A DNA stretch of 52,984 nucleotides, from IMG/VR virus record IMGVR_UViG_3300031885_000019, positions 1 through 52,984 of that record; one strand, written 5' to 3'. The translations under genes were made by a program, and so were the position numbers. Positions 1 to 52,984 of this stretch are shown here, one piece after another (positions within the stretch are counted from its first letter, which is position 1; each line of letters starts with the position of its first letter). The notes under the pieces are model-generated. The model saw only the letters and a list, made by a program, of their open reading frames with translations, ran no database searches and was not told the DNA's origin. This DNA comes from a virus. Taxonomy: Duplodnaviria > Caudoviricetes.

Positions 1-471
1 GATCTTGGCCGACCGCAGGATGGTGTCCCCGGCCCGAAGACGTATGCGCCAGTCCGGGCGGGCATAATTGATCGAAAACTTTTCCTGGCACTTTGGGCAG
101 ATGACTTCTTGGCGGAGACCACGTTCGGCTTCCAGCGCCTCGTCGTACATCCCGACGGCCCGTCCCGCCATAAGTTCCAGCTCGCGTTTGGTGAGTTTCG
201 TGTCCTCAAGGCCGAAGAGATCGTCGTAGGCTTTACCGAATGCCTCATCGCTCTCCAGCCAGCCGCGGACACGGCGTTCCTTGATCTCCAGGGTCGCACA
301 CGCCTTCCGCCAGCTCCCTTGAACCAGAAGTTCTTGGAAGAATTGGCGTTGTATGGCCATCAGTCCAGAAGCATCACGGCGCTGAAGACCCCGCTCCGCG
401 CCGAGGTAGTCCTCGACCGTCGATACGACCTCTCCCTCTATAGGCACCAGGGACTTGTCGTCACTTGCCAC
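1..471 (-). CDS. Putative terminase small subunit / HTH protein (runs off the window edge)
   Basis: Manually translated, absent from the ORF track. GTG at 471 overlaps the lysin stop and the frame is open to base 1. QRQFFQELLVQGSWRKACATLEIKERRVRGWLESDEAF resembles the N-terminal HTH of TerS proteins; a CPKC motif follows. Confidence 0.55.
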   Translation of the reverse strand, partial: MASDDKSLVPIEGEVVSTVEDYLGAERGLQRRDASGLMAIQRQFFQELLVQGSWRKACATLEIKERRVRGWLESDEAFGKAYDDLFGLEDTKLTKRELELMAGRAVGMYDEALEAERGLRQEVICPKCQEKFSINYARPDWRIRLRAGDTILRSAKI

Positions 472-1204
472 CAATAAGCCTCCCGATGTCCACGAGTGCC
501 TGTCCATTGCCGTCTAGTAGGGCCTTCATCCCGCCCTCCAAGATACCGATACGGAGTGTCAGAAGGCCCGTGACTGCATCCACCACCGCTATCGTTGCTT
601 GGCCGAGCAGTCGCTCGCGGGTGATGAAATACACGTCTTGGTCGGCGTAGACACCCTGTACGTTCGTCCCGCCGGTGTATTGCTCACCAATTACCTGATC
701 TGGATTCCAGCCGCCATAGGGATAGTTCAGGAAATCCTTGTCTGTAGGGTCGCCATCCCAGAAGGCGTTGATGAGATCACAGTCAGTGAATGAGGCCGGG
801 TTGCCCAGGTAGTTTGCCCAGGCGTTATAGCTGGTGTAGATGGTTCGCATCTTGCCAGCGGTATAGGCCGCCTCAATCGCCTCGCGGACGGCGACCTCCT
901 TGATGCCGGGCAGTTCGATGTCTATGGGCACGCGGCACATGGCCGCCCAGAGGTCTTCTGGTATGCCAGAGCGTCCCATCCCGAAATGGCGGGCGCCCTG
1001 TCCGGCAGGGCAGTTGTTGGGCAACGACGTGTAGCCCATAATGATGAGTCCGGCCCTGCTGTAGTTCCGGAGGTTGATGACGCGAGGCGGGGGTTGTTGG
1101 GCCCCGGTCCATAAGCACTGCCAGGCAACCTCGATGCCCGCTTCCCGCAACTTGCAGGCCTCTTCGTAAGAGACCTCATCGAAAGAGGTGTCAATTCCCA
1201 ACAT
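461..1204 (-). CDS. Endolysin, GH25/DUF1906-like muramidase
   Basis: GIDTS at the N-terminus, DIE (DxE) catalytic motif, IYTS..W, QYT and DQD near the domain end. Confidence 0.7.
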   Translation of the reverse strand: MLGIDTSFDEVSYEEACKLREAGIEVAWQCLWTGAQQPPPRVINLRNYSRAGLIIMGYTSLPNNCPAGQGARHFGMGRSGIPEDLWAAMCRVPIDIELPGIKEVAVREAIEAAYTAGKMRTIYTSYNAWANYLGNPASFTDCDLINAFWDGDPTDKDFLNYPYGGWNPDQVIGEQYTGGTNVQGVYADQDVYFITRERLLGQATIAVVDAVTGLLTLRIGILEGGMKALLDGNGQALVDIGRLIGGK

Positions 1205-1206
1205 GA

Positions 1207-1680
1207 TTAGTCCTCCCCTCTAACAAGGCGGTAGCCCCGGTCCAGGAATGTGTCCAAGAACTCCACTGCCTCTTCGATGGTCTCTGCAAAGTAACCGGCG
1301 TAATGTTTGCACCAAGGGTGATCCTTGGAACGTGTGCCAACCACTACCACCGGCTTGTGGTGAACTCCTGCGGCTAGGAACCATTCAAAGGCTGTTCCCC
1401 AACTTGCGTGGTTTCCTGTTAGGACAAGGAGCACATCACAACGCCGGATGTCATCTTCATCCCTCTGGACTAAGGCCGCCTCTGTGACCCCCAACAGGCG
1501 CGTGGTATCCGGGCCGTCCATCGGTTCGGCTAATGTACTGAGGATCTCACGTCCTCGAAGAGGATCCAGCACATCCCAACCCCGCTCCAGTAGGAGAAGG
1601 GTGGCCTGGTGCCGTTCCTTGGCGGCGGCGGTATACATCCGTCCGGACAGTGTGCCGGACAAATACACACACCTTCTCAC
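1207..1680 (-). CDS. Nucleoside 2-deoxyribosyltransferase / dNMP hydrolase-like protein
   Basis: VYLSG, D..DIRRCDVLLV and SWGTAFE motifs of the NDT superfamily. Confidence 0.75.
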   Translation of the reverse strand: MRRCVYLSGTLSGRMYTAAAKERHQATLLLLERGWDVLDPLRGREILSTLAEPMDGPDTTRLLGVTEAALVQRDEDDIRRCDVLLVLTGNHASWGTAFEWFLAAGVHHKPVVVVGTRSKDHPWCKHYAGYFAETIEEAVEFLDTFLDRGYRLVRGED

Positions 1681-1991
1681 TTCACGGCCTCTTCCTCAAA
1701 CAGGATCCACGCGATAAGGGAATAGACAGCTATGTCCCTGAAGGAGTCCACAATAGGTTCGTTCCTAAGCGTCCCGTTCCTGATGAAGGACTTGATCCGC
1801 GTCACCTTGTCATTGAGCCGGATGACCGCCCCGATCCAAGGAGGCACACCGAAGTCCTGGCTGGCACGGATGTTGGCAAAGGGATCGTCGCCCGCGCCGT
1901 AATCTGCTTGTTTTTGGCTGTGGGTTTCGGCGATCTGTTCCAACTTCTCTAGAAAACGGCGGTCGCCGCCGCGCTCCTCAAAGGTACACAT
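1677..1991 (-). CDS. Nucleotide-modification-associated domain 1 (DUF1599-like) protein
   Basis: KQADYG...PFAN, IRLNDKVTRI, DSFRDIAVYS. Confidence 0.7.
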   Translation of the reverse strand: MCTFEERGGDRRFLEKLEQIAETHSQKQADYGAGDDPFANIRASQDFGVPPWIGAVIRLNDKVTRIKSFIRNGTLRNEPIVDSFRDIAVYSLIAWILFEEEAVK

Positions 1992-1997
1992 AGTCGC

Positions 1998-2183
1998 CTA
2001 CGGTATGCGGGTCTCCCGGACCTTCCGGCCCAGGAAACTGGCCGTCCAGCCCCAACCCTTAGCGGTCCAGATGTTCAGGGGACCGAGCTGAAGCTCGAAA
2101 CCAGCGTCGTCCTGCGTCCAGTCGATACTGAGCCCCAGGCCAAGGACGTTGTAGCCCAGGACAAAGAACAGTGAGAACCTCAT
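1998..2183 (-). CDS. Hypothetical protein (61 aa)
   Basis: ATGA overlap with the upstream stop, RBS GGAAAGGGAG; start shortened relative to the ORF track. Confidence 0.55.
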   Translation of the reverse strand: MRFSLFFVLGYNVLGLGLSIDWTQDDAGFELQLGPLNIWTAKGWGWTASFLGRKVRETRIP

Positions 2184-3358
2184 TCTCCCTTTCCTCCTAT
2201 GACCTCTAGGTGGCGGACCTCTTCTGCGGTCGCCAAATGGATTCTGTGATGGTGCGTCTTTCCATACTTCGGGTGCAGGAACAGGAGTTCCTGGCTGGGT
2301 AGTCCGGCCTCTGGCCGGGACCGCTCGATAGCAAGCAGAGATGGTCCAACGAAGCACCCGTTCTGGATGACCTCGCCCTGGATCTCCTTCTCTGCGGCCT
2401 GCGGCTCGTGGTGATGTCCCTGGAAGTAGTAGTGGATGATCTCGCCCATCAGTGAGTTCATCCGTAGCTTCACGTCGAAGGCACCTGTGTACGTCCGCAT
2501 CAGGTCGCCGACGCCGGAGCCGTGGCGCCCAACGCAAAGCCAGTTGAAGATGCGGACAGCCGTAAAGAAAGATCGGTGGATGTGCAGGTCGATGAGGCCG
2601 CCCTCCAGGGAGTGAATCCCATTGGCGGTCTCTTTCCACTCACCGCCCGCCGCATTCCGCAGGCGCTCGCCGATGATCTCCCAGGCGAACAACTCGGCAT
2701 TGTCCGGCGTGTAGGCTTCCCTAGCACGACTGGCCAGGCGCCCGTGGTTGCCCGGCACCTTGTAGATGACAACCTTCTTGTAGCGGGTTAGGAAGCCGAG
2801 GAGGATGTTGGTCATGTCCTCCACGAAACCCATCACCTGGAAGAGTATGGGCTCCGACATCTGAAGGGCCTGCGTTGGGAACATTCGCCCGGTCCCTTCC
2901 AGTTCATCACCCAGGGCAAAGAGGTGGAGGGTATCGACGGAGAAGATGAGTTGGCTCATCTGCGTGAATCGCAACAGTCCGTCACGCCACCGTGCCAGCC
3001 GCTCGCGGGCGATGTCGATGTTGTATTCTCCGAGACCACCAGTAACTCGGCGATCTATTTTCGAGTGATAATGCAAGTCCGAGAAGAGTGCCACCGCCTG
3101 TTGGAGGGAGTCGAAGCCCATCTCCTCGATGCGGGTGGCACGTACCTTGTCTGGTATGGGGGGAATGGGGGACCGCGCCTGGAGAAATCCAGACAGGCGC
3201 TCCAGTTGCTCCGCGGACAGATCTACCTTGGGGTCGGACGGCTTGTCGCTTGCGCGACCGCCCGGATGCTTGGGACAATACTTGACGTTGGAGTTTGGGT
3301 TTGGCGGGGCGAAAATATCGCCACAGCCAGGGAACTGGCAGGGTCGTTCCCCACGCAC
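2180..3358 (-). CDS. Calcineurin-like metallophosphoesterase with N-terminal Cys/His finger
   Basis: SDLH, GDELEG, GNHG, RHG and GHHH motifs; N-terminal CQFPGC...CPKH; RBS GAAGGGAGAGAG. Confidence 0.8.
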   Translation of the reverse strand: MRGERPCQFPGCGDIFAPPNPNSNVKYCPKHPGGRASDKPSDPKVDLSAEQLERLSGFLQARSPIPPIPDKVRATRIEEMGFDSLQQAVALFSDLHYHSKIDRRVTGGLGEYNIDIARERLARWRDGLLRFTQMSQLIFSVDTLHLFALGDELEGTGRMFPTQALQMSEPILFQVMGFVEDMTNILLGFLTRYKKVVIYKVPGNHGRLASRAREAYTPDNAELFAWEIIGERLRNAAGGEWKETANGIHSLEGGLIDLHIHRSFFTAVRIFNWLCVGRHGSGVGDLMRTYTGAFDVKLRMNSLMGEIIHYYFQGHHHEPQAAEKEIQGEVIQNGCFVGPSLLAIERSRPEAGLPSQELLFLHPKYGKTHHHRIHLATAEEVRHLEVIGGKGE

Positions 3359-3445
3359 GGGCTCTCTCCCTTCGGGGTTTAGGGCTCAGGGGATTCGCCG
3401 TCCGCCTGGGCTCCTCTTACACTTTCAGGATAGCATGTTCCGCTG

Positions 3446-6241
3446 CTACTGGTCTTCCCCTTCTTCTTTCCGCAGGTCGAGGATGTCTCCCCGCGCCGTC
3501 AACTTGTAGATCGGGTCGCCCCACGTCTTTCCCCAAGAGATTTCGACGGGAATAGACCACCCCAATCGGGAACCATCGGGCAGGATCAAGGTCAGGGCTG
3601 TTTGCTCCCACAGGTGCTTGATGATCCTGGCGGTCTCCTCAGCGTAGGCGTGGTCAGGCCAGTAGAACTCGAACGTGATGGAGTCGTGGACCGAGATCAC
3701 AGGGTAACACTGCCGCTTCTTCAGCACGGGTGCGTTCTCTGTGAGGTTGTGCGCCACGCTGTGCAGTGTTGAGCAACCTGACTGGATGGGATAGTTGATG
3801 CCCTCGCGTATAAGCGCCTCCAGATCGTTGAACCGCCGCATGGCCTTGAGAAGTGACGCCGCCGGGAAGTGGCGCCGCTGGCCGAAGACGTTATCTCTAT
3901 GGCCCAGTTCAATCACGTCTCTCCGCGCCTGGGCGAAGTAGGTAGGCAGGCCGGCCACGACCTGCATATAGCGGGCCCGGATCTCCTGGGCGTCCTCTAG
4001 ACTGCACTCCAGGCGGTCCGCGATCCCCTCATCCGTGAGGCCGTACCCGATTCCGAACACAAGCGTCTTTGCCTTACGCCGGAGTTCGGGGTGTGTTTCC
4101 TTCCACTCGAAATCCGTCATCTCCGGGTCAACCGGCCAGATGGCGCGGCCAATGTAGGTGTGGACATCCTGCCCACTGGCGAGTACCTTCAGCAGTCCAT
4201 CATCTCCCGCTGTGTACGCCAGTCCCCAAACCTCGGCTTGGCTCCAGTCAGCGGTCATAAGACCGAACCCCTCCGGAGATGTGAATGTCCGGCAAAAGGC
4301 GTCCTTGGTCCCGAACTCCGGGATCTCCACGTTGGCTGGGACGTTCTGCATATTCGGTTCGGCCGAAGATAGGCGACTGGTCTCGGCACCACCCGGCCGG
4401 TAGGTACTGCGGATACGGTTGTCTGACTCGATGTAACGGGCAATGCCACCCGTGCCATCCTTCCCGTCGAGGTAGGTTCCCTTCGCCTTCCTTAGTTCCT
4501 TGAGTTCTATCAGGATGGGAAGGATGGGGTGGTCAACTTGGGCACGGACGGCAACCAGGGCGTCCGCCCCAGTCTGGTCGTGCTCGAAGCAGAGTCCAAC
4601 ATCGCAGGCCTCACAGCCGCGGCCACCATCCGTCTTGAAGCCGCTGCGCGGTAGTCCTAGTTCCTCGAAGAGGATGTGCTGGAGGTTCCTGTGGTACATG
4701 TAGTTCCAGGGTGGCTTGGTGTCGGGCAAGGGAATGGCCCAGAGCCGCGCCTCTGCATCCGCGATGCGCTGTGTGTAGTGGGCGCAGAGTTTCTCGAAGT
4801 AGTCCGTGTCCACGAGGACGCCGCGCTTCTCCATCTCCCAGCAGCAACGAACAAGAGGCTGAATGATGGCTTCTGACGCCCAGTGTGTGCCCTCGGCATC
4901 GGCCTTTGCCCGCAGGACTGGGACCACCCGCTCCACGGCATCCGCGTCAGCCGCGCTGTACTTCCAGAGCACGTCGTCCGGTGCCTCCGCCATCTTTCGC
5001 TTGTTGCTACTGACGGCGTTGATCTCTGCCTCGTAGTACGGCATCGGGGGGTTGGCGTAATGGGCCGTCAGGATGGAGAGACTGTGCCGCTTGGTCTTCC
5101 GTGCCTCCGGGGGCATGGCGGTCTCCGCTACCGCGTGGTGCAGCAGCATGGTGTCTTCGATCTGGCCCTTGACCTCTATGCCGAAAGCAGTGGCAGCCGT
5201 CACAAAGGGCCAGTCCGGGCGCCGTTCTAGGAACCGAAGGTCGAAGATGGCGTTCTGCCCCACCTTTTTCTTGTTGCTGCCGAAGATCTCCTTTAGGATG
5301 GCGATTACCTGCGGCCATTCGTCATCCGCCCAGTGGGAGTCAACCTCAGACTTCGGCACCTCCACGAGATAGGGCGGACCCGTAGGACGTGTGGACATGA
5401 AGCGGATTTCGGCCGTTGTCTTCGGGGGGCGCTTCTCTGCCAGCAGATTCTTTGCTATTCCCGGACTGATCTCCACAATGTCCGGTGCCACCCGCTGGTG
5501 TGATAGGAGTGGAACCACGAACCCCTCGCCGGGTTCGGTTGAGAAACTGATGCAGAGCAACTCGCCATGCCGCCAGTCGAGGCCCGTAGTCTCGGTGTCG
5601 AAGGCTATCTCCTTCGTATCGGGATGGAGTAGGTAGTCTCTAAGGTCGGTGAGTTGGGCCAGTGTGGTGACGGCGGAGTAGTCACCAAGGCGGGGCTGGC
5701 CCAGCTCTCCCGACGCTATGCGGAGGGCCTTCTCGAAGTGGGCCTGCACGGTGTCGGCAACGTGCCATTGGCCGCGCAACAAGAAGGCCGGATGGTAACT
5801 GGGAATGAATGGGATCCCTGTCTCTGGCTGAGTGAGGGTCTGGCCCAGGACCGAACTCAGGGCCACGGTCTGGCCGTAGACGCTTTGCAGGGCGACATCC
5901 CCCAGAGCTACGAGGACTAGCGGGGCCACCTTCTGGATCTCTTCGATGAGGTATGGGCGGCAGGCCCGTACCTCGGCCACTGTTGGGCGCCGGTTCCCCG
6001 GACTATGGCAACGGGTCGCGTTCATAAGATAGACGCTCTGTGGTGAGATGCCCGCCATCTCACAGAGTAGCCGGAGTAGTTGTCCACTCTGCCCCACGAA
6101 GGCCTTGCCCTGGGCGTCTTCCTCTTCACCGGGCCCTAACCCTACGAACATAATGCCGCCGGGTGTTCCCCGGCCGCCGACGATGTTCTTTCGGCAGCGG
6201 GCCAAAGCGGGACAGAGGCTACAGTCTGGCGGGGGAGGCAC
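3446..6241 (-). CDS. polA: Family A DNA polymerase with N-terminal uracil-DNA glycosylase (family 4/5-like) and 3'-5' exonuclease
   Basis: UDG: CSLC, FVGLGPGEEED..GKAFVG, NATRC, YHPA. Exo: FDTETTG, QNAIFD, YSAADAD. Pol: DWSQAE (A), RRKAKTLVFGIGYG (B), VHDSI (C). Confidence 0.95.
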   Translation of the reverse strand: MPPPPDCSLCPALARCRKNIVGGRGTPGGIMFVGLGPGEEEDAQGKAFVGQSGQLLRLLCEMAGISPQSVYLMNATRCHSPGNRRPTVAEVRACRPYLIEEIQKVAPLVLVALGDVALQSVYGQTVALSSVLGQTLTQPETGIPFIPSYHPAFLLRGQWHVADTVQAHFEKALRIASGELGQPRLGDYSAVTTLAQLTDLRDYLLHPDTKEIAFDTETTGLDWRHGELLCISFSTEPGEGFVVPLLSHQRVAPDIVEISPGIAKNLLAEKRPPKTTAEIRFMSTRPTGPPYLVEVPKSEVDSHWADDEWPQVIAILKEIFGSNKKKVGQNAIFDLRFLERRPDWPFVTAATAFGIEVKGQIEDTMLLHHAVAETAMPPEARKTKRHSLSILTAHYANPPMPYYEAEINAVSSNKRKMAEAPDDVLWKYSAADADAVERVVPVLRAKADAEGTHWASEAIIQPLVRCCWEMEKRGVLVDTDYFEKLCAHYTQRIADAEARLWAIPLPDTKPPWNYMYHRNLQHILFEELGLPRSGFKTDGGRGCEACDVGLCFEHDQTGADALVAVRAQVDHPILPILIELKELRKAKGTYLDGKDGTGGIARYIESDNRIRSTYRPGGAETSRLSSAEPNMQNVPANVEIPEFGTKDAFCRTFTSPEGFGLMTADWSQAEVWGLAYTAGDDGLLKVLASGQDVHTYIGRAIWPVDPEMTDFEWKETHPELRRKAKTLVFGIGYGLTDEGIADRLECSLEDAQEIRARYMQVVAGLPTYFAQARRDVIELGHRDNVFGQRRHFPAASLLKAMRRFNDLEALIREGINYPIQSGCSTLHSVAHNLTENAPVLKKRQCYPVISVHDSITFEFYWPDHAYAEETARIIKHLWEQTALTLILPDGSRLGWSIPVEISWGKTWGDPIYKLTARGDILDLRKEEGEDQ

Positions 6242-6244
6242 TGG

Positions 6245-6412
6245 TTACTTTCCTCTCGTGGCCTGTAGAAAGATCTTAGGATCCTCCCACCGAGTACCGC
6301 AGTTGATACAGGTAGCGGAGGTGAACTGCATCTCGACCATTCCCTCGTGGTTGCAGTCCACATCCCTGTTCGGCATTAGGATCCAATGCTTGGGGATTCG
6401 ATTTGGGTTCAT
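6245..6412 (-). CDS. Small Cys/His protein (55 aa)
   Basis: Manual translation MNPNRIPKHW...CNH...CINCG; ATGA overlap with the upstream stop. Confidence 0.55.
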   Translation of the reverse strand: MNPNRIPKHWILMPNRDVDCNHEGMVEMQFTSATCINCGTRWEDPKIFLQATRGK

Positions 6413-6624
6413 TGGACCCACCTCTTCTCTATCCCTAGAAGCACGAGTCCCATCGTCAATTCATCTGTCCACACCTCTGCTACCAAGGGGCAGAGGTTGT
6501 CCCGCTTCGTGTGGCAGTGGAGGCAGATCTGGTGCGTCAACTCCATGTACTGCCCCTCTTGCCAGACGTACTCTGGATCGCTCAGGAGCCAGTGATGTTT
6601 ACAGCGGCCGTTTTCCGTTTCCAC
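6409..6624 (-). CDS. Small Cys/His protein
   Basis: CKH...CLHC; fits the operon packing. Confidence 0.55.
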   Translation of the reverse strand: METENGRCKHHWLLSDPEYVWQEGQYMELTHQICLHCHTKRDNLCPLVAEVWTDELTMGLVLLGIEKRWVQ

Positions 6625-7096
6625 TTGTCAATCTCATTAGGCCGAATGCAGCTATCACGGATGCGTCGTACACGTCCTGGGCCAGATTGTCGGGCAACCC
6701 ATAGCGGGCGATGGACCAAGCCTTGATGTCTTCCTTACTCACCCGGTTGGTGCCGAGCATGGCGCTCTTCCAGGTGGAAGGATCGATGAGAGTATGCGGA
6801 ACGCCTAGACGATCTATGGCGTAGCGTAGGGCGCCTACCACCATCCCCAGGTCGATGGCCACCTTCCGGTTGGGGCCTACGAAGGGACGTTCGACCCAGA
6901 TGAAGTTGCACCCCCGCAGGATGCTGTTGGGTAGAAGTTCCTGCATCTGGTGAACGAGCCCCAGGAAGCGATCCTCTGCCCGCTGTCCCCTGGCCTCCAG
7001 GCGCAGCCGGTCTACCAACGTGTCGTCGTGGCCGTTGTTATCAACGACGAAGATGGTGATCGCGTGCGAATCAGGATCGATGCCTGCTACGCGCAT
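6599..7096 (-). CDS. ruvC: RuvC-like Holliday junction resolvase
   Basis: AGIDP, WVERPF, PSTWK, SKEDI, DVYDA acidic catalytic pattern. Confidence 0.85.
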   Translation of the reverse strand: MRVAGIDPDSHAITIFVVDNNGHDDTLVDRLRLEARGQRAEDRFLGLVHQMQELLPNSILRGCNFIWVERPFVGPNRKVAIDLGMVVGALRYAIDRLGVPHTLIDPSTWKSAMLGTNRVSKEDIKAWSIARYGLPDNLAQDVYDASVIAAFGLMRLTSGNGKRPL

Positions 7097-7350
7097 GGCT
7101 TCACTTTATCCCTTTGGGCTTCGTCCCTAACGTAGGCGCGATGGGCAATTTCCTGTTGCGCCTCTCTCTTGACGAGAGGCGCGATCTCGTGGACGTGCCA
7201 ACCACAATTCGTCTGTGAAGGTTTGTCGCAGGCATTGATCAGGTTATGGAGTTCATCGTCGCCCATCTCGACTATAAGACTGTGCATCTTAAGGTAGAGT
7301 TCGCCGAATGGTTCTAGCCGTTTCTTCCAGGTGGGTGTCGCCATCGTCAA
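7087..7350 (-). CDS. Hypothetical protein
   Basis: Fills the gap with overlapping start/stop codons. Confidence 0.55.
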   Translation of the reverse strand: MTMATPTWKKRLEPFGELYLKMHSLIVEMGDDELHNLINACDKPSQTNCGWHVHEIAPLVKREAQQEIAHRAYVRDEAQRDKVKPCA

Positions 7351-8081
7351 CTCCTCGGCCGCGGCGGGGCCAAATCTCTCGACCCGCCGGAGGCCACTAG
7401 CTCCTCGGTGACAGCCTTAACACCTGGGTAGTCCAGGGCATTCTTGAGGGATCGGGCCTGGGCGTTCAGGATCGTCATGTCAGGCACAAGGACAATATCC
7501 GGCACGTGTCCTTCGGCCACGGCCCTTATAAGGGCCATCTTGTCTGTTACCTCAGCATGCCAGGTCTGGCGGGTGCTCAGACCGGAGATCCGTGGGGTGT
7601 CGGACACGACGATGGGGGCCGGGACCAGTGCTGCCTGGTCCTCTAGGGCCTCCGCCATTTCATCTTTACCGGCGGCGGCTGCTCTCTCGGCCCGCGCCAG
7701 CAGGCGTTCTTGCTCCTTACGGGCCTTCTCCCGCAGGCGGGCCTCTTCTTCGGCCCGAATCCGCTCCTGCTCGGCGCGGTAGTGGAGGACACTGCGCTTG
7801 ATGGTTGCCTCAGCGTTGGCCAACAGGGACATAGGCCGTTCGAAGAGGGCCATGATCCTCTTTTTGGTATCATCCAGGGGCCGAGTCATAGAGCGGCGTA
7901 GGTCGTCTAACTCCTTACTCCGGCCTTTGATCCGCTGTAGAAATGCCGCCGCGTCCTCGTACTCTGCGGCCGTCGTGATGGTGACAGCCGCACCGAGGGC
8001 GGCGAGCATACTCTCCGTGTCGTCCGTGAACCGTTGTACTTGTACGTCCGTGCTGGGTGCGTTGGCTGCGTTGGTCGTCAT
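7347..8081 (-). CDS. Coiled-coil hypothetical protein adjacent to exonuclease
   Basis: ATGA overlap at 8078-8081; long E/R/A-rich helix. Confidence 0.7.
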   Translation of the reverse strand: MTTNAANAPSTDVQVQRFTDDTESMLAALGAAVTITTAAEYEDAAAFLQRIKGRSKELDDLRRSMTRPLDDTKKRIMALFERPMSLLANAEATIKRSVLHYRAEQERIRAEEEARLREKARKEQERLLARAERAAAAGKDEMAEALEDQAALVPAPIVVSDTPRISGLSTRQTWHAEVTDKMALIRAVAEGHVPDIVLVPDMTILNAQARSLKNALDYPGVKAVTEELVASGGSRDLAPPRPRS

Positions 8082-8683
8082 GTGTTCTTTTTCCTCCAGT
8101 TGAAGAGTTGAAGTGCCGATAAAAAGGTAGACCAGTCGCCCAGGTCGTCCTTGTATTGGTGCAAACGGTATTTGCCGTCGGCGCCGAGCTGGACTACCCA
8201 ACGTTCCTTGGCTTTGGCTTTGGGATTCTGTTCGTTGTAGGCTACTTGGTAGGCTGCGAGCTGGAGTGCTGCCACAGGGTTGGGTGTGGCACTTGTCTTA
8301 ATGTCAAGGATCGCCCTGACCCCGCGCAGCGCACCAATGCGGTCGATGGTGCCAGCGTAACGATAGCGTGTGGAATAGACCCGTACCTCGATGGCTTCCG
8401 GGATGAATAGAACATCGTCCCTGAACTTCACCCAGGCGCGGACGTAGGGTTCGAGGATCGGATCTGACTGCATTTCCTCCAGGGCGAGGTCATCCTTGTC
8501 ATAGAGAGCCGTGGCTGTGTGTACCAGGGTGCCGCGCTCCTGGGCCGCAGCCATAATCTCCGGATCCATTTGCAGGAAGTCATTGATACCGACCATGACT
8601 TGGGTGACGCTGGGGATGCGGAGTCCACCCAAGAAATAGGAATGGGTGTGTCCTTCGTAGCGGAAGTCTACCGGGCGCGACAT
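8078..8683 (-). CDS. Cas4/RecB-like PD-(D/E)xK exonuclease
   Basis: PSVTQV, RGTLVH, YAGTID, ILDIKT, QLAAY. Confidence 0.85.
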   Translation of the reverse strand: MSRPVDFRYEGHTHSYFLGGLRIPSVTQVMVGINDFLQMDPEIMAAAQERGTLVHTATALYDKDDLALEEMQSDPILEPYVRAWVKFRDDVLFIPEAIEVRVYSTRYRYAGTIDRIGALRGVRAILDIKTSATPNPVAALQLAAYQVAYNEQNPKAKAKERWVVQLGADGKYRLHQYKDDLGDWSTFLSALQLFNWRKKNT

Positions 8684-9117
8684 CTCGACTCCTTCAGCTT
8701 CCGTAGACCACCACGGTACTTAGCCACCAGCCGGTTAGCTTTGGCGGGGTCGAGTTTGATGATGGGCCCAATCCGTCCCAAGTTATCCATCAGGTCGATC
8801 TTCTTGATCGTCTGCGCCGCTACTCCTGCCGCAATCACGCGGTCTATGTAGGCGGTATAGTCTTCTCCCTCCTGTCGGGTGAGGGCGTAGACCAAATCAT
8901 CCACACGGGGTCCGAAGTGGCGCTCGATGTCGGCGATCCGCACGTCAGTATCCTCCACGACATCGTGTAGAAGGGCCGCCGCCTGCTCCTCTTCGTCCAT
9001 TCCGAAAGCCCGCACCATCAGCATCACACGTAGCGGATGTAGGATGTAAGGCTCACCAGCCGCGTCTACTTGGCCCTGGTGGGCTTCTACCGCAAAGGCA
9101 ATCGCTTGCTCAAGCAT
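8668..9117 (-). CDS. HD-domain hydrolase, small alarmone hydrolase / Mesh1-like
   Basis: AHQGQ.D..GEPYILHPLRV, ALLHDVVEDT, IKKIDLMDN. Confidence 0.85.
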   Translation of the reverse strand: MLEQAIAFAVEAHQGQVDAAGEPYILHPLRVMLMVRAFGMDEEEQAAALLHDVVEDTDVRIADIERHFGPRVDDLVYALTRQEGEDYTAYIDRVIAAGVAAQTIKKIDLMDNLGRIGPIIKLDPAKANRLVAKYRGGLRKLKESRCRAR

Positions 9118-10180
9118 CCGCCGTTTCCTCTGCCTTCTCGTTCGGATCCGGGCGCCACAGTAACGGCGCTTCTTGAATCATCCGAAGCAACTCCGGTCGT
9201 TCCGCTAGGACAGTAGAGAATTGTTTTCTCTGGAACTTGACGCCATCCAGCGCGTACCAGGATCCGGCCTGTGTGACGATTCCCAGGCGCTCCAGCAGGT
9301 CTAGTTGGCTGTTGCTGTCGTCCACGCCACCGAGGGCGTAGATGTCAAACAACCCTTGCTTTCCCTCCGGGGCGATGCTACTCTTCCTTATCTCCGCTCG
9401 CACCGTGATGCCGACCTGATCCTCGCCACTCTTGATGACGCCGGTGCTCGTGAAGTACACGAGCAGTGAGCCCCAGAAGACCAGGGCCCCTTCCCCGGCC
9501 ATCGTGTTGCGTTTCATAGCCTTCCGGCGCTCCCTACTCCGCGGGTCGCCGATGATGTCGAGGTGCTGCCGGAGCTGGTTCACGAGGATAAGGGCTATCC
9601 TGTGCTGGGCCAGCATCGGACCCAACCGTTGCATCTCACGGCTTATCGTCCTGGCAATGATGCCGGGCTGCGGCTGGTCGTCGATGGCGGCCTCCAACTG
9701 TTGCTTGGCGGGCAGCGCCGAGAGGGAATCCACGACGATGCACACCAGACGGGCAGGGTCTTCCTCTCGGACCCACTTTATGATCTCCTCGATGTCCTTA
9801 AAGCAGGCCTCTAAGGTTGTGGGCGTCGGCATGACCAGCCGGGTGGGGATGAGACCAAGGCGTTCGCCGCGGTCTCGGCTGTACCGATGCTCGGCGTCGA
9901 TGAGGATCGCCAACCCGTCTCGGCGCTGCGTTTCCGCCAGAATGTGGTAGGCGACGGTGGACTTCCCGGCCCCTTCCTTACCGTAGAACACGGTGACACG
10001 GCCGACGGGGATACCCGGTTGTCCGATGATGAAGTTCAACATCGCGCACTGGGTACTGATGAAGTCGGCTATGTCCGAACTGAGGGGCTGAGAAGCGAGC
10101 TTCAGCTCAAACTTGGCAGCAAGACGCTCCTCAAATGTGCCGGTCGCGTCCTCTGGCGGGGACGCCTTCCGTCGCGCCAT
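9110..10180 (-). CDS. recA: RecA/UvsX-like recombinase
   Basis: GIPVGRV..YGKEGAGKST, IDAEH, IVVDSL, LVNQLR. Confidence 0.92.
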   Translation of the reverse strand: MARRKASPPEDATGTFEERLAAKFELKLASQPLSSDIADFISTQCAMLNFIIGQPGIPVGRVTVFYGKEGAGKSTVAYHILAETQRRDGLAILIDAEHRYSRDRGERLGLIPTRLVMPTPTTLEACFKDIEEIIKWVREEDPARLVCIVVDSLSALPAKQQLEAAIDDQPQPGIIARTISREMQRLGPMLAQHRIALILVNQLRQHLDIIGDPRSRERRKAMKRNTMAGEGALVFWGSLLVYFTSTGVIKSGEDQVGITVRAEIRKSSIAPEGKQGLFDIYALGGVDDSNSQLDLLERLGIVTQAGSWYALDGVKFQRKQFSTVLAERPELLRMIQEAPLLWRPDPNEKAEETADA

Positions 10181-10308
10181 CTCTCTCCCTTCGTAGGCTG
10201 GGGTTCGCCGCCCCTATTGTTTCTGGTCTGCGGTAGGTGAGGCCTACACGCACGTGCAGCCTGGGCCAACCCACCCTTCCGTCCTCGGCCCCACCCACCG
10301 CGAGAACC

Positions 10309-11199
10309 CTATTCGGTCGCCGCTTGCGCTTTCCGCAACTTGGTTCTGAGCGACTCCCTGCTCGCCGCCTCTTCCGCGGTCGGGGCCTTCTTGGAAGCCG
10401 CCGCCGGTGGCGGTGCCGTCGTGGTTTCCTCCTCCGGCGGCACCTCAACGAACTCGCCTTCCACCGCCTCTTCGTCTGGCGGAGGTGGTAGTCCGGCACC
10501 CAACCGGGGGCGTGCCGCCGGTGCAGCCGCCGCCCCAAAGGGATCAGCAGGGCCCGCCAGGATTTCCAGCATCCGCGCTGCGGTCAGCACCTCGTAGTTT
10601 GCCACGAGGTCGTGCATGTTCTCCAGGAGTTCCGGTGCCTCAAGAGGCAACGCATCTGGAGCCAGGAGCACCTGATACCGGGTGTCCTGTACGCCTGTAC
10701 CCTTGCGCCGAATGAGCACCGGCCGCCCCGTGTCCGGGTCGGTGATGTCCCGTTCGTTTTCTGGCAACTCCTCGATGGCCTGGGTAAGGTCATCCAGAGT
10801 TGTTCTCGGACACGGCCAGATGCGAACAAGGTTTTCCTTTGGGGTGCCGTCGTCCTTCAGTTCGACGACGTTCATGGCCGCATACCAGCGCGGCCCCTTA
10901 CCGTCGCCTTGTTCCCTCGCCTGGGCACAGGCCGGGCAGGACTCGTCATACATCTTCCGCAGGCAGACAAACGGTGCCCGGTTCGCCCCGTAGAAGTGGA
11001 CGGCAACGGGGTAGTAGAACAGGGTCTTGCCTGTATCGGGGTTCGCGGGCAGGTCGTCCCTAGGCGGGAGGATCCTGATCCAGTTGTCTCCCCACTTGCC
11101 GCCGGGCCCCGACTGCGGCCTGAACAGCGGTGTGCTCTCCGCCAGGGCTTTGGCCGCCTCAACCGAGGCTTGTATGTCAGGCCTTCTCCATCCAGACAC
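10309..11199 (-). CDS. Single-stranded DNA-binding protein (T4 gp32-like)
   Basis: IRILPP, H...C...CPAC zinc site, DITDPDTGR, GTGVQDTRY, acidic low-complexity tail. Confidence 0.75.
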   Translation of the reverse strand: MSGWRRPDIQASVEAAKALAESTPLFRPQSGPGGKWGDNWIRILPPRDDLPANPDTGKTLFYYPVAVHFYGANRAPFVCLRKMYDESCPACAQAREQGDGKGPRWYAAMNVVELKDDGTPKENLVRIWPCPRTTLDDLTQAIEELPENERDITDPDTGRPVLIRRKGTGVQDTRYQVLLAPDALPLEAPELLENMHDLVANYEVLTAARMLEILAGPADPFGAAAAPAARPRLGAGLPPPPDEEAVEGEFVEVPPEEETTTAPPPAAASKKAPTAEEAASRESLRTKLRKAQAATE

Positions 11200-11200
11200 G

Positions 11201-11374
11201 TTAGCCCTCCACCTTCTTGAGGTAGTCCCTCACCAGTTCACCGGCACCGACGATGACGATGACCAGGAACGCCGTGGTGCTGGCACTGAAACCCAATGCC
11301 CCCACGGTCGTCGCCGCCTTCGCCAACGCACCGGCTAGGGCCGCCAGCCCTATGATAAGTGCGTACTTCTTCAC
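11201..11374 (-). CDS. Small membrane protein (57 aa), holin-like topology
   Basis: Manual translation MKKYALIIGLAALAG...FLVIVIVGAGELVRDYLKKVEG; two hydrophobic segments; RBS GAAGGGAGAG. Confidence 0.6.
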   Translation of the reverse strand: MKKYALIIGLAALAGALAKAATTVGALGFSASTTAFLVIVIVGAGELVRDYLKKVEG

Positions 11375-11394
11375 TACTGTTCTCTCCCTTCAGA

Positions 11395-11682
11395 CTATTG
11401 CCAAACCAGGATTGCTACACTGGTGGTTAAGGCACAAACCGCAGCCACCAGATTGACCGCCGTCAAGATGCAGGAATGGGCGCTCAGGCCGGTGCCCGCG
11501 AGTCCTAAGCAACCGATGAACAAGGCGATGAAGGCGGGGAGGCTGAGGCCGGACACATTGTGGTGGACAAAGACAGTTACAGCCTGGACTCCGTAGAAGA
11601 CCAGGAGTCCGCCGATACCAGCGATGTTTGCCGTAGCCCCAAGGATTTGGGGAAGTCGCCGCCTTCTCATTTCCATTTTCAT
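11395..11682 (-). CDS. PQ-loop/SemiSWEET-like three-helix membrane protein
   Basis: Three hydrophobic helices with GVQ...NVSGLSL loop and a late Asn. Confidence 0.55.
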   Translation of the reverse strand: MKMEMRRRRLPQILGATANIAGIGGLLVFYGVQAVTVFVHHNVSGLSLPAFIALFIGCLGLAGTGLSAHSCILTAVNLVAAVCALTTSVAILVWQ

Positions 11683-11691
11683 TCTGCCAGA

Positions 11692-12666
11692 TCACCCTAC
11701 ATAATTGTCAAGGGCTTCCTTGATCGTGCCTTCCAGAATCCCAGGTGGTGCATCACTGGGGTCCGTGCCCTCCGGCAATCTGGCTTCGGTATGCGGGATC
11801 CCATGAGACCACAGGGACTTGTGTATCTGGCCGCTGGCACTACGTCCGGCCTTGTCGCCATCCATCAAAATCACAAAGGGACGCCACCCCACCGGCAGGC
11901 GTCCAAGAAGTGTTATCTGTTGCGCCGACATCTGGCTGCCCAGGATGGCGACTGCGCAGTTGGGCATCCTCAACGCATCAAAGACACCCTCTGTGATGAT
12001 GAGGGGCCGCGGATGTTGCAAACGCTCCAGCCGGTCGAGGTTGAACACCACATCGCTCCGGCGACTGCCCTTTGGGTAGAGCACCTTGGGCTCAACCGCC
12101 GGGTCTAGGGCGCGGGCGACGAAGGTGTAGAGCCGTTTGCGGTACGTGACTGGGATGATGATACGTTTGGTGTATGGTCCATCCGTGCAGTAGCCGATCT
12201 GGTATGACATCGCACGGGCGTAAGGGACATGGCGCTTGTCAAGGTAGAAGATGATGTCGGCACCGATTTCTGGATCCAGTATGCTGATGGGTTTGTAGTC
12301 TAGTGGTAACTCCACCCCCGGCACCGGAGCGGGGATGTTGCCGCCGAACCGGAACCGCGGCTCGGTGCGGAACCGCACCTTGCGCCGGGCCTCGAACGCC
12401 TCCGTGGGCTCCATTCCCAGGGCCCGGTGGAAGAAGTCAAACAGGTCGCCCCTCTCCTGGCACCGAAAGCATATCCACACCCCGGTCTCCGCCTCGATGT
12501 AGAGGCGACTGCGGTCGTCACCGCAGAGCGGGCAGGGGATCCTAACCTCGGTGCCGTCCTCCACCAACTCGGCCTCGATGCCGCCGTCGATGAGGAACTC
12601 TATCAGGGCGTCGGGATCGATCATACTGTCCTCCGTCCACCACACCGGGGACACAGCTTGCTCCAC
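11692..12666 (-). CDS. dnaG: DNA primase (zinc finger + TOPRIM)
   Basis: CPLC...CFRC, RIIIP, EGVFDAL, MDGDKAG, DPSD. Confidence 0.92.
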   Translation of the reverse strand: MEQAVSPVWWTEDSMIDPDALIEFLIDGGIEAELVEDGTEVRIPCPLCGDDRSRLYIEAETGVWICFRCQERGDLFDFFHRALGMEPTEAFEARRKVRFRTEPRFRFGGNIPAPVPGVELPLDYKPISILDPEIGADIIFYLDKRHVPYARAMSYQIGYCTDGPYTKRIIIPVTYRKRLYTFVARALDPAVEPKVLYPKGSRRSDVVFNLDRLERLQHPRPLIITEGVFDALRMPNCAVAILGSQMSAQQITLLGRLPVGWRPFVILMDGDKAGRSASGQIHKSLWSHGIPHTEARLPEGTDPSDAPPGILEGTIKEALDNYVG

Positions 12667-12750
12667 TTCTCCTTTAGAAGGACAGCCAAGAATCCCTCCA
12701 ATCCAGCCTTCCAGACGTAGCCAATGCCGTTACATCTTGGACAGGGCATC

Positions 12751-13143
12751 TCATCCTCGCTTTTCGTCCATCCGCCTTGGGGGAAGTGCGCCGTCGTCAT
12801 ACATGCGCTGTAGGGCCTCGTCCAAAATCTCCTTGGTCAGTTCCTCCGCTACCCTCGCCTCTTCCCCCGCCTCTTCCAGGACGAGGTGCGCGGGAAACTG
12901 TGTCATTTCCATTGATCGTGTGATGGTCCGAAGCATTCTTCGCTGAGAGTGGGCTACTCTTGGATCAATCAGGTACTTGTGTACTCCTACGGCTTCTCTC
13001 CAGAGACGGCGCCACTTCATCGCCGCCCGCATGCGTCGCCGGTGCCTCCATCGGAGTGGCATGTGGTGGAACATCCACCCCTTTAGGACTTCCTTCTTCT
13101 CCCACAGCCAACAGCGGAAACAGGTATGTTCGCAGTCGCTCAT
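12751..13143 (-). CDS. Hypothetical protein
   Basis: ATGA overlap with the helicase stop; RBS GGAGGGGAAG. Confidence 0.55.
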   Translation of the reverse strand: MSDCEHTCFRCWLWEKKEVLKGWMFHHMPLRWRHRRRMRAAMKWRRLWREAVGVHKYLIDPRVAHSQRRMLRTITRSMEMTQFPAHLVLEEAGEEARVAEELTKEILDEALQRMYDDGALPPRRMDEKRG

Positions 13144-14495
13144 GGTTCTTCCCCTCCTACCAGCACAGGTAGGCCGTGTGTCGTTTGTACTTCGAGCGCC
13201 GGGAACCCATTGTCCCCCCGCCCGAAACTGGCGACACAGCGCAACCAGCCCCCCGTACAGCCGTGATGTGTGTCCTTGAGTACAAAAACATTCATCCAAG
13301 GCCCCTCTACATCGTCCCGTTCCTGGTCTGTCTGAGCCAGGCCCAAGACAAAGTGTGCCTTCTGCGCCTTGGCGAAGGACGCCCCCACATGCTTGAGACT
13401 TATGCGGGCCTTGTCCACCGCCTCTCTTGTGGCTTGGCCGGTGGTCCAGATGGGTACTTCCCTCCCCTGTGCTACCTCGCCGCGAAGGGTACTGAAGATC
13501 TCCCGTAGCTCTTCCCATCCCGCTTTCCTCTGGCGCTCCGGCACAAGTTCATCCGCCGAGTCCAACACCACCAACCCCGGAGGCCCGCCCGTTTCGGCGA
13601 TGTACTGGTCGATGTCGTGGATGAGGTCACGTATGGTCATCAGGCCCGTCCGCACGTCGATGTCAGCGGTCGGGGGCGCGTTCATGTGCCGTCCTTTGCT
13701 GGCCCGGAGTAGTTCCGTCTGCCATAAGGTGGCGTTCAGAGGCTCATTGCGCCCCCACTTCAGCGACCGGGCACCCTTCTGGAGGATTCCCGTCACGGCA
13801 CGGCGGAGGATCTGGTTGGGCGTCAGCTCGAAGGTATAGTAGAGACAACTACGCGACTTCCAGAACGCCTCCACTGCCAAGGCGACGGCCATCATGCTCT
13901 TGCCTGTGCCGGTCGGCCCCAGTATGATCCCCAATTCGCCGGGGTGGATTCCGCCTTCCCAGAGTTTGTCCAGATCGTAGAGGCCGGTGGGGATAGCGCC
14001 GCCAGAGAACCCGTGTGGCGGCTGGCCTATGAACGCAGAGAGCCGCACGTTCTCTTCGGTGTCCACGGTGCTGGATAGGGCTGTGCTTAGTTTCTCCCTG
14101 GCCTTCTCCACGTCGCCCCGATCTAGGGCGGCGCCCGCCTGCTCGACGTAGGCACCCATCGAATACTGTTCTAGCCATGCCGTACACACCTCACGGATGT
14201 AGGGCAGGGCGGATTCGTCTGGGGCATAGGAATCGAGGTCCAGGTACAGGCGGATGACCGCTTCCTCCGTCGCCCGCATCTTCCGGAGTTGGGTGCACTC
14301 TACTTCTAGGGCCTGGTTCAGGACCGAGGACGTGACTGTGTTGCGGTACTTGGCCCACTGCCGGAGGGCGAGGTCAGCTAGAAACTTCATTGGTCCTGGC
14401 GGGAACACCACAGGCTCTAGGTTCTTGTGGGCCCGGAGAAACTCCTCGTCGTGCAGTAGGAGGTAGACAGTGCGGTAGGCTACGTCGTCAGTCAT
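13140..14495 (-). CDS. dnaB: Replicative SF4 helicase
   Basis: IPTG...LD, GPTGTGKS, YTFE, VVLDSAD, WTTGQ; next to primase. Confidence 0.9.
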   Translation of the reverse strand: MTDDVAYRTVYLLLHDEEFLRAHKNLEPVVFPPGPMKFLADLALRQWAKYRNTVTSSVLNQALEVECTQLRKMRATEEAVIRLYLDLDSYAPDESALPYIREVCTAWLEQYSMGAYVEQAGAALDRGDVEKAREKLSTALSSTVDTEENVRLSAFIGQPPHGFSGGAIPTGLYDLDKLWEGGIHPGELGIILGPTGTGKSMMAVALAVEAFWKSRSCLYYTFELTPNQILRRAVTGILQKGARSLKWGRNEPLNATLWQTELLRASKGRHMNAPPTADIDVRTGLMTIRDLIHDIDQYIAETGGPPGLVVLDSADELVPERQRKAGWEELREIFSTLRGEVAQGREVPIWTTGQATREAVDKARISLKHVGASFAKAQKAHFVLGLAQTDQERDDVEGPWMNVFVLKDTHHGCTGGWLRCVASFGRGDNGFPALEVQTTHGLPVLVGGEEP

Positions 14496-14643
14496 CTGGG
14501 TTCTCTACCTCGCAGGTCTCGACGTGCGCCTCCAGGCACCCGTCCGAGCAGCAGTAGGCCCCACAGTGCGGACAGTTGAGATCGGTGGTGCAGTCCGCAG
14601 CGCACCAGGCGCAGATCTCAGTCTCGTCGTCCTCAGCCATCAT
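14488..14643 (-). CDS. Small Cys-rich zinc-finger protein
   Basis: CAWC...CPHC...CCSDGC...H...C in 51 aa; ATGA overlap with the upstream stop. Confidence 0.6.
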   Translation of the reverse strand: MMAEDDETEICAWCAADCTTDLNCPHCGAYCCSDGCLEAHVETCEVENPDD

Positions 14644-14852
14644 GCTTCCTCGCTCCACGGTGCGCCGGTCAACAGGCATTGGGCCAGGGCCCCGGCATGG
14701 CGGCGACAGAGTGCCACAACCCACCCACCAACACCCGTTGGCCCAATTAGAATAAAGGCGGGAACCGGGTGTGCATTCGGGGCGTCGTATTCGCAGAGTT
14801 GACAACTGGAATCCGGCCTGTGGTCTACTTCAATCCGCGCTTTGTTCATCAT
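14640..14852 (-). CDS. Small zinc-finger protein
   Basis: CQLC...LCRRH. Confidence 0.6.
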   Translation of the reverse strand: MMNKARIEVDHRPDSSCQLCEYDAPNAHPVPAFILIGPTGVGGWVVALCRRHAGALAQCLLTGAPWSEEA

Positions 14853-15193
14853 CGAAGAGCCACCTCCAACTCTGGTATCTTAGACGCGAACAGGCGCATC
14901 GTATGTGTATACCTTTCCTGGAGGGGGGTACTCTCCCACAACCAGAAGAACTCGGCCAGCTCCTTCAGCCGGGCCTCTCCGTGCTTGAGAAGCAACCGCT
15001 TCACTATCCCGGCATCCTCGGCATCGAAGGGAGGGCAGGAGGCGCGGCACTCTATCCCGCGCTGGCGGAACCAGTGCAGAAACTCGCCGACCGTGTTGAC
15101 CGGCGCCGCCTCACTCCCAAGGGTCGGGCGGTACTCGGATCTCCGGACGTACACGGAATACCTTCGGTGGCCGTCCGTCAGTGTCGTCCGCAT
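14849..15193 (-). CDS. Hypothetical protein
   Basis: RBS GGAGGGAG before ATG 15193; the longer track version overlaps the HNH gene. Confidence 0.6.
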   Translation of the reverse strand: MRTTLTDGHRRYSVYVRRSEYRPTLGSEAAPVNTVGEFLHWFRQRGIECRASCPPFDAEDAGIVKRLLLKHGEARLKELAEFFWLWESTPLQERYTHTMRLFASKIPELEVALR

Positions 15194-15623
15194 CTTTCTC
15201 CCTCCGCCTTTGGGCATAGTGCTCCCGCAGATGCTTGGCTCGCGTTCTCCACGCCAGGTTGGTATCGCAGTTATGCGCCTTATTCCAGTCTTTGTGGTGG
15301 GTAATCTGGTGCGGGTCTTTCCACCGAGCTTCTGGCATCTGTGGCAACCACGCCGCCACCACCAGCCGTTGTAGGGCAATAAAGAGACTCTTCGGCCGGG
15401 GTCTATCGGTGTTCCGCAACCTATCGCCGTTGCCCGGTGGCATATAGACGTAGAGGTGTCCGTCGGGTCTCCGTACAGGTTTGATGATCCGCCCAACATA
15501 AGTACCCTTGCCTACCGTGTCCCGCCGCACCCGACCGAGGTTGGAGACAACGTAATCCGGCACGCCCGGTATCCGTTTGAACTCCTCATCTCGCTGGCAG
15601 CAGGGGCCGAAACTTTCCGGCAA
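15111..15623 (-). CDS. NUMOD4-HNH homing endonuclease
   Basis: KRIPGVPDYVVSNLGRVR (NUMOD4) and HHKDWNKAHNCDTNL (HNH). Confidence 0.85.
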   Translation of the reverse strand: MPESFGPCCQRDEEFKRIPGVPDYVVSNLGRVRRDTVGKGTYVGRIIKPVRRPDGHLYVYMPPGNGDRLRNTDRPRPKSLFIALQRLVVAAWLPQMPEARWKDPHQITHHKDWNKAHNCDTNLAWRTRAKHLREHYAQRRREKDADDTDGRPPKVFRVRPEIRVPPDPWE

Positions 15624-15787
15624 AGGTTCTCTCCCTTTATTACGTGTGACGTACTCTATTCTTAATGCCAGGGGTACAGGTCACCAGCATTAGTAGGGAG
15701 GCACCTTCTAGCCCCAGCCTTCTAAGCCTAACCCTATTAGGGATACGAAGCTGACACCATAAGGGCATACCCCTTCTCCTCAGTTCT

Positions 15788-15816
15788 AGTCTACCCTTAT
15801 TAGGAATGGCTGTCAA
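15788..15816 (-). promoter_or_regulatory. Sigma70-type promoter for the replication operon
   Basis: TTGACA-17 nt-TAGACT in the long intergenic gap upstream of the replication genes. Confidence 0.7.
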
Positions 15817-15850
15817 CTCCTAACAATGCAACGGTGCGCTTTCGGATAGG

Positions 15851-16069
15851 CTAATTCTTGTGATCATTATTAGGGATGCCCCCTTCTGGTGGCTCCACGC
15901 CCAGCGCCACCGCAACGCCGCAAGCATCACAGGACAAGTAGTGTCTGGCATCCCCCAACGACTCGTCCCACAAGTGCCAGCCGCGCACGCAAAACACCTT
16001 GCGCCATAGGAACCGGCTGAGACGGTTGTCCAAGAGGCCGATGTAGGTGTAGCCGTGGTAGGGCATCAC
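15851..16069 (-). CDS. Small zinc-finger protein
   Basis: FC..GWH...CDAC. Confidence 0.55.
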   Translation of the reverse strand: MMPYHGYTYIGLLDNRLSRFLWRKVFCVRGWHLWDESLGDARHYLSCDACGVAVALGVEPPEGGIPNNDHKN

Positions 16070-16278
16070 GCGCCCCCTTCAGGCGGCTTGCCCAGGGGTG
16101 GCTCCTCTCCAACTAGGCGCTCGCCGTGCCCGAACTGTGTGTAGAAATCATCTCGGCAGGATACACTTCCCGGAGAGGTCGCATACCCACAGTCCGCAGA
16201 GTAAAGACAGCGAGCCCGCCTCGTCCTTGCATCAAAGTCAAGACTGAACCTGTGGTATTGGGGACACTCAGCCATCAC
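16066..16278 (-). CDS. Small Cys-containing protein
   Basis: GTGA overlap; ECP...C....CGY. Confidence 0.5.
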   Translation of the reverse strand: MMAECPQYHRFSLDFDARTRRARCLYSADCGYATSPGSVSCRDDFYTQFGHGERLVGEEPPLGKPPEGGA

Positions 16279-16553
16279 GCGCCCCCTTCTACCGGCTCCG
16301 CTGGCTGCGGGGAGAGGAGGGCACGGGCGGCCTTGCAGGGAGGGCACCAGTCTTCCTTGATGGTGATCAGGTAGTCTTTCAGGGTTTCACAGGTAGTGAA
16401 GTCCTCGGACGCCGTCCCCGTGTACTTCCTCTTCCAACACGGACACTGGGCAAGCCCTCGGAGCAGCGCCGCGTTCTCAGCGCGGAGGGCCAGTACCTCG
16501 TCCTGCTGGGCTTCTAGCTCTGCGATATGTCGAGCGCCACGATACGTCATCAT
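16275..16553 (-). CDS. Hypothetical protein
   Basis: Tight overlap chain; coiled coil plus Cys motifs. Confidence 0.55.
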   Translation of the reverse strand: MMTYRGARHIAELEAQQDEVLALRAENAALLRGLAQCPCWKRKYTGTASEDFTTCETLKDYLITIKEDWCPPCKAARALLSPQPAEPVEGGA

Positions 16554-16831
16554 TCCCCCTTTGCCTCGGTCGCACGGCGCAGGTACTTCTCCCCAAGGGC
16601 CTCATCCACCTTGTCAAGGATTACAAACTCTGCCAGACTATCGAGGGGCTGGTTCTTAACGTAGGTTCTGATCCAGCGCAACGCCAACTCCATCGCGTCA
16701 AGGTCGGCGAGGAGGAGCCGTATCCCTTCGGCTAGTATCCTTGCTACGTGGCCCTCCTCGACGCCATCTACTACCCTGCGAGCAAGGTTCCGTATCGCCT
16801 CCCGCGCTTCCTTAGTCAGCGGCTTGTGCAC
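16550..16831 (-). CDS. Hypothetical protein
   Basis: Tight overlap chain; RBS GAAGGAGG. Confidence 0.6.
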   Translation of the reverse strand: MHKPLTKEAREAIRNLARRVVDGVEEGHVARILAEGIRLLLADLDAMELALRWIRTYVKNQPLDSLAEFVILDKVDEALGEKYLRRATEAKGE

Positions 16832-17099
16832 GGCTGGCCTCCTTCAAGAAGCGGGCACGCAGGGCCTTCCGGCACAACCGCTTCCCGCTATAACAGATAC
16901 ATGGTCGCAGCCCCAGAACGGTGTCGCTCGTGCATCCATCGGCCTTCACGCCCGCATCGAACGCCGCCAGCGCGAGGCGGTCGGCGGCAGCCATCACTGA
17001 CTCCGCAGATGGCAGAGCGTAGCCGGGCAGACGCACAAGTGATTGCAGTTGCTTCCTCAGCGCCCCCCGCGCTTCGTCGATTGCGTCAGGGTAGGTCAT
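16812..17099 (-). CDS. Hypothetical protein
   Basis: ATGA overlap. Confidence 0.55.
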   Translation of the reverse strand: MTYPDAIDEARGALRKQLQSLVRLPGYALPSAESVMAAADRLALAAFDAGVKADGCTSDTVLGLRPCICYSGKRLCRKALRARFLKEASRAQAAD

Positions 17100-17359
17100 G
17101 GGTACACATCTCCATTTTCTTCAATTTTCTGCTGCTCGTAGGGGACCACGACACGGCGGTACAGCTCATCGTGTACGTCGTGGAGGACGCCACGGATGGC
17201 GCTCAGGGTGGCGTAGTTCTTGCCGTGGCGGTTCAGGTAACTGAGGCAGAGGCGGGTGATCGTGTAGTTTAGTTCGCCCGACGTGGCACAGAACTCACCG
17301 AGCCGGGCGGCGCCCTGTTTGTCCAGCTCGTACCGTCGTGTCTTTTCAATGTAGGGCAT
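17096..17359 (-). CDS. Conserved phage protein (DUF6899-like)
   Basis: MPYI, GELNY.IT, ELYRRVV.PYE..KI.ENGDV. Confidence 0.7.
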   Translation of the reverse strand: MPYIEKTRRYELDKQGAARLGEFCATSGELNYTITRLCLSYLNRHGKNYATLSAIRGVLHDVHDELYRRVVVPYEQQKIEENGDVYP

Positions 17360-17368
17360 GATCTCCTC

Positions 17369-17737
17369 CTATGCCAATGGGATTGGTTTGGCCTCGCACT
17401 TTTCCTTGGGAGGCGCACCGGCGCTGACCAGTTCGTGCCTGGCGGGGGAGGCCGGGATGGTGCGGTAGTAGTTGGCCTGCCTGGTCGCCGGGTTGTAGTC
17501 AACGTAGTCGTAGGCCTTCTGGTGGGCCGGACAGTAGTAGAGCAACCTTATATGCTCCTCGCTCCACCGCCCCACCGCCACCCAATGGATGGCTATTGTC
17601 ACAACCTGAACCTCTTGGGTGTCTTTCTTGTAGAGGAGGTGCTTGCAGTCCTGGCAGGTGACGATGCGCTCCTCCAAGGGAGGCGGGAGAAGAGTTACTT
17701 CTCTATCCTTCAGGGGCGTGGGTTTCCTTCCAAACAT
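17369..17737 (-). CDS. Zinc-finger hypothetical protein
   Basis: CQDC...YCPAH; RBS GGAGGAG. Confidence 0.6.
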   Translation of the reverse strand: MFGRKPTPLKDREVTLLPPPLEERIVTCQDCKHLLYKKDTQEVQVVTIAIHWVAVGRWSEEHIRLLYYCPAHQKAYDYVDYNPATRQANYYRTIPASPARHELVSAGAPPKEKCEAKPIPLA

Positions 17738-17747
17738 GGTTCTCCTC

Positions 17748-17954
17748 CTAGTGCATGATGAAGTGAGCTGGGCTGGATGGGACCGGGATGCGTTTGGCCG
17801 GGGCCCGACAGAGCACAACTGTCGGCTTTCTCTTTCGGTATCCCCGTGACGCTAGCTTACCAGGGCACTCCTGGTACTCGCCCATAAGGGCGATGGGTAC
17901 GATCTTGTCGAACTTGTGACCCCGCGGACATTCGTATTCAAATATTGGACACAC
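17748..17954 (-). CDS. FmdB-family zinc ribbon protein
   Basis: PIFEYECPRGHKFD...ECP...C...RIP. Confidence 0.7.
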   Translation of the reverse strand: MCPIFEYECPRGHKFDKIVPIALMGEYQECPGKLASRGYRKRKPTVVLCRAPAKRIPVPSSPAHFIMH

Positions 17955-17957
17955 GGT

Positions 17958-18410
17958 TCACTTCTCCTTCGCGGCTCGCCGCCTCTCGCGGGCGAGTTTG
18001 GCTGCACAGTCTCGGCAGGCGCCGCCACCGTTCTTGCGAAGATAGGTCCGTTTCTCTAGCCGCGGGTGTCCCTTTCGGCAGGTGGCGAGACGTGTCTGCC
18101 GGTCTGCCCAGGCATCCACGTTCACCGCCAGTGCTTCTTGCGCCTTCATACTGTAGGGGGCGAGTTGGGGCAGCAGAACATTTAGATCGGCCAGCCGGTG
18201 AACGCACCATACCCAGAGGGGCATCTTCCCCAGGCGACTGTGGCCTGCATAGACAACCCGGCCGGTGCCCACCGCCCGCAGTAGGGCGGAGATGATCTCA
18301 ATATTGCCGTTGACTACCTTGATCATACAGTGGCGGGTGTTTGCATTCCTCTGGAGATTCCCTTCGGCATCAAGAAAGGCCCCAACATAGGCGGCCTCGG
18401 CCGGTGTCAT
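17958..18410 (-). CDS. Free-standing single-motif LAGLIDADG endonuclease
   Basis: AAYVGAFLDAEG, LAPYS..K, C-terminal CRKGH...CRDC. Start may be as far up as 18461. Confidence 0.75.
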   Translation of the reverse strand: MTPAEAAYVGAFLDAEGNLQRNANTRHCMIKVVNGNIEIISALLRAVGTGRVVYAGHSRLGKMPLWVWCVHRLADLNVLLPQLAPYSMKAQEALAVNVDAWADRQTRLATCRKGHPRLEKRTYLRKNGGGACRDCAAKLARERRRAAKEK

Positions 18411-18435
18411 TGGCCTAACCCTGGGGGTTTGGAGT

Positions 18436-18978
18436 TCATGTTGGGCGGGACTTAGGAACAACGCGAATTCCTTTCAGAAACTGGTCGGCATGTTTGTCTG
18501 TGTACCAGACGAACCACGCCGTCGTAACTGAATCTGTTTTGCCATCGCCCGTGAACGAGAATCTTGGGGTCACGATGATCAGGTCTGGCGGATGTGCCTC
18601 TAGCCACGGCCCGCGCTCGTAGGTGGGTTCCAGGAACGACAGTCTGAGTAGGAACGCCACGCCTTGGCGGGCTCCGGGAAGGAGGTTCTTCAGGATGGGG
18701 AATGCTTGGGAGAAGGGAGGATTAGTCACCACCCAATCGTAGATGGCGTTTGTAATGTGGGATTCCCGCGCATCCTCATGGTAATATGCCTCTACGGTCT
18801 TGTCGATGTCGTTGGTTATGGCGACCGTCTTTTCTATATGGCGGGAGAGGGCCAGAACCAGATGCCCCTCCCCGACGCAGGGCTCGAAGATCCTGCCCGC
18901 GACCGGCACATACCTTAGAAGTGCATCGATGGCGGTCTGTGCCTGGAGGGTGTAGTAGGCGTCGTTGTCTCTACGCAT
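18436..18978 (-). CDS. DNA amino-methyltransferase (m6A/m4C)
   Basis: D.YYT, EPCVGEG (SAM binding), TNPPF, LLRLSFLE, WFVW. Confidence 0.85.
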   Translation of the reverse strand: MRRDNDAYYTLQAQTAIDALLRYVPVAGRIFEPCVGEGHLVLALSRHIEKTVAITNDIDKTVEAYYHEDARESHITNAIYDWVVTNPPFSQAFPILKNLLPGARQGVAFLLRLSFLEPTYERGPWLEAHPPDLIIVTPRFSFTGDGKTDSVTTAWFVWYTDKHADQFLKGIRVVPKSRPT

Positions 18979-19162
18979 GGAACGTCAGTTGACTCCCCTC
19001 TGCCCTCTTACCGCAGACAGGGCACTCATAGAGTAGGGTGCCCACGATCCGGCGGTAGGGGTGATTTCCTCCCCACAGGATCCGGCACCAGATCCGGCGG
19101 AGGATCTTCCTAATGAGCATCGATGACGACAGGATGCTCCGGATCGTGTGTGGGTTCACCAT
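18971..19162 (-). CDS. Small zinc-ribbon protein
   Basis: WC...H...ECPVCG. Confidence 0.5.
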   Translation of the reverse strand: MVNPHTIRSILSSSMLIRKILRRIWCRILWGGNHPYRRIVGTLLYECPVCGKRAEGSQLTFHA

Positions 19163-19489
19163 TTAAACATCCTCCACCTGTTGCTCCTGGCACATCTCGG
19201 CGAGCCTTTTCATCAGGACACGTACAAGGCCTATTTGCGCCTGAACACTACCCACGAGTATCAGGAGGTTGTTGGCTGGCTTGCCGTCGGGGGTCAGTAT
19301 CATGGCGTCGTCCTCCACCATGATCCCGAACACCATTCCCAGCACCTTCGCCGGATGTGGCAGTACCTCGGCGAGGGCGGCCTGAATAGACTCCACTGCC
19401 CTCTTCTCATTGATCCCCAGATCGTCCAGGGGGATGTCTCTCTTGAACTCCTGGTATGTGGGATCGCCATTGTTGCCTATCCCATCCAT
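19163..19489 (-). CDS. Hypothetical protein
   Basis: Overlaps the helicase stop; RBS AGAGGAG. Confidence 0.6.
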   Translation of the reverse strand: MDGIGNNGDPTYQEFKRDIPLDDLGINEKRAVESIQAALAEVLPHPAKVLGMVFGIMVEDDAMILTPDGKPANNLLILVGSVQAQIGLVRVLMKRLAEMCQEQQVEDV

Positions 19490-21807
19490 TGTTCGATCTC
19501 CTCTGTCTTTACTTCGGCCACTTGGTACGCCTTCTCCCGTTCGTATGTGCGGCGTCTGGAACGATACTGGCGTCCCAAGTAGAAGCCAGCATCGATGAAA
19601 TCGAATACCGTCAGTCTATCCTTCCCCGGTGAGGCACGCATCCCGCGGCCCACCCGCTGGATGACACGGTGCGGTGCTCGACCACCACCGGCTAGGATGA
19701 GGTGTTCGATGTTGCAAATGTCCAGGCCTTCGTCCGCTATCACTGAAGCTACGACGCAATCTAGGTGCCCTTGCCTCATGTCCTCCCAAATGTCCACACG
19801 TTTGTCGCCCGGCGTGGAGCCGGATGCAAAGGGAACACCGAGCGCATCAGCCAGCAGTTGCCCGTGCTCAATCCTCTCTACGAGGATGAGCGTCGAGCCT
19901 ACCTTACGTAGGGCCTGGACGATAAGAATGATCGTATCATTGCGTACCTGATGTTTCGTAATCCCACTTTCGTAGGCGGTTTGATAGTCGAGGTCGATGG
20001 GTTTCCGGCCAGAGAGTGGACCGACGAGGAAGATGTCGGCTGGCACCAAGCGCCCAGCCTTGATTCCCCCTTCACTTGGCAGGTATGACACCACCGGCCC
20101 CGTCCATGCCATCACGTTCAGGTAGGTGCCTTTGTCCCCACTCTTCGTGGGCGTGGCTGAGTAACCAAAGCGGAAGTACGCTGCTGAAAGGTGTTGCATC
20201 ACGTACTCGTAGGTGTCCGCCCCAACGTGATGGCAGTTGTGGACTAGGACTCCCTCGGCGAAGTAGTTGTGGTTGTCAGCAGTTTCCAAGTCGTAGACAA
20301 CACCATTTGGGCACAGGCCAGTGTGTCGTCCATTGCCTGTTGGTTGGTAAATCTCAACAGAGTCCACCCTTGCGATTCTAAGAAGTGTTCCTTCTTTCGA
20401 TCCCGTTCTTGTTGAATCAGGCGGGCATGTGATCCCCCGTCTATCTCGACGCCCAGGGGCAACCACGGGTGGGCTATGTCGATTTTGTAGTGGCTGGGTA
20501 TTCCTTTCCGGCGCCCCTCCCCTGTCCTTGTCCGGCTGCCGCCAGTCGAAACAGTGACCTCCATCGGCCAGCCGAGAAGTAGGGCCAACCGTTCTTGCGG
20601 GATCGGCGGAGGTCTTCCGTTCCCGCTGCGCAGTATCGGCTTGTGGCCTCGCCGTTTGTGGGTCTCCGATACTTTCTGGCGTATTTCGGGGCGGCGCATC
20701 GGATTGCGCTCTCGCATCCGCGCCGACGCATACAACCTGTTGGTCTGCGCCATTGTCACCGAGGAAATCTCGGCCCGCCGTTTTTGGGAACAGGGACGGC
20801 ATAACGGATAGCCTCTTAGTTTGTCGCGATCCCTCTGGCCCTTCGTGGCTAGGTATTTGCTCCCGCAGGCAGAGCAGTTCTGCTCCTTGAGTGGCGGCGG
20901 CATAGTGGCCAAGGTCATTCCTCCAAACTCGGTGGTCTGCTGTGCTTTTATATGATGCTCTTCCACCACTATGATACACAGTCACAAGGTTTTGGTCAAG
21001 CTGTTGCTGAATATGCCGGATCACAGGTTTCCATTCTGTTTGACCCGACCGATGATCATAGGTCAGTGCCTCTTCTCCTGGGGTCACACATTCAATAGGA
21101 ACCCAGCCGCGACGCATCCGAATCCGTGTACCGGCGGGGAAGCACTCATCCACATGAACCGCTCGGAATTGGCGCAACCACTCAGCCGTTTCCTTGTTGG
21201 TCTCTCGGTTTACCAGCCGGGAGTAGATCGTTTGGAACGTGGCGACGGTTAGTCCCTCCCCGTCTTCCCACCGGCCGTCGCCAACGATTCCCGCCTTGAT
21301 GTGGTAGATATCGCGTGCTCGCTCGGCTAACTGGTAGAGGAGGTCTTTCCGGTGAACAAGGGCGAGGGCGGGCACCCCCAGACGCCTTGTTATTTCGAGT
21401 AACACTATTGTCTTGCCCGATCCGACGGGATGGTGGATGATTCCTCTACCCGTGGCGCAGGCGGCGCCCGCAGCCTCTTCCTGGTAGGTCTTGAGTTTGA
21501 GGGTTGGCAGCGATGGGAATAGACCCGGATCTCCCACTGGGCGGGTGCGCCTATCCTCGATGCTGGCTTGGATGCCGCTGACCTTCAGGCTCTCGACCAC
21601 GTGGCCCACCAGCCCGACCGGGAACCGTCCGTCCTTCTTCACCAAGCAAATTGTTCCATCCCAGTAGCCCATCTTGTAGGCGTTGGAAAAAATGTAGCCT
21701 TTTTGGGTATAGGTAAGGGCGTCCCGGACAAGTGCCCGCACTCCCGGCGGGCCGCTGTCCGTACTGGCCCAGAGGTTGTCCTCGATGACGATGGTGCAGT
21801 CCATCAC
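19477..21807 (-). CDS. SF2 DExH helicase (UvsW/XPB-like) precursor containing an intein
   Basis: PVGSGKT, DE|CHH split by the intein, YSATP, EGLD, QRVGRGMR; 473 aa after removing the intein. Confidence 0.92.
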   Translation of the reverse strand: MMDCTIVIEDNLWASTDSGPPGVRALVRDALTYTQKGYIFSNAYKMGYWDGTICLVKKDGRFPVGLVGHVVESLKVSGIQASIEDRRTRPVGDPGLFPSLPTLKLKTYQEEAAGAACATGRGIIHHPVGSGKTIVLLEITRRLGVPALALVHRKDLLYQLAERARDIYHIKAGIVGDGRWEDGEGLTVATFQTIYSRLVNRETNKETAEWLRQFRAVHVDECFPAGTRIRMRRGWVPIECVTPGEEALTYDHRSGQTEWKPVIRHIQQQLDQNLVTVYHSGGRASYKSTADHRVWRNDLGHYAAATQGAELLCLREQIPSHEGPEGSRQTKRLSVMPSLFPKTAGRDFLGDNGADQQVVCVGADARAQSDAPPRNTPESIGDPQTARPQADTAQRERKTSADPARTVGPTSRLADGGHCFDWRQPDKDRGGAPERNTQPLQNRHSPPVVAPGRRDRRGITCPPDSTRTGSKEGTLLRIARVDSVEIYQPTGNGRHTGLCPNGVVYDLETADNHNYFAEGVLVHNCHHVGADTYEYVMQHLSAAYFRFGYSATPTKSGDKGTYLNVMAWTGPVVSYLPSEGGIKAGRLVPADIFLVGPLSGRKPIDLDYQTAYESGITKHQVRNDTIILIVQALRKVGSTLILVERIEHGQLLADALGVPFASGSTPGDKRVDIWEDMRQGHLDCVVASVIADEGLDICNIEHLILAGGGRAPHRVIQRVGRGMRASPGKDRLTVFDFIDAGFYLGRQYRSRRRTYEREKAYQVAEVKTEEIEQWMG
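20244..20918 (-). CDS. DUF559/Vsr-like endonuclease encoded out of frame inside the intein
   Basis: CSAC...CRPC, NUMOD3-like NPMRRPEIRQKVSETHK, IDIA...VEIDGGSH...RDRKKE.FL..QGWTLLRFTN; GGAGG at 20920-20924; start ATG 20918, TTG 20912 or ATG 20903. Confidence 0.88.
   Translation of the reverse strand: MTLATMPPPLKEQNCSACGSKYLATKGQRDRDKLRGYPLCRPCSQKRRAEISSVTMAQTNRLYASARMRERNPMRRPEIRQKVSETHKRRGHKPILRSGNGRPPPIPQERLALLLGWPMEVTVSTGGSRTRTGEGRRKGIPSHYKIDIAHPWLPLGVEIDGGSHARLIQQERDRKKEHFLESQGWTLLRFTNQQAMDDTLACAQMVLSTTWKLLTTTTTSPRES
20971..20999 (-). promoter_or_regulatory. Internal promoter inside the intein, upstream of the nested endonuclease
   Basis: TTGACC-17 nt-TATCAT in a locally AT-rich patch. 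Confidence 0.65.
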
Positions 21808-22079
21808 TCGACGGGGAGTCCGCGCCAGACACCATTGCCCAGCGACCGCATCGGATGGGTTCCGTTGGCGCAGTAACCTACGTGTTGAACCCTAATCGGG
21901 TTACTTGCTACTACCCAAGGCAATCCGAGTGCGTCTCCTGCTTTGATAACGGCACTCACTTCGTCTTGGGCGAGCACGTCACACCAGGCATACTCCCGCC
22001 CTGTGGTGGTGCGCCTGTCCAGGTAGAGACGGAATGTATGCTGTACAACTTTGCTATGGGTAATCCTTGTGCAACTCAC
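21804..22079 (-). CDS. Hypothetical protein
   Basis: GTGA overlaps on both sides; RBS GGAGGAGG. Confidence 0.55.
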   Translation of the reverse strand: MSCTRITHSKVVQHTFRLYLDRRTTTGREYAWCDVLAQDEVSAVIKAGDALGLPWVVASNPIRVQHVGYCANGTHPMRSLGNGVWRGLPVE

Positions 22080-22246
22080 GTCTCCTCCTCCGTTATCCCG
22101 ATGCAGCCCGACTCTTCCAGCGTATCGAGCGCCCGCCAGATGGCGGATCGGCTGGCGTGGAGGTCAGCCTTCAGCTCTTCCATCGTCCAGTTGCGGCTCG
22201 GCCCCGACAGCAGGTGAAGCAGTCTAGCCTCTAGAGGTTGCGTCAC
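22076..22246 (-). CDS. Small winged-HTH protein (56 aa)
   Basis: Manual translation ...RLLHLLSGPSRNWTMEELKADLHASRSAIWRALDTLEESGCI; RBS AGGAGGG. Confidence 0.7.
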   Translation of the reverse strand: MTQPLEARLLHLLSGPSRNWTMEELKADLHASRSAIWRALDTLEESGCIGITEEET

Positions 22247-22341
22247 TGCTGCCCTCCTGTTCCCCAGCCGACGATGGCTGCGAACAGAATGGCGGCGACC
22301 ACAACGCCAACCGTGATTACGAACAGAAAGTCCTCTATCAT
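22243..22341 (-). CDS. Single-TM peptide (32 aa)
   Basis: MIEDFLFVITVGVVVAAILFAAIVGWG; coupled overlaps on both sides. Confidence 0.5.
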   Translation of the reverse strand: MIEDFLFVITVGVVVAAILFAAIVGWGTGGQQ

Positions 22342-22529
22342 TCCGTCACCAGCCGCAGTTCCCACGGACGCATGTGCCAGATGCCCTTCTTCCCGAAGTC
22401 AACCTTGACTACCGGCATTAGGGTGCCCACGCCCTTCATCTCTACCAGCGTACCCACGTCGCCCTTCTTCGGGCCGGTGTAGTAGCGAGTCTTGATGACC
22501 CGGACTAATGGTGGTTGCGCCTGGTTCAT
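22338..22529 (-). CDS. Small SH3/KOW-like protein
   Basis: VRV...KGDVGTLVE...VKVDF...WELRLV. Confidence 0.5.
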   Translation of the reverse strand: MNQAQPPLVRVIKTRYYTGPKKGDVGTLVEMKGVGTLMPVVKVDFGKKGIWHMRPWELRLVTE

Positions 22530-22777
22530 AGGTCTATGTACAGCCCTGCTGTCGTGTCGAGTTCCCGTAATGCAATGGCGGCAGGGCCAAGTGTCACCAC
22601 CCACCAGAAGATGTGTAGATCAAGGTGGCTCTGCACCGGCGGCCAGACGTGTAGGTGCAGCCCTAACGAACCCCACGGCCCCCGGATAGCGGCTATCCGT
22701 ACCCATCGGCAAGGATTGTACCGACGGAGATATACGAATGGTCCGCAGTCCCATTTGATCCGTAGAGGGTTTGTCAC
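22526..22777 (-). CDS. Hypothetical protein
   Basis: Overlap chain. Confidence 0.5.
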   Translation of the reverse strand: MTNPLRIKWDCGPFVYLRRYNPCRWVRIAAIRGPWGSLGLHLHVWPPVQSHLDLHIFWWVVTLGPAAIALRELDTTAGLYIDL

Positions 22778-23019
22778 AGGGTCGCTCCCATGAGGGTCGG
22801 TTCCTTAGCCTTCCGACCGCCGACCGGGTGAGTCGTTATCAGCGGCAGTGTGTCTATTACGTCCAGCACCCAGCCACAGCAGAGACAGGTCCAGGTCTCA
22901 CCCCATGCGTCCCAGGCGAACCAGAAGTGCTCTCGTCCTTCCCTGCCGCAATGTCCACATTTGGTCGGTCTGGAATCAAGGGCCGCCTTCGATGGGCGGT
23001 ATACTCCTATTGCTAACAT
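22774..23019 (-). CDS. Zinc-ribbon protein
   Basis: CGHCG...CLCCGW. Confidence 0.55.
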   Translation of the reverse strand: MLAIGVYRPSKAALDSRPTKCGHCGREGREHFWFAWDAWGETWTCLCCGWVLDVIDTLPLITTHPVGGRKAKEPTLMGATL

Positions 23020-23234
23020 GGCGGGGATGCCGCTCTCCCTTTCTTGATCTTGTAGCATGTGATGATTGTCTGGTCTCTAACGACGATGGCCATCCCGCCG
23101 CGGCAAAGCACTATCTTGCCGTCCGGCCGCTGGCCGCTCCACTCCGGGTCTTCGACCACGGCATCGGCCTCGCCGGGCAGGATGTCGCGGTCTCTCATGG
23201 CTTCAAAACCGTGGGGCGATATACGCAGACCCAC
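23013..23234 (-). CDS. DUF4258-like small protein
   Basis: ISPHG.EAM.DRDI...IVV....IITCY. Confidence 0.55.
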   Translation of the reverse strand: MGLRISPHGFEAMRDRDILPGEADAVVEDPEWSGQRPDGKIVLCRGGMAIVVRDQTIITCYKIKKGRAASPPC

Positions 23235-23236
23235 GG

Positions 23237-23443
23237 CTAGTCTTCATCCTTCTTGCAGGGGGTGAACGTCTCGCCCTCGTTGGCTGTGTACTCGCCGCAG
23301 TTGGGGCAGACACGTTCGGGTGCAGTCTGCGCTAGGTAGTCGTGCCGGAGTTGCTTTGCAACCTCCTGCAACGTGCTGGTCTGCCTCTCGATTTCGTTCA
23401 GGGTGTCGGAGAGCGCAAGGATGCCCAGTTCTATGTCGTCCAC
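23237..23443 (-). CDS. Small coiled-coil/zinc-ribbon protein
   Basis: RBS TGAAGGGAGAG; CPNCG. Confidence 0.55.
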   Translation of the reverse strand: MDDIELGILALSDTLNEIERQTSTLQEVAKQLRHDYLAQTAPERVCPNCGEYTANEGETFTPCKKDED

Positions 23444-23557
23444 GGGTGCCCTCTCCCTTCAGTGGCAGTGGAGGCTGCTTGTCACCCGCCTCGCCGGTCG
23501 GGTGGGCAGTCGTTCCCCCATCCTACCTATATGTTAGACCTTCCACCCCGCCCCGGT

Positions 23558-23785
23558 CTAGTCCTCGACGACCTTCAGGTACGGGTACGTGGTGGGCTGC
23601 GCCCTAATCAGTCGGTGGAACGCCTTGCCTACCGAGTCGGCGCCGATCACAGCTGCGTGGGTCTCCGGCTCGACGTTCAGGTAGTCGTAGGTCGCCCCAC
23701 TTTTGAACGTCACCCGGAGTTTCTTCTCCTCTTCATCGTAGCCGATGGCCACGATGTTCGAGGACTCAACCGCTTTCATATCCAT
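23558..23785 (-). CDS. KTSC domain protein
   Basis: SSNIVAIGYD...LRVTFKSG.TY.Y.NV...ADSVGKAFH. Confidence 0.9.
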   Translation of the reverse strand: MDMKAVESSNIVAIGYDEEEKKLRVTFKSGATYDYLNVEPETHAAVIGADSVGKAFHRLIRAQPTTYPYLKVVED

Positions 23786-23929
23786 GCTTACTCGTCTCCT
23801 TCTCCTTGAATCCCCGCCGGTCGCTCGCCGACAGGTTCTGCCGACGTGCGATTCTGGCTGGCTTCTCTCGCTGGGCTACGGTGTGGTCCCGGCGCCCGTA
23901 TTCCTTGGTCCCCGGCTTCGTCAGCCCCT

Positions 23930-24130
23930 TCATACGTTGCCTTCCTTCCTCCGGCGGTAGCTCCCGGCCGTTACGATGGCCTGTCGGTGGGGCCAGCACT
24001 TACGGCAGAGGAGCAGACTACCCTGTTCGTTGGGGTAGCGCCAGACCTCTCGTCTTCCGCCCGGACACTGACGGCGCGTACTCTGGCAGTAGTCCAGGAC
24101 CGACTCGCCTTTGCCGTTGTCTTCGGTCAT
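23930..24130 (-). CDS. Small Cys protein
   Basis: C...C...LLCRKCW; ATGA overlap. Confidence 0.5.
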   Translation of the reverse strand: MTEDNGKGESVLDYCQSTRRQCPGGRREVWRYPNEQGSLLLCRKCWPHRQAIVTAGSYRRRKEGNV

Positions 24131-24531
24131 TCCGGCTCGTCTACGATGATGTCGAAGTCGTCATTCCACCAGTGCATCACGTGGCCCCGGCGCACGCCGC
24201 CCCATCGCTTATCGTAGCCGGGCTCCTGCGTCTTCATGTCTTCGGCGCTCTCGTCGCGGTCCGTTGCCATCGAGAGCAGATCGGTGCGCTCATGCCAAGC
24301 CTTCTGCCCGGCAAGTAGGGTGGCCTCCTCGCTGGCATACAGCTTCGCCGAGTCCACTAGGCCGCCGTCCAGTACGATAAGGACGTGCGGTTTGGCTGCG
24401 GCCAGCTCGCGGAGCACGTCGATAAGGGTCTCGGCCCGCTCCGGCAGGTTCTCTAGGCCCGGCCCCTTGCCCTTCTCGACCCGATCCCACTGGTCTACTT
24501 GGATGGCTGCTCTCTCGATGATTGCCTTCAT
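24127..24531 (-). CDS. Hypothetical protein
   Basis: RBS GAGGAGAGG before ATG 24531. Confidence 0.55.
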   Translation of the reverse strand: MKAIIERAAIQVDQWDRVEKGKGPGLENLPERAETLIDVLRELAAAKPHVLIVLDGGLVDSAKLYASEEATLLAGQKAWHERTDLLSMATDRDESAEDMKTQEPGYDKRWGGVRRGHVMHWWNDDFDIIVDEPE

Positions 24532-24732
24532 GCCTCTCCTCTCAGGCCCGGAGCCCGTAGGCTTCAAGCCATTCCCAATACCAGAAAAACGACAGGCCGC
24601 CTTTGTGCTGATTCACCAGCGCCTCCCCGCACGGTAGGCAAACCAACCCGCCGTAGCGCCTGAAGTTCTCCGGGTACACGTGCTGGCTGCCGCACAGGTA
24701 GCAGTGGCCTATTTGGTAGGCGGTGTAGTCGA

Positions 24733-24933
24733 TCACTTGTCCGCCCTCTCGGACTGGAACCGCTCTAGGTCGTCTGTTGCCTGCTTCAGGAAGCGGTCTA
24801 CATGGCACCGTCCACCGTGCCGGTAGGCTGCTGCCGCCCCTAAGAGGTAGGCGGCCGCCCGGTTTAGGTGCCGAGCGGGGCCGGTGTCCTCCGGCGGCGC
24901 CGACCTACCAAGTTCAATGTCGTATTGGGTCAT
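24733..24933 (-). CDS. Hypothetical protein
   Basis: ATGA overlap, RBS GGAGG. Confidence 0.5.
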   Translation of the reverse strand: MTQYDIELGRSAPPEDTGPARHLNRAAAYLLGAAAAYRHGGRCHVDRFLKQATDDLERFQSERADK

Positions 24934-25157
24934 GCTTCAACCTCCAATTCGCCTCCTTCTTCTTCCTCCGCACCCACGAAATCCATAACCAACCGCTCGT
25001 CACGTGTGGCCTTTCGCACTCGTGTCTTGCCCTCTCGGAGTTCCAGGTCAAGGGCTACCATCTCTATGCTGTCGGCAATGTTCTCTGCCTCCTTTGGCGT
25101 GTCCGCCTCGACATAGCAGGTCTCTTCCCAGGTGTAGGTTACGACGTACTTGGTCAT
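24930..25157 (-). CDS. Small acidic protein (DpnD/PcfM-like pattern)
   Basis: KYVV......YVEADT.KEAE. Confidence 0.55.
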   Translation of the reverse strand: MTKYVVTYTWEETCYVEADTPKEAENIADSIEMVALDLELREGKTRVRKATRDERLVMDFVGAEEEEGGELEVEA

Positions 25158-25465
25158 GCCTCTTCCTCCTCTTTCCCGCACTCCGCGCACGTCCAATAGG
25201 ACGGTACGCAGGCTATCAGTACGCTCTTGACTTCCTTTACCCCCGGCTCTCCGCACTGGATACAGCGCCGCTCCTTGTGCGACCGCCGCATCCATTGTTC
25301 GAGTGGGGCCAGACCTGGATAGTGCCCGAAGTGGCGGGCCATCTGATTCCAAACCCGCATCTTCCACTGTTCCCACTCGTTGCCCTCGGCGATCTCGTCT
25401 GGTGAGTAACAGTTGAGTTCGCGTTCGGAGGTGGGGCCGAGGTCCGCATCTGTGATGTCTGCCAT
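25154..25465 (-). CDS. Zinc-finger hypothetical protein
   Basis: CIQCG...CAECG; RBS AGGAG. Confidence 0.6.
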   Translation of the reverse strand: MADITDADLGPTSERELNCYSPDEIAEGNEWEQWKMRVWNQMARHFGHYPGLAPLEQWMRRSHKERRCIQCGEPGVKEVKSVLIACVPSYWTCAECGKEEEEA

Positions 25466-25467
25466 GC

Positions 25468-25677
25468 CTAAGCTCCTGCCGCACGCTGGCGGGCTATCGA
25501 CTCGGTGACGGCATCCCGTTCGGCTTCCAGGTTGAGCTTCATGCCATTCAGCCTGGCGATGGCCTGCTCTAGGCTTCGTCCGCGTGTGTCGTCGAACGGG
25601 TCTAGTTGTGCCCTGGCGATGTGGCCCAGAGCCGAATCCACAAACCGCAGAAGCTCCGTTGCCCTTGTTCTACTCAC
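25468..25677 (-). CDS. Small helical protein
   Basis: RBS GAAGGGAG; fills the gap. Confidence 0.55.
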   Translation of the reverse strand: MSRTRATELLRFVDSALGHIARAQLDPFDDTRGRSLEQAIARLNGMKLNLEAERDAVTESIARQRAAGA

Positions 25678-26150
25678 GTCTCAGCTCCCTTCTGTTTCAG
25701 TGCCGGTCAGGTCCAGGTGCCGAAGGGCAGACCGGCGGTGGCCGTCGTTGTCAACCTCTGCGTCGGGCACCCACCCACACAGGAAACACCACCCGACTTT
25801 CGACCGGGTTGCGTTTTCGGTGGGGATGTCGTTCTCCTCGGCGCATTGTACGCAAACGTGATGTACCACGTTGGCATCAACTGTTATTCTAAGAAGCACG
25901 GCCTCTTCCCCTTGCCGCTTCCTTTTCCAACCGCCTCTGGCACCACCAAAAGCGGTGTTGGTATGGCACGCACGAGCCGCAAATGTGGCAGGGCCGAGCC
26001 CCGCGTCTGGAAAACCTAGTCGCCGCCACGTCGAAGCCGACTGGAGATAACCTGTTGTCCCGCCCCAGCCGTGTGCTCGTCGGGTTGGTGAAGTCCGGCC
26101 CCAGGACAACCCTTCTCAGTGGCGTACTCGTTCTCACGCGCCCTTTTCCT

Positions 26151-26348
26151 CTACCGTTGACCTATGCCTTGTACTCCGCCATCCCCTACGCCCGCCACGA
26201 TCCCCAGGACCAAGAGGGCGACGGTGGTAGCAATCGCACTTAGGAGGACAAAGGCAGTCAGACCCCCAAGGATGAGGCCGAAGCCAATGTTGAATGCCTG
26301 CCCGAAGCTGACCTTGATCTCGTGTATGACGCTGGTGGTTTCGTCCAC
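26151..26348 (-). CDS. Small membrane protein
   Basis: Long hydrophobic stretch; RBS GAAGGGAGAG. Confidence 0.6.
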   Translation of the reverse strand: MDETTSVIHEIKVSFGQAFNIGFGLILGGLTAFVLLSAIATTVALLVLGIVAGVGDGGVQGIGQR

Positions 26349-26418
26349 TTGCCCCTCTCCCTTCTCTTAGGCTCTTGCTTCCGGGCCGGAGGCTCTGTCC
26401 GGCCCGGCGTGCCAGGGT

Positions 26419-26751
26419 CTAAGAAGACTGGTGGACTTCTGTAACCGGCAACGCCTTTGTTTCCCGCCTTATACTCCGCGCACGTGTCCCCCCTTCTGCT
26501 AGGAGGCGGGCTAGAAGCTCATACTCTAGCTTTGCCTCCGGATCGCCTCGTTCGCTCTGCGCCTTGGCGTGATCGCGGCGCTGGGCTATGGCTTCGGTTG
26601 GGGTCTGGCCGCTACGGTTCCGGGCCATCAGCTCACCGGCCAGGTTCTTCAGCCGCCACGCCACCATGTAGCCGATGCTGTCCAGTTGGTTCTCCGCTTC
26701 CTTAGCGGCTCTCTCTAACCGGGACTCCCAAAAGGCGCATTCGACGGTCAT
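26419..26751 (-). CDS. Hypothetical protein
   Basis: ATGA overlap. Confidence 0.55.
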   Translation of the reverse strand: MTVECAFWESRLERAAKEAENQLDSIGYMVAWRLKNLAGELMARNRSGQTPTEAIAQRRDHAKAQSERGDPEAKLEYELLARLLAEGGTRARSIRRETKALPVTEVHQSS

Positions 26752-27248
26752 TCAAGCCCCTTGCCTTCCTGTCTTGGTACGACGGCGTATTGCTTCAGCC
26801 ACCGGAGCCCGGCCGCAAGCGTCTTGTGTTCGTGGTAGGCGTAGCGGAAACCGGGATTGCCTTCGTTGACGATGGCCGGGTCCGCACAGTAGGCGGCGTC
26901 GATGAAGGTGTCGATGTAGAGGTGGTCGGGTAGGCCATAGTATTCCGGCCGGGGCATCTCATGCCACTGTTGATCGGTGAGTCCGTTCGGCCGTTGCTTT
27001 CCGAGGCCGCCCCCTAGCCCGATTCCCCCCGCCTTCCCGACACTGTGTAGCCATGCGCCCCCACTGCGCCGGTTGGTGTTGAATCGAATCTCTACGTCTA
27101 GGCCGTATGCTTTGGTGAGCATCTTCGCGGCCCGGACCACAAGGCGATCCAGCTCCTCTGTTGCGCCCTCGTACCCGGCGCCGTACATGAATGGCAGACC
27201 GGGAACGCAGACCTTCCCTTTGTGTCTTGTGATCGTCGGTGTTGTCAT
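26748..27248 (-). CDS. Hypothetical protein
   Basis: ATGA overlap at 27245-27248; start shortened relative to the track. Confidence 0.6.
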   Translation of the reverse strand: MTTPTITRHKGKVCVPGLPFMYGAGYEGATEELDRLVVRAAKMLTKAYGLDVEIRFNTNRRSGGAWLHSVGKAGGIGLGGGLGKQRPNGLTDQQWHEMPRPEYYGLPDHLYIDTFIDAAYCADPAIVNEGNPGFRYAYHEHKTLAAGLRWLKQYAVVPRQEGKGLE

Positions 27249-27409
27249 ACTCTCTTCCTTCTGCGACAGTTCCCGCATTCGGCACGCTTGGGGTCGTCGG
27301 TAGTGGCGGCTAGAATCACCCAACGCCCACAGGCCACGCGGAACACAGCCCAGCCGCTTAGTGATTGGCACGGTTCCTTATCCGTTCTTAGGTGTAGCTT
27401 GACGCGCAT
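27245..27409 (-). CDS. Small zinc-finger protein (54 aa)
   Basis: Manual translation MRVKLHLR...ACG...ECGNC; RBS GGGGAGAG. Confidence 0.55.
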   Translation of the reverse strand: MRVKLHLRTDKEPCQSLSGWAVFRVACGRWVILAATTDDPKRAECGNCRRRKRV

Positions 27410-27641
27410 TATCTTGGCCCTCTCCCCTCTGCGCTCATGGTGAGCACGCTTCCCGTGGCCTACAGGTGGTAGTGGCGGGCGCTCTCGCCCGTTCTCCCGT
27501 GCTTACAGGCTGTAGGCTTTCCGCTATTAGGAGTAGCCGCCCGCCCGCCGCGCACTAGATACGCCGCCATGCCCGCGATCTCTATTAGGATTGGCTGAAT
27601 CGTACGGCAATAGACGGCAACGCCTAGACTCGCCGCCTTCA

Positions 27642-27830
27642 TCACCGCGCCCCCAGGACACGTAGCAGGAAGTCACTGTCCTGGCCGTACTGACAAGCCT
27701 GCCGAAGAGCCGTTTCCCAGTGTGGGCCTGCCGTGGACTCCCATCGGCGGTATTCAGCTATTGCCTTATCCCAGAACACCTGTAACAGGGATAGGCACTC
27801 GTTTAGGTAGTCTTCGATTGGGTGGGGCAT
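27642..27830 (-). CDS. Early hypothetical protein
   Basis: RBS TGAAGGGAGAGAG. Confidence 0.6.
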   Translation of the reverse strand: MPHPIEDYLNECLSLLQVFWDKAIAEYRRWESTAGPHWETALRQACQYGQDSDFLLRVLGAR

Positions 27831-27891
27831 GGCTCTCTCCCTTCAGTGGTGAACCGGGGCCTATTCGCCGTAGGTCCCCGGACCCGGTAGC

Positions 27892-28230
27892 TTAGGTCTG
27901 GTCTTTCAGGTCTTCTTCTACTACCTGTTGGCAGTCTTCCGGCAAGTCCTCAAACCGAATAACCTTGCCACACGTGCCCCCCCATCCGCCGGTTGGCCTC
28001 TGGCCTACCGATTCCCCATGCTGGCAGAAGCCCTGTGGGTGAAACGGTGAGTCGGACATTGTGACGTACTCAAACACAGGCGTCCCGGTCTTATGGGGAA
28101 AGTCCTCGGATGGCAGCGGGTAGGGCGTATAAACGACGGTGTAGCGGTCGAACGTCTTGCCGCCGTTGTCATACACGGCGAATACGCCCTTCGGGTAGTC
28201 GGTCCTTGCCCGGCGGTAGGTGTTACGCAT
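27892..28230 (-). CDS. Early hypothetical protein
   Basis: YDNGGKTFDRYTVVY...PFHPQG...FEDLP; RBS TGAAGGGAGAG. Confidence 0.7.
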   Translation of the reverse strand: MRNTYRRARTDYPKGVFAVYDNGGKTFDRYTVVYTPYPLPSEDFPHKTGTPVFEYVTMSDSPFHPQGFCQHGESVGQRPTGGWGGTCGKVIRFEDLPEDCQQVVEEDLKDQT

Positions 28231-28447
28231 GGCGCCCCTCTCCCTTCAGTTGTGGTGGCAGGCTAGGAGTTTCGCCGACCCCTAACGGCCATCCCTATAC
28301 TATCGGCACGTGGGCCGGATTCCTGAATCCTCCTACTTAACCTTGCCTGTTGCCCGGAAGCCCCCTTATAACCGTTTGGTCGGAGCCTCTTGTCGCTGTC
28401 GAAGCGGTCGGGCAACAAGCAAACTCAACAGGCTACCCTACCCCGTG

Positions 28448-28648
28448 CTACCGATCCGTTAGATCAAGGTGATGGCCTTCGAAGACCGCCACTATGTTGT
28501 CTTCGTCCCGACCGTCGGCCATCACTACGGCATTTGCTATAGCATCCTCTACGCTTTCCGCCTCTACCCATTCAACAAAATCATCTGGCCCGATGCTGTC
28601 TGGGTAGAGCCCGACAACTGTGTACTTCTTTTCCTTGACTTCCGGCAT
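28448..28648 (-). CDS. Early small acidic protein
   Basis: YTVVG...VEAES...VAVFEGH; preceded by the repeated leader. Confidence 0.65.
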   Translation of the reverse strand: MPEVKEKKYTVVGLYPDSIGPDDFVEWVEAESVEDAIANAVVMADGRDEDNIVAVFEGHHLDLTDR

Positions 28649-28658
28649 GTCCTTTCCT

Positions 28659-29101
28659 CTTTTTCGTTTACAACTCTCGGTTTGTGTTTGTTGTTGCTAG
28701 GACACTCGGCCAATCCAGTATGCGCTACGCCGTCGGCTGAATGCCCGATCAAACATCTCCTTGACCGCCCGTGCTATGTCCGGGCGTGTCGCCTCCAGGT
28801 TGCCAGCCTCTACGCCACGAATCACGTAAGACAGGATCGGTCGCCCATTCTCTGCTACGTCTGCAACGCGCAAACACGTTGCTTCGTGTGGCGTATAGAG
28901 ACATGCGCCCATCCCATGCTCGCCGTGGCTGGCCTTGAATGCGTCCGGGCCAGAGTGGTCAAGCGTACAGATCGCGTTGCTGATCAGCACGTACTCCTTG
29001 ACCCGGACATCATAGGCGCAATCGCCCACCTTCAGGTTCTCATTGACATATCCCATTGCCTATCTCCTTTTTCGTTTACAACTCTCGGCTTGTGTTTGTT
29101 G
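28659..29101. repeat. 35-nt direct repeat in early intergenic leaders (28659-28693 and 29067-29101; partial third copy near 29429)
   Basis: CTTTTTCGTTTACAACTCTCGG(T/C)TTGTGTTTGTTG, one mismatch. Confidence 0.9.
28697..29056 (-). CDS. Early hypothetical protein
   Basis: RBS AAAGGAG, flanked by repeats. Confidence 0.65.
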   Translation of the reverse strand: MGYVNENLKVGDCAYDVRVKEYVLISNAICTLDHSGPDAFKASHGEHGMGACLYTPHEATCLRVADVAENGRPILSYVIRGVEAGNLEATRPDIARAVKEMFDRAFSRRRSAYWIGRVS

Positions 29102-29122
29102 CTTGTGGACCCTTACCCCGTG

Positions 29123-29416
29123 CTACCCGGCCTTCAACGTATTCGTGAACGCCTCCAACTCCATATCCGACAACTCGCAGTCAAAGCAGGCGTCCTCATC
29201 GCCCCAGAACAGTGACACCCCATTGTCGCCGGTGTAGCACGTGCCAACAAGATCCACACCCCTAAGGGCCGAACCGGAATGTCGGCGAACCTGAATGGGC
29301 GACCTGTCTCTGAGTGTGAGCAACACGGCAACATCTTCGGCCGCCTCTTCCGGGCTGTCGAAGTCGTGATAGGGGTCCTGATCGCCTACCCGCATCCATA
29401 CCTTCAGGTCTTTCAT
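29123..29416 (-). CDS. Early acidic hypothetical protein
   Basis: RBS AAAGGAG. Confidence 0.65.
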   Translation of the reverse strand: MKDLKVWMRVGDQDPYHDFDSPEEAAEDVAVLLTLRDRSPIQVRRHSGSALRGVDLVGTCYTGDNGVSLFWGDEDACFDCELSDMELEAFTNTLKAG

Positions 29417-29586
29417 CGTGTCTGACTCCTTTTCCGTTTACATTCCCTGTTGTTGCCTGTTGTCGCTGGGCTCAAAGCCAACGCCCACGCAACAGTCAAC
29501 CTAGCCGGGAACCTTCTTACCTTTATTAGGATTGCATCGCCACCGGATCATCAAGGTTAACAACGATGTTGTCAACTTAGGTTCCT

Positions 29587-29790
29587 TTACCGTGGCCCCA
29601 GCTCTGAAACGTGGGCCAGGGCCCTGTCAGCAACCTCCAACAAGCGGTCTGACTCCGCACATGTGGCCCAGAACGCTCGCCGAGCTGCCTGGTACTCTTG
29701 CTCTCGGTTCTGCTGTAGGGCTAGAGCTGCGGCGTTGGATGCGCCAACGAGCTTTGCAATGCCCCGGAACATGATCTGTCCTCTGTCCAT
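29587..29790 (-). CDS. Early hypothetical protein (best match to the candidate antisense sRNA)
   Basis: RBS AAAGGGAGAGAG. Confidence 0.6.
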   Translation of the reverse strand: MDRGQIMFRGIAKLVGASNAAALALQQNREQEYQAARRAFWATCAESDRLLEVADRALAHVSELGPR

Positions 29791-29818
29791 TGTACTCTCT
29801 CCCTTTAAAGGCCGGGGC

Positions 29819-30016
29819 TTAGATTGGCCTGTGTTCTAGGGCTGCGCACAGCTCTTTGTATGCCCGTATCTCCCGCACGGCAGGCCGTTCCTTGCAAAAC
29901 TCCCGCGCGGCCCAGCACAGGCGGGCATGGTGCGTGTCACCCGTGATGTGGCCGATATGATACAGCTCGATTAGCTGCCGGTCCTCGGCTTCTGAGAAGT
30001 CATCGAATCTGGGCAT
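29819..30016 (-). CDS. First early gene, hypothetical
   Basis: RBS TGAAGGGAGGGGAG. Confidence 0.6.
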   Translation of the reverse strand: MPRFDDFSEAEDRQLIELYHIGHITGDTHHARLCWAAREFCKERPAVREIRAYKELCAALEHRPI

Positions 30017-30197
30017 TGTACTCCCCTCCCTTCAAGTAGAGGAGGTGGGGGCGTCCCTGCCCCTATGCGGCCATCCTAGTGCTCTTGTGTCCATTCCCTC
30101 CGGTCCACGTGGCCCTTTGGGTTTGTCACCTCTAGTATCGGCCTGTTGTTCCTAATCCTAATAACGTTACGGTGACGATTGCGTTACGTCCCTAATA

Positions 30198-30226
30198 AAG
30201 ATAGACCCCCGGAGAAGGCTTGTCAA
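30198..30226 (-). promoter_or_regulatory. Early sigma70-type promoter
   Basis: TTGACA-17 nt-TATCTT. Confidence 0.7.
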
Positions 30227-30776
30227 GGGGTTTGGCCAGCAACTTTCAAGAAAGTGTATGCCCTTAAGGACTCAGATTCGTACTCCTAATAAAGGTAGCG
30301 TCCATGCCCCATGCCCCATGCCCCAGGACAACAGGCAAGGGACAACGAACGTTGCCCCCTGCTCTAGGGCAACAAGCAACAGGCAACAAACTTGGGACAG
30401 GGGGTATGCCCTATCCTGTGTTGCGTTGCGCGCTACGCGAGGGCATGGTCCAGGGAGATAGGGGCCATCCGCCTATGCCCCTTAGCATTTGGCTCATCTA
30501 TCCTTGCCTGTTGCTCTGAGGTTCTCTAGTCTAGTTCTGGTTTGACATGGCTTTGGTTTCTCTACGGTGTCGTTTGATTTCTGCTTCTGTTTCGCTTCTG
30601 TATCTAATGTCTCGTGCAAAAATCTAAAAATTTCTGGGAGGTTTTTGGCCAGGAACCTTCCCCAGGCCATGTTTAGGGCCTATTAGGAGACGGACTAAAT
30701 TTAGTTGGTGGACTAAATATCGTCCAGGGGCCCCAGCAAAAAGCAACGGCTGTTGGTTGTTGCTGGGGAAATGCAA

Positions 30777-31049
30777 CTAAGGTGCCTTGGGAGTTGCTAC
30801 TGGGGAACAGCGGGGGCACTGACCGAGATGTTCTCGGTAGTGGGTGTGGCAATAGAACACCCGCTTGATGTCGGCGGGGATCGGGGTTAGGCCATCTGCG
30901 ACCGATTGGCCGTCCCGGACTGTGAAGTATAGGCCACATGGATAGCAGTTCCAGGCATCGGCACCTGGAACTAGGCTCCGGCTTACGTCCCGCTTGAGTC
31001 CGCACTTTGGGCACCGCGGGTAGGAGGCCAAGTTACGTCCACCGCCCAT
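30777..31049 (-). CDS. Zinc-finger protein
   Basis: CPKC, CYPC, CHTH, CPRC; RBS TGAAGGGAGAGG. Confidence 0.65.
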   Translation of the reverse strand: MGGGRNLASYPRCPKCGLKRDVSRSLVPGADAWNCYPCGLYFTVRDGQSVADGLTPIPADIKRVFYCHTHYREHLGQCPRCSPVATPKAP

Positions 31050-31258
31050 GTCACCTCTCCCTTCACATCCAGGGTAACAGGGTGGCGGACTTCTGGTCTA
31101 CAGGTGGTCTTTGATGAGGAAGTAGGCGGGGGCACCGTTGACGATGAGCCAGGTGACGGCGCCGAGGGCTAGGCAGCGGATGAAGAGAACCATGTTCTGC
31201 TCCTGCCGTTATTATCGGCGCCTGCGTCCGAAACCGAAGGTGTGGGCTGGCCCGACGC

Positions 31259-31459
31259 TTATACCTGGATTGTCCGGCACTTCGTACAGACCAGCCCGCC
31301 CCCGACTGCGGGGACGAACCAGTGGAATACCTCATGGCAGCGACGGCACTCCAGGTCGCTGTCCTCACGCTCCATCAAGTCGTGTCCAGAGGTGTAGGGG
31401 GGCCTGTCTTTCAGCCAACTGAGGAAGGATAGGAAGTGACAGTAGAACCTTCTCATCAT
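31259..31459 (-). CDS. Small zinc-ribbon protein
   Basis: CRRC...CTKC; TAATG overlap with the upstream gene. Confidence 0.55.
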   Translation of the reverse strand: MMRRFYCHFLSFLSWLKDRPPYTSGHDLMEREDSDLECRRCHEVFHWFVPAVGGGLVCTKCRTIQV

Positions 31460-31713
31460 TAACCTACAGGACGCCGCTCTTCCAGCAGGCCAGTGAGGGT
31501 GTCCAGTAGGCACAGGTAGCACTCCCACCACCAGACACCATGTCCAGGTTCCCGCGAGCTGCACTGGGGGCAGTTCTCGGCGTGGTCCTTGTCCACGGTG
31601 CCGTGGACCTCGAAGTAGGGGGCGAAGAGACGGCGCCGGTGGCATCGGTCGCAGCGTGACAGGAGCCGAAAGGTTGGCTCTATGGTCCAGGAATGGGCAG
31701 GTGGGTGTGGAAT
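31459..31713 (-). CDS. Zinc-finger protein (84 aa) with putative AUU start
   Basis: Manual translation with CDRC, CPQC and CYLC; GGAGGGAG 6 nt before ATT; in-frame TAG just upstream. Confidence 0.6.
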   Translation of the reverse strand: MPHPPAHSWTIEPTFRLLSRCDRCHRRRLFAPYFEVHGTVDKDHAENCPQCSSREPGHGVWWWECYLCLLDTLTGLLEERRPVG

Positions 31714-31737
31714 TGCCCTCTCCCTCCAAATACTAAT

Positions 31738-31992
31738 CGGGGTCTAACCCCATAACCCCGTCGTCCCAGGTGCGTGCCCAAAGGCCGCTTCTCGCTCCCC
31801 GGCAGATCTGGACCGGGGCCACCCGCCACTAGTATGCGGGCCCGTGTACCATAGTTCGCCTGGGCTTTCCGCTGGTCAACAGGAACCCGGAGGTTCCTGT
31901 TAGCCCGCCGTGGCTTTCACGACGGCGGGGTAGCGGGGTTAGCGGAGGCTCCTCGGACAGAGGCCACCCGTTGCCTTGGCCTCCGCCTACCC
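31738..31992 (-). ncRNA. Candidate ~255-nt structured RNA or leader
   Basis: Promoter TTGCAA-18-TG.TACAAT (31998-32027); multiple nested helices; no ORF. Confidence 0.6.
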
Positions 31993-32101
31993 TCTTGATT
32001 GTAGCAGGGCGATTCCGGCATTTGCAACAAAGTCTTTTACCGGGGCGCTTCTTATATCAACGATTAGGCCGATATTAGGGTGGAGGTTGCCTAGAAGTCG
32101 A

Positions 32102-32142
32102 AGATAATACAGAGGGCGCCGGATAGAGGATCCGACGCCCTC
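32102..32142 (-). terminator. Intrinsic terminator
   Basis: GAGGGCGTCGGAT / ATCCGGCGCCCTC stem followed by TGTATTATCTT. Confidence 0.6.
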
Positions 32143-32235
32143 CGCTCTCTGAGGCGCGGGGTGTATTGTGGTGGAGAAGGCGGCGACCCTCAGACGCCAC
32201 CACCCCGGCCTTTGAAGGGAGAGAGCTACATTGCG
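32102..32235 (-). ncRNA. Candidate antisense sRNA carrying an anti-Shine-Dalgarno tract
   Basis: Promoter TTGCAT-17-TG.TAACAT (32242-32270); 13-bp terminal hairpin followed by a U-rich tail; 28/31 complementarity to the leader of gene 29587-29790. Confidence 0.6.
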
Positions 32236-32297
32236 GACTTAATGTTAACAGATATTCATGGGGGATGCAAGCCTCCTAATAACCGTAAACACTATCC

Positions 32298-33233
32298 CTA
32301 CAGATTATCGGCGGGGGAGTAGAGGGCGTGAGCCCTCTGCGCCAGCTCTTCGGCACAGGCGGCCGTGTATCGGCGCAACATTACCACCGACTTCCAGCCG
32401 CAGATCTCCATTATGTCACTGTCCTGGGCACCCAGGCGCTTCATCTGACAGGCGGCCGACCGGCGGAAGGCGTGGACGCCCTTGTGCTGGACCCCTGCCT
32501 CCAAGCAGCGCCGTCTGATGATCTGGAGTACGCCCCAGCCGGTGAGGGGGGTGCCTCGGATGCCACGCCAGAGTGGTGGTTCTGAGATCGTCCAGTGCCG
32601 GATGTACCTCTCTATGGCTTGAAGTGCCGCCAGGCCTAGAGGTACGGTTCTGGTTCCGGTCTTGCCTGTGACCTGAACCGCCCTGCGTTCCCAATCCACC
32701 TCCCGCATCGAGACCAGTTCCCCCTCCCTGACGCCGGTATCATACAAGACGAGAATAAGGGCCCGGTCTCTTATACCCAAAGGACTTTTAGTAAAACAAG
32801 ACTCCAGTAGTCGGCGGACCTCCTCTGTGTTGTAGGTCGGCTGCGGGGTGGTGCGGAAGGACATGAGCGGGATCCCCCGCGTAGGATCCTCATCCAGTTC
32901 CCCTTCTTCCACCAGCCAGCGGAAGAAACGCCGCAGGGCGATCTGGGCCTCGCGCAGGGTCTTGTCCTTGCGCCCGGTCCGGAACTGGATGAGGTACTCG
33001 CGCAGCAGGGCGGGTGTGGTCTTGGTGAGGTCTCGGTCGCCCAGGTAGAGACAGAAGCGCCGGGCGTCCCGGACATAGTGGTAGATGGTGGAGGGCCGGA
33101 GCCCTTCCAGGATGAGTGCGCGGCCGAAGTCCTCTGTCAGATTCAAAGTCAGCGAGCGGCTGTTAACCGCTAGGTTCCAGGTTCGAATCCTGGTCGGGGA
33201 GCCAGTTTCCACCAAGCACCCCTCTAATAACAT
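32298..33233 (-). CDS. int: Tyrosine recombinase / phage integrase
   Basis: SAM-like N-domain, RDRAL...DTGVREGEL, GKTG, HAFRR, GW...MLRRY; start ATG 33233, TTG 33215 or GTG 33212. Confidence 0.93.
   Translation of the reverse strand: MLLEGCLVETGSPTRIRTWNLAVNSRSLTLNLTEDFGRALILEGLRPSTIYHYVRDARRFCLYLGDRDLTKTTPALLREYLIQFRTGRKDKTLREAQIALRRFFRWLVEEGELDEDPTRGIPLMSFRTTPQPTYNTEEVRRLLESCFTKSPLGIRDRALILVLYDTGVREGELVSMREVDWERRAVQVTGKTGTRTVPLGLAALQAIERYIRHWTISEPPLWRGIRGTPLTGWGVLQIIRRRCLEAGVQHKGVHAFRRSAACQMKRLGAQDSDIMEICGWKSVVMLRRYTAACAEELAQRAHALYSPADNL
33151..33204 (+). other. attP core: 3' portion of tRNA-Asn(GTT)
   Basis: Anticodon arm AGCGG-CTGTTAA-CCGCT, T arm CCAGG-TTCGAAT-CCTGG, TCGGGGA-G-CCA; no canonical D arm upstream. 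Confidence 0.85.
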
Positions 33234-33304
33234 CCCCTCGGCCCGATGTCAACCCCCTCAAATGCTAACTCCGCTTGACAATTCCCGCGCCTCTTTCCGA
33301 CAAT
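33224..33304. promoter_or_regulatory. Back-to-back promoters (leftward int; rightward ncRNA)
   Basis: Minus strand TTGACA(33247-52)-17-TG.TATTAG; plus strand TTGACA(33275-80)-18-GACAAT. Confidence 0.55.
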
Positions 33305-33307
33305 GGA

Positions 33308-33478
33308 AGTGTAAGAAGGTGCCCGCTGTTCGAGGGTGGGCCGCGGCGGTCTAACCACCGTCAACTGAGGGGCGGCAGATGGTGTAGGCAACAGGCACCA
33401 ATACCACCTCATTGTTGCACTAGTGGCAACGGTGAGTAACAGGAGCTTTTGGCGCAAGCCGCGGCTCCTGTTTTTCTT
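33308..33478 (+). ncRNA. Candidate ~170-nt structured sRNA
   Basis: Four hairpins then a terminator; no + strand ORF with an RBS. Confidence 0.55.
33438..33478 (+). terminator. Intrinsic terminator
   Basis: AACAGGAGC...GCTCCTGTT followed by TTTCTT. Confidence 0.7.
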
Positions 33479-33590
33479 AGTGTAGGATGAAGTCTATTAG
33501 GAGAGCGAAGAGGATAAGGGGAATCCCCAGGACGATGATCGTCCCAAGGAACACAAATAGGAATCCAGGTTCCGGGCGTTCCTTTGGCAT
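33477..33590 (-). CDS. Single-TM peptide (37 aa)
   Basis: Manual translation MPKERPEPGFLFVFLGTIIVLGIPLILFALLIDFILH; weak RBS. Confidence 0.5.
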   Translation of the reverse strand: MPKERPEPGFLFVFLGTIIVLGIPLILFALLIDFILH

Positions 33591-33617
33591 TTAGGAACCG
33601 TATCCACTAGTTCTTGC

Positions 33618-33860
33618 CTATATTGGGTCCACCGCTACCTGTTCCGGTGGCACTTTCCATTCATCACGGCGGTCAATGGCCTTAATCCCGAACTCCATGT
33701 AGTATTCCTTACCACGGGAACGGGAGAAGGCGGCCAGGAACCGCGACGTTACGTCCTCAATCTCCTCTGCGGAGATGAGGTGTCCGTCCTTTGGCTGTAG
33801 TACGCCGCAGAAAGCAATCGACTGCGGCTGGCGGGGCTTGTTGGAATCATTGTTGTTCAT
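33618..33860 (-). CDS. Hypothetical protein
   Basis: RBS GAAGGAGG before ATG 33860. Confidence 0.55.
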   Translation of the reverse strand: MNNNDSNKPRQPQSIAFCGVLQPKDGHLISAEEIEDVTSRFLAAFSRSRGKEYYMEFGIKAIDRRDEWKVPPEQVAVDPI

Positions 33861-34056
33861 CAGATCCTCCTTCTCTTTTCCGCACCACCAGCATCCACGC
33901 TTTCCCTGTAACCAGATCAACGAACGTATCGTTGATCGTCCACCCCTTGTAGCGATCCCCTATGGCCTTTGGGATGTGGAAGTGCGGCTCCCCATCCGGA
34001 TAGGGCTTTAGAGGCACGAACCTTCGCTCGATGTTGACTCCCTGAAGTTCTGCCAC
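33847..34056 (-). CDS. Hypothetical protein
   Basis: Downstream of TTGTCA-18-TG.TACGAT (34073-34102). Confidence 0.55.
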   Translation of the reverse strand: MAELQGVNIERRFVPLKPYPDGEPHFHIPKAIGDRYKGWTINDTFVDLVTGKAWMLVVRKREGGSDEQQ

Positions 34057-34072
34057 CTCTACCTCCGCCCCT

Positions 34073-34130
34073 ATCGTAGCACCTGTATAAGCCCATTGAC
34101 AATTGCATACCCAATTTGCGATCCTAATAA
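34073..34130. promoter_or_regulatory. Overlapping divergent promoters; the rightward one heads the virion operon
   Basis: Plus strand TTGACA(34096)-18-TG.GATCCT-AATA; minus strand TTGTCA-18-TACGAT. Confidence 0.55.
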
Positions 34131-34168
34131 TGAGAGGGTGAGTGATCCTTTTGCTCTAGGAGTTTGCC

Positions 34169-34606
34169 ATGTACGACATCTACGGGCCCGGAAAGGTTAC
34201 AGGGGCCGTTACCCCCCGCACTGAACCACAGGATACGGATAAGGCGGCCAAGGAATCCCTGGCCCGGTCTGGTGCTGGTGCCCTGGCTCCCGCCCCGGCC
34301 ATTCCCCGTGCCATCCAAGACGTGATCGATGACCTGAACGCCACCCGCCAGCGCCTAAGCGAACTCTGGGCGGCAGAGTGGAAGGCCAACAAGTGGGGTT
34401 CGGTACGCCCAACTCCTCCTACCCGTCCGTCCTACGATGCCGAAAAGGTGGGGCGTGATAAGGAAATGGCTGATCTGGAGAACCGGGAATCGGAACTCCT
34501 ACGTGAGGTGAACGCAATCCTGGCCGCATCTCGCATAAACCCGCCCGGCCGTCCGGCACCGACCCAGGTGCAGGCCAAAGAGAACGCAGCTCCCCGGAAG
34601 GAATAG
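34169..34606 (+). CDS. Hypothetical protein
   Basis: RBS AGGAG; first gene of the + operon. Confidence 0.65.
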   Translation: MYDIYGPGKVTGAVTPRTEPQDTDKAAKESLARSGAGALAPAPAIPRAIQDVIDDLNATRQRLSELWAAEWKANKWGSVRPTPPTRPSYDAEKVGRDKEMADLENRESELLREVNAILAASRINPPGRPAPTQVQAKENAAPRKE

Positions 34607-34609
34607 TCC

Positions 34610-34831
34610 GTGGGTGCCCAACAGCGACTCCAGGAGCACCGGAAGAAGGTACAAGCACACCTTTCACCAGAGGCGCAACGGCGCATCAGTGAGAAGATCA
34701 AGTACCTCGTGGACAAAGGAGAGGTTCCCAATACAACAGAGGGCCGCAAGAAGGCAGCCGCAGAAGCCTACTCGATGGAGAGGACCGGCCGTCTGCGGCG
34801 TCACGGCGTTTATGTTCCAAAGGGGAAATAG
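34610..34831 (+). CDS. Small basic protein
   Basis: ISEKIKYL...AAAEAYSM; tight packing. Confidence 0.6.
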   Translation: MGAQQRLQEHRKKVQAHLSPEAQRRISEKIKYLVDKGEVPNTTEGRKKAAAEAYSMERTGRLRRHGVYVPKGK

Positions 34832-34833
34832 CG

Positions 34834-35091
34834 ATGGCAAAGACTGATCGTTGGATGGGGCCGGTAGCGGCCAAGATGGAGAAGAAGGGCACGACGGGCG
34901 ACCTCCGCGCCATCGCCCAGCGCCGCGGGCTTCTCAAGGGTAAAGACGACACCCTCACTGAGGCGGATCTCACCACCCTGGCGAACGCCGCCCGCAAGAT
35001 GAAGGGCAAGGACGGCAAACTCACTGCGGAAGGACTTGACCTGATCCGTAAGGTGGGATTCGCCAAGAATGCGATGAAGGCCAAGAAGTAG
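34834..35091 (+). CDS. Small basic (Lys-rich) protein
   Basis: MEKKGTTG.L...FAKNA.K; RBS AAGGGG. Confidence 0.65.
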   Translation: MAKTDRWMGPVAAKMEKKGTTGDLRAIAQRRGLLKGKDDTLTEADLTTLANAARKMKGKDGKLTAEGLDLIRKVGFAKNAMKAKK

Positions 35092-35096
35092 GATCC

Positions 35097-35258
35097 ATGT
35101 CCTGCTCCTGTTCCTGCGGTTGCCATAAGGATGAGTGCCTTCCTGATGACATGTGTAGCGGGGAAGGTTGCCTTCTCTGTCATTGCGTCCGTGATGGTTG
35201 CCCTTGCATAGAGGAAGTAGAGACAGATGGTGAGGACGGCACAACTCCCCCCAGTTGA
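35097..35258 (+). CDS. Cys-rich metallothionein-like peptide (53 aa)
   Basis: Manual translation MSCSCSCGCHKDECLPDDMCSGEGCLLCHCVRDGCPCIEEVETDGEDGTTPPS; 11 Cys. Confidence 0.55.
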   Translation: MSCSCSCGCHKDECLPDDMCSGEGCLLCHCVRDGCPCIEEVETDGEDGTTPPS

Positions 35259-36993
35259 GAAGCTGGGGACTGACTTAGACCCGGCCCTCCAGCCTCTTTT
35301 CTATGGCCGCTCGCCTGCTGACATCCAGGCTTGGTGTGAGACCTTCCTGACTGTCCCGGACCTTCAGCAGCAGATCGTAGATGTCAGACTCTTTCCCCAA
35401 CAGATACAAATGCTGGAGGACCATACGGGGCGCGACGTTACGGTGAAGGGCAGGCAGTCCCGGACCTCCAGTCTAGAACTGATGGTCACGACGCGGGAAC
35501 TCACCACGACCTGGGGCTACACAGCCATCACCGGCGTCCACAATGATCCGGACACACAGGCATTCCGCCACCGCATCAAGCACCACCTGAGAGACTTGGC
35601 GGCGCACGGTCTGGAGTACACCCTGTCCGTTGACAACGACGATGAGTTGGCCATCAAAGGCCTTGAGAGCCGGGTCATCTTCCAGTCTGGCGAAAAGAGA
35701 ATAATCGGACGCTCAAGAACTGCACACAGAGTACACTTTAGCGAGGTAGCCCACTGGCGCCCGGAGACCGTCGGTCCGCTGATGGGGGGACTGAAGCCCT
35801 CTGTGCCGGGCCCGCCCTTTGGGTCAATCGTCCTGGAGAGTACACCAAATGGGGCAGAAGGTTATTTCTACGGTGAGATCCTTACTGCCCGTCCGAATGA
35901 TCCAGAGGGTCTCTGGACTGTCCACCTCTACCCGTGGTGGATGGAGCCGCGCTACCGCGTGGGTTCCGGGCCTGGGGTGGACATCTTGATCCCCGTATAC
36001 GAACTGCAAGAGAAACTGATCAACTTTCGGCCGACACCGGAGGAAGAGCGCCTCATGCACAAGGCGGATCTTACCCCCGACCGGATCCTCTGGCGCCGCC
36101 TGAAGATGGCAGACCTGGCTAAGACCACCACGCCCTTCGCCCAGGAGTTCCCTGAGAGTTTGGAGAGTTGCTTCCTGTCCATCAGTGGCAACTACTTCCA
36201 GACCCCGGATGGCATAGACCACCTGGAGTGGTACAGGAACCTCACCGCCCCTCCTGTCCTGGAGATGGAGGTTCTGCCCTACAACAAGTCTCCGGTGCTC
36301 TTTGGTAGCGGCCGCCTAGCCCTCTGGGAGTTCCCGGATCCCGCGCAGGTCTACACAGTCTATGTGGACTGTGCCAGCGGTGAGCAAGGGGACTCGGCGG
36401 ACTATACAGCCATCAACGTCCTTAATGTGGGGACGATGCACAAGGCCGCCCGCTTTCGGGCAAAGGTCACTCCCAACGATGCAGCGGCCATCGCCTGTGC
36501 TATCGGAGAATACTACGGTAACGCACTCCTTGGTGTGGAGCGCATCGGACATGGTTCGGCGTGCCTGGATCGGGTACGCGAACTTCTCTACCCGAACATC
36601 TACTACCACTACGACCCGATGCAGCCCAAGAAAGAAGTGAAGCCGGGTATTTACCCCACCCCCCAGATGCGAGAGAAACTCCTTCAAGGTCTCCGGGTGG
36701 CGGTGGTAAACCACACCTACGTCACGCGAGATGCTCTGGAGATGCAGGAGATGGGCACCTTTGATTGGACGAAGGCCCAGAACCGGATGAAGGCGCAAGC
36801 CTCCGGTGCCCAGGCACACGACGACATCCTTATGTCCGTGGCTGGATGCCTCCTCATGGCGCCGGAGGCCAAGATCCGCAGGAAACTCGGCAAGCGCGAA
36901 GACGAAGACGACGTGATCCTGGTGGGAGGCCACGGCGAAATCATCAACCCCTACCGCCAGAAGAAAGGCGGATCTCAGTGGTGGATGAAATAG
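35227..36993 (+). CDS. terL: Terminase large subunit
   Basis: VKGRQSRTSS (Walker A-like), HFSEVAHW, LESTPNG, FAQEFP, VDCASG..DY, HDDILMS. Confidence 0.9.
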   Translation: MVRTAQLPPVEKLGTDLDPALQPLFYGRSPADIQAWCETFLTVPDLQQQIVDVRLFPQQIQMLEDHTGRDVTVKGRQSRTSSLELMVTTRELTTTWGYTAITGVHNDPDTQAFRHRIKHHLRDLAAHGLEYTLSVDNDDELAIKGLESRVIFQSGEKRIIGRSRTAHRVHFSEVAHWRPETVGPLMGGLKPSVPGPPFGSIVLESTPNGAEGYFYGEILTARPNDPEGLWTVHLYPWWMEPRYRVGSGPGVDILIPVYELQEKLINFRPTPEEERLMHKADLTPDRILWRRLKMADLAKTTTPFAQEFPESLESCFLSISGNYFQTPDGIDHLEWYRNLTAPPVLEMEVLPYNKSPVLFGSGRLALWEFPDPAQVYTVYVDCASGEQGDSADYTAINVLNVGTMHKAARFRAKVTPNDAAAIACAIGEYYGNALLGVERIGHGSACLDRVRELLYPNIYYHYDPMQPKKEVKPGIYPTPQMREKLLQGLRVAVVNHTYVTRDALEMQEMGTFDWTKAQNRMKAQASGAQAHDDILMSVAGCLLMAPEAKIRRKLGKREDEDDVILVGGHGEIINPYRQKKGGSQWWMK

Positions 36994-37392
36994 ATGACTA
37001 CTAAGGGTTGCCGGTGGGCTTGTAAGAATCGTGTATCCACTGCGAGACGGATGACTGCGGTCGAAGCGGCTTGGGTGGGTGCAATGATCGAGGGTGAGGG
37101 CCACATCGGTTTGCGTAGCCGCGGCGAGGGTTATACGCCTGCCGCCAATTTCTGTGTGACCAACACTTCGATAGAGATCCTATCTACCCTTCTCCGACTT
37201 ACTGGTGTGGGGAGGATATATTTCTGTCCAGATCGGCGGCCAGATAAACTGGGTCATCTTCCTGTCTGGCGGTGGCACATTGTCCGCAAGGAGGACATGG
37301 TGGCCGTCGGGGAACAGATTAGGCCCTATCTGGTAGATAAGCGCGAGCATCTTGACTGCGTATTGGAGCAAGTTAGCGATGGCCATTCCTAG
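36994..37392 (+). CDS. Free-standing single-motif LAGLIDADG endonuclease
   Basis: AAWVGAMIEGEG, VTNT, IRPYLVDK. Confidence 0.75.
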   Translation: MTTKGCRWACKNRVSTARRMTAVEAAWVGAMIEGEGHIGLRSRGEGYTPAANFCVTNTSIEILSTLLRLTGVGRIYFCPDRRPDKLGHLPVWRWHIVRKEDMVAVGEQIRPYLVDKREHLDCVLEQVSDGHS

Positions 37393-39403
37393 AAGTGCGC
37401 TGTTGAACAAGAAGGACGCAGAACAACTGCGCCAGAGCATTACCACAAAGTTAGTCTATGGTAAAAGGTTCTGGTCCCCATTGCATGTACGTCAAGATTA
37501 CTGGAGCGCAATGTATTTCCTCCTAGACGTAATACAACAGTACAAGCCTATCGGATACAGAAGGTTCATCAGCAACGAACCCCGGACGGCACTGGACGCA
37601 GCCCAGTCTATCCTGACCCGCAACGAGTCCTTCTGGCGCATCCCACTCAACGAAGCCACCGACGAGAATATGGATGAGCGTCGCCGGATCGGTAAGGTCG
37701 AGCGTACCCTCCAGGGTATCGTCTACGACGTGGATGAGAACTTCTCCATGCGCGGCCTCATGCCATTCTGGAAGCAGGTGGCTATGCAGGCCCTCCTCCG
37801 TGGTTGGATCTGGGGCAAGTTGCATGTCACCGACGAGGCCCTGAAGTACCGCGAAGCCCCCCTCATCGCTGAAGTCTACGACTCCCGTACCGTCTACCCG
37901 TACCTGGATGCGATGGGGATCAACTACGTCATCATCGAGAAGTCTACGACGATGGGCGACCTGGCGAGTCTCTACCCAGAATCCTACGGCGACGAATACA
38001 ATGATAAGAACTTCGACCCCAACCGACCCGCGGTCAAGTTTGAATACTGGTCCAACGATCGCGGGGAGATTCCCGGTGTGACTGGGGTGCTGGGATCGGC
38101 GGTTCCGACCTACCAGCTCTACAACCCCAACAACGTTCTGCCGTTGTCCTCGGCTAAGTGGCTCATCCCACCCTACAGGCATGGGTTTTCGCCGCAGGCG
38201 CTACCCGTCGTTGGTGTAGCCGTGAACGGGGTCAACGTCGTCACCAAGCCCTCGATTATGAACCTCGTTATGGACCGGAACCGAGAGAAGGCCCGCCTGA
38301 TGGGGCTAGGTGAGTATGGGGCTTTCTGGCAGTTGTCCAGCAACTCCTGGGTCTCCGAGTCGGGACGTTCCCTGCTGTCGGCAGTCGAGGAGCAGGTGCC
38401 ACAGTACAACGAACTCATTGCCACCATCTTCCATCACTTCAGCATCGGCACCTACGGCACCTGGATCTTCAAGACCCCATCCGGTGAACTACCGGAGTTC
38501 ACACCCGGCATCGAGGCGAAGGTCGCCATCCGCCCAGAGGAAGACCTGCGCCGGGCCGAGATGTCGCCGGTGACGCCGGATGCTTACAGGTTGGTGGCCA
38601 TCCTTGACAATGAACGGCAGAAGGGTGTCCTCTCTAACATCCTCCAAGCCGTCGTGCCCTTCCAGGGCAGTGGCATCATGTTCCAACAGGTGGCCAACGC
38701 CGCCCTCAATGCCCTGGAGCCTTTCCATGATGGCATGGAGAACTTCGGCACGCGGGCGGGTACGTCTATCCTGGCGCAGTTCCAGTCTGGGGGCACCTCA
38801 CTCAAGAAGTTTACTGTGACCGCCCCTGCGTCCGCGTCCATCGTTCGCCGCCAGACCTTCTTCAATGTCGAGTTTGACCCGGCCATCGATCTGGATCGCG
38901 GGCGCCGCTACCGTCCACGGCCGGTCTTCAAGCCGAGCCTGCCGGATGATATGTCCCTGCGCATCCAGGCGGCCCGGTTCGCCCTCGACCCGCGGCGCCC
39001 GGTCCTGAGTCTTATGACCGTCCTGGAGAACATCCTCCAGATAGACGATCCGGCGGCCGAGATCGACCGCATTTGGGAGGACATCGCCAACACCGACCCA
39101 GTGATCGTCCTGGAGCACGTCGCCCAGGCCTTGGAGCGCAGGCAGGAACATGACATGGCGGCCCGTATCCGCACCACCGAGTTCCGGGCGGCCTACGTTC
39201 AGGAGATGCAGTTCCGCCAGCAGACGGGCCAAACGCAGGCGTATGGCTCGCAGACAATGGCCATGCCGACCGGCAACACGACGATGCCCGCCGAGACCGG
39301 CGTTGCGGCGGCTACCCAGCACCCCGGCACCGGCCAGGGTCAGGCGGCAGAGGGTGTCGGTCCCGGTCTTATGGGGCAACTTGGTGAACGAGGGGCCGTG
39401 TGA
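37379..39403 (+). CDS. Portal protein (probable)
   Basis: Position after terL, ~670 aa, ALLRGW.W, low-complexity C-terminus; RBS GGAG before ATG 37379. Confidence 0.7.
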   Translation: MAIPRSALLNKKDAEQLRQSITTKLVYGKRFWSPLHVRQDYWSAMYFLLDVIQQYKPIGYRRFISNEPRTALDAAQSILTRNESFWRIPLNEATDENMDERRRIGKVERTLQGIVYDVDENFSMRGLMPFWKQVAMQALLRGWIWGKLHVTDEALKYREAPLIAEVYDSRTVYPYLDAMGINYVIIEKSTTMGDLASLYPESYGDEYNDKNFDPNRPAVKFEYWSNDRGEIPGVTGVLGSAVPTYQLYNPNNVLPLSSAKWLIPPYRHGFSPQALPVVGVAVNGVNVVTKPSIMNLVMDRNREKARLMGLGEYGAFWQLSSNSWVSESGRSLLSAVEEQVPQYNELIATIFHHFSIGTYGTWIFKTPSGELPEFTPGIEAKVAIRPEEDLRRAEMSPVTPDAYRLVAILDNERQKGVLSNILQAVVPFQGSGIMFQQVANAALNALEPFHDGMENFGTRAGTSILAQFQSGGTSLKKFTVTAPASASIVRRQTFFNVEFDPAIDLDRGRRYRPRPVFKPSLPDDMSLRIQAARFALDPRRPVLSLMTVLENILQIDDPAAEIDRIWEDIANTDPVIVLEHVAQALERRQEHDMAARIRTTEFRAAYVQEMQFRQQTGQTQAYGSQTMAMPTGNTTMPAETGVAAATQHPGTGQGQAAEGVGPGLMGQLGERGAV

Positions 39404-39708
39404 TGGTAGACGAAATCCCGCAGACAATAGATGAACCCAACGGCCAGCGTGTGAGCGGCGCCCAGCTCTACAAAGCCCTCCATGAAGTGGACGTTCGGAT
39501 GATGGGGCAGTTTGGACTGTTGCACGAGCGCCTTACTGGAGTGGATCAACGTTGTGGGGGTCTGGACGAACGCCTTACTGAACACACCGTCAACCACCCG
39601 CCCTCGAAACCGAGTCTTGCACGTGTTGGCGGTATCTCTGGAATCGTTGCTGCCATCTTTACGGCGGCGGGTGCCCTCATTGGGGCCATTTTACGGAGGG
39701 GCTGGTAA
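39400..39708 (+). CDS. Coiled-coil protein with C-terminal TM helix
   Basis: Repeated LxERL then GIVAAIFTAAGALIGAIL. Confidence 0.6.
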   Translation: MMVDEIPQTIDEPNGQRVSGAQLYKALHEVDVRMMGQFGLLHERLTGVDQRCGGLDERLTEHTVNHPPSKPSLARVGGISGIVAAIFTAAGALIGAILRRGW

Positions 39709-40721
39709 TGGCTGACCCTACACTCGAAGACATCATTAACAACATCCTTGCTGGAGGAGGCACGGCGGGGACTATCGATAGGGCTGCTCTGCGCCAGATG
39801 CTAGAGGGTCTGGGCATCGATGTTCCTATCAACACTACGGATGTAACGGATGCAGCCCAGGCCTACCTTGATGCGCAGAATGCGGCGGCACAGATGTCTC
39901 CCTGGGGGCCGTCCTCCCTCGAAGATATAGCAAAACAACCCGCAGTCCAGCAAGCAAAGACTGTGTTGATAGATCGGGCAAATGCTCTGTGGGGGGCGCA
40001 GGCGGGGGGCAACGTAGCCGAGTCTATCTCCAACTACGTCACCTCGCAGGTGCAGCGCCAGCAGGAGACCGTCTCGGTCGAGCAGCGCACCTCCCGCGCA
40101 TATCTGGACATTCCGACGCCAGAGGAGTTCCTGAACAAGTTTGAGACTGGTCTGGCCACGCACGTTCAGGCCCAGGTCAAGGCGGGCACACTCAGCCGCG
40201 GGGCCGGTCTCTGGCTTCTGGATAATCCAGAGGTGCTTTACAACGACTACATGGCAGACCTGGGGGCCCGTGCTGCTAAGGGCGAACAGATCTTCAAGCC
40301 TGTAGGTGTTGGCGGCGCCCCAGAGTTTCTTGGCACCCGACCTGGTGCCGTAGAGACGCGCCAGACGGAATCGGAGACTAAGGCGCTGGAACAGGCCCAG
40401 GAACAGGCACAAGCGGCGGCGACCTCTGTGCAGGCGGCTGGGGCTGGTGGGGGTGGAGGCACCACCCAACGTCAGACAACAACCACCACTGAGCAGCAAA
40501 CCGCGACCACTGAGAAACAGAAGGAACTCTCCCAGTTGGCACAGACAGAGGAGATCTACGCCCGCCCTAACCTGAACTTTGCTTACGCCATATCTCCCTT
40601 GGAGTGGCTCCAGAAGCGTACAGATCTTGAGATGCTGTACCAGGGGGAGCGGGGGACGAAGAGGCGTGAGGCTGCGACTGCTACGGCACCTCCGATCGTT
40701 CTACCGCGGGTGGTGAGATAG
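39708..40721 (+). CDS. Putative internal virion protein
   Basis: A/Q/T/G-rich; lies between the portal and the giant protein. Confidence 0.55.
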   Translation: MADPTLEDIINNILAGGGTAGTIDRAALRQMLEGLGIDVPINTTDVTDAAQAYLDAQNAAAQMSPWGPSSLEDIAKQPAVQQAKTVLIDRANALWGAQAGGNVAESISNYVTSQVQRQQETVSVEQRTSRAYLDIPTPEEFLNKFETGLATHVQAQVKAGTLSRGAGLWLLDNPEVLYNDYMADLGARAAKGEQIFKPVGVGGAPEFLGTRPGAVETRQTESETKALEQAQEQAQAAATSVQAAGAGGGGGTTQRQTTTTTEQQTATTEKQKELSQLAQTEEIYARPNLNFAYAISPLEWLQKRTDLEMLYQGERGTKRREAATATAPPIVLPRVVR

Positions 40722-40898
40722 ATGCGTATCGCTGAACGTGCAGATCGGTTCGTGGCTGCGCTTCTAGCAGCACGCGATCATCCTCCATCTGAACAGGAGA
40801 AGTTACGGCAGATGGCCCAGGATGCTGTGAAGGTTGTACAGTCGCACCTTCGGGAACGGCGCCAGGCCGTCCGCAAGTTCTCTTCGGGGAGGAAATAG
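40722..40898 (+). CDS. Hypothetical protein (58 aa)
   Basis: Manual translation MRIAERADRF...; fills the gap exactly. Confidence 0.55.
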   Translation: MRIAERADRFVAALLAARDHPPSEQEKLRQMAQDAVKVVQSHLRERRQAVRKFSSGRK

Positions 40899-40900
40899 TC

Positions 40901-41314
40901 ATGGGACAGTCGGGTGTAGGTGGCTCAGGAAGTATCCTGGGCAACTTGGTGGCCAAGCGGTCGCAGATCAACAAGATCCGCGAGAAGTTGGGCTTTACGC
41001 CGGGCAACGACATGGGTGGCGTCCCTCAAGGAGGACTGAAGCGCACAGCCCCGACTTCTCCTGCCGGTCCCGCAGTTCCTCCAGCCGCACCTGCGGCTGC
41101 GTCCCCTGTGGTGCAGCAGACGAAACCTCCTACTACCGTGCCGGGTCCAGTTCCGACGGTGGCCGCAGACAAGCGTAAGGCGATGTTGGAGCAGGCGGCA
41201 ACCTTCTTGTCGGGACTCCAGAAGGCGACCCCGGCACAACCCGCGGCGCCCGCTCAACCTGTAGCAACAACACCCTTGGGCCGAGCCCGCCAGATCCTAT
41301 CTGGAGGCGTCTAA
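40901..41314 (+). CDS. Pro/Ala-rich putative virion protein
   Basis: RBS GGGAGG; operon context. Confidence 0.6.
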   Translation: MGQSGVGGSGSILGNLVAKRSQINKIREKLGFTPGNDMGGVPQGGLKRTAPTSPAGPAVPPAAPAAASPVVQQTKPPTTVPGPVPTVAADKRKAMLEQAATFLSGLQKATPAQPAAPAQPVATTPLGRARQILSGGV

Positions 41315-44300
41315 GTGCCTTTCACATTACCTGGCGAAACGGCGGATGCCGCCATACGGCGTGTCCGCTCTTCGAGGGCGGCAGTGGCTACGGCTGTGCC
41401 CGCTCCTGCGAGCACACCCACCCCGACTCCGCCTCCTTCGCCTGCGCCTACTCCTACGCCCTCCCCTGCGAGCACACCTATTCCGGGGGTCGCAGTAGAG
41501 GAGCAGGCATCACCACCCGCCGCCCCTGCCCTGCCACCAACCCCATACTACGTCACTGCGCTGGGCAAGCCAAGTGAACCTGCGCCACGTGAGTTTACGT
41601 TTCAACCGTGGCAACCCGCAGATATGGTTGCAACACAAGACGAACTCAAGCAGGAGATCCAGTTGTGGGAGGGTGCCGGTGGCATCAGTCGCCCCCGTGG
41701 GGCGGCTTCGGATGTCTACGATGCCTACGGAAACATCTTCACCGTCGAGAAGAATATGGGTGCCCTGCTCGATCAGGTGTCCAACTACGATCCTACGTCG
41801 GTCAAAGATCTCAAGCGGGCGGCGACTGGGTACACGGTGAGTGTCGCCTCCCTCAACCCGCGTAAGGCCGTCATCGATGCCGTCAATTCTATCGCCAAAG
41901 AGAGGCCGGACGACTATACCACCTATCTGGCCTCCGATGCGGGGCTTCAGGATCTCTTCAAGCGGTCCCAGATTGGTCTCCTGACTCCACCCAACTTCAT
42001 TGAGATCTCCCCGGTCAACATAAAGGATTGGAGCCCCGTCCTCATACGTGCGCATCTTCCGGCGGGCCCCTTGACTGAAATCTTGGCCAAGACCGCGGAG
42101 ACTGTCTTTGATCCACTGTTCGTTGCCACACTCCCCATCTTCCCTGGTGCGACCATTGGTGCAAAGGCCCTGATGATGGGGGAGGTCGCTGGTGGGATGG
42201 CCGCGGGCGAAGAGGGAGCTGAAGCGGTAGGAGCGCCACCGATTGTCGGACAACTGGTTGGCGGTATTGCTCTCCCCGGCCTTGTTGGGCTCACCCGCGC
42301 AGGCATCCGCGCCACCCTAGAGCGGGCAATGGCCAGCCCGGAGGTAGGAACCCCCGCCACCGAATTGCTCCGTCAGCAAGGTGCGATTGTCACCGGCGCC
42401 GATGAGATAAGCCGGGCCCTCGGCACAGAGCCACGGGTCTTGTACCGAGGCACCTCTACTGCCCTGGGCGACCAACCGTTGGGGGAGGGGGCATTCCTGA
42501 CCCCAATCAAGGAGGATGCCCAGGTCTATGCCGAGACGACCGCCCGGATACACGGCGGGGAACCGCGTGTAATCACGGTTGAGGCCGCCCCAGATGCGAT
42601 TGTACCCTCGGAGATTCCGGGACTGGCTGCCGATCGTGGGGCCGTCCGCGTTACGAATCCTGCGGGCATCAAGCCCATCGTAGAGGGTGCTCCCCTGCCC
42701 GCAATAGCAGGTGGGGCGAATATGCTCACCCCCGATGTGATGAACAACATGGCCCGCGCCATTCTGGAGCGCCCAGAGGCGCAGGATCTCCTACGGAAGA
42801 CCGCCAACATCCTCGCCGAGTATATCCCCGGTGCAAAACTGCTTATCGAGGCCATCAACCGAATGGCCTTGGCAGAGGATCCCCATCTCGCCGGTGCGTT
42901 TCGCTGGGTGCTGTCCAAACAGTGGCAGGACGCACAAAGGGAAGTGGCCCTAGCATCCTACCGTGCTACGAAGGCGCCGTTCATCGAGAACGAGATCGGC
43001 CAGATCTGGTTGCCGGAGGCGGTAGGCAGCACCAAAGGTTCATGGATCGCCGTCGGTGACGTGTTCGAGAACGTAATGCGCGGCGAAAGCACCTACCTCC
43101 CGCGACTCTCGGCGGAACAGGTCTCATGGATCAAGCGTGCCACAGGCACCCTCAAGCAGTTTACGGTTGAGGCAGAGGCCGCCACAGGAGAGAAGATTGC
43201 CACCCGCGAGGTCTACTGGCCGCGGTTCGTGAAAGACCCAACGGCGGGGCGCTGGTCCATAGGGGCTGGACTCACCGGCCGGGGCCGTCCGCCCGCTCTC
43301 TTCCGGCGTATGTTCGAGGAGCAACAGGAGGCTATCGCCGAACACGGCCTGCGCTACAAGCCGGGTGTGGTCAGCCAGATGGATCTGTACGCCCAAGGAA
43401 TGCAGAGGATTGCACGAAATGGACTTGTAGATGCGTGGTGGAAACAACAAGGGGTTACACGGATCGGGTCTCCTACGCTTAGGGAACGTCCCATAGGCGA
43501 GCTGGGGTTTGGCTTCCGTGGGGTGATGAACAAGGAACAACTCCGGGATGTGGCAACCATAATTGGGCCCTCTACGCGTAACCCGCTCATCACGATCCCC
43601 TCGAAGGTGAACTCAGTCTTCCGCCTCCTCTTGACCGGCACAGCGGACACAGGTTGGGGAGCCATTCAGCTTATGACCATGCCCTTCAGCCCCGCCGGAC
43701 CAGGGAAGTGGGTGGAGGCGATGGCCCGCGGCTTCTACAACATGATCGCCAACCCCCGTGGCTTCTACGAGTTCGTCGCCAACAGCCCCGCCGCCCGTCG
43801 GTACGCTATGTACGGAGGCAACCTGGGCCTGGACACTGAGTTCTTCGAGGCCACCAAGATGCTGGGACCGAGTGGGATACCCGTGGTTGGGCCCGTGTGG
43901 AATGTGGCCTCCTACCCATTGCGGACGTTTGTACGCCGCCTGGAGGTGGGCTTCGAGACCTCCCTGGCCTACGGGCGCATCTTCACATTCGATGCGATGG
44001 CCGATGCCGCCCACGCCCCCAGTTTGGCGGCGCGAGTAGCCGGGGCACCCGCTGAGTTGGCCGGGGAAGCCCTACACGATGAACTGTACCGTGTCGCTCG
44101 GTTTACAGACACGTTGATTGGCCAACCCATGCTTGAGGGCGTGGTTTCGCCCAGCCAGATGAAGTTCGAGTCGGCCTGGGTTTGGTTCGCTGCGCGGTAC
44201 ACGCGCTCCTTCCTCGGCACCTTGTCCTACGTTGCCGGTTCCGGATACACCCCCGCCCAAGCGCGGGTCATCCTGGCAAAGATGCTCATGGGCGGTATGG

Positions 44301-45805
44301 CGACTATGGCTGGACTCGTTGCCGGTGTGGGGAAACTCCAGGGTCACTCCGAGGACCAGATCCTCAAGGACATCGCTACGGCCATCAATCCTAGGTCCGG
44401 CAAGAAGTTCATGGCTATGAACATCGGCGGCAACTGGTACGGACTGGGCGGCACCTACCGGTCCGGATTCGCTATGTTAGCCGGACTCGCCGACAAGGAC
44501 AACTGGAACTATGACAACTGGGAGGCCACCACGCCTGGCGGCCTGCACCTCCCGAACGGCATTTGGGATAACCCGATTACCCGCGGCTGGCGGTCCCGTG
44601 GGGCCCCCGCCACTACCAAACTGGTTGATTTCCTGAACGGCGCGGACTACATCGGGCAGCAGGTGGACATCGGGGCTTTTATGGACGACCCCAGCAAACT
44701 ACTCAACTACTTCACCGACAACTTCACGCCCATCACGATTAACGCCTACCTACAGGGACAAGGTGACTGGCAACGGAGGTTGCCGCGGTCGATGGCTGAG
44801 TTCTTTGGTCTCCGTACCTCCCCGGAGACAGGCGGTGAGGCCCAAACCGCCATCCGTAACAAAGTCTCCAACCAGATGTACGGCATGGACTACGACAAGT
44901 TGGTAAACAACCGCGTTGCCCGCCAACGGGTCAACGATAGTCCGGATGTCGTGGCCGTGCTGGAGGGGTACGTTCGCCCCATGCAGCAATACCGCCCAGA
45001 GACCGCCTGGGACAAATACATCAAGCAGTCGGAAGACGTGCGGGCGAGCTACGGAACCCAGAAAGAGACATTGGATACCGCCGCCCGCAATCACACATTG
45101 ACTGGTGCCGAATACAAGAACAAGTATTCCTCCCTCCAGACACAGGAGTTCGGAGAACTTACAGGTATCCAGAACACGTTAGGCATCACCTTCACGGACA
45201 AGAATGCGCCTCCGGACACTGTAGACGCTGCCCTGAACGCCTATTTCGCCGTTGACCTGACCAACTACACCGACCCGACGACCATGCAAACCGACTGGGA
45301 AGGCTTCTATGCCGACCGTGAGACGGCTCTTGCTGGACTCTCAGACACAGACCGCGGCGATGTGGATTGGTATCTGTCCCGGCATGAGAGCGAGCTACAC
45401 CGAGATTTCCAGAAGGCCTCTGATGAGATCATCAAGCCCTCCGGCTATCTGGACGCACGTACAGTTGTGGCCAAGGCCCTCAAGGTTGATCTCCCCACCC
45501 TGCAAAAGGCCGCACAGCAGGCCCTCTTGGAAAGGGGAGCACGTGCCGGTGGCGCCGACACGTGGTTGGTGGTGGATGAAATGCTGAACCAGGGTCTTGA
45601 GGCTAGGTACGGGAAGGGCCGCACACTTTCCAGTCTGCGAACCGCCCTCCGGCAGGCCAGCCCCCGTCTGGACGTTGAACTGTACCGGCAGGGGTATGTC
45701 GATAAGGTTCAGACTTTGGCGGCTGTGCAGACGGCCAAAGACCTTATGGCGCAGTACCCCGACCGCGCCTACTCTATACCTCCGGCTGTGCAGGGAGCGA
45801 AGTAA
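41315..45805 (+). CDS. Giant internal virion/ejection-type protein (1496 aa) with ART-like segment
   Basis: Size and position; G/A-rich hydrophobic segments; VLYRGT...AFLTP...A.VYA near 42437. Confidence 0.65.
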   Translation: MPFTLPGETADAAIRRVRSSRAAVATAVPAPASTPTPTPPPSPAPTPTPSPASTPIPGVAVEEQASPPAAPALPPTPYYVTALGKPSEPAPREFTFQPWQPADMVATQDELKQEIQLWEGAGGISRPRGAASDVYDAYGNIFTVEKNMGALLDQVSNYDPTSVKDLKRAATGYTVSVASLNPRKAVIDAVNSIAKERPDDYTTYLASDAGLQDLFKRSQIGLLTPPNFIEISPVNIKDWSPVLIRAHLPAGPLTEILAKTAETVFDPLFVATLPIFPGATIGAKALMMGEVAGGMAAGEEGAEAVGAPPIVGQLVGGIALPGLVGLTRAGIRATLERAMASPEVGTPATELLRQQGAIVTGADEISRALGTEPRVLYRGTSTALGDQPLGEGAFLTPIKEDAQVYAETTARIHGGEPRVITVEAAPDAIVPSEIPGLAADRGAVRVTNPAGIKPIVEGAPLPAIAGGANMLTPDVMNNMARAILERPEAQDLLRKTANILAEYIPGAKLLIEAINRMALAEDPHLAGAFRWVLSKQWQDAQREVALASYRATKAPFIENEIGQIWLPEAVGSTKGSWIAVGDVFENVMRGESTYLPRLSAEQVSWIKRATGTLKQFTVEAEAATGEKIATREVYWPRFVKDPTAGRWSIGAGLTGRGRPPALFRRMFEEQQEAIAEHGLRYKPGVVSQMDLYAQGMQRIARNGLVDAWWKQQGVTRIGSPTLRERPIGELGFGFRGVMNKEQLRDVATIIGPSTRNPLITIPSKVNSVFRLLLTGTADTGWGAIQLMTMPFSPAGPGKWVEAMARGFYNMIANPRGFYEFVANSPAARRYAMYGGNLGLDTEFFEATKMLGPSGIPVVGPVWNVASYPLRTFVRRLEVGFETSLAYGRIFTFDAMADAAHAPSLAARVAGAPAELAGEALHDELYRVARFTDTLIGQPMLEGVVSPSQMKFESAWVWFAARYTRSFLGTLSYVAGSGYTPAQARVILAKMLMGGMATMAGLVAGVGKLQGHSEDQILKDIATAINPRSGKKFMAMNIGGNWYGLGGTYRSGFAMLAGLADKDNWNYDNWEATTPGGLHLPNGIWDNPITRGWRSRGAPATTKLVDFLNGADYIGQQVDIGAFMDDPSKLLNYFTDNFTPITINAYLQGQGDWQRRLPRSMAEFFGLRTSPETGGEAQTAIRNKVSNQMYGMDYDKLVNNRVARQRVNDSPDVVAVLEGYVRPMQQYRPETAWDKYIKQSEDVRASYGTQKETLDTAARNHTLTGAEYKNKYSSLQTQEFGELTGIQNTLGITFTDKNAPPDTVDAALNAYFAVDLTNYTDPTTMQTDWEGFYADRETALAGLSDTDRGDVDWYLSRHESELHRDFQKASDEIIKPSGYLDARTVVAKALKVDLPTLQKAAQQALLERGARAGGADTWLVVDEMLNQGLEARYGKGRTLSSLRTALRQASPRLDVELYRQGYVDKVQTLAAVQTAKDLMAQYPDRAYSIPPAVQGAK

Positions 45806-45810
45806 TCAGT

Positions 45811-45862
45811 TCAAATGCTCAAGCCGCTTGACAATTAGACACCACTTTCGGTTATCCTAATA
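45811..45862 (+). promoter_or_regulatory. Promoter for scaffold/capsid genes
   Basis: TTGACA-19-TATCCT-AATA; 23/26 identity to 33258-33283. Confidence 0.6.
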
Positions 45863-45893
45863 GTGGAGAGACCTAAGAGGAGGTTCCTTACCA

Positions 45894-46793
45894 ATGGTAA
45901 ACGTTATCAATGACGAGGTGACGGGAACTCGGATGGAAGTAGTGGATCCTGATTCGGAAGACGATCCCCTGTTGACGGATGAGGCGCGTGTGGCGAGGGC
46001 TGCTGCTTCGGGAGCAGTCGCGGCGCCCGCTCCTCCTGCCACAGAGGTCGCCAGCCCGCAGGCTGCACCGGCTACCACAGAAGTCCCGCCCGCTGCACCG
46101 ACTCCGACTGAGGCCCCGCCCGCCGAATCTGCGGCTGCGGAGGGTGCCGAGGATGAGGAGACCGCTGCGGCCCTCGGACGACTGGACACCTTCTTAGAAG
46201 AGCGGGAGAAGGAGCACCGCGAGGCCCTTCGTAGCAGGGATCAAGCGATCACCCGCCTCCAGCAAGACCACGCGGCTCAGATAAAGTCTATCCGCGCAGA
46301 GTTGCGTGAGACGCAGCTCACTGGTCTGGAAGAAGAGGACAAGAAGGCACTCTTGAAGAAGTGGGCCGACGACGACCGCACGACCGAGTTGGATGCGTAT
46401 GCCGAGACCCTCAAGGGTTACGACCACGACCTGATGGTTGTGCGTCTGACCACAGGGTACGGACAGTACGGTGTCAAGGAGGAAGACCTCCAAGACAAGA
46501 CCATCGACGAGATGGAACTGTACTGCCGGGACGCCAAAGCGGACCACTTCGAGAAACTGGCCAAGGGCGGCATACACGCCGCGGCACCGCAGACGCCACC
46601 GACTAATGTGGCGGCCCCCGCTCCGGCGCAGCCTGCGCCGAGTACCCCGGCAGGGCTAACGGCCCCGTCGGATGTGGGCAGTGGAACTCCTGCCCCCAAG
46701 GAACATGAGTTCAACCCGAAGCAGGGTAGAGATGCCATGCTTGAAAACTTGAACAACCTGCCAACGGAGTCGATCCAAGTCCGAAAGGCTTAG
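45894..46793 (+). CDS. Capsid scaffolding protein
   Basis: Acidic P/A-rich N-terminus, coiled coil, upstream of the capsid gene; RBS GAGGAGG. Confidence 0.7.
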   Translation: MVNVINDEVTGTRMEVVDPDSEDDPLLTDEARVARAAASGAVAAPAPPATEVASPQAAPATTEVPPAAPTPTEAPPAESAAAEGAEDEETAAALGRLDTFLEEREKEHREALRSRDQAITRLQQDHAAQIKSIRAELRETQLTGLEEEDKKALLKKWADDDRTTELDAYAETLKGYDHDLMVVRLTTGYGQYGVKEEDLQDKTIDEMELYCRDAKADHFEKLAKGGIHAAAPQTPPTNVAAPAPAQPAPSTPAGLTAPSDVGSGTPAPKEHEFNPKQGRDAMLENLNNLPTESIQVRKA

Positions 46794-46872
46794 ACCGTCG
46801 CCTCCGTTGGGAATCAGTACACGGCGTAGGCCGAATCGAAAGAAAAGGAGAACCCAGGCTTCCGTAAGGAAC

Positions 46873-47481
46873 CTACAACCGAATATCGGGGAGTGCGGTG
46901 ATCCCGCGTGTCACCTCCCGATGGCATCGGGCACAGAGTGGGGTAAGGTTTCCTGCTACATAACCCAACTCAGGCTTGATGCGATGGGCCTCAGAGGGTA
47001 GTTTGTTATACCCGCAGAGCCGACAGGGGGCCGCTCTTGTATCCCTACATGCTGTAGCATCTCGACCGTAGATGCGCCGCCGACCGTGTTCGGTTTCGTA
47101 CCAGGTCTTGTAGTGTTCCATGCATAGGCCACGCGCCCGGTGTGGGTGAGGACAGTCAGGGATTTTACAGGGGCGCCGCTTACGCGGTCGATTCAACCAG
47201 CACTCACGGCACAGTTGTCCTGTGGACTCTGAGCCCTTGAGTTTAGGGCGCGGCTTTCCGCATTGCTGACATGGGTGCATGTTCTGTACATGCTTCTGGT
47301 GGCAAGGCCAACAGCGTTTGGATAGAGCAACTCCGCCGTGTTTGCCCTTGTTGAGATAGTGTCCGCAATCCTCACACCGTGCTGGTTCTTTACGCTGTTT
47401 GGCCAACCAGCATGGGCGGCAAATCTTGGATCCCGGATATACGGGATGACCACACTCTCCGATAACGTCTGGTTTAGACAT
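46873..47481 (-). CDS. HNH endonuclease with multiple zinc fingers, antisense in the capsid operon
   Basis: Many CxxC; CRLCG...AHRI...GY...NL.PLCARCH; RBS TGAAGGGAGAGAG; promoter TTGACA-18-TG.TATGGT (47503-47532). Confidence 0.8.
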   Translation of the reverse strand: MSKPDVIGECGHPVYPGSKICRPCWLAKQRKEPARCEDCGHYLNKGKHGGVALSKRCWPCHQKHVQNMHPCQQCGKPRPKLKGSESTGQLCRECWLNRPRKRRPCKIPDCPHPHRARGLCMEHYKTWYETEHGRRRIYGRDATACRDTRAAPCRLCGYNKLPSEAHRIKPELGYVAGNLTPLCARCHREVTRGITALPDIRL

Positions 47482-47575
47482 GGGCTCTCTCCCTTCATCT
47501 AAACCATAACATGGTTCCGTTACGGTTGTCAATACTACAATTCCAGGGACGATTTTAACCGAGAGAATTGCAGGT

Positions 47576-48739
47576 ATGCCCGACGCCGGATTTCCGGCGG
47601 AGTTTGATACATCCCTTACGAGCAAGGTGCGTTTCGTTGCGCCTCTCTTGGTCAACATGAGCGAGCGCAGCGCCGACCTGCTCAAGTACGTGGGCGGGCC
47701 GGAGTCCTTCGACTTCCGCACCACCAAGGTCGAGTGGCAGGAAGATGACGTATGGAACCGGCGACTGTCGCACGGTGGTCTGGCTGCGGCTGGCACCGTC
47801 GCCCTGGTCGTGACCGCTGCGGCTCACCGCTACCCCGTCGGCACCATCCTGTACATTCCGAGCGACATAGAGTATGTCCGCGTCATCGGTCACGCCGACG
47901 CGAACACCCTCACCATCGCCCGCGACATCTATACGACCGCCACTGGTGGGGCAGGTGCCGTGGCTGCCGCGGCCGAGATCATCGTGTCGGGCCACTCTAT
48001 GGACGAGAACGATGACTACGTGTTCCGTCCCACCGCCATTTTCAACTTCCCGTTCAACTACCCCCAGATTCAGCAGGATGGCATTCAGGCCAGCTTCCGG
48101 CGCCAGGAGACCGCGCTACTCAATATGCGCGGTTCCGACCTGGACTACCGGGCGTTGGACCTGGTTGCCGAACAGTTCGTGGCACTGGAGCAGACCGTCC
48201 TTACGGGCCAGCGGTTCGCAGGCACAGCCGGTGTTCCGTCGGCCTCTGGAGGCCTGATCTTCTACGTCACGTCGGCCCTCGGAGCCTCTGTTGTCGCCCT
48301 TGGTGGGGCCGCTCTAACCCGCAAGGACATTGACGACAGGCTCCAGGTTCTCTTCTACCAGGTCGGCGCGGACAAGATGGCGAAGACCCTTCTCTGTGGC
48401 GCCTGGGCGAAGAGGAAGATCAGTTCGTTCTGGTCCTCGTCCGAGCGGCTGGGCCCCGGTGTAACCGATGCCGGTGTGGTCGTTGACCGCATCAACACCG
48501 ACTTTGGTGTGGTGGAGATCCTACTTCACACGTCGCTGGCCGTGGACGACATGTACCTCATCAACCGTGACCAGATCAAGGTCGGCCACCACGGACAGCG
48601 TGGGCGCCCCCACCTGGAGGAACTGCCGCCTTCCATCGTCGGTCCCCGTTCGCAGAAGGTGTTTTACAGTGACACCTCCATCATCGTGTCGGGTGTCCAG
48701 TCGATGGGCCGCATCAGTGGCTTCAGCACCGCGGCGTAG
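47576..48739 (+). CDS. Major capsid protein (SU10/DUF5309-like)
   Basis: TKVEWQED, NYPQI, GGL..YV, VD.INTDFG.VEI; follows the scaffold. Confidence 0.85.
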   Translation: MPDAGFPAEFDTSLTSKVRFVAPLLVNMSERSADLLKYVGGPESFDFRTTKVEWQEDDVWNRRLSHGGLAAAGTVALVVTAAAHRYPVGTILYIPSDIEYVRVIGHADANTLTIARDIYTTATGGAGAVAAAAEIIVSGHSMDENDDYVFRPTAIFNFPFNYPQIQQDGIQASFRRQETALLNMRGSDLDYRALDLVAEQFVALEQTVLTGQRFAGTAGVPSASGGLIFYVTSALGASVVALGGAALTRKDIDDRLQVLFYQVGADKMAKTLLCGAWAKRKISSFWSSSERLGPGVTDAGVVVDRINTDFGVVEILLHTSLAVDDMYLINRDQIKVGHHGQRGRPHLEELPPSIVGPRSQKVFYSDTSIIVSGVQSMGRISGFSTAA

Positions 48740-48749
48740 GCCTAAGAGA

Positions 48750-48781
48750 TAAAACGGGGGCGGGGGATTGGCCCCGCCCCT
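48750..48781. terminator. GC-rich hairpin after the capsid gene
   Basis: GGGGCGGGG/CCCCGCCCC; the U-tract is only on the - strand side. Confidence 0.45.
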
Positions 48782-48793
48782 GGAGGCAAGTCA

Positions 48794-49060
48794 ATGCCAC
48801 AGAATCCGATTACGGGGGTTGAAGAGGTCGGGGGACCACAACCCAACGCCCCGGCTGGTGATGCCCCCAATCGACCGTTCACAATAGGCTACGCTGCCAA
48901 CGGAGAACCCGTGGTACTGGCAATCGGTAACGCTACCGATGATGCCGGTATCGTCTCGGAGATCGGGGCCGACGCCAAGTTTGCAGACGGCTCCCTCTAC
49001 CTGAGCACAGGTACGGGTCTCCTGTTCCAGAAACGTAGCGACCTGTGGACGAATATCTAG
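48794..49060 (+). CDS. Small virion accessory protein
   Basis: GSLYLST..G.LFQK...W pattern; RBS GGAGG. Confidence 0.6.
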   Translation: MPQNPITGVEEVGGPQPNAPAGDAPNRPFTIGYAANGEPVVLAIGNATDDAGIVSEIGADAKFADGSLYLSTGTGLLFQKRSDLWTNI

Positions 49061-49072
49061 GGAGAAACGAAC

Positions 49073-49720
49073 ATGGCCAAAGATTACATTAACGGGGAGG
49101 AGAACCTGGAGCCGTGGCCCCGCCCTGCGATGGCCTCGCCCGGTGAACGGACCTACCTGGACATCGACATAGGCCGCATCCCGGCAAGCGTTCTCTACGC
49201 CAACGACATGGCCGGTCTTGCCATCAATGTCGTTGGGCAATTTCCCGGCCCTGCTGGAACCCAGACGGGTGGTCTGGAGGGTCTACGGGTTTCCGTGACC
49301 CCGACAGGCACCGATGGTCGGCGCTTGGCAGGTATCTACGCATCCGTCAACATCGTCGTACCTGATCAGCCGGGTGTGTGGGAAGTCGTCACCGGCTTCT
49401 ATTGTGCTGGCGAGTTCGAGGTCAACACGATAAACACTGGAGACCAGAGCATTTATGCCGTTCTCCAGTTGAGGGACATCAACACCAACGTCACCCACGG
49501 GGCACATGCTGCTCGGTCCTTCATACGACTGCGGAGTTCGACGGTGCCCCCACTGAACCTCTTTAACTTTGCGAACGAGGACGTTGCCAGCGCCCACGAC
49601 AGCGGACGCATGGTTGTCGAAACCGGCGACCAGCTCGTTGGCACAATGGACGTGATGATTCGGTGTTTGGTCGGCGCTACACCCGTCTGGTTGTGGGCAA
49701 GCAGCGGGGCACCTAACTAA
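49073..49720 (+). CDS. Putative virion (fibre/decoration) protein
   Basis: Beta-rich composition; RBS GGGAG. Confidence 0.55.
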   Translation: MAKDYINGEENLEPWPRPAMASPGERTYLDIDIGRIPASVLYANDMAGLAINVVGQFPGPAGTQTGGLEGLRVSVTPTGTDGRRLAGIYASVNIVVPDQPGVWEVVTGFYCAGEFEVNTINTGDQSIYAVLQLRDINTNVTHGAHAARSFIRLRSSTVPPLNLFNFANEDVASAHDSGRMVVETGDQLVGTMDVMIRCLVGATPVWLWASSGAPN

Positions 49721-49736
49721 CGTCTAGTAGCGCCAA

Positions 49737-49770
49737 CAGGGGCCCGGCGCTTGCAAATCGGGCCCCTTTA
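49737..49770 (+). terminator. Intrinsic terminator-like hairpin
   Basis: AGGGGCCCG...CGGGCCCCT followed by TT. Confidence 0.5.
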
Positions 49771-49790
49771 CCAAAGAGGGGAGAGACGAG

Positions 49791-50126
49791 ATGGAACTGA
49801 AAGTAGCTGAGAGGCTCATGCTGATGAACCTCCTAGCTCCAATAGAGGGCGACATTACGGCATTGCGCCTTGTCCGCTCTCTACAGGTGAACCTGGGGTT
49901 CAACGAAGAGGAAACGGCGGCCCTCGCCTTTAACCAGGAGACACCGGGACGAGTTGCGTGGAAGCAGGAAGCCGATGTTCCGACAGAGATCGAGATTGGC
50001 CCCGCTGCCAAGGCGATCATCGCCACCCAGCTCAAGAAGGCGAGTGCCATGAAGACTCTCTCACTGCAACAACTAGACCTTTACGAGAAGTTCGTTGAGG
50101 AGGACAAAGAACCTCCTACCGAATAG
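49791..50126 (+). CDS. Hypothetical protein (possible fibre chaperone)
   Basis: RBS GAGGGGAG; follows the putative fibre gene. Confidence 0.6.
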   Translation: MELKVAERLMLMNLLAPIEGDITALRLVRSLQVNLGFNEEETAALAFNQETPGRVAWKQEADVPTEIEIGPAAKAIIATQLKKASAMKTLSLQQLDLYEKFVEEDKEPPTE

Positions 50127-50250
50127 GTGAGGAGAACGTAGGCGAGGTAGTTTAAGCATAGCGAATCGGGGGCCGAGGGCTTGACCTCCTCGCCTTCTCC
50201 TCCGGCCCGGAGCCCCCCTTCGCACGTGAAATTATAAAAGGAGTAAACCA

Positions 50251-50682
50251 ATGGCTGGTAAGGGAGTTGGAGACATCTTCCTGGTCAACGTGCCAATCCC
50301 CGACCCGATTCTGGCGGCTGCGCCGTCGGGAACGGATGTGGGACTGCTTCTCGTCCCCTGTGGCTTCAGTATATCCGTCGAGTTGCTCAGTATCTCGGTG
50401 GGGGCCAACGTCCTCGCAATCGATGGCACCGACCCTGTGACGCTGGACATCGAGTTCCGCGATGTCTCGGCTGGCACCACCGCGAACCTCGTGGCCGCAC
50501 AGGATCTAGAGGTCACCGGCCTGAATGTCGCTCCAGGTGGTACGACAATCTGGCGGGGTTCGCAGATATTGGACTCGGACGACGCCTTGAACGCCGAGTT
50601 CACCCGTACTACTCCGGACACCGCAGGTCAGGGCTACCACATCGTCCTGGAGTGCCGCCTCGTGGCACGGAGCGGCGACTAG
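50251..50682 (+). CDS. Putative capsid decoration protein
   Basis: Beta-sandwich-like composition; RBS AAAGGAG. Confidence 0.55.
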   Translation: MAGKGVGDIFLVNVPIPDPILAAAPSGTDVGLLLVPCGFSISVELLSISVGANVLAIDGTDPVTLDIEFRDVSAGTTANLVAAQDLEVTGLNVAPGGTTIWRGSQILDSDDALNAEFTRTTPDTAGQGYHIVLECRLVARSGD

Positions 50683-50753
50683 GCCAACATAAGTAGTTTG
50701 TGGGGCCTCTGGATAGGCCGGAGGCCCCTATGCAAAAGGAGGAGACATCACCA

Positions 50754-51416
50754 ATGGTAGAAGACGGCGGCGCTGGCATCGTCCTAGATGAGGACCAGCG
50801 CAAAGAGGCCCTGGCCCAGATAGCGGCCAGGAACGCAGTGGAGGCAAAGGCGGCTGCGGGTATGAAGACCGCCCGGAAAGAAGGCCGCGTTCCTGACCCC
50901 ATTCCCGGTCTGCGGGTCTTCATTAGTCCACAGCATCCCAACACTAGTTTCCTGATCAAGGCCGGAGTGGTGATGTCTTTCCGAGACCCCAACTCTCCGA
51001 CCGGCAAGCGCGACACGGCCCGTGATGGTGACATCTTCGCCGAGTTCCACAACGGAGTACTGGCGACAGATGACCCCGAAGTGATCTCATGGTGTGAGGC
51101 GCACGGCCCCTATGAGGATCTCCACGTCACCTACCACCGTGAGAAGGAGACGGACCCGCGCCGGTGTCAGGCCAGGGTTGGGCTGTGCTGTGATGCCAGC
51201 AACCCGATGGCCGAGGCTTGGGCCGAGTTCAAGGCCGCCCAGGTTCCACTAGCTAACCGCGAGGCCACGATGCCACCGGGCATCGACGTGGACAAGATCC
51301 TCACCGGCGGCACACTCTCTGGGCACACAGGCGGCGAGGGAGAGAAGTTGGTCCGTGCGGCAAAGGCTACGGGCAGGGCGGGTAGGGCCGCCAAGGGTGA
51401 AGAGGGCGAGGAGTAG
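50754..51416 (+). CDS. Hypothetical protein
   Basis: RBS AAGGAGG before ATG 50754. Confidence 0.6.
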   Translation: MVEDGGAGIVLDEDQRKEALAQIAARNAVEAKAAAGMKTARKEGRVPDPIPGLRVFISPQHPNTSFLIKAGVVMSFRDPNSPTGKRDTARDGDIFAEFHNGVLATDDPEVISWCEAHGPYEDLHVTYHREKETDPRRCQARVGLCCDASNPMAEAWAEFKAAQVPLANREATMPPGIDVDKILTGGTLSGHTGGEGEKLVRAAKATGRAGRAAKGEEGEE

Positions 51417-51428
51417 TAGGCACCGCCG

Positions 51429-51857
51429 ATGATCCCTTTCCCCGAACTCAAAGCCTTCCGAAATTGGGACGCGACTGGCTCGGATAAGGTGATCTTCATA
51501 GTCCCGAATGGAGAAGTCTACGAGCTTCTCTGGGTCCATGCCGCGGTTGTGGCCACCGCCAACGTGGGCGACCGGCAATTCCGCCTTGTCGTGTACGACG
51601 CTGGGGGGAACCTAACTCTCCAGGCTCTCACAGGCGAGTTCGTCGAGGCCGGTGAGACGTGGGGGATAGCCTGGGCACCTGATCTTCCCCTCCAGGAGGA
51701 TCAGACCGGCGTGAATCTAATGTTTGTCCCTCTTCCGGCCCCACTGCTACTCCCGGTTGGGTATGCCGTTCGGGTGCAGGACGTTAGCGCCATAGATCCG
51801 GACAACGACAGCATGTACCTCGATGCGCTGGTGCGGCGCTACCAGCCGGGCGCGTAG
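51429..51857 (+). CDS. Virion-associated paralogue 1 of 3
   Basis: PFPELKAF...VP.GEVYELL...RQ...W...WAP.LPLQED.TG...P.G. Confidence 0.75.
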   Translation: MIPFPELKAFRNWDATGSDKVIFIVPNGEVYELLWVHAAVVATANVGDRQFRLVVYDAGGNLTLQALTGEFVEAGETWGIAWAPDLPLQEDQTGVNLMFVPLPAPLLLPVGYAVRVQDVSAIDPDNDSMYLDALVRRYQPGA

Positions 51858-51883
51858 GTGGATAACACTATAGGGGTGTGACA

Positions 51884-52312
51884 ATGTTCCCTTTCCCAGA
51901 ACTCAAAGCCTTCCAGGACTTAACCCTGGATGACTCAGCTAAGGCGATCTTCACGGTGCCCGCAGGCGAAGTCTACGAGCTTCTCTGGGTTCACATTCAA
52001 GTTACCGCCTCCGCCAAGGCGGGCAACCGGCAGTTCTGTGTCGATGTCATCGACAACAGCGCCGTCCTCGTTCTCCAGATCCACACAGGCGAGTTCGTCA
52101 CGGCCAACGAGGTATGGGAGATAACCTGGGCACCTTCGTACCCTCTCCAGGAGGATGAGACTGGCGTGAAACTGATGCTTGCGCCTCTCCCAAGCCCCCT
52201 GTCGATCCCGACTGGATGGACGGTGGGAGTGAAGGATTATTACGGCGTGGATGTAGCCGTTGACCACATGCTCGTGAATGCGCTGGTACGGCGCATCTGC
52301 CCAGGCGAATAG
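51884..52312 (+). CDS. Virion-associated paralogue 2 of 3
   Basis: Same motifs; start ATG 51884 or GTG 51878. Confidence 0.75.
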   Translation: MFPFPELKAFQDLTLDDSAKAIFTVPAGEVYELLWVHIQVTASAKAGNRQFCVDVIDNSAVLVLQIHTGEFVTANEVWEITWAPSYPLQEDETGVKLMLAPLPSPLSIPTGWTVGVKDYYGVDVAVDHMLVNALVRRICPGE

Positions 52313-52337
52313 AGGGGCAACACCGCGGAGACGTGCA

Positions 52338-52775
52338 GTGATACCTTTTCCTGAACTCAAAGCCTTCCAGGATTGGGCCGAGAACGATTCGGACAAGATC
52401 CTATTCACAGTTCCTGATAGCGAAGTCTATGAGTTGCTCCGAGTCTACTGCATGTACATAGCTGACGCCAAGAACCAGGACGACCGGCAACTCGTTCTCC
52501 AGATACGTGACACGGCGGGAGTTGTCGTCCTTTCGGCCATCATGGGCGATGTCGTCAGTCAAGGGGAGACATGGTACGTGACCTGGGCGCCGGGTCTCCC
52601 CCTTATCGAGGATGAGACAGGCCTGAAGAAGGCCCTCATACCCCTGCCGAATCCAACACTGATCCCGACCGGGTTTTCCGTGCGGGTGTTTGACATCAAT
52701 GCTGTACTTCCGGCCAATGACGACATGTACCTTGATGCAGTCGTGAGCCGCGACCAGCCGGGCCCGGACCAGTAA
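52338..52775 (+). CDS. Virion-associated paralogue 3 of 3
   Basis: Same motifs; GTG start aligned to the paralogues, RBS GGAG. Confidence 0.75.
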   Translation: MIPFPELKAFQDWAENDSDKILFTVPDSEVYELLRVYCMYIADAKNQDDRQLVLQIRDTAGVVVLSAIMGDVVSQGETWYVTWAPGLPLIEDETGLKKALIPLPNPTLIPTGFSVRVFDINAVLPANDDMYLDAVVSRDQPGPDQ

Positions 52776-52860
52776 CAGGGCCGGAAGAAGTTTCAACCTC
52801 CGGGGCGGCCGGGCCATCGGCCCGTAAAGGGCCGCCCCGAACTGTTAGAAGGGAGAGAGG

Positions 52861-52984
52861 ATGACGACGTTCGCCAACCTACAGGCGGCTGTTGCTCTCA
52901 GGTGCCATGATTCTGGTAGCCTGGAGTTGACGGCTGCTTCTTATGGGATACTTCTGAATCAAGCAATCGACGACCTCACGGCCG
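52861..52984 (+). CDS. Head-tail adaptor-like protein (truncated by the window edge)
   Basis: MTTFANLQAAVALRCHD...LLNQAIDDL; RBS GAAGGGAGAGAGG. Confidence 0.55.
   Translation, partial: MTTFANLQAAVALRCHDSGSLELTAASYGILLNQAIDDLTA

Follow-up and report, generated by a model that had tools for sequence, protein, structure and literature searches.

Several inteins whose nuclease is encoded outside the frame of the splicing protein have been reported recently. Gosselin, Arsenault and Gogarten (bioRxiv 10.1101/2025.01.02.630785) describe out-of-frame intein nucleases that include an antisense LAGLIDADG, an antisense VSR-like and a frame-3 endonuclease VII-like enzyme, hosted by actinophage DNA polymerase, minor capsid, terminase and ThyX genes. 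Phillips, DeSimone and Gogarten (bioRxiv 10.64898/2026.09.14.751524) report a +2-frame LAGLIDADG nuclease in cyanobacterial dnaX, and both preprints cite Gorbalenya 1998. Dassa et al. 2009 (PMC2677866) described fractured genes, in which a free-standing Vsr-like homing endonuclease lies between the halves of a split intein. I-Bth0305I (Taylor et al. 2011, PMC3239194; PDB 3R3P) is an EDxHD homing endonuclease from the recA group I intron of Bacillus phage 0305phi8-36, and ShiLan-type out-of-frame HNH insertions have been reported in phage methylases (PMC11855218).

Here we analyse a stretch of 52,984 nucleotides from a virus of the Caudoviricetes (IMG/VR record IMGVR_UViG_3300031885_000019), hereafter the window, in which a helicase gene contains an intein and the intein contains a second gene in another frame. 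An earlier, sequence-only reading of this locus had set it against the general statement that canonical inteins carry their nuclease in frame, which overlooks the non-canonical inteins cited above.

A mini-intein in the helicase frame

The helicase frame and its intein comprise the following features:

19477..21807 (−): helicase precursor ORF, SF2 UvsW-like (UvsW_N, ResIII, Helicase_C), 776 aa, open throughout, stop codon included
21145..21807 (−): N-extein, aa 1–221, ending ...HVDE (first half of motif II), from sequence reading
20236..21144 (−): class-1 intein in the helicase frame, aa 222–524, 303 aa, CFPAGT...VLVHN, followed by Cys+1
20851..21144 (−): N-terminal half of the Hint domain, intein aa 1–98, pLDDT >90 (AlphaFold model and Foldseek)
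20383..20850 (−): host-frame linker, intein aa ~99–254, stop-free, predicted to be disordered, without family match
20236..20382 (−): C-terminal half of the Hint domain, intein aa 255–303, blocks F and G, pLDDT >90
19477..20235 (−): C-extein, beginning CHHVGAD (second half of motif II) and running through Helicase_C and the stop codon

The intein interrupts motif II at DE|CHH, a sequence that is restored when the exteins are joined, and subtraction (776−303) gives a spliced helicase of 473 aa. Its first residue, C222 of the precursor, opens block A (CFPAGT), and C1 and F2 are invariant among 38 aligned host-frame inteins. The TxxH motif of block B reads TADH, with T68 and H71 invariant (alignment A3), and the C-terminus reads VLVHN|C (blocks F and G), with H302 and N303 invariant in the host-frame intein alignment. 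NCBIfam TIGR01443 (intein_Cterm) scored 31.2 bits against a cut-off of 15.6, and the Pfam matches at the two ends, Intein_splicing (aa 502–524) and Hint_2 (aa 222–261), were weak and below cut-off. The 303-aa intein with blocks A, B, F and G that had been read from the open helicase frame therefore stands, with every feature in place.

A Pfam search of the middle of the host-frame intein returned no nuclease family match, in line with the sequence-only reading; the extent of the region had been put at ~200 aa, and the disorder limits of the AlphaFold model set it at about 155 aa. In that model residues ~100–250 have no secondary structure (pLDDT about 45–60), and Foldseek aligned the intein with mini-inteins at a TM-score of about 0.8 across the disordered insert (E down to 5e-6). 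Sequence and model thus support an intact class-1 mini-intein with a linker, in which the parts predicted to be needed for splicing are present. The sequence of this linker is shaped by the nuclease frame described below. Intein-less homologues of the helicase exist, both as two-piece matches and as the helicase of locus L096, which reads ITDESHHAL without an intein.

A nuclease in the +1 frame

The same strand, read in the +1 frame, encodes the following:

20244..20969 (−): nuclease ORF, +1 frame, with an ATG at 20918
20244..20918 (−): nuclease gene, 224 aa from ATG 20918, stop at 20244–20246
TTG 20912, ATG 20903 and GTG 20969 (−): alternative nuclease starts
20790..20876 (−): four-Cys zinc-ribbon-like module, C15, C18, C40 and C43 counted from the ATG
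20301..20513 (−): DUF559/Vsr-like (EDxHD-type) catalytic domain
20924..20920 (−): GGAGG, Shine–Dalgarno-like, spacing of 1 nt to ATG 20918 and of 7 nt to TTG 20912 (in frame)
20999..20971 (−): promoter-like TTGACC-17-TATCAT, 10/12 consensus matches, candidate only

The +1 ORF matched Pfam DUF559 above the gathering score (38.4 bits versus 20.6, E 1.2e-9), so that a profile search of both frames recognizes a nuclease in one and the intein ends, weakly in Pfam, in the other, as anticipated. Residues D147, E158, D160, H164 and D173 are invariant in 46/46 aligned sequences, and the window protein, the reference row of alignments A1 and A2, has these five catalytic positions and the four cysteines. 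On the profile–PDB alignment, these residues probably correspond to the EDxHD residues of I-Bth0305I. The AlphaFold model of the nuclease (pLDDT 89.4) found 3r3p, I-Bth0305I, as its best Foldseek match (probability 0.99, TM 0.61), followed by 3hrl, a DUF559 protein (probability 0.98), with weak E-values of 0.02–0.06 (0.024). The nuclease profile searched against PDB sequences gave 3hrl at E 2.7e-10 and 3r3p at a marginal E of 0.04. The zinc finger (here a four-Cys, zinc-ribbon-like module) and the DUF559/Vsr-like domain named by the sequence-only reading were borne out, whereas the region that it had labelled NUMOD3-like is helical in the model and the nuclease ORF has no Pfam match to NUMOD3 at E≤1.

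About 675 nt are covered by both frames, close to the ~670 nt first estimated. The last ~22 codons of Hint-N overlap the start of the nuclease ORF, Hint-C overlaps its last ~45 codons, and the nuclease stop sits 8 nt before the intein end. These data support the +1 ORF as a putative homing-type nuclease overlapping an intact intein.

Conservation of the +1 offset

Single-protein locus scans returned no relatives, and alignment-based scans were needed. Loci were located through motifs of the nuclease alone, without regard to whether the host frame was open; six-frame alignment-based scans of two collections confirmed 139 loci in one and 163 in the other, the best 80 of each being kept. At the inclusion threshold of a nuclease match ≥90 bits, 109 loci with 95 distinct nucleases were retained. 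At 98/109 loci (84/95 distinct nucleases) the host ORF was long and open, with the nuclease in its +1 frame, and none of the 109 loci had the nuclease in frame or at +2. The same offset occurs in four cultured phages (Corynebacterium phi673, Vibrio 104E43.1, Vibrio 1.088.O and Pseudomonas MR14), and the +1 lineages, at least 84 distinct ones, span many host phyla. A search by sequence words across 5.8 billion protein clusters returned 44 relatives of near length. Four loci without intein motifs gave no Rfam match, and no group I intron was detected in them.

Homologous inteins, which the sequence-only reading had proposed to collect, thus have a stop-free host frame and a nuclease in the same +1 frame in 84 of the 95 distinct nucleases. 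The accompanying idea, that a free-standing nuclease gene invaded a mini-intein in this phage's helicase, fails as a local event, since 84 distinct lineages have the arrangement in common and the module travels whole from helicases to terminases or the reverse. The overprint itself may have originated by invasion of a mini-intein or by a frameshift. In one database protein of 496 aa, P0075, the nuclease follows N-extein and Hint-N in the same reading frame, so fusion forms exist or arise easily; apart from P0075, no in-frame long form was seen among the top 150 profile matches, nor was one present among candidates of 423–2000 aa, the latter being weak evidence.

The metagenomic origin of this viral contig, together with the in-frame junction on the N-terminal side of P0075, could suggest that two compensating assembly or sequencing indels disguise an ordinary in-frame intein nuclease. 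We regard this as vanishingly improbable, given that the offset recurs in the 98 independently assembled loci, cultured phages included, that the nuclease frame has its own stop and start codons, and that in-frame long forms are missing from the searches just described. A 2348-nt contig from run X1 spans 19849–21900 with 0 differences, and a second contig, of 1480 nt and from another study (X2), spans 19759–21237 with 120 substitutions and 0 gaps. The intein is gap-free in contigs from two studies, which effectively refutes an artefact; compensating indels had been named beforehand as the finding that would count against dual coding. Among the 40 of the 120 X2 substitutions that are listed, all lie in the C-extein. 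Runs X3 and X4 cover small parts only.

Selection on both frames

Synonymous codons of the nuclease ORF were shuffled and the helicase frame was then checked for stops. In 2000 trials on the window the host frame stayed stop-free in a fraction of 0.001, with a mean of 4.9 stops; across the family the mean was 2.6–17 host-frame stops and the stop-free fraction was <0.05 in 84/84 lineages. As all 84 lineages are nevertheless stop-free, selection acts on read-through of the host frame. Five fractured relatives, in which the host gene is split, have 19–35 host-frame stops over the same span.

These relatives, which keep a conserved ATG for the C-terminal half, raise the alternative that the gene in the window is functionally split too, the read-through precursor being unproductive and the helicase arising by trans-splicing of separate halves. 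The open host frame of the 84 lineages is hard to reconcile with such a scheme, and the window lacks a stop that would end an N-terminal half; we hold it to be extremely unlikely.

A codon-position test on ten pairs, with each locus used once, compared the per-site number of substitutions at the first, second and third host codon positions. The exteins gave.204/.131/.453, a peak at the host wobble position, and the overlap core gave.394/.162/.136 (chi-square 370, p 5e-81), where the peak, at host position 1, is nuclease position 3 and hence the nuclease wobble. Where the nuclease overlaps Hint-C the values were.209/.116/.133, so that both frames are under constraint there. The question raised by the sequence-only reading, which frame is under purifying selection, accordingly has a different answer in each part, namely the nuclease frame in the overlap core and both frames at Hint-C. 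This selection is read from the family rather than from the window's own lineage; the window has no close relative, and its best nuclease identity is 52% (P0003). On this comparative evidence, selection maintains the dual coding in dozens of phages that are not related to one another.

Translation start and promoter-like site

The GGAGG motif proposed as the ribosome-binding site is present at 20920–20924, but the gap to ATG 20918 is just 1 nt, which leaves the true start uncertain, with TTG 20912 or ATG 20903 as alternatives. The spacing to TTG 20912 resembles that in relatives (6–7 nt). A loose Shine–Dalgarno motif 3–11 nt upstream of a start was found in only 49/84 relatives and was weak or absent in 35/84. 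A start codon precedes the first CxxC in 83/84 lineages, and free-standing relatives begin immediately ahead of this CxxC; this coincidence makes a translation start of the nuclease's own plausible. RNA structure around the start (z −0.37) shows no hairpin like those upstream of fractured-gene nucleases.

The conserved +1 offset on one strand, the weak or absent Shine–Dalgarno motif in 35 of 84 lineages and P0075, a fusion of this kind at the DNA level, could instead be read as a programmed +1 ribosomal frameshift that yields an N-extein, Hint-N and nuclease fusion. In L025, L027, L028, L036 and L057, however, the nuclease-frame ORF opens 4–6 codons before the CxxC, leaving almost no room for a shift site, and no conserved slippery motif was noticed in the sequences inspected by eye. 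With the start position shared by free-standing copies and 83 of 84 lineages, a frameshifted product seems very unlikely.

The internal promoter suggested earlier, TTGACC-17-TATCAT, is likewise present at 20971–20999, but such sites occur in the window at chance level (2 per 4 kb versus 1.6 ± 1.2 in shuffles). Across the family they are enriched upstream of the nuclease (23/86 loci versus 65/911 control windows), which may be partly due to the composition of the 5′ part of the intein. No conserved position was found across the family loci, so the enrichment does not count for the promoter of the window.

Homing nucleases are expected to decay once their element is fixed, according to the homing-cycle model. 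With that expectation, the poor spacing to the ATG and a promoter-like site no better than chance would also suit a silent or decaying relic, in a vertically inherited intein of which only the helicase frame matters. Such a relic should have stops in the +1 frame, and yet the ORF is intact with its catalytic positions and cysteines, while the third frame is already rich in stops, its open stretch reaching at most 142 codons (3–142) among the entries listed. Together with the nuclease-frame wobble pattern of the family, this makes a relic improbable in our view.

Mobility and related forms

Intein divergence is about 1% in pairs whose exteins diverge by 7.6–10.4% (L071/L075 and L068/L075), and these values are signs of a recent transfer of the element. 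The same module also occurs in terminase large subunits, SNF2 helicases and methylase-fused helicases. The five fractured split-intein genes (L055, L058, L062, L084 and L100) form one clade nested among contiguous forms in the tree, and the window's own host ORF is contiguous instead of being divided into two ORFs with split halves. Two relatives are free-standing nucleases, one of which adjoins the intein-less helicase of L096.

A tentative reading, to which we give somewhat less than even weight, is that the +1-overprinted intein is the ancestral and dominant architecture of this Vsr-like/EDxHD clade, and not a curiosity of one phage, with fractured and free-standing forms descending from it. 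One mobile module with dual coding, its host frame kept open by selection, would then have moved between the nucleotide-binding sites of helicases and terminases in phages from many phyla; decay of the read-through frame would have produced fractured split-intein genes, and the module could also have given rise to free-standing nuclease genes beside helicases. If true, this would reverse or extend the 2009 gene-breaking model.

Proposed mechanism and significance

Taken as a whole, the window probably contains a phage helicase whose class-1 intein at motif II is a dual-coding mobile element. In this model the helicase frame would yield a mini-intein of Hint-N (~98 aa) and Hint-C (~49 aa) joined by a ~155-aa disordered linker, for which the sole requirement would be the absence of stop codons, and splicing would convert the 776-aa precursor into the 473-aa helicase. 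The +1 frame would yield a 224-aa nuclease that combines a Zn ribbon and a helical DNA-binding region with a catalytic domain of the DUF559/Vsr-like EDxHD type, presumably translated independently, from an internal start, on either the helicase mRNA or an internal transcript. We infer that the targets of this nuclease are helicase alleles that lack the intein in co-infecting phages, and that repair of the break would copy intein and nuclease together.

The extent of the overprinting is considerable, with two predicted functional proteins on one strand over about 225 codons, and structured parts overlap at both ends, Hint-N with the Zn ribbon and Hint-C with the nuclease core. Because gene callers mostly miss the nested gene, intein surveys may undercount homing endonucleases, and may misclassify such elements as nuclease-less or unknown-domain inteins. 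Mini-inteins, canonical inteins and fractured genes are states between which the contiguous, frame-shifted form can be placed, and this form is relevant to the origin of split inteins. The family may also supply natural mini-inteins that presumably tolerate inserts of 150–250 aa, and it is a source of putative nucleases that would act site-specifically on helicase and terminase motifs.

Comparison with known systems

Among the systems compared, I-Bth0305I (PMC3239194) shares the acidic/His motif pattern and a modular organization, with an N-terminal DNA-binding part and a C-terminal Vsr-like core. It is intron-encoded and not overprinted on protein-coding sequence, and its similarity to the window nuclease is marginal (E 0.04, as above). 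ShiLan-type insertions (PMC11855218) likewise hide a nuclease ORF in another frame of a host-readable insert, and GTG and internal starts are discussed for them; there, however, the nuclease is of the HNH type and the insert has no intein splicing domain and is thought to be retained as a loop in the host protein.

The fractured genes of PMC2677866 involve the same nuclease family, called Vsr-like and later named EDxHD, at the same place inside the intein. They also share phage DNA-metabolism hosts, including helicases and terminase, and a nuclease 3′ end that overlaps the C-terminal intein half; the five fractured relatives described above match this organization exactly. In the window, in contrast, the host gene is unbroken, a single ORF reading through the nuclease gene, and the gene-breaking model, as set out in that paper's consulted sections, has no contiguous, frame-shifted state.

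Non-canonical inteins come closest. As in the cases described in the two preprints, the window has its nuclease ORF out of frame between the splicing blocks, a host frame free of stops and without a recognizable fold, and a nuclease frame under purifying selection. The origin proposed for them, a free-standing nuclease gene invading a mini-intein, is also the one put forward in the sequence-only reading. No sense-strand +1 Vsr-like intein was found in print in the consulted portions of these sources, and the supplementary tables of the 2025 preprint may list related cases. Unlike the examples reported there, the nuclease studied here is of the sense-strand +1 Vsr-like/EDxHD type, resides mainly at motif II of SF2 helicases, occurs in at least 84 distinct lineages and overlaps structured Hint segments at both ends. 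Out-of-frame intein nucleases are already known from the 2025–2026 preprints, and the window element is a large variant of this kind.

The helicase gene and its intein

The window, an IMG/VR virus record, is linear (52,984 bases, ~60% G+C, estimated 72% complete) and carries on its minus strand a phage replication module comprising DNA polymerase, exonuclease, UvsX-like recombinase, DnaB-like helicase, primase and methyltransferase. Large plus-strand ORFs of 683, 337 and 1496 aa (37352-39403, 39708-40721 and 41315-45805) lie in the presumed structural module; none had a PHROG match at E<=1e-5.

Features of the overprinted intein in the window
19477..21807, minus strand: helicase ORF, 776 aa, with UvsW_N, ResIII and Helicase_C domains
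20236-21144, minus strand: intein (CFPAGT...VLVHN), a 303-aa insert between ...HVDE and CHHVGAD...
20969 to 20244, minus strand: open +1 frame of the nuclease, with ATG at 20918
20924-20920, minus strand: GGAGG, ending 1 nt before ATG 20918

The intein lies in helicase motif II, and its removal leaves 473 aa. Pfam matched it weakly and at its two ends only; with the NCBIfam model for intein C-termini it scores 31.2 bits, above the cut-off of 15.6. In the host-frame model, residues 1-98 and 255-303 form confident beta structure, to which mini-inteins (Spl DnaX, the Mtu RecA splicing domain and Npu DnaB) align in Foldseek with TM ~0.8 across the gap; residues ~100-250 show pLDDT of ~45-60 and no secondary structure. 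The middle predicted to be unstructured is thus closer to 155 aa than to the 200 aa given in the sequence-only reading.

In the shifted frame, that reading had placed a DUF559-type nuclease, and the Pfam search bears this out, with a match above the gathering score (38.4 bits versus 20.6). ORF, domain and motif checks agree with its remaining coordinates and features, except for a NUMOD3 label that lacks Pfam support. The nuclease model, built from 46 sequences (mean pLDDT 89.4), has its Cys pairs on two beta hairpins; its middle part is helical and its core alpha/beta. Foldseek ranked I-Bth0305I first (3r3p; probability 0.99, TM 0.61 on target) and the DUF559 protein 3hrl fourth (probability 0.98, TM 0.66), with E-values of just 0.02-0.06; the nuclease profile matches 3hrl at E 2.7e-10 and 3r3p at E 0.04. 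Residues D147, E158, D160, H164 and D173 are invariant in 46/46 sequences.

Compensating indel errors are a rival account of the shifted frame. In sequencing run X1, which may come from the sample behind the window record, a 2348-nt contig is identical to window 19849-21900 (0 differences); in run X2, from another study and independent of the record, a 1480-nt contig spans 19759-21237, taking in the entire intein, and differs by 120 substitutions and 0 gaps. No indels were listed in any run compared, and the gap-free coverage of the intein rules out an assembly artefact. Elsewhere in the helicase gene, one X1 contig joins window 21633 to 21762, skipping 128 bases of the N-terminal region; it has just 25 letters on the shorter side of the junction and may represent another organism or variant.

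Conservation of the +1 offset

Searching phage genomes with tblastn located the nuclease within genes annotated as helicases in Corynebacterium phage phi673, several Vibrio phages and Pseudomonas phage MR14. In 4/4 phage records inspected, the helicase ORF contains DE|CF.AGT...VHN|CHH and, in its +1 frame, no open stretch is longer than the nuclease. An alignment of five nuclease sequences including the window's (38-46% identity to the window) supplied two nuclease motifs, with which IMG/VR and one genome per GTDB species were scanned irrespective of host frame, yielding 139 and 163 confirmed relatives, respectively. The best 80 of each set were taken on and, together with the window and loci L001-L004, gave 109 loci whose nuclease HSP scored 90 bits or more. 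A long host ORF (488-2041 codons) spans the whole nuclease match, with the nuclease at +1, in 98 of the 109 loci and for 84/95 distinct nucleases; the nuclease was in frame or at +2 in 0/109. The other 11 loci comprise two in which the locus end cuts a host frame that is open as far as the sequence reaches (L010, L063), five fractured genes, and four in which no intein motifs were found (L042, L096, L097, L102).

When 1.84 billion representative proteins were searched with a profile, 885 clusters matched at E<=1e-30, and the top 150 are 147-329 aa long with one exception, P0075 (496 aa). This protein reads from the helicase N-extein through Hint-N straight on into the nuclease without a change of frame, and represents either a genuine one-sided fusion variant or an indel.

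Selection on the two frames

A host-frame stop requires a nuclease codon ending in T directly before one starting with AA, AG or GA. When synonymous codons were swapped between sites encoding the same residue, leaving protein and codon composition unchanged, shuffled nucleases averaged 2.6-17 host-frame stops (median 7.7 over 84 lineages), and the stop-free fraction was below 0.05 in 84/84 lineages (window, 0.001). As these lineages were picked for an open host frame, the telling contrast is 84/95 open against ~0-5% expected.

Ten pairs, with every locus used once, served to count per-site substitutions by host codon position (1/2/3). Exteins show the normal wobble pattern (.204/.131/.453), whereas the overlap core gives.394/.162/.136 (chi-square 370, p 5e-81), host position 1 being nuclease position 3; this pattern indicates that the nuclease sequence is conserved and the host peptide merely kept open. 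In the final 45 codons, Hint blocks F and G share their DNA with the nuclease core (GW..LRF.N and the last helix), and the rates (.209/.116/.133) are damped at the wobble position of either frame; at the overlap ends both frames are thus constrained. Collectively, the observation of an overprinted nuclease within the intein is confirmed, and its reading as dual coding is supported; that support does not extend to the proposed promoter, to the choice of start codon or to the scenario of a nuclease gene invading a mini-intein.

Expression signals of the nuclease

An in-frame TTG (20912) sits 7 nt downstream of GGAGG in the window, where RNA structure at the nuclease start showed nothing notable. 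Across the family, a start codon precedes the first CxxC in 83/84 lineages, with a loose SD 3-11 nt upstream of the start in 49/84. The SD of L002-L004 is GAGG, 6 nt before the nuclease ATG, and is spelled by the codons for D-E-V(L), a conserved intein motif (L002:2507-2525, L003:2480-2497, L004:2252-2269), one gene's translation signal being embedded in the other's conserved residues.

Four kilobases of the window contain two promoter-like sites, including TTGACC-17-TATCAT, against 1.6 +/- 1.2 in shuffles. Such sites occur in the 200 nt before CxxC in 23/86 family loci versus 65/911 control windows (Fisher p 2e-7; 1e-4 with one clade collapsed), an enrichment to which base composition may contribute, and their positions differ by >100 nt. 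An internal nuclease promoter is a possible candidate.

Mobility and possibly derived forms

Exteins of L071/L075 and L068/L075 differ by 7.6% and 10.4%, respectively, and their inteins by ~1%, suggesting recent intein transfer between related phages. With the +1 offset kept, the module is also found in terminase large subunits (L045, L076), in L093, where a methylase is fused to an SNF2 helicase, and in a helicase-methylase fusion (L101). In the terminase large subunit at L045:3-2528, the +1-overprinted Vsr-like intein is preceded by a second intein, of LAGLIDADG type, at the fragment start.

Helicase genes are fractured in AT-rich viral contigs and a Lutibacter MAG (L055, L058, L062, L084, L100): stops follow Hint-N, the nuclease occupies the +1 frame with 19-35 host-frame stops across its span, and a conserved ATG (MRQ...) within the nuclease 3' end opens the Hint-C half. 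In an unrooted maximum-likelihood tree of 93 nucleases (quick search), these five form one clade (SH-aLRT 99) among overprinted forms, and the free-standing pair L096/L097 falls within a supported clade (96) of overprinted forms. The L096 nuclease gene (2998-3639) shares 26 nt with the beginning of an SF2 helicase gene (3614-4927) that lacks an intein and has motif II ITDESHHAL; judged by its layout, L096:2998-4927 looks like intron-less, intein-less homing beside the likely target gene. These placements and the L096 layout suggest, as a hypothesis on an unrooted tree, an ancient overprinted state from which the fractured and free-standing forms descended.

Comparison with published systems

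Intein nucleases encoded out of frame or antisense are already published (bioRxiv 10.1101/2025.01.02.630785; bioRxiv 10.64898/2026.09.14.751524). The 2025 actinophage survey includes antisense LAGLIDADG, antisense VSR-like and frame-3 endonuclease VII-like nucleases in DNA polymerase, minor capsid, terminase and ThyX hosts (bioRxiv 10.1101/2025.01.02.630785), and the 2026 dnaX preprint a +2-frame LAGLIDADG with frame-specific selection (bioRxiv 10.64898/2026.09.14.751524). Among the published passages covered, none described a helicase intein carrying a sense-strand +1 Vsr-like nuclease. The Vsr-like family was described in fractured genes by Dassa et al. 2009 (PMC2677866), whose model, in the passages covered, has no contiguous frame-shifted state, unlike the window. 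Relative to these sources, out-of-frame intein nucleases are recently recognised, whereas +1 Vsr-like overprinting in helicase inteins appears new and its spread unusually wide.

Follow-up and report, generated by a model that had tools for sequence, protein, structure and literature searches.

A candidate small RNA beside the integrase in the regulatory region of a phage without a recognised repressor

How could a phage that carries an integrase and an attachment site keep its early genes silent when no repressor of a known family is recognised in it? A recognisable repressor is lacking in many phages that carry an integrase and are known from metagenomes alone, as well as in some cultured marine ones, and it is debated whether they are truly temperate. 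The question is raised here by the region 31700-34130 of a viral record (Caudoviricetes; IMGVR_UViG_3300031885_000019) that was analysed over its whole length of 52,984 nucleotides, termed the window. The host of the phage is probably a member of the Chloroflexota. A first-pass annotation had proposed that the lysis-lysogeny decision may be run by three structured RNAs together with integration-dependent rewiring. This proposal is retained here for one RNA, which is a candidate trans-acting regulator, and for int, which integration would disconnect from its promoter, while the other two RNAs are better read as cis elements.

The integration functions of the region, which the annotation had located correctly, are encoded as follows.

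32298..33146, minus strand: tyrosine integrase (XerC/D-like, 282 aa), with the TTG at 33146 taken as the likely start
33150..33207, plus strand: attP core, equal to the 3′ portion of tRNA-Asn(GUU) (anticodon stem through CCA, plus three nucleotides), directly upstream of the int start codon
33224..33252, minus strand: P_int, TTGACA-17-TATTAG, which reads through attP into int

The open reading frame at 32298-33233 (minus) contains both the catalytic domain (Pfam Phage_integrase, 2e-23) and the SAM-like N-terminal domain (Phage_int_SAM_1, 1.3e-9) of a tyrosine integrase, and it matches PHROG_1, integrase, at 8e-44. The TTG at 33146 lines up with ATG in relatives, with 77% identity to the relative L001. 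The longer frame up to 33233 is a 5′ extension through the tRNA-like core and is absent in relatives, among which int DNA is 72-80% identical (20-28% different). An integrase profile search of genome contigs found no integrated copy of the lineage among 185,579 species genomes.

At the attP core, ARAGORN calls no tRNA gene anywhere in 31700-34130, and the Rfam tRNA model scores 28.8 bits at 33130-33201 (plus), against a gathering score of 29. A 42-nt stretch of the core is matched exactly in 4 MAG contigs. In one of them, the Chloroflexia contig L014, identity extends over approximately 33150-33207 (about 57 nt), CCA plus 3 nt included, and ARAGORN calls this counterpart tRNA-Asn(gtt). The earlier placement of attP at 33151-33204 was therefore correct to within about 3 nt. 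All 7 relatives that have the region carry part or the whole of a tRNA-Asn gene at this position, and the order P_int, tRNA-Asn sequence, int start is shared by this genome and the 7 relatives for which it was aligned or scanned. Integration must disconnect int from its promoter, since attP falls in the gap from P_int (33252->33224) to the int start (33146). With integration at the core, the int end of the prophage would retain the sRNA and the early leader described below, and the plus-strand leader would come to lie at the opposite end, next to the tRNA that is rebuilt; this is the two-to-one division that had been predicted. Loose contig ends at 33151-33207 in metagenomes belong to tRNAs of many organisms and are non-specific. 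An apparent 32055-33318 join, seen in one contig in each of two runs, omits the sRNA, int and attP together, and is weak evidence, with just 30 nt on one side and intervening letters that are unknown. An attP within a repressor gene, as in mycobacteriophage BPs, is ruled out, as the only open reading frame across the core is the int 5′ extension.

Five further promoters are predicted in the region in addition to P_int.

31998..32027, minus strand: P_E, the early promoter, TTGCAA-18-TACAAT with TG, from the promoter scan
32242..32270, minus strand: P_sRNA, TTGCAT-17-TAACAT, immediately after the int stop codon
33275..33304, plus strand: P_plus, TTGACA-18-GACAAT, from the promoter scan (10/12), back to back with P_int
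34073..34102, minus strand: P_g64, TTGTCA-18-TACGAT, from the promoter scan, with its -35 abutting that of P_late
34103..34131, plus strand: P_late, TTGCAT-16-TAATAA(T), read from sequence, preceding the plus-strand arm, whose first open reading frame begins at 34169

A consensus promoter scan of 29500-35500 found 6 sites compared to 2.1 ± 1.5 in shuffles, with 3 of them within 31700-34130. Three further promoters emerge from alignments in which the hexamers are conserved and the 16-18-nt spacers are variable. This gives six promoter-like elements of the sigma-70 type, in keeping with the at least six noticed at first pass. Of 7 aligned rows, all retain the P_int -35 and 5 retain TATTAG, with a spacer that is constant in length and variable in sequence. 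The P_plus -35 is conserved in every alignment row covering it, and P_g64 keeps its -35 in the lineage L004, with TACACT as -10. In the alignment that covers P_sRNA, the sRNA, the palindrome and P_E (A4; 8 rows, 6 distinct), P_sRNA has TTGCAT or TTGCGC as -35, with TTGC invariant, an invariant TAACAT and a 17-nt spacer of varying sequence; both P_E hexamers are invariant in 8 of 8 rows. P_late is the weakest of the six predictions, because the strict scan missed it and its -10 is unconserved in L004.

The candidate sRNA gene occupies the interval between int and P_E.

32100..32235, minus strand: candidate sRNA of about 135 nt, with its own promoter and terminator
32226->32203, minus strand: anti-ribosome-binding-site segment CUCUCUCCCUUCAAAGGCCGGGG in the 5′ region of the sRNA
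to 32145, minus strand: rod-like body, followed by a terminator hairpin (32145->32109) and a U-rich tail

This segment folds at -68.3 kcal/mol (z -5.0 vs shuffles), and 77 of the 83 alignment columns across 32227->32145 are invariant in A4, though the 6 distinct sequences all stem from a small set of related sediment metagenomes and hence represent few independent changes. The consensus fold has 44 pairs, 5 of them with compensatory changes, of which 4 are in the terminator. Only the minus strand has the U-rich tail. Several G-U pairs also fit this strand, as they would turn into C-A on the opposite one. Counting against the sRNA reading, the opposite strand folds almost as well (-65.6 kcal/mol), and one body pair (columns 43/67), C-A here when read on the minus strand, would form G-U on the plus strand. 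The plus-strand open reading frame across the element is unconserved in the alignment, where three lineages give it lengths of 26, 7 and more than 100 aa. No Rfam family matches the sRNA. Taken together, promoter, terminator, conservation and predicted fold support a gene, whose product may be a small stable RNA of a putative immunity region. It is a strong candidate for a trans-acting regulator because it combines its own promoter and terminator with a near-invariant body and an anti-ribosome-binding-site sequence.

The targets of such a regulator can be predicted, since the 5′ part of the sRNA is complementary to the consensus ribosome-binding site of the phage. These sites are unusually long (GAAGGGAGAGAG plus upstream C-rich flanks), and their 12-nt motif, at up to 2 mismatches, has 19 minus-strand and 4 plus-strand occurrences. 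The sRNA matches the ribosome-binding site of the gene at 29587-29790 over 23 nt at 96% (an inverted repeat with 29795-29817), and that of gE1, the first early gene, over 16 nt at 88%, where 14 pairs are Watson-Crick and the unbroken 16-nt pairing, read by eye, counts two G-U pairs. The best duplex energies are -48.8, -44.8, -44.1, -40.8, -39.8, -39.7 and -38.7 kcal/mol, compared to -23.8 ± 5.1 kcal/mol for random 42-nt windows. The mean is -26.2 over 60 early-arm start regions and -20.6 over 20 plus-arm starts; a shuffled seed gives -22.1 ± 1.1. Complementarity to the ribosome-binding sites or leaders of lytic genes, as in antisense-RNA immunity, is thus present here. The 23-nt match is specific to this genome: in the relative G001 just the sRNA gene itself is found, and L005-type relatives have a different ribosome-binding site at the gene homologous to 29587-29790. 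The shared part of the pairing is a generic anti-Shine-Dalgarno sequence, which would also pair with many host mRNAs. Moreover, part of the anti-site (GCUCUCU) is paired within the predicted sRNA fold, which counts against the silencing role proposed below.

Downstream of P_E lie a second structured RNA and the first early gene, and upstream of it a palindrome.

31714..31991, minus strand: 5′ leader of the early operon
31990->31870, minus strand: optional hairpin module of the leader, absent in 3 of 6 lineages
31864->31765, minus strand: four-way junction of the leader, then a hairpin (conserved loop UAUGGGGU) and a strong ribosome-binding site
31459..31713, minus strand: gE1, the first early gene, whose translation is an 84-aa CxxC...CxxC (zinc-ribbon) protein
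32054..32075, no strand: 22-nt palindrome or hairpin, between the sRNA terminator and P_E, upstream of the -35

The leader folds with a z of -2.4 vs shuffles, and 8 of its 28 pairs show compensatory changes in RNAalifold. Its covariance model finds one copy per genome, and each of its 8 matches in 122,200 bases is either a copy used in training or a duplicate from the same contigs. Rfam yields nothing at or above the gathering threshold in 31700-34130; below it, the leader scores 25.9 bits for CPEB3 (threshold 35) and 27.2 bits for sul1 (threshold 36.2). The predicted four-way junction counts as a new structured RNA that covariation supports and that belongs to no known family, and the leader is read as a cis element of the early operon. 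The put-type antitermination RNAs of HK022 form paired stem-loops that directly follow each early promoter and recur within a genome; this identity was rejected for the leader on the single copy found by its model. The outer arms of the palindrome co-vary between lineages (ATATC..GATAT vs GTATC..GATAC, in A4), and no second copy was found in 29400-34300; it may be a protein operator or an RNA hairpin. The start codon of gE1 is ATT here and ATG in relatives, and the protein is 64-82% identical across 5 lineages. It has no Pfam family, and its AF2 model (pLDDT 76) has no match in the PDB.

On the other side of attP, the region holds a third structured segment and a small operon.

33311..33478, plus strand: leader without an open reading frame, with a conserved block (33311-33405) and an intrinsic terminator (about 33440-33478)
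33477..34056, minus strand: orphan operon of three small open reading frames, g64, g63 and g62
33847-34056, minus strand: g64, 69 aa
33618-33860, minus strand: g63, 80 aa
33477-33590, minus strand: g62, a 37-aa hydrophobic peptide

The plus-strand leader folds at -76.3 kcal/mol (z -3.6) and is 79-89% identical in 6 relatives, with compensatory changes in 0 of 27 pairs. In relatives it is followed by cargo that encodes a 41-aa membrane peptide, a 238-257-aa protein or an HNH protein, and it is best read as a cis element, the leader and terminator of a cargo transcription unit. Three folded segments thus exist as first described, but the stretch 33477-34056 is not free of genes. The three products of the orphan operon, which diverges from P_late, match no Pfam or PHROG family. 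Among them, g64 is retained by 4 lineages and has just 2 homologues in 5.8 billion proteins. Its AF2 model (pLDDT 77) is strand-helix-strand-strand; the nearest Atlas models are DUF4177-like, and in the PDB there is no match at E<=0.001 and no DNA-binding fold is matched. The first gene of the plus-strand arm (34169-35258) had been called TerS-like with an HTH, and this could not be upheld, as neither Pfam nor PHROGs yields a TerS or HTH family for it.

The reported absence of a CI/Cro-like HTH or S24 protein was borne out. CI/Cro, S24, excisionase, RHH and AbrB families are missing from Pfam and PHROGs scans of 110 and 74 open reading frames, from direct scans and from six-frame searches, in which HTH_3, HTH_31, Peptidase_S24, HTH_17, RHH_1 and MazE/AbrB were each found in 0 of 2 records (this one, G000, and G001) and the controls were detected. 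The sole HTH is, as had been stated, a 56-aa winged helix at 22076-22246 (minus; HTH_11, 5.5e-7), which is conserved in G001 and lies inside the early operon with overlapping neighbours. A switch of the CI/Cro type was rejected on the lack of such a family and because the sRNA gene sits upstream of P_E in tandem, rather than as a divergent repressor gene. Possible operators are the single palindrome upstream of the P_E -35 and a 9-nt motif, TTATTAGGA, which occurs 15 times compared to 3.6 ± 1.7 expected, mostly between genes; its copies at P_sRNA and P_late are unconserved in relatives. The absence of a repressor can be asserted only for recognisable families. There is room for a protein repressor because of the orphan operon, the palindrome, the enriched TTATTAGGA and the roughly 28% of the genome that is missing from a record rated about 72% complete.

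We read the region, tentatively and with slightly less belief than doubt, as a lysogeny and regulatory hub in which the sRNA supplies all or part of a CI-type silencing, possibly with a protein partner. RNA-based silencing in the manner of P1 c4 or P4 CI is plausible by analogy. The sRNA would be transcribed from P_sRNA and would probably arise as the 3′ end of int transcripts as well; its CUCUCUCCCUUCAAAGGCCGGGG region would pair with the long ribosome-binding sites and their C-rich flanks. This pairing would block early translation, with gE1, a 67-aa early protein and a UvsX/RecA-like recombinase among the targets, and the untranslated early transcript would be prone to premature termination and decay. 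Integration would then stabilise the prophage, because attP lies between P_int and int and int is cut off. Two considerations count against this role of the sRNA. Immunity determinants usually diverge, and the sRNA is invariant across relatives; in addition, blocking translation does not by itself shut down a sigma-70 early promoter. A stronger form of the proposal is clearly unlikely, namely that this phage clade is lysogenic without any protein repressor, and that a single clade-invariant sRNA in the int cassette, mimicking the anti-Shine-Dalgarno end of 16S rRNA, masks the extended ribosome-binding sites and silences the whole early arm, with int switched off by integration.

A serious though rather unlikely alternative is a protein repressor of an undescribed family, or one encoded in the missing part of the genome, with the RNAs serving as int terminator or 3′ UTR, operon leader and cargo leader. 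Its candidates would be g64 (or g63 or g62), the 56-aa winged helix and the zinc-ribbon protein gE1. The g64 operon has a conserved promoter of its own that abuts P_late, and g64 persists in 4 lineages, but its model is DUF4177-like and matches no DNA-binding fold. Likewise, the winged helix is conserved in G001 but lies among overlapping genes of the early operon, and TTATTAGGA is enriched between genes but not kept in relatives at the two promoters that carry it. The symmetrically co-varying palindrome just upstream of P_E and the incompleteness of the record favour a protein, and repressors have been found later in phages first thought to lack them, such as SPbeta. The six-frame searches of two genomes argue against one, and a protein would leave the near-invariance of the sRNA body and its anti-site unexplained.

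It is quite improbable that the phage integrates without forming classical lysogens and that the sRNA is a lytic timer that stops early translation late in infection, as an RNA counterpart of T4 RegA. The gene content would suit this (family A DNA polymerase, primase, helicases, UvsX/RecA, gp32-like and UvsW-like proteins and an SU10-type capsid protein), as would the lack of integrated copies among the species genomes and the pairing of the sRNA mainly with early-arm start regions. Excerpts of one source describe T7-like cyanophages with int and attP that integrate and form no stable lysogens (PMC8776855). However, the sRNA lies in the int cassette and not among early genes, and the 32055-33318 join, weak as it is, skips sRNA, int and attP together. 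An attP that rebuilds a tRNA and an int promoter severed by integration also suggest selection for a stable integrated state. Finally, the structured segments could be by-products of G+C-rich intergenic DNA and terminators, without regulatory function as RNA. The 56-64% G+C of 31700-34130, the similar z-scores on both strands of the sRNA segment and the plus-strand leader, the lack of compensatory pairs in that leader and the lack of an Rfam family at threshold are all consistent with this. It is nevertheless very improbable, given that the non-coding blocks are more conserved than the adjoining int, that compensatory changes occur in 8 of 28 leader pairs and 5 of 44 sRNA pairs, and that promoter hexamers are kept between variable spacers.

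The preferred reading, silencing wholly or partly by the sRNA, has precedents that differ from it in organisation. In P1 and P7, c4 is cut from the same transcript as its target and acts on the icd-ant operon, beside the protein repressor C1. In BPs, attP is inside the repressor gene, and integration trims a degradation tag. The candidate sRNA resembles c4 as the available excerpts portray it, a small structured phage RNA that blocks the ant ribosome-binding site by pairing around it and so represses translation (PMC12197685). Unlike c4, it has its own promoter and terminator, adjoins int and matches a consensus ribosome-binding site common to a dozen or more genes; no sequence or Rfam relationship to c4 was found. 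The P4 CI RNA, in the portion of the source drawn on, is an immunity factor that pairs with the early transcript and prevents replication-gene expression in the lysogen (PMC4825925). It arises by processing of the early leader and acts by terminating transcription at seqA and seqC, whereas the candidate sRNA, being encoded upstream of P_E with its own promoter and terminator, would not be processed from its target transcript; its best matches are ribosome-binding sites, and termination would be secondary. BPs, according to excerpts of its description, shares an attP position that makes expression integration-dependent, in a minimal switch without xis, cII and cIII (PMC3694055, PMC4557955); here, attP occupies the untranslated 5′ stretch that separates the int start from P_int, and no repressor frame spans it. 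T7-like cyanophages and podovirus pelagiphages also combine lytic-type genomes with int, a tRNA-derived attP and no known repressor, and the texts consulted on them report no int-adjacent sRNA (PMC8776855; bioRxiv 10.1101/410191). With at most 23% identity between the terminase here and that of any cultured phage, the lineage is unrelated to these phages. P22 sar and lambda OOP are likewise described, in part of one source, as short RNAs that tune lysis and lysogeny through ant or cII mRNA (PMC12197685). They are cis-encoded antisense RNAs that overlap a single target, while the candidate sRNA would be trans-encoded and lies on the same strand as its targets.

The locus offers a concrete candidate, an int-linked RNA gene whose sequence explains what it could act on. 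RNA-based immunity has so far been represented by P4 and, as a secondary circuit, by P1/P7; if the preferred reading is true, an unrelated lineage would be added, with a mode of action in which a single RNA covers the ribosome-binding site that many targets have in common. Such an RNA gene would also give annotators a further hallmark to check for near orphan integrases. The extended ribosome-binding sites specific to this phage could then be read as an address label for self-regulation.

The genome is represented by a single linear contig of 52,984 bases, which is the entire record and is rated 72% complete; no terminal repeat of 10–399 nt was found on it. Minus-strand genes occupy positions 1 to ~31,700 and encode a family A DNA polymerase, a primase, helicases, a gp32-like protein, and a RuvC-like resolvase. 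Plus-strand genes, including one for an SU10-type capsid protein, run from 34,169 to the contig end, and the region 31700–34130 sits between the two arms. The first-pass annotation had placed an int gene with attP, promoter-like elements, and ORF-less structured segments here, and these parts and their order are borne out by the sequence. Segment 1 is a candidate sRNA gene, segment 2 the leader of the first early gene, and segment 3 a plus-strand leader.

Features of the region between the arms, and selected genes of the arms.
31713 to 31459, minus strand: first early gene (gE1), encoding an 84-aa CxxC...CxxC protein conserved in five lineages
31991 to 31714, minus strand: early leader, 280 nt without an ORF from P_E to the first early gene
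32027–31998, minus strand: P_E, TTGCAA-18-TACAAT, invariant in 8 of 8 rows
~32235 to 32100, minus strand: candidate sRNA gene, with promoter, conserved block, terminator, and fold
32270 to 32242, minus strand: P_sRNA, TTGCAT-17-TAACAT, from the alignment
33252 to 33224, minus strand: P_int, TTGACA-17-TATTAG, with all 7 rows sharing the −35 and 5 of the 7 sharing the −10
33275–33304, plus strand: P_plus, with the −35 conserved in all rows covering it
33311–33478, plus strand: plus-strand leader, starting at P_plus and ending in a good intrinsic terminator
34102–34073, minus strand: P_g64, kept in locus L004
34103–34131: P_late, the weakest promoter, its −10 not kept in L004
9110–10180, minus strand: RecA/UvsX-like protein gene, in the early arm
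35227–36993, plus strand: large terminase, in the plus arm

The relatives of this phage are known from metagenomes only: an IMG/VR contig (G001), nine loci found through the integrase (one of which is G001), and three contigs found through the terminase. There is no close cultured phage: across 50,697 phage records, no terminase exceeds 23% identity to the one encoded here, and no DNA match for 31000–35200 was found in the phage collection. Within IMG/VR, a 21-mer of the sRNA occurs in one other contig only, and a profile search with the first early gene matched only that same contig. The int-to-early region was compared across six distinct sequences. Between the terminase and portal genes lies a 132-aa ORF (36994–37392), which by eye appears to resemble a homing endonuclease; it is absent in two relatives, whose DNA matches skip from ~36988 to 37364.

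A strict consensus scan of 29500–35500 returned six promoter sites compared to 2.1 ± 1.5 in shuffles, and half of these lie inside the region (P_plus at 33275–33304, P_g64 at 34102–34073, and P_E at 32027–31998). Three further promoters were added from alignments. Five of these sites combine conserved hexamers (some rows carry variants) with a spacer of constant length but changing sequence, as would be expected of real promoters. Allowing one mismatch at most, the word TTATTAGGA is found 15 times in the window compared to 3.6 ± 1.7 in shuffles; the copies fall on both strands and are largely intergenic (for example at 15797, 27524, 29523, 30156, 30284, 32274, and 34122). Relatives do not conserve two of these copies. 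The word may serve as an operator or promoter element, or may belong to a larger repeat. An ORF-poor stretch at 30020–30700, which has the lowest G+C of the window (0.536 for 30001–31000) and stands at the minimum of the cumulative GC skew, contains repeated CAACAGGCAA / TTGCCTGTTG words in both orientations along with three TTATTAGGA copies, and is conserved at 72–85% in six relatives. This stretch looks like a replication origin with iterons.

The candidate sRNA gene is preceded by P_sRNA, which comes straight after the int stop. In the alignment of the int-to-early region (eight rows, six distinct), 77 columns of the 83-nt block after P_sRNA are invariant, and the neighbouring int gene is only 72–80% identical in DNA. 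A hairpin of 14–16 bp ends the sRNA; the U-rich tail that follows it is present on the minus strand alone. The predicted fold reaches −68.3 kcal/mol (z = −5.0), and the consensus structure has 44 pairs, five of them compensatory, four of which are in the terminator. Several positions are G-U, or change from G-C to G-U, on the minus strand and are mismatches on the plus strand; one pair opposes the minus-strand call, being C-A in the window and G-U on the plus strand. Because the plus strand folds nearly equally well (−65.6 kcal/mol, z = −4.2), the strand call depends mainly on the promoter and terminator. A plus-strand protein gene starting from a ribosome-binding-site-like copy (32214) was rejected because its frame is not conserved (26 aa, 7 aa, or >100 aa by lineage) and the conserved letters are those of the minus-strand promoter. 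At gathering thresholds Rfam gave no match in the whole window, and none of the three segments falls in a described Rfam family; a search at E ≤ 5 gave sub-threshold matches only.

The 5′ part of the sRNA (32226 to 32203) is the reverse complement of phage translation start regions. The longest inverted repeat in 29400–34300 joins the sRNA to the ribosome-binding site of a 67-aa early gene at 29587–29790 (23 nt, 96%), and other inverted-repeat arms link it with the corresponding sites of three more genes, whose starts are at 30016, 31049, and 31713. With at most two mismatches, the minus strand has 19 copies of the 12-nt motif GAAGGGAGAGAG and the plus strand 4; of these, at least 12, with flanks read by eye, stand a few bases ahead of a start codon. 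Duplexes were predicted against the −30 to +12 regions of the called genes. The seven strongest include those with the 29790 gene (−48.8 kcal/mol), the UvsX/RecA-like gene (−44.8), and the first early gene (−38.7), the other four being genes that start at 27830, 28230, 23443, and 3358; for 42-nt windows drawn at random from these transcripts the value is −23.8 ± 5.1 kcal/mol. Over 60 early-arm starts the mean is −26.2, stronger than in 200 shuffled seeds (−22.1 ± 1.1; best −25.0), while the mean over 20 plus-arm starts is weaker (−20.6). C-rich words in the upstream flanks of the best targets match the stretch of sRNA that follows its 5′ part. The 23-nt extended match is not present in relatives, and therefore only the generic anti-site, the segment complementary to ribosome-binding sites, is common to them. 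Counting against pairing, seven anti-site bases are paired in the predicted sRNA fold. Perfect early-type ribosome-binding motifs also occur at 47484–47497 on the minus strand, before an ORF (47193–47498) inside the late arm, and at 52848–52859 on the plus strand, before a late gene near the right end.

The first 120 nt of the early leader, a three-hairpin module, are absent in three of six lineages, in which the transcript opens directly with a four-way junction that is common to all six. RNAalifold places 28 pairs on the junction, eight with compensatory changes; one lineage alters its closing stem and one whole arm. The single-sequence fold of the leader is modest (z = −2.4). A covariance-model search of 122,200 bases recovered a single copy in each genome and no further ones, and there is no sign of a put-like repeated element. 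Sub-threshold Rfam matches fall on two arms (sul1) and on the optional module (CPEB3); membership in either family was rejected at these scores, and a CPEB3/HDV-like ribozyme at 31932–31995 was rejected too, since the match shows no P2 or P3 pairing by eye and lies in a segment missing from three of the six lineages. Downstream of the junction come a hairpin with a conserved loop and then a strong ribosome-binding site. Between this hairpin and the optional module there is a 22-nt complementarity of 82% (31744–31765 against 31921–31942), and the minimum-energy fold of the leader includes the pairing. This complementarity makes an alternative fold possible, and the pairing may act as an alternative-structure switch in those lineages that have the module. 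The position of the leader suggests that it controls elongation or translation of the first gene. No family was found for the gE1 protein, and Foldseek gave no PDB fold match for it. Its start (31711–31713) is ATT in the window compared to ATG in relatives; either the codon works as a weak non-canonical start or the change inactivates the gene in this genome. Locus L010 has a possible GTG here, in an ambiguous frame.

Segment 3 starts at P_plus, and P_plus and P_int are arranged back to back. Its conserved block is 79–89% identical in six relatives and its fold is stable (z = −3.6), with 0 of 27 pairs compensatory because the segment barely varies. Coding of the 33247–33400 block was rejected, as frames differ between lineages and 1-nt indels occur. 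In relatives, the leader runs into cargo consisting of a 41-aa membrane peptide, a 238–257-aa protein without a family, and an HNH-type nuclease. The window retains only the leader and terminator of this unit.

The ORF at 32298–33233 on the minus strand carries Phage_integrase and SAM-like domains, and int is taken as 32298–33146 because the ATG start of relatives aligns with a TTG at 33146. Just upstream, on the opposite strand, is the 3′ part of a tRNA-Asn(GUU). ARAGORN called no tRNA on the window, and the Rfam tRNA score at attP is 28.8 bits against a threshold of 29. Four MAG contigs, two of them Chloroflexota and two Phycisphaerae, contain an exact copy of a 42-nt attP stretch. In an uncultured Chloroflexia contig the match begins at ~33150 and extends three bases beyond the encoded CCA, and ARAGORN identifies the matching gene as tRNA-Asn. 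From this match of the attP core to one tRNA, the host is probably a Chloroflexota bacterium. A tRNA-Asn sequence stands at the attP place in every relative (seven loci), as a window-like 3′ part in G001 (locus L001) and L004 and as a whole gene in L005, L008, L010, L011, and L020. In these five the whole tRNA-Asn(GTT) gene lies between P_int and int (L005 at 1696–2263); L008, L010, and L011 retain in the alignment an older anticodon-arm remnant beside it, and in L005 an HNH nuclease gene adjoins it. Such genes recall tRNA-dependent lysogeny (PMC10865867). No integrated copy was found among 185,579 species (one genome per species), and no specific attL or attR emerged from contigs of four DNA runs. 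Two sediment runs each contain one 2005-nt contig in which 32055 appears joined to 33318, which would omit the sRNA, int, attP, and both divergent promoters; the matching side is 30 nt, and the letters between are unread. These contigs may represent an integrase-less relative.

These parts could be explained by antisense silencing through the sRNA combined with integration-dependent rewiring, a reading we favor tentatively, at somewhat below an even chance. After infection, the circular genome would express int from P_int. This transcript would pass the core and stop at the sRNA terminator, and therefore would also carry the sRNA, which would additionally be made from P_sRNA. The first early gene and several genes for replication and recombination would have their extended ribosome-binding sites covered by the sRNA, and early RNA left untranslated would be terminated or degraded. 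Integration at tRNA-Asn would cut int from P_int, so that further recombination stops, and would set the plus-strand leader directly behind the rebuilt tRNA-Asn, where its unit might be transcribed from the tRNA promoter.

The main rival is that an unrecognised protein repressor governs lysogeny with the RNAs as accessories, which we consider less likely. The first-pass annotation had seen no CI/Cro-like or S24 gene and, apart from a TerS-like gene, only one helix-turn-helix, a 56-aa winged helix in the lytic operon. A set of 110 ORFs spread over the whole window, weak ones in the gaps among them, was scanned against Pfam (E ≤ 0.01; best 25 of 50 families examined) and PHROGs, and the 74 ORFs under 160 aa were rescanned (Pfam E ≤ 0.05, best 25 of 27 families; PHROGs E ≤ 0.01, all 20). 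Ten mid-sized proteins were scanned directly, and ORFs around the switch at E ≤ 1. The winged helix (22076–22246; HTH_11, 5.5e-7), inside the early operon with overlapping neighbours, is the sole DNA-binding protein among the matches listed, in agreement with the annotation. Six-frame searches, which are independent of the gene calls, for HTH_3, HTH_31, Peptidase_S24, HTH_17, RHH_1, and MazE/AbrB were each negative in both records (the window and G001), with controls each positive in 12–14 of 14 genomes, and a six-frame HTH_11 search recovered the winged helix in both. The absence of CI/Cro and S24 genes thus holds for the ORF and six-frame searches; a repressor of an undescribed family would escape them because their sensitivity is limited. 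If there is such a repressor, the most promising location is the minus-strand operon 34056 to 33477 (orphan genes g64, g63, and g62), which has its own conserved promoter abutting P_late. Its first gene, g64, is kept in four lineages and has two homologues in 5.8 billion proteins; the protein is modelled (pLDDT 77) as a small strand-helix-strand-strand fold, for which Foldseek found no match in the PDB. The Atlas gave weak leads only for g64, and for g63, which lacks a structural model there, weak feature matches only (≤0.81). A further hint of DNA-binding proteins comes from the enrichment of TTATTAGGA and from a 22-nt palindrome upstream of P_E, whose outer arms change symmetrically between lineages. 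Separately, G001 has a 106-aa ORF early in its early operon (L001 2111–2431) with a winged-helix-like N terminus (MarR, E 0.16 only); the window DNA differs at this site, where 31486–31043 replaces ~840 nt.

Less probable still is a phage that integrates but does not establish classical lysogeny, with the sRNA as a timer of the lytic cycle. Integration of this kind has been shown for T7-like cyanophages (PMC8776855). Antisense silencing with rewiring also has relatives among known systems: it would be a variant of the antisense-RNA immunity of P1/P7 c4 and P4 CI, and its integration-dependent step recalls BPs-type switches without being identical to them. Phage sRNAs in the literature on ribosome-binding-site action in lysogeny include c4, sar, OOP, CI, IsrK, and others, and a limited literature search found no RNA that is linked to int and directed at a shared ribosome-binding site.

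What the sequence establishes is which parts are present and in what order, that the sRNA is complementary to start regions, and that attP lies between P_int and int. Function, expression, and the absence of a protein repressor are hypotheses; the contig is incomplete, and the lineage comes from a few related metagenomes only. No public RNA run is listed as containing 31400–34300, which has no bearing on expression. As sequence features, both the sRNA gene and the leader junction have good support, and they yield hypotheses open to direct testing.

Follow-up and report, generated by a model that had tools for sequence, protein, structure and literature searches.

The untranslated leader at the head of the early operon of this phage is built as a mosaic from three hairpin modules, M1, M2 and M3, that are independent of one another, rather than as one fold, and its middle part, M2a, is a copy of a small-RNA family found in bacteria. 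We hold this descriptive account (anatomy, modularity, homology and covariation) with high confidence. The fuller reading, in which the mosaic carries M2a as a phage-borne copy of a host RNA that titrates the protein partner of that RNA, mechanism included, is offered as a tentative proposal, plausible and a little short of even.

The phage and the position of the leader

The window, which is the whole 52,984-nt stretch of an IMG/VR virus record, is, as judged by its sequence, a temperate phage of Chloroflexota, with replication genes running leftward and head genes rightward. The assignment to Chloroflexota rests on an attP core (33151-33207, upstream of the tyrosine integrase gene int) that is identical over 57 of 57 nt to the tRNA-Asn gene region of genome G410. 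For comparison we used L002, a related phage contig recovered through its integrase (75% identical; the other match of that search, L003, was unrelated).

On the minus strand, the leftward early operon begins with an untranslated 5' leader at 31738-31995, just past the int terminator, the stem of which covaries in L002. The sequence features listed in the earlier note were all found on this strand, and the promoter that it placed directly before the RNA, TTGCAA-18-TGnTACAAT, is present as described and conserved in L002, with a predicted transcript start at about 31992. The features are given below, those of the leader and its downstream gene in the order of transcription.

32298-33233, tyrosine integrase gene (int)
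32109-32145, minus, intrinsic terminator of int, between int and the leader promoter; 16 pairs, then a U-rich tail
32027-32022 and 32003-31998, minus, sigma-70-type promoter, TTGCAA, 18 nt, then TG and TACAAT; 9 of 12 positions agree with the consensus, and the extended TG is present
31995-31935, minus, module M1; strands with alternative partners, absent from L002
31934-31878, minus, M2a; two-hairpin element, copy of a bacterial small-RNA family
31929-31904, minus, M2a hairpin H2; GAAA loop, arms CCCGCCGU/ACGGCGGG
31901-31878, minus, M2a hairpin H3; UCCG loop, arms AACAGGAACC/GGUUCCUGUU
31870-31738, minus, module M3; helix CCCAGG (31864-31859)/CCUGGG (31770-31765) enclosing hairpins 1-3, conserved in L002
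31841-31821, minus, M3 hairpin 1; loop AUACUAGUG (ACUAGU at 31833-31828)
31818-31797, minus, M3 hairpin 2; loop holding CAGAUCUG (31810-31803, includes AGAUCU)
31788-31772, minus, M3 hairpin 3
31751-31739, minus, M3 3' hairpin
31459-31727, minus, 84-codon Cys-rich (CxxC) gene; ATT start at 31713-31711, Shine-Dalgarno GGAGGGAGAGGG at 31727-31716
33403-33480, plus, M2b; diverged second M2 copy, 28.6 bits with model R2 (E 1.7e-4 over 95 kb)

The indels that separate the leader from L002 (121, 6, 1, 3 and 1 nt) agree with the earlier view of a non-coding RNA, and coding potential of the leader was rejected on this pattern. An origin as an attP or host-gene fragment was likewise rejected: the attP core lies elsewhere, and the whole window yielded no tRNA or tmRNA gene. 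The ATT start proposed for the downstream gene is borne out by the L002 homologue (63% identical), which has ATG at the aligned codon, and by a metagenome contig with TTG (and a loose end at 31878). This gene matched no Pfam family. The first CxxC gene was found elsewhere only in the contig of L002, and the second also in L070 and L071, both without a homologue of the RNA.

Modular organisation of the leader

Folded whole, the 263-nt leader reaches -129.5 kcal/mol (z = -2.48), a value equalled by 2 of 200 shuffles. When the modules were scored separately, this signal proved to arise from the middle part, so that the expectation of a fold better than shuffled controls holds for M2 alone (M2a z = -6.37; 0 of 200 shuffles as good) and fails for M1 (z = -0.88; 35 of 200) and M3 (about 0).

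The single integrated RNA of about 255 nt that had been proposed does not stand, as the modules are found apart from one another in relatives. L002 has the same promoter and then M3 directly, with M1 and M2 absent; contigs from four sediment metagenomes carry M1 alone, the 3' end of M3 followed by M2, and a full-length variant; and a 442-nt deletion among the relatives takes out M2 and M3 together with the greater part of the first gene. The metagenome comparison drew on contigs of DNA runs, and only leader parts with contig cover were counted. As for the helix UAACCCCG/CGGGGUUA that was thought to close the whole, both strands are present here, but its 5' partner is absent from L002, where GGGGUUAUGGGG is conserved all the same.

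Whole-module gains and losses of this kind, the 442-nt deletion included, might also mean that the mosaic has little or no function and is made up of captured hairpins and scars left by recombination in a hyper-variable intergenic spot, with M2a a decaying copy of a terminator unit from host or phage. The M1 and M3 folds, equal to shuffles, fit such a history, as does the identity of M3 to L002 (80%), which is near that of the adjacent coding sequence (76%). It is nevertheless distinctly unlikely in our estimation: all 20 pairs of M2a survive about 11 substitutions relative to the bacterial copies, some of them compensatory, and the changes in M3 relative to L002 either lie in loops or are compensated.

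Searches for known RNAs and homologues

Rfam in gathering mode returned 0 matches over the whole window, in line with the earlier note, which recognised no tmRNA, RNase P, T-box, cobalamin or intron motif. E-value mode turned up sub-threshold matches, four of them in the 1-kb region (CPEB3, sul1, Scr6925 and HOXB13-AS1_2) and seven in L002, where neither sul1 nor CPEB3 was among them; L082 gave one irrelevant match. Phage GenBank records contained no homologue of the region, and BLAST of the RNA region against 401 Chloroflexota genomes produced chance-level matches only. Pattern searches of viral contigs with M3, M1, the int 3'UTR element and the M2 consensus recovered the contig of L002 only, or nothing, and the M2 consensus was in no other IMG/VR contig. 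The metagenome-contig pattern recovered 30 loci, comprising 29 chance matches and the contig of L002. Model R1, built on M3, had no match in 151 and in 93 genomes (0/151 and 0/93), and other loci held no further copies.

M2a belongs to a bacterial small-RNA family

M2 is an uncatalogued small-RNA family, well supported and reaching no Rfam gathering score, of which the titles and abstract openings of the literature give no apparent description. The GAAA-loop hairpin and the hairpin after it, both noticed earlier, are present, as is CCGCU/AGCGG, and no inverted repeat in the whole 53-kb window ranks above the UCCG hairpin. A BLAST match to genome G506 covers 31878-31934. With model R2, M2a scores 85.2 bits. 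Of 93 genomes from one Chloroflexota order, to which the host probably belongs, six carry a single copy each, scoring 67-86 bits; a seventh bacterial copy is interrupted by a contig end, and 150 other genomes sampled from the same class gave 0 matches. The bacterial RNA is a stand-alone gene of about 65-70 nt with its own promoter and terminator (6/93 genomes): in all six copies about 7 nt separate the end of a -10 box from GCUACCCC downstream, and a clear U-run follows H3 in five of the six, G769 having only a U-rich tail.

The family alignment is paired in 140 of 140 pair cells, with compensatory changes at four pairs; its covariation score was reached by 0 of 500 shuffles, and slid controls pair at 36-56%. 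Covariation, for which the earlier note had asked, is present in the M2 family; M1 contributes one change and M3 two of 32 pairs, from few sequences. At the H2 loop, GNRA, UNCG and CGCG tetraloops replace one another, and the stem sequence, a C·C mismatch included, is nearly invariant between phage and bacteria. M2a has both family hairpins, H2 (8+2 pairs with the C·C mismatch) and H3 (10 pairs), and the conserved words GCUACCCCG, GCCACGGCGGG and AACAGGA...UCCUGUU. It is not organised as a stand-alone gene, lying 58 nt into a longer leader, and its H3 is followed by GACCAGCGG with no U-tract, so that M2a does not terminate. Model R2 found no M2 in the records of L002 (56 kb, E up to 1), L070 and L071; absent from the close relative L002, M2 is dispensable there.

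The second copy, M2b (fold z = -3.10), forms the 3' end of a predicted RNA of about 170 nt on the plus strand, beside attP, with its promoter at 33275-33304. Its H2' loop is ACUAGUG, and UUUUUCUU after H3' is a terminator with a U-tract. The promoter and 5' part of this RNA are conserved in L002, whose contig ends before the loop.

Nuclease genes beside the bacterial RNA

The M2 RNA stands back to back with a gene for a NYN ribonuclease in 5 of 7 loci and with one for an Mrr-type nuclease in 1 of 7; two of the seven lack NYN, G786 having the Mrr_cat nuclease instead. The NYN domain scored above the Pfam cut-off in all four neighbours tested, and the NYN orthologue, present in 5 of the 93 genomes, lies beside the M2 RNA in every one (5/5, one RNA copy being cut by a contig end). 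The genes flanking these loci vary (RecG, Fpg, RecO, alcohol dehydrogenase), as expected of a mobile cassette. The assembly of G410, the genome with the exact attP tRNA-Asn match, contains neither M2 RNA nor NYN orthologue. The phage window holds no NYN domain, and M2a there adjoins the integrase gene and small CxxC genes rather than a nuclease.

M2a is a phage copy of a Chloroflexota small RNA that is usually back to back with a nuclease gene (NYN, once Mrr-type). Owing to the missing terminator U-tract, it would be made at early-promoter strength, with transcription continuing into M3 and the early genes. We propose that M2a and M2b could mimic the host RNA as protein binders and titrate its partner, most plausibly the adjoining nuclease, with M1 and M3 as possible phage-specific accessory stem-loops serving end protection or regulation. 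Binding, the decoy effect and the link to defence are what we infer for M2a from this arrangement. Against this reading stand the two RNA loci that lack NYN, the G410 assembly with neither gene, the absence of M2 from L002 and of its consensus from other IMG/VR contigs, and the failure of HEC-09 to protect (below). M2a could, moreover, be a captured terminator hairpin, retained only as stable hairpins help a leader, and very few sequences underlie M1 and M3.

The ToxI antitoxin consists of 36-nt repeats arranged in tandem ahead of toxN, within the same operon. Unlike it, the M2 RNA is a single copy of two hairpins in divergent orientation to the NYN or Mrr-type gene, with no repeat array of the type III antitoxin kind, and toxicity and inhibition are only putative here. 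A likeness does exist to pseudo-ToxI of phage ΦTE, which is reported to be a phage mimic of the type III ToxIN RNA antitoxin (PMC3475682): both are phage look-alikes of a small structured host RNA encoded beside a ribonuclease gene, and by analogy the phage M2 copy could neutralise a host protein. That the small RNA and the divergent nuclease form a new mobile toxin-antitoxin or abortive-infection cassette, with the two phage RNA copies as decoys silencing the nuclease during infection or lysogeny, we regard as unlikely; if true, it would be a second, independent case of phage antitoxin-RNA mimicry, in an uncultured lineage.

The NYN neighbour proteins match the profile of the PADLOC candidate HEC-09 (E 8e-17 to 8e-19). 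In the part of its source used here, HEC-09 is presented as a single-gene NYN-domain defence candidate, no partner RNA being mentioned, and it conferred no protection from any of the phages in the test (bioRxiv 10.1101/2024.01.29.577857), whereas the NYN gene here adjoins a small RNA. In a phylum that has been little studied, the M2 family is a small RNA with a tight link to nuclease genes, and a phage early-operon leader has taken up a copy of it with the structure kept intact. Should the RNA control the nuclease, this would be a natural RNA-based counter-defence and a handle on NYN-type candidate defence genes, HEC-09 being without phenotype in the one screen which that part reports; if not, the leader is a clear example of how large phage intergenic 'structured RNAs' can be mosaics of small units.

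Module M1 and its alternative pairings

The alternative pairings noticed at the 5' end exist: GGCGGAGGCCA (31987-31977) is able to pair with UGGCCUCUGUC (31966-31956) or GCCUCCGCU (31949-31941). M1 in metagenome contigs carries one compensatory change, C-G to U-A at 31985/31943. In this natural variant (C31985U plus G31943A in the RNA), the pairing GGCGGAGGC:GCCUCCGCU is kept (-30.3 vs -31.8 kcal/mol), and the alternative is weakened from -27.8 to -20.0 kcal/mol. Only one of the two alternatives thus appears to be maintained.

The model drawn from the earlier note takes the whole as a single ncRNA, about 255 nt long, or as a switch of the riboswitch kind, the two 5' pairings controlling the ATT gene. 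The two states are indeed nearly iso-energetic in the full leader (-129.5 vs -128.1 kcal/mol), and the M1 strands contain SD-like GGAGG and anti-SD-like CCUCC/CCUCU words. A switch, however, is at odds with the loss of about 8 kcal/mol from one alternative in the natural variant, and one dedicated to the ATT gene with the different, 65-codon ORF that follows the RNA in L002. The modules, moreover, are separable, L002 lacks M1 and M2 entirely, no terminator follows as in an attenuator, and no riboswitch family was matched. We consider this model highly improbable.

The Rfam CPEB3_ribozyme match (RF00622; 31932-31995, E 2e-4 in the 1-kb search) raises the further idea that M1 is an HDV-like, CPEB3-type self-cleaving ribozyme trimming the 5' end of the leader. 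M1 shares with these ribozymes a 7-bp helix that opens with G·U and is followed by GUC, as well as a CUAA word after the helix, and the edges of the match nearly coincide with the module edge in relatives. The match, however, falls short of the gathering score of 35 with its 25.9 bits, is not returned in gathering mode, and owes part of its score to the 5' flank, which is unpaired. In place of the model's 16 nt for P2 and the P3/L3 region, M1 has 6, and by inspection no P2 and P3 could be placed in the order required for a nested double pseudoknot; the helix backed by the natural variant is also the alternative to the one that the CPEB3 model pairs. A ribozyme here seems hardly credible.

The maintained GGCGGAGGC:GCCUCCGCU conformer pairs nucleotides 4-7 of the predicted transcript, as might be expected of a purely cis-acting leader that protects the 5' end, slows decay or processing, or promotes terminator read-through in the 31-kb early operon, with M2a having no role in trans. 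The leader stands directly after the early promoter in both phages, the sequence after the RNA differs between them, as suits a role at the level of the operon better than control of a single gene, and M2a without a U-tract would let transcription pass. Promoter-proximal antiterminator RNAs of lambdoid phages include HK022 put and the lambda nut boxA/boxB. The leader resembles these in position, as stem-loop RNA just downstream of an early phage promoter and heading a long operon; the comparison is by position only, antitermination here is putative, and the leader modules vary between close relatives. That free variation of module content tells against a cis-acting leader, and the near-invariance of the M2 stem down to its C·C mismatch exceeds what a merely stable hairpin needs. 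We judge a purely cis-acting role possible though somewhat unlikely.

Module M3 and its palindromic loops

The CCCAGG/CCUGGG helix and the loops ACUAGU and AGAUCU are present as first claimed. M3 folds no better than shuffles, with z = +0.40 and -0.23 (127 and 88 of 200), and the L002 version is similar (z = -0.70 and +0.53). Between these two sequences, double-sided changes occur at 2 of 32 pairs, and pairing is kept in 62 of 63 cells. The loops of L002 have GCUAGC in place of ACUAGU and GGCC in place of the GAUC core, symmetric double changes that, across the two sequences, retain self-complementarity, as would suit the dimerisation suggested earlier. The first of these is also readable as a closing pair on a CUAG tetraloop. 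A DNA operator at the 18-bp imperfect palindrome 31832-31849 was rejected, a 6-nt deletion destroying the palindrome in L002.

RNA-based control by loop contact is familiar from the phage P4 CI RNA and plasmid copy-control RNAs. By extension, the M3 hairpin 1 loop AUACUAGUG might kiss itself or the plus-strand ACUAGUG loop and so control the early operon. The same loop word occurs in two phage RNAs (M3 hairpin 1 and the plus-strand M2b), both L002 double changes keep the loops palindromic, and in the change of GAUC to GGCC the two altered bases are direct neighbours, so that they cannot pair with each other within one molecule. The argument nevertheless draws on two sequences, the palindrome of loop 2, 8 nt long here, measures 4 nt in L002, palindromes of the GGCC type turn up often where DNA is G+C-rich, and loop 1 has its tetraloop reading; such a contact is, to us, very improbable.

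Identity of M3 with the sul1 RNA (RF03058) was rejected, the match at 31793-31846 reaching 27.2 bits against a gathering score of 36.2 and the homologous M3 of L002 giving no sul1 match at E up to 10. What the two RNAs do share is a pair of neighbouring G+C-rich hairpins with GAUC in the second loop.

Phage context and composition of the leader RNA

The IMG/VR record lists the virus as linear, with 52,984 bases and a completeness estimate of 72%. From ~34.7 kb, a leftward gene set encodes DNA polymerase A, helicases, DnaB and a UvsX-like recombinase; in the rightward direction, from 35.2 kb, lie the terminase and major head genes. Two features define its integration module:

32298-33233, minus strand: tyrosine integrase ORF (Pfam Phage_integrase, 2e-23)
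33151-33207, plus strand: probable attP core, which is the 3' portion of a tRNA-Asn(GTT) gene (57/57 identical to G410, a MAG of an uncultured Chloroflexia bacterium)

The first ~30 codons of the integrase ORF are the antisense of the tRNA gene, and in all 10 bacterial loci whose match is confined to these codons, it falls on a tRNA-Asn(GTT) gene. Given this overlap at its 5' end, the listed ORF is N-terminally over-extended, with the true start further in. The virus is accordingly a temperate phage of Chloroflexota with attP upstream of the integrase gene (int). The leader RNA lies on the opposite side of int from attP and is not the attachment site; a strong terminator closing int (32145-32109) precedes the leader promoter.

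That promoter (TTGCAA-18-TACAAT with an upstream TG) meets the consensus scan, and every element listed in the earlier note, which had described one ~255-nt structured RNA, was found on the minus strand. The AUU start assigned there to the downstream gene also holds, with ATT at 31711-31713 (minus strand) aligning with ATG in L002, a related IMG/VR phage contig, and with TTG in a metagenome contig. The entire 263 nt fold at -129.5 kcal/mol (z = -2.48), and the stability is unevenly distributed among modules M1, M2 and M3.

Table. Folding of the leader modules relative to shuffles
31995-31925, minus strand: M1, z = -0.88
31936-31874, minus strand: M2, two perfect hairpins, z = -6.37
31873-31755 and 31873-31735, minus strand: two stretches of M3, z = +0.40 and -0.23
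L002: two stretches of its M3, z = -0.70 and +0.53

Among the modules, M2 folds better than its shuffles and M1 and M3 do not; the UCCG hairpin of M2 is the best inverted repeat within the 53-kb window. The leader is non-coding and falls outside Rfam, where no family reached its gathering score. Two sub-threshold candidates from the additional E-value mode were rejected. A CPEB3/HDV-like ribozyme at 31932-31995 scored 25.9 bits against a gathering score of 35, with part of the score supplied by an unpaired flank and 6 nt in place of the model's 16 in the stretch needed for P2 and P3/L3. A sul1 match at 31793-31846 (27.2 bits against 36.2) had no counterpart in the homologous L002 sequence.

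Relatives of the region differ in module content. L002 has an integrase 75% identical to that of the window and shares the region 3' of int, its terminator and the leader promoter; M3 follows this promoter directly, the 121 nt that form M1 and M2 being missing, and an extra 65-codon ORF lies between M3 and the homologue of the first early gene. Viral and metagenome pattern scans, protein-anchored searches and two covariance models recovered no further M3. Additional relatives came from Logan contigs of four sediment metagenomes (DNA runs only) aligned to the region. Contigs of 568-604 nt align with 31813-32226 (25 differences, 11 gaps), after which 92 unlike letters replace 31725-31812 and the first gene follows. 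The 2005-nt contigs retain the promoter and 31995-31925, followed by 8 letters and then 31482, so that 442 nt are deleted and M1 is the only module left. In one metagenome contig, M2 (31931-31878) is separated by 7 letters from the Shine-Dalgarno region, and the loose end upstream of M2 resembles the 3' end of M3 (…UUAUGGGGUGAGAUUCC…), giving the order M3 to M2. Another metagenome loose end carries a -10-like box 7 nt upstream of GCUACCCC, which is the stand-alone arrangement.

The arrangements in L002 and the four metagenomes indicate that the modules are separable and their order changeable. The leader is a promoter-proximal, non-coding composite, and the phage carries two copies of M2. The earlier interpretation stands for its non-coding nature, absence from Rfam, leader position and AUU start, but the single switch-like fold was wrong, and the helix thought to close the whole lacks its partner in L002, though the 3' strand is kept there.

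M2 belongs to a bacterial small-RNA family

The region was compared by BLAST with 401 genomes of G410's class, giving a sole match, in G506, that covers exactly 31878-31934 at 77% identity; this element has TTGACA-17-TACTAT ~7 nt upstream and a U-run at its end. A covariance model (R2) built from these two sequences matched 6 of 93 genomes of G506's order, one copy each, at 67-86 bits. It found no match in G410, though this belongs to the same order, nor in any of 150 additional genomes drawn from the class. All six bacterial copies have a promoter just upstream, and five have a clear U-run after hairpin H3, G769 showing a weaker U-rich tail. Just downstream, on the opposite strand, lies a Pfam-matched ORF at five loci (RecG, Fpg, RecO, zinc alcohol dehydrogenase and, beneath Pfam's cut-off, a weak IS1-like match) and an ORF of no Pfam family at the sixth (L087). 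With its own promoter, U-run and opposite-strand downstream ORFs, bacterial M2 is a small RNA of ~65-70 nt that stands alone and does not form part of a leader.

Across the seven aligned sequences, pairing holds in 140/140 pair cells, a percentage biased towards the model's structure, from which the alignment was seeded; slid controls reach 36-56%. Four pairs carry compensatory changes, and 0/500 shuffles reached the covariation score. These compensatory changes, and swaps of the H2 tetraloop among GNRA, UNCG and CGCG, are independent of the seeding, and 12 G·U cells fix the strand. The family has no Rfam match. M2a, the leader copy, is a homologue of this structurally conserved bacterial small RNA that has lost the terminator tail. 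The main worth of the result lies in this family and in its having been captured by the phage, whose leader incorporates a copy of the host RNA.

The second phage copy, M2b, lies on the plus strand:

33403-33472, plus strand: M2b, R2 match (28.6 bits, E 1.7e-4 over 95 kb)
33275-33485, plus strand: putative small RNA gene ending in M2b and a terminator (predicted ~170 nt, z = -3.10)

Its H2' hairpin has two compensatory pairs relative to the family, a U-A pair replacing a C·C mismatch, and a 7-nt loop, ACUAGUG; H3' has the family stem followed by UUUUUCUU. The putative ~170-nt RNA starts at a TTGACA-18-GACAAT promoter immediately after the tRNA fragment. L002 keeps this promoter and the first ~70 nt, where its contig ends.

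Nuclease neighbors and a possible decoy role

The divergent upstream gene encodes an NYN domain at four of the six bacterial loci (30-39 bits; cut-off 24.2) and, in G786, an Mrr_cat restriction-endonuclease-domain protein (99.6 bits); G773 is in neither class count. An NYN orthologue occurs in 5/93 genomes of the order. The fifth, G748, retains the RNA promoter and first 14 nt before the contig ends, and with this partial copy the RNA is present at 5/5 NYN loci, counts that are not independent events as the genomes are related. Among the seven loci (L082-L088, in G506, G769, G786, G794, G700, G773 and G748), a back-to-back pair of the 65-70-nt RNA and a nuclease gene of ~180-200 codons is conserved (NYN in five, Mrr_cat in one); the NYN frame of G506 is apparently interrupted. 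Genes flanking the pair vary from genome to genome. One small RNA paired with two nuclease kinds in changing surroundings resembles, we infer, a mobile toxin-antitoxin or defense cassette. HEC-09, a PADLOC candidate matched by the NYN proteins, is reported to have protected against no phage tested in the preprint that defined it (bioRxiv 10.1101/2024.01.29.577857).

In a decoy model, M2 RNA would bind a protein, which would be the neighboring nuclease, and the phage copies would act as decoys. A reported precedent is the pseudo-ToxI of phage ΦTE (PMC3475682). Against a decoy stand the negative phenotype reported for HEC-09, the phage of L002, which does without M2, and the attB-matching MAG G410, which lacks the cassette. 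A purely cis-acting leader, serving end protection or read-through, and plain mosaic junk are both serious rivals to the decoy.

Alternative pairings in M1 and loops of M3

The earlier note had proposed mutually exclusive pairings in M1. The 568-604-nt and 2005-nt contigs have in common the RNA changes C31985U and G31943A, which convert a C-G pair of GGCGGAGGC:GCCUCCGCU to U-A.

Table. Constrained folding of the two M1 alternatives
M1 of the window: GGCGGAGGC:GCCUCCGCU, -31.8; pairing with UGGCCUCUGUC, -27.8
M1 natural variant: GGCGGAGGC:GCCUCCGCU, -30.3; pairing with UGGCCUCUGUC, -20.0
Full leader of the window: GGCGGAGGC:GCCUCCGCU, -128.1; pairing with UGGCCUCUGUC, -129.5

The first alternative looks to be kept in the variant and the UGGCCUCUGUC alternative not, so that this natural variant, one event among closely related sequences, points weakly away from a two-state switch. 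In the 568-604-nt contigs, changes at 31943 and 31871 introduce an A·G mismatch into the junction helix CCGCU:AGCGG.

Between M3 and its L002 counterpart, 62/63 pair cells are paired; two pairs of hairpin 1 are altered on both sides, and two others become G·U. Covariation from two sequences gives no meaningful statistic (117/500 shuffles do as well), and M3 identity to L002, at 80%, is close to the 76% of neighboring coding sequence. The loop palindromes change symmetrically in L002 (ACUAGU to GCUAGC; GAUC core to GGCC), which keeps alive the suggestion that they mediate dimerization. An alternative reading of the first change is a closing pair on a CUAG tetraloop, and loop 2 does not keep its 8-nt palindrome in L002. 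The loop word ACUAGUG is common to M3 hairpin 1 and M2b.

Other elements

Between the int stop codon and terminator, ~85 nt (32150-32235, minus strand) are near-identical in L002, exceeding the integrase identity, and have the highest summed contig depth in all four sediment metagenomes. Beginning with GCUCUCUCCCUUC, the complement of the phage's usual Shine-Dalgarno word, and folding strongly with the terminator (z = -6.32), this stretch is a candidate 3'UTR control element for int; it gave one chance-level match among 401 genomes of a Chloroflexota sample.

The first gene is followed by two more small genes (31259-31465 and 30780-31049, minus strand) that are Cys-rich (CxxC...CxxC) and belong to no Pfam family. 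Homologues of the third Cys-rich gene occur in two further complete phage records (L070 and L071), and at the window's leader position the related phage L070 carries a tandemly duplicated G+C-rich intergenic unit (760-1020) upstream of a TTGACA...TATAGT promoter. Two further repeats lie on the plus strand of the window: a 107-nt unit present three times at 51430-52445 (455-nt spacing, 74-75% identity with the reference copy) and a 65-nt unit present twice at 28629-29101 (408-nt spacing, 80% identical).

Follow-up and report, generated by a model that had tools for sequence, protein, structure and literature searches.

Directly 3′ of the integrase gene (int) of this phage lies a conserved element on the minus strand (32100-32270 of the window, the whole stretch of 52,984 nucleotides [nt] analyzed here) that is best explained as the gene for a small non-coding RNA (sRNA) of about 125 to 135 nt, the transcription of which we infer. 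Part of the candidate RNA, termed the seed herein, is exactly complementary to an extended Shine-Dalgarno (SD) sequence plus spacer, TGAAGGGAGAGAGC (the tag), that is common to leaders of the phage's own genes, and this complementarity is well beyond chance. We regard as evenly balanced the more specific proposal, made from these sequence features, that the element encodes a trans-acting anti-SD sRNA that shares the terminator of int and masks the ribosome-binding sites of early genes. An initial annotation of this DNA had suggested a multi-target antisense RNA; the conserved unit, its structure, and the complementarity beyond chance speak for that reading, whereas a cofold energy control and the absence of the top target from the related IMG/VR phage G001 speak against it. 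The features of the unit and the tagged leaders are listed in Table 1.

Table 1. Sequence features of the candidate sRNA unit and leaders complementary to its seed
Feature	Position	Strand	Basis or detail
-35-like hexamer TTGCAT	32265..32270	-	Sequence reading; 6/6 identical to G001
Extended -10, TG-n-TAACAT (hexamer 32247-32242)	32242..32250	-	Sequence reading; conservation
Predicted start region and variable 5′ extension	32227..32241	-	10/15 identical to G001
Seed GCUCUCUCCCUUCA, exact complement of leader tag TGAAGGGAGAGAGC	32213..32226	-	14 nt; identical in G001
Internal loop CCCUUCAA, predicted single-stranded	32212..32219	-	Unpaired probability at least 0.95 per position; same loop in consensus fold
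Structured body: long imperfect stem, apical hairpin, AGAGAGC	32144..32212	-	Minimum free energy (MFE) and consensus folds
Intrinsic-terminator-like hairpin and U-rich tail	32100..32145	-	Terminator scan; compensatory pairs
Leader and start of gene 29587-29790	29788..29817	-	Longest complementarity, 28/31; best cofold ddG, -25.4 kcal/mol
Leader of recA-like gene, tag and upstream similarity	10180..10203	-	20/24 to 24-mer
Tag of gene 2180-3358 (PHROG exonuclease)	3361..3374	-	Tag identical in G001 orthologue
Perfect tag, gene 27642-27830	27832..27845	-	
Perfect tag, zinc-ribbon gene 47193-47481 (minus strand) within late arm	47484..47497	-	
Tag with 1 mismatch, gene 11201-11374	11379..11392	-	
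Tag with 1 mismatch, gene 23237-23443	23448..23461	-	
Tag with 2 mismatches, gene 27892-28230	28235..28248	-	
Tag with 3 mismatches, gene 26151-26348	26352..26365	-	
Tag variant TGAAGGGAGGGGAG, gene 29819-30016	30021..30034	-	10 contiguous complementary bases
Tag with 2 mismatches, NUMOD4/HNH gene 15111-15623	15626..15639	-	
Tag with 3 mismatches, gene 30777-31049	31052..31065	-	

The unit at the 3′ end of int and its relatives

By reading of the sequence, the unit starts about 30 nt past the int stop codon. The minus-strand promoter-like site named in the initial annotation, TTGCAT-17-TAACAT with an extended TG, is present, the TG lying one base upstream of the -10 hexamer, and the terminator hairpin claimed there is likewise found by the terminator scanner, which lists a minus-strand hairpin (32145..32109) whose 16 pairs include 10 G-C pairs. 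Its tail, ATTATCTTCG, is a poor U tract, and the hairpin is the first terminator available downstream of int. The promoter-like site agrees with the TTGACA/TATAAT consensus at 7 of 12 positions (manual count), and a consensus promoter scanner did not call it; our support for a promoter here therefore comes from the conservation of the hexamers and their spacing and not from a consensus match.

The relatives in which this conservation was assessed are G001 and 13 further metagenome contigs. G001 was reached through its integrase (75% amino acid identity) and not through the seed, whereas the pattern scan of metagenomes required the seed, so that seed identity was imposed in 13 of the 14 relatives and G001 alone is unbiased. 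The scan returned 23 loci, 14 of which carry the unit at the 3′ end of int; nine loci (L010, L011, L014, L016, L026, L027, L028, L029, and L031) matched the pattern only, were scored in no case by the covariance model R1, and were dropped as chance matches. The unit accompanies int in every relative found. Identity to G001 amounts to 78/83 positions (94%) in the body, 683/936 (73%) in the int coding sequence, and 56 to 70% in the flanks; it is 6/6 in both promoter hexamers, 12/17 in the spacer, 24/35 in the terminator, and 45/81 (56%) in the next 81 nt. TTGC is found at -35 in all 13 relatives that reach that far (locus L024 begins within the promoter), in the variants TTGCAT, TTGCAA, TTGCGC, and TTGCGT, and TGnTAACAT is invariant in 14/14. 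The spacer is constantly 17 nt although its sequence has diverged, and the promoter elements and their spacing are kept across five spacer variants. In the short variants (L012-, L013-, and L015-type) a 9-nt 5′ block is missing, with 6 nt from TAACAT to GCUCUCU. Diversity among the relatives is small (five distinct bodies), and the seed is the same in every homolog found, in 13 of 14 by design of the search; no relative with a different seed was encountered.

Other searches delimited how widely the unit occurs. An exact 20-mer of seed and stem was found only in G001 among viral contigs and had no match among genome contigs, and public phage records contained no match to the region (701 nt in distant mode, 8 kb in near mode). 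Covariance model R1, applied to 36 sources (258,846 bases) that included 20 of 55 integrase loci from genome contigs (L039-L058, with L039-L055 from Dehalococcoidia/Chloroflexota), gave hits to the unit in two sources only, the window and G001. A scan of viral contigs by integrase alignment added one contig, with a truncated int at its end, and the terminase relatives G004-G006, being fragments of the late arm, do not include the unit region. No Rfam family matched the unit when the whole window was searched at the gathering threshold, and at E values up to 5 and 10 (31600-33600 and 31700-32300) the best match on the unit was Scr6925 (17.1 bits, E 2.1).

The unit had been described as free of ORFs. 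This is not literally so, as ORFs of 42 amino acids (aa) on the minus strand and of 53 and 37 aa on the plus strand overlap it, but it is true in the sense that the relatives retain no common ORF: on either strand the six variants disagree in both the length and the sequence of their ORFs, the plus-strand ORF from ATGTTA measuring 26, 7, 56, 36, 140, and 46 aa. Given these unconserved ORFs and a 1-nt indel in the unit body among the relatives, we rejected a coding reading on either strand. Across the relatives, the element behaves as a conserved, non-coding, and putatively independent transcription unit on the minus strand.

An alternative would be that the element is the cis-acting 3′ end of the int mRNA, consisting of a terminator and an RNase III-type stem that governs the stability of this mRNA in the manner of lambda sib; the anti-leader sequence would then be left over from an ancient duplication, in inverted orientation, of a leader. 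The short distance to the int stop codon, the role of the hairpin as the first terminator past int, and the constant company of int in the relatives all fit such a 3′ end, as does the long, G+C-rich, imperfect stem, which is the duplex type cut by RNase III. A cis-acting 3′ end needs no promoter, however, yet hexamers, TG, and 17-nt spacing are all maintained; neither a terminator nor a stability stem requires 14 invariant bases complementary to the tag; and in the terminator, where structure alone matters, the sequence drifts (24/35). The lambda sib element is cis-acting, has no promoter of its own, and lies beside attP. Our unit resembles it in being a structured element on the int strand just downstream of int, but has conserved promoter-like elements, and the attP candidate, a tRNA-like match of 28.8 bits at 33130-33201 inside the 5′ end of int, does not adjoin it. 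Because the tRNA-like match and the unit lie at opposite ends of int, attP was also rejected as an explanation of the unit. We consider a purely cis-acting 3′ end unlikely and prefer an sRNA with its own putative promoter that shares the terminator of int.

Complementarity of the seed to tagged leaders

Allowing up to three mismatches, the tag occurs 24 times, compared to 6.6 ± 2.6 times in shuffles (maximum, 13). Nineteen of the 24 occurrences are on the minus strand, and 14 of these 19 are followed, at a distance of -1 to +7 nt, by the start codon of an ORF at least 54 aa long. All eight sites at which the initial annotation had noted complementarity are among the tag matches near starts. 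When the called leaders were compared with the 5′ 37 nt of the candidate RNA, at least 10 contiguous Watson-Crick matches were found in 10 of 96 and at least 11 in 8 of 96; the shuffle means were 0.31 and 0.06, respectively, and the observed counts were reached in none of 1,000 shuffles. The ten matched leaders are all on the minus strand, nine of them, among which are the recA-like and exonuclease leaders, in the early arm and the tenth in the late arm, and none of the 22 late plus-strand genes in the called list has 10 or more contiguous matches.

Two leaders match beyond the tag. The extended match to the SD and start codon of gene 29587-29790, already reported, was recovered by BLAST of the region against the record, with 29788-29817(-) 90% identical to 32203-32233 (E 3.2e-5), and the 24-mer CCCCGGCCTTTGAAGGGAGAGAGC has one other copy at up to three mismatches, at 29794-29817(-), shuffles giving none. 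This gene and its leader region have no counterpart in G001. For the recA-like gene (RecA Pfam match, E 4.7e-32), the leader of the G001 orthologue agrees with the 24-mer at 20 of 24 positions, as does that in the window. G001 carries eight tags (up to two mismatches) on the gene strand, compared with two for a reversed-pattern control on the same strand, and tagged leaders on the sRNA-sense strand also occur in contigs of other relatives. Orthologous leaders that retain the tag are those of the exonuclease gene, recA, and a 57-aa gene. Leader substitutions at positions 3 to 13 show no decisive bias toward wobble pairing, 17 keeping a wobble pair and 11 breaking pairing.

Interaction energies were less specific than the exact matches. 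A net cofold ddG of -14 kcal/mol or lower was obtained for 10 of 73 early leaders and for the minus-strand gene 47193-47481, and for 0 of 22 late leaders. In a control in which the 5′ 25 nt were shuffled with their C/U-rich composition kept, a mean of 5 leaders passed -14, and 5 of 45 shuffles reached at least 11, so the real seed is not singled out by this test; the shuffles lose the P1 stem, which favors them. Because of this control, the predicted multi-target binding is to be seen as largely generic to any C/U-rich free end facing purine-rich ribosome sites. Whole-length duplexfold energies were discarded as too permissive (78 of 96 leaders at -18 or lower). As in trans-acting sRNAs, the seed is conserved, predicted to be accessible in its loop, and complementary to several initiation regions, although the energy control is not significant. 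The common tag itself could be explained by shared descent of leader cassettes and selection for strong SD sequences alone.

The integrase homologues (P0002-P0017) show 60 to 77% identity, and the nearest genomic relatives of the integrase belong to Dehalococcoidia and other Chloroflexota; we presume that the host is a member of the Chloroflexota. Two Dehalococcoidia 16S rRNA genes end in ...CACCUCCUUU-CU. Paired with this 16S end, the tag portion GAAGGGAG makes up an SD of 8 bp, so that ribosome binding does not require the conserved AGAGC spacer. The same comparison bears on a different reading, in which the sRNA is real but its partners are not phage leaders, the RNA instead reaching host mRNAs with strong SD sequences through 16S mimicry or serving as a decoy for a factor, from host or phage, that recognizes sequences of this type. 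CUCCCUUC is one base off the Dehalococcoidia 16S tail CUCCUUUC, and C/U-rich ends, which according to the energy control bind many purine-rich ribosome sites, would hit host sites as well. The exact 14-nt match to the tag, however, runs through the spacer AGAGAGC, outside the SD-16S pairing, and the matches to the leaders of the recA-like gene and gene 29587-29790 reach 20 to 24 nt. Host mRNAs or a decoyed factor as the sole partners seem to us quite unlikely, and phage leaders remain the preferred targets.

Predicted fold

The MFE structure of the minus strand has a predicted energy of -68.3 kcal/mol (z -5.7), and the z score of the plus strand is -4.65. In this fold, half of the seed, its 5′ half GCUCUCU, pairs with the AGAGAGC of the body. 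A fold drawn by hand in the initial annotation agrees with the computed one, with GCUCUCU-AGAGAGC paired, GGCCGGGGUGGUGG inside the long stem, and CCCUUCAA unpaired. The consensus fold of the relatives contains 44 pairs with 98.6% of cells paired, a value that falls to 41 to 54% when the 3′ partner is slid by one to three columns. Two-sided changes are found at five consensus pairs, four in the terminator, where 4 of 13 consensus pairs changed on both sides with every cell still paired, and one in the stem (alignment columns 32 and 56). Eight consensus pairs are G·U in some sequences; on the plus strand the equivalent would be A·C, and these pairs therefore fit only the minus strand.

Columns 34-41 and 74-81 of the alignment form a second helix, which is 100% paired, includes one covarying pair, and excludes P1 and the lower stem. 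Two mutually exclusive folds might act as terminator and anti-terminator in a conditional transcription leader, made up of promoter, sensor fold, and terminator, that controls the RNA or genes from 32027 leftwards, and the order of promoter, structured RNA, and terminator ahead of further minus-strand genes has the layout of such an attenuator. The alternative helix leaves the terminator stem untouched, though, and 80 nt downstream of the unit there is a separate, better, and conserved promoter, TTGCAA-18-TACAAT (32027-31998; 25/30 identical to G001), which is separated from the terminator by 81 nt that are only 56% conserved. No riboswitch family of Rfam matches the unit. We find control by attenuation improbable and retain a free-standing sRNA as the favored reading. 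Very improbable is the absence of any RNA function, with the element beside int either what remains of an early-gene leader that was copied in inverted orientation and decayed, or the plus-strand ribosome site of a tiny ORF: the plus strand is leader-like (24-mer plus nearby start), nearly copies the leader of 29587-29790, and has an ATG 6 nt past the tag in short variants, but conservation in this region peaks at the body (94% versus 56 to 73%), the terminator carries compensatory changes, the plus-strand ORF varies from 7 to 140 aa and runs antisense into int, and the TTG-CGG-ACT-TAA that had prompted mention of a plus-strand relic leader is lost in G001 and not kept in the relatives.

Proposed function and comparison with known RNAs

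We infer transcription, pairing in vivo, repression, and timing from the sequence, as follows. The RNA would probably be transcribed from its own weak sigma-70-type promoter and would probably end at the hairpin of the unit; as the int mRNA meets its first terminator in this hairpin too, int read-through transcripts would carry the unit sequence in their 3′ untranslated region (UTR). The targets would be about a dozen phage genes with the tag, nearly all in the early (minus-strand) arm, including the recA-like, exonuclease, and HNH-type genes and several small ORFs. Pairing may nucleate where the loop CCCUUCAA, predicted to be unpaired throughout and similar to the 16S rRNA 3′ tail CUCCUUUC, meets UUGAAGGG in the leader, and may then extend into GCUCUCU and, for some leaders, further. 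The resulting duplex would hide the SD and spacer and exclude the 30S subunit, perhaps followed by cleavage of the duplex. As the RNA is tied to int, its likely role would be to damp early-gene translation on entry to, or during, lysogeny.

A bolder version, which we hold to be speculative and on balance doubtful, is an RNA-only master switch: the int-coupled RNA would mimic the 16S tail, extended to fit a private early-gene tag, and would replace a CI-type repressor protein. Whenever int is expressed, or in the lysogenic state, ribosomes would lose out to the RNA across the early regulon at once, and the outcome would be commitment to lysogeny, immunity, or both. A repressor search of 37 distinct ORFs (Pfam/PHROGs) found no helix-turn-helix (HTH) or peptidase S24 family; this absence weighs little because most small ORFs are without any family.

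The initial annotation had invoked the P1/P7 C4 and P4 CI RNAs as precedents. C4 RNAs lie upstream of icd/ant or of P4 replication genes, and c4 matures from the operon transcript that also contains its one target; the P4 CI RNA is related to c4, both corresponding to Rfam family C4. The sar and lambda OOP RNAs are each encoded opposite a single target. The precedent holds as a functional analogy, and the unit has no match to Rfam C4 (gathering threshold; E up to 10). Candidate targets of the unit are not in one operon with it but scattered over 3361-31065, with one at 47484. According to a review, c4 of P1/P7 (immI) is a structured, trans-acting phage RNA of about 77 nt whose loops anneal around the ribosome-binding site on a phage mRNA and thereby prevent synthesis of antirepressor, sar of P22 blocks initiation of ant translation, and both sar and OOP are small RNAs through which phages repress their genes by base pairing, with sar classed as trans in a table (PMC12197685). 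The unit would likewise encode a structured phage RNA, proposed to act on ribosome-binding sites, but unlike c4 it has conserved promoter-like elements of its own, follows int, and would reach about a dozen dispersed leaders via one tag; in contrast to sar and OOP, it has many matches, and these candidate targets are 1 to 29 kb away.

MicL and DapZ are 3′ UTR-type sRNAs with their own promoters that share the terminator of the upstream gene. The unit is similar in position, as it directly follows a coding sequence, has its promoter-like site at the end of that sequence, would use an intrinsic terminator in common with the upstream gene, and bears its seed close to the 5′ end. MicL and DapZ are enterobacterial host sRNAs and depend on Hfq, whereas the unit is phage-encoded and its presumed host belongs to the Chloroflexota. 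RsaE/RoxS of Firmicutes use C-rich UCCC motifs as short, generic anti-SD sequences against host metabolism genes. Like them, the unit would expose an unpaired C/U-rich motif complementary to the G-rich SD sequences of many mRNAs; unlike them, its exact 14-nt complement spans both SD and conserved spacer of the phage's own genes. Collective shutdown of early genes through their initiation regions is known from phage T4, where it is brought about by the endoribonuclease RegB and the translational repressor RegA. The outcome proposed here is alike, but those are proteins and here the agent would be an RNA, so the likeness is one of function only.

The known phage RNAs that mask ribosome-binding sites, such as c4 and sar, have one neighboring target each, and a full-text literature search (at the level of titles and abstracts) found no phage sRNA aimed at a tag common to many of the phage's own genes. 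Here, a single conserved RNA of a phage of an uncultured lineage matches the private tag of about a dozen early genes, a proposal within reach of ordinary reporter fusions and compensatory mutations. If true, it would mean regulon-wide translational control of a phage by one int-tied RNA, would explain an invariant leader spacer that the ribosome does not need, and would allow regulators of this type to be sought in metagenomic phages by a simple sequence rule, an anti-tag RNA together with leaders that bear the tag.

Candidate RNA gene downstream of the integrase gene

The window has an estimated completeness of 72% (a 52,984-bp IMG/VR virus record) and carries minus-strand genes from 1 to 34,100, among them recA-like, exonuclease, and helicase genes and numerous small open reading frames (ORFs), and structural genes on the plus strand from 34,169 onward. 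The closest genome homologues of its integrase are XerD-like genes in Dehalococcoidia/Chloroflexota MAGs (47 to 64% identity), so that a Chloroflexota host is probable. The unit studied here sits in a 550-nt noncoding stretch 3' of the integrase gene (int), on the int strand. The initial annotation had described a minus-strand promoter (TTGCAT-17-TAACAT with TG, 32270-32242), a terminator hairpin at the end of the unit, and a GCUCUCU/AGAGAGC pairing that leaves a loop exposed, and all of these elements were found in the sequence or in its predicted fold. The unit as attP was ruled out; a full-length tRNA-like match lies instead inside the 5' end of int, on the opposite strand (28.8 bits versus a gathering score of 29; not called by ARAGORN), and is likely the attP core.

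Features of the int region and their identity to the related phage G001
Feature	Position	Strand	Identity to G001	Remarks
tRNA-like match	33130-33201	+		Likely attP core
int (tyrosine integrase)	32298-33233	-	683/936 (73%)	311-aa ORF; Pfam Phage_integrase, E 2e-23, plus SAM-like N-terminal domain
int stop to -35		-	17/27	
-35-like hexamer TTGCAT	32270-32265	-	6/6	Sequence reading
Promoter spacer		-	12/17	17 nt
Extended -10, TG-n-TAACAT	32250-32242	-	6/6 (-10)	G+C-rich segment next
5' extension	32227-32241	-	10/15	Contains 9-nt indel among relatives
Seed plus body	32226..32144	-	78/83 (94%)	
Terminator hairpin	32145..32109	-	24/35	16 pairs; AUUAUCUU as tail; ends G+C-rich segment
Next 81 nt past terminator		-	45/81 (56%)	
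Second promoter-like site, TTGCAA-18-TACAAT with TG	31998-32027	-	25/30 (flanks, 43-56%)	Called by scanner; heads long structured RNA
CPEB3 (HDV-like) ribozyme model match	31932-31995	-		Subthreshold, 25.9 bits (gathering 35), E 1e-4 (600-nt search), full model length; within ~130-nt segment 31870-31997, which has no counterpart in G001
sul1 RNA motif match	31793-31846	-	~80% (that part of the RNA)	Subthreshold, 27.2 bits (gathering 36.2), E 0.006; inside second structured RNA

Of the 12 positions of the sigma-70 hexamers, the promoter-like site of the unit agrees with 7 (hand count), and a consensus promoter scanner did not call it; by consensus it is a weak candidate, and the U-tract of the terminator is poor. 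The minus strand folds at -68.3 kcal/mol (z -5.7), a value that none of 200 shuffles reached, and the plus strand folds with a z of -4.65. In the predicted fold, AGAGAGC pairs with GCUCUCU ahead of a long stem, and the internal loop CCCUUCAA is unpaired with a probability of at least 0.95. The Rfam comparison proposed in the initial annotation gave no family match on the unit.

A search with the integrase returned one close relative, phage G001 (75% amino acid identity), which is collinear with the window at 70 to 85% nucleotide identity. Metagenome contigs were scanned with a sequence pattern; of the 23 loci obtained, 14, G001 itself included, have the complete unit and 9 are chance matches without it. 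The pattern required the 14-nt seed and CAGAGAG, so that the constancy of these bases in the 13 additional contigs is uninformative and G001 alone is an unbiased observation of seed invariance; at the sequence level, it is the bases outside the pattern that are informative on conservation. Among the unit-bearing contigs, the -35 has four variants that all keep TTGC, the spacer has five different sequences, all of 17 nt, and TGnTAACAT is invariant. The 9-nt indel between the -10 and the seed yields long 5' forms, with AUG-UAG immediately 5' of the seed, and short forms (L012, L013, L015, and other contig loci), in which transcription likely starts directly at GCUCUCU. Wherever a contig extends far enough upstream, which 13 do, the 3' end of int precedes the unit. 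Of 36 sources searched with a covariance model of the unit, only the window and G001 gave a match, and no relative with an altered seed was found.

The consensus fold, built from five distinct bodies, comprises 44 pairs; 98.6% of cells are paired, versus 41 to 54% when the 3' partner was slid by 1 to 3 columns. Two-sided changes occur in five pairs (four in the terminator, one in the long stem). In some sequences eight pairs take the G.U form, which would read as A.C on the plus strand; this supports the minus strand as the folded one. A second helix joins UCUGAGG to CCUCAGA (alignment columns 34-41 with 74-81), is paired in every sequence, and includes one covarying pair (A-U in two, G-C in two, G.U in one of the five). 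The nested pair 17-76 that competes with it is mismatched in two of five. This helix would make a pseudoknot with the upper stem, leaving the whole seed free; with five sequences, this is a lead and not a result.

Tagged leaders as candidate targets

The seed is the exact complement of a leader tag. In two Dehalococcoidia 16S genes the 3' end reads GGAUCACCUCCUUU followed by CU, and eight pairs (one G.U) are possible between CUCCUUUC and the initial 8 nt of the tag, GAAGGGAG. The rest of the tag, AGAGC(C), is the spacer ahead of the start codon; a fixed spacer sequence is not needed by the ribosome, yet this one is common to many leaders. In the RNA, CUCCCUUC thus nearly copies the 16S tail and continues into the complement of the spacer.

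The complementarity to many leaders that the initial annotation had described was recovered: with up to three mismatches, the tag TGAAGGGAGAGAGC occurs 24 times versus 6.6 expected, and 14 of its 19 minus-strand matches are directly followed by an ORF start. Its only perfect plus-strand copy lies within the unit. A crude strand-restricted list of 99 genes was reduced to 96 by dropping ORFs inside the unit, inside the downstream RNA, and antisense to gene 47193-47481; the tagged starts at 15626, 31052, and 52847(+) are absent from it. Contiguous Watson-Crick complementarity to the 5' 37 nt of the RNA reaches at least 10 bases in 10 of the 96 leaders and at least 11 in 8; in 1,000 shuffles of its 5' 25 nt, the mean numbers of such leaders were 0.31 and 0.06, and no shuffle reached the observed counts. 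All ten belong to minus-strand genes, and none to the 22 late plus-strand genes. Among the tagged genes are the recA-like gene (RecA in Pfam, E 4.7e-32), an exonuclease gene (PHROG), an endonuclease gene (NUMOD4/HNH), a double-zinc-ribbon protein gene, and several small ORFs of unassigned family. At the outer end of the late arm, 52847-52860 (+) carries the tag with two mismatches directly before an ATG whose ORF exits the window.

The tag is kept in orthologous leaders of the window phage and G001, and in each phage the recA-like leader shares 20 of 24 bases with the 24-mer core. Tagged leaders in G001 and other relatives lie on the same strand as their RNA. Following the RNAs, the Cys-rich gene 31459-31713 (-) carries the tag in its leader (TGGAGGGAGAGGGC) and has an ATT at the position of the ATG of its G001 orthologue, with no in-frame ATG, GTG, or TTG nearby by eye; the start may be ATT itself or may have been disabled. 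In L012, L022, and L030, a second tag copy (TGAAGGGAGAGGGA) lies ~1.1 kb upstream of the RNA, past int and on the strand opposite the early genes, where it may serve a divergent gene as ribosome site.

Net cofolding energy (duplex minus both self-folds) lies at or below -14 kcal/mol for 10 of 73 early leaders and gene 47193-47481, and for none of the 22 late ones. Other results are less favorable to antisense pairing. Shuffles of the 5' 25 nt that kept its C/U-rich composition gave a mean of 5 leaders at that level, with at least 11 in 5 of 45; these shuffles also lose the P1 stem, a bias in their favor. The energy test is not specific to the real seed. The long complementarity noted for gene 29587-29790 is present as an inverted match of 90% identity at 32203-32233, and this leader holds the only other copy of the 24-mer. 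The gene lies within a 1.8-kb segment without a G001 counterpart, and the 28-of-31 match may therefore be a recent copy rather than a conserved target. BLASTN gave no match in G001 for this segment (28333-30133, with genes 29587-29790 and 29819-30016 in it); G001 carries ~950 nt there instead, making the early arm mosaic. Substitutions at leader positions 3 to 13 are wobble compatible in 17 cases and disruptive in 11, a split that favors neither side.

Antisense reading, rivals, and known systems

Most economically, the unit is read as encoding a trans-acting antisense RNA that has its own promoter and ends at a terminator shared with int; we give this reading about even chances. Pairing would begin at the exposed C/U loop of the RNA, on the Shine-Dalgarno sequence of tagged leaders, and would then spread through the spacer and block initiation. 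The proposal in the initial annotation of an RNA masking many of the phage's own ribosome-binding sites is partly supported: the shared tag at gene starts stands, the energy test is not specific, and the long match may not be a conserved target.

The unit could instead be a cis-acting int 3' end or retroregulator, which is unlikely and is weakened by the conserved promoter elements. Slightly less probable is that the unit encodes an sRNA acting in reality on host ribosome sites or on a factor. That the unit is a conditional leader controlling the downstream genes is improbable, given that another promoter, also conserved, lies at 32027-31998. That it is an inverted leader without function or a tiny plus-strand gene is very improbable: conservation contradicts both, including the unconserved plus-strand relic that the initial annotation had named as a refutation of its proposal, and the variants of the unit share no conserved reading frame on either strand.

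In position, the unit resembles sRNAs of the 3'UTR type that have their own promoter. The closest described systems to the candidate antisense RNA are c4 RNA of P1/P7 and sar of P22 (PMC12197685). The unit does not belong to the C4 family, having no model match and a different genomic logic, and it differs from all these systems in that it would address many dispersed genes through one shared tag. A full-text literature search returned no description of a phage RNA addressing many genes in this way. The antisense reading rests on sequence and a limited comparison and merits experimental follow-up, and the linkage to int suggests a role in favoring or maintaining lysogeny, in which we infer both the repression and the lysogeny step.
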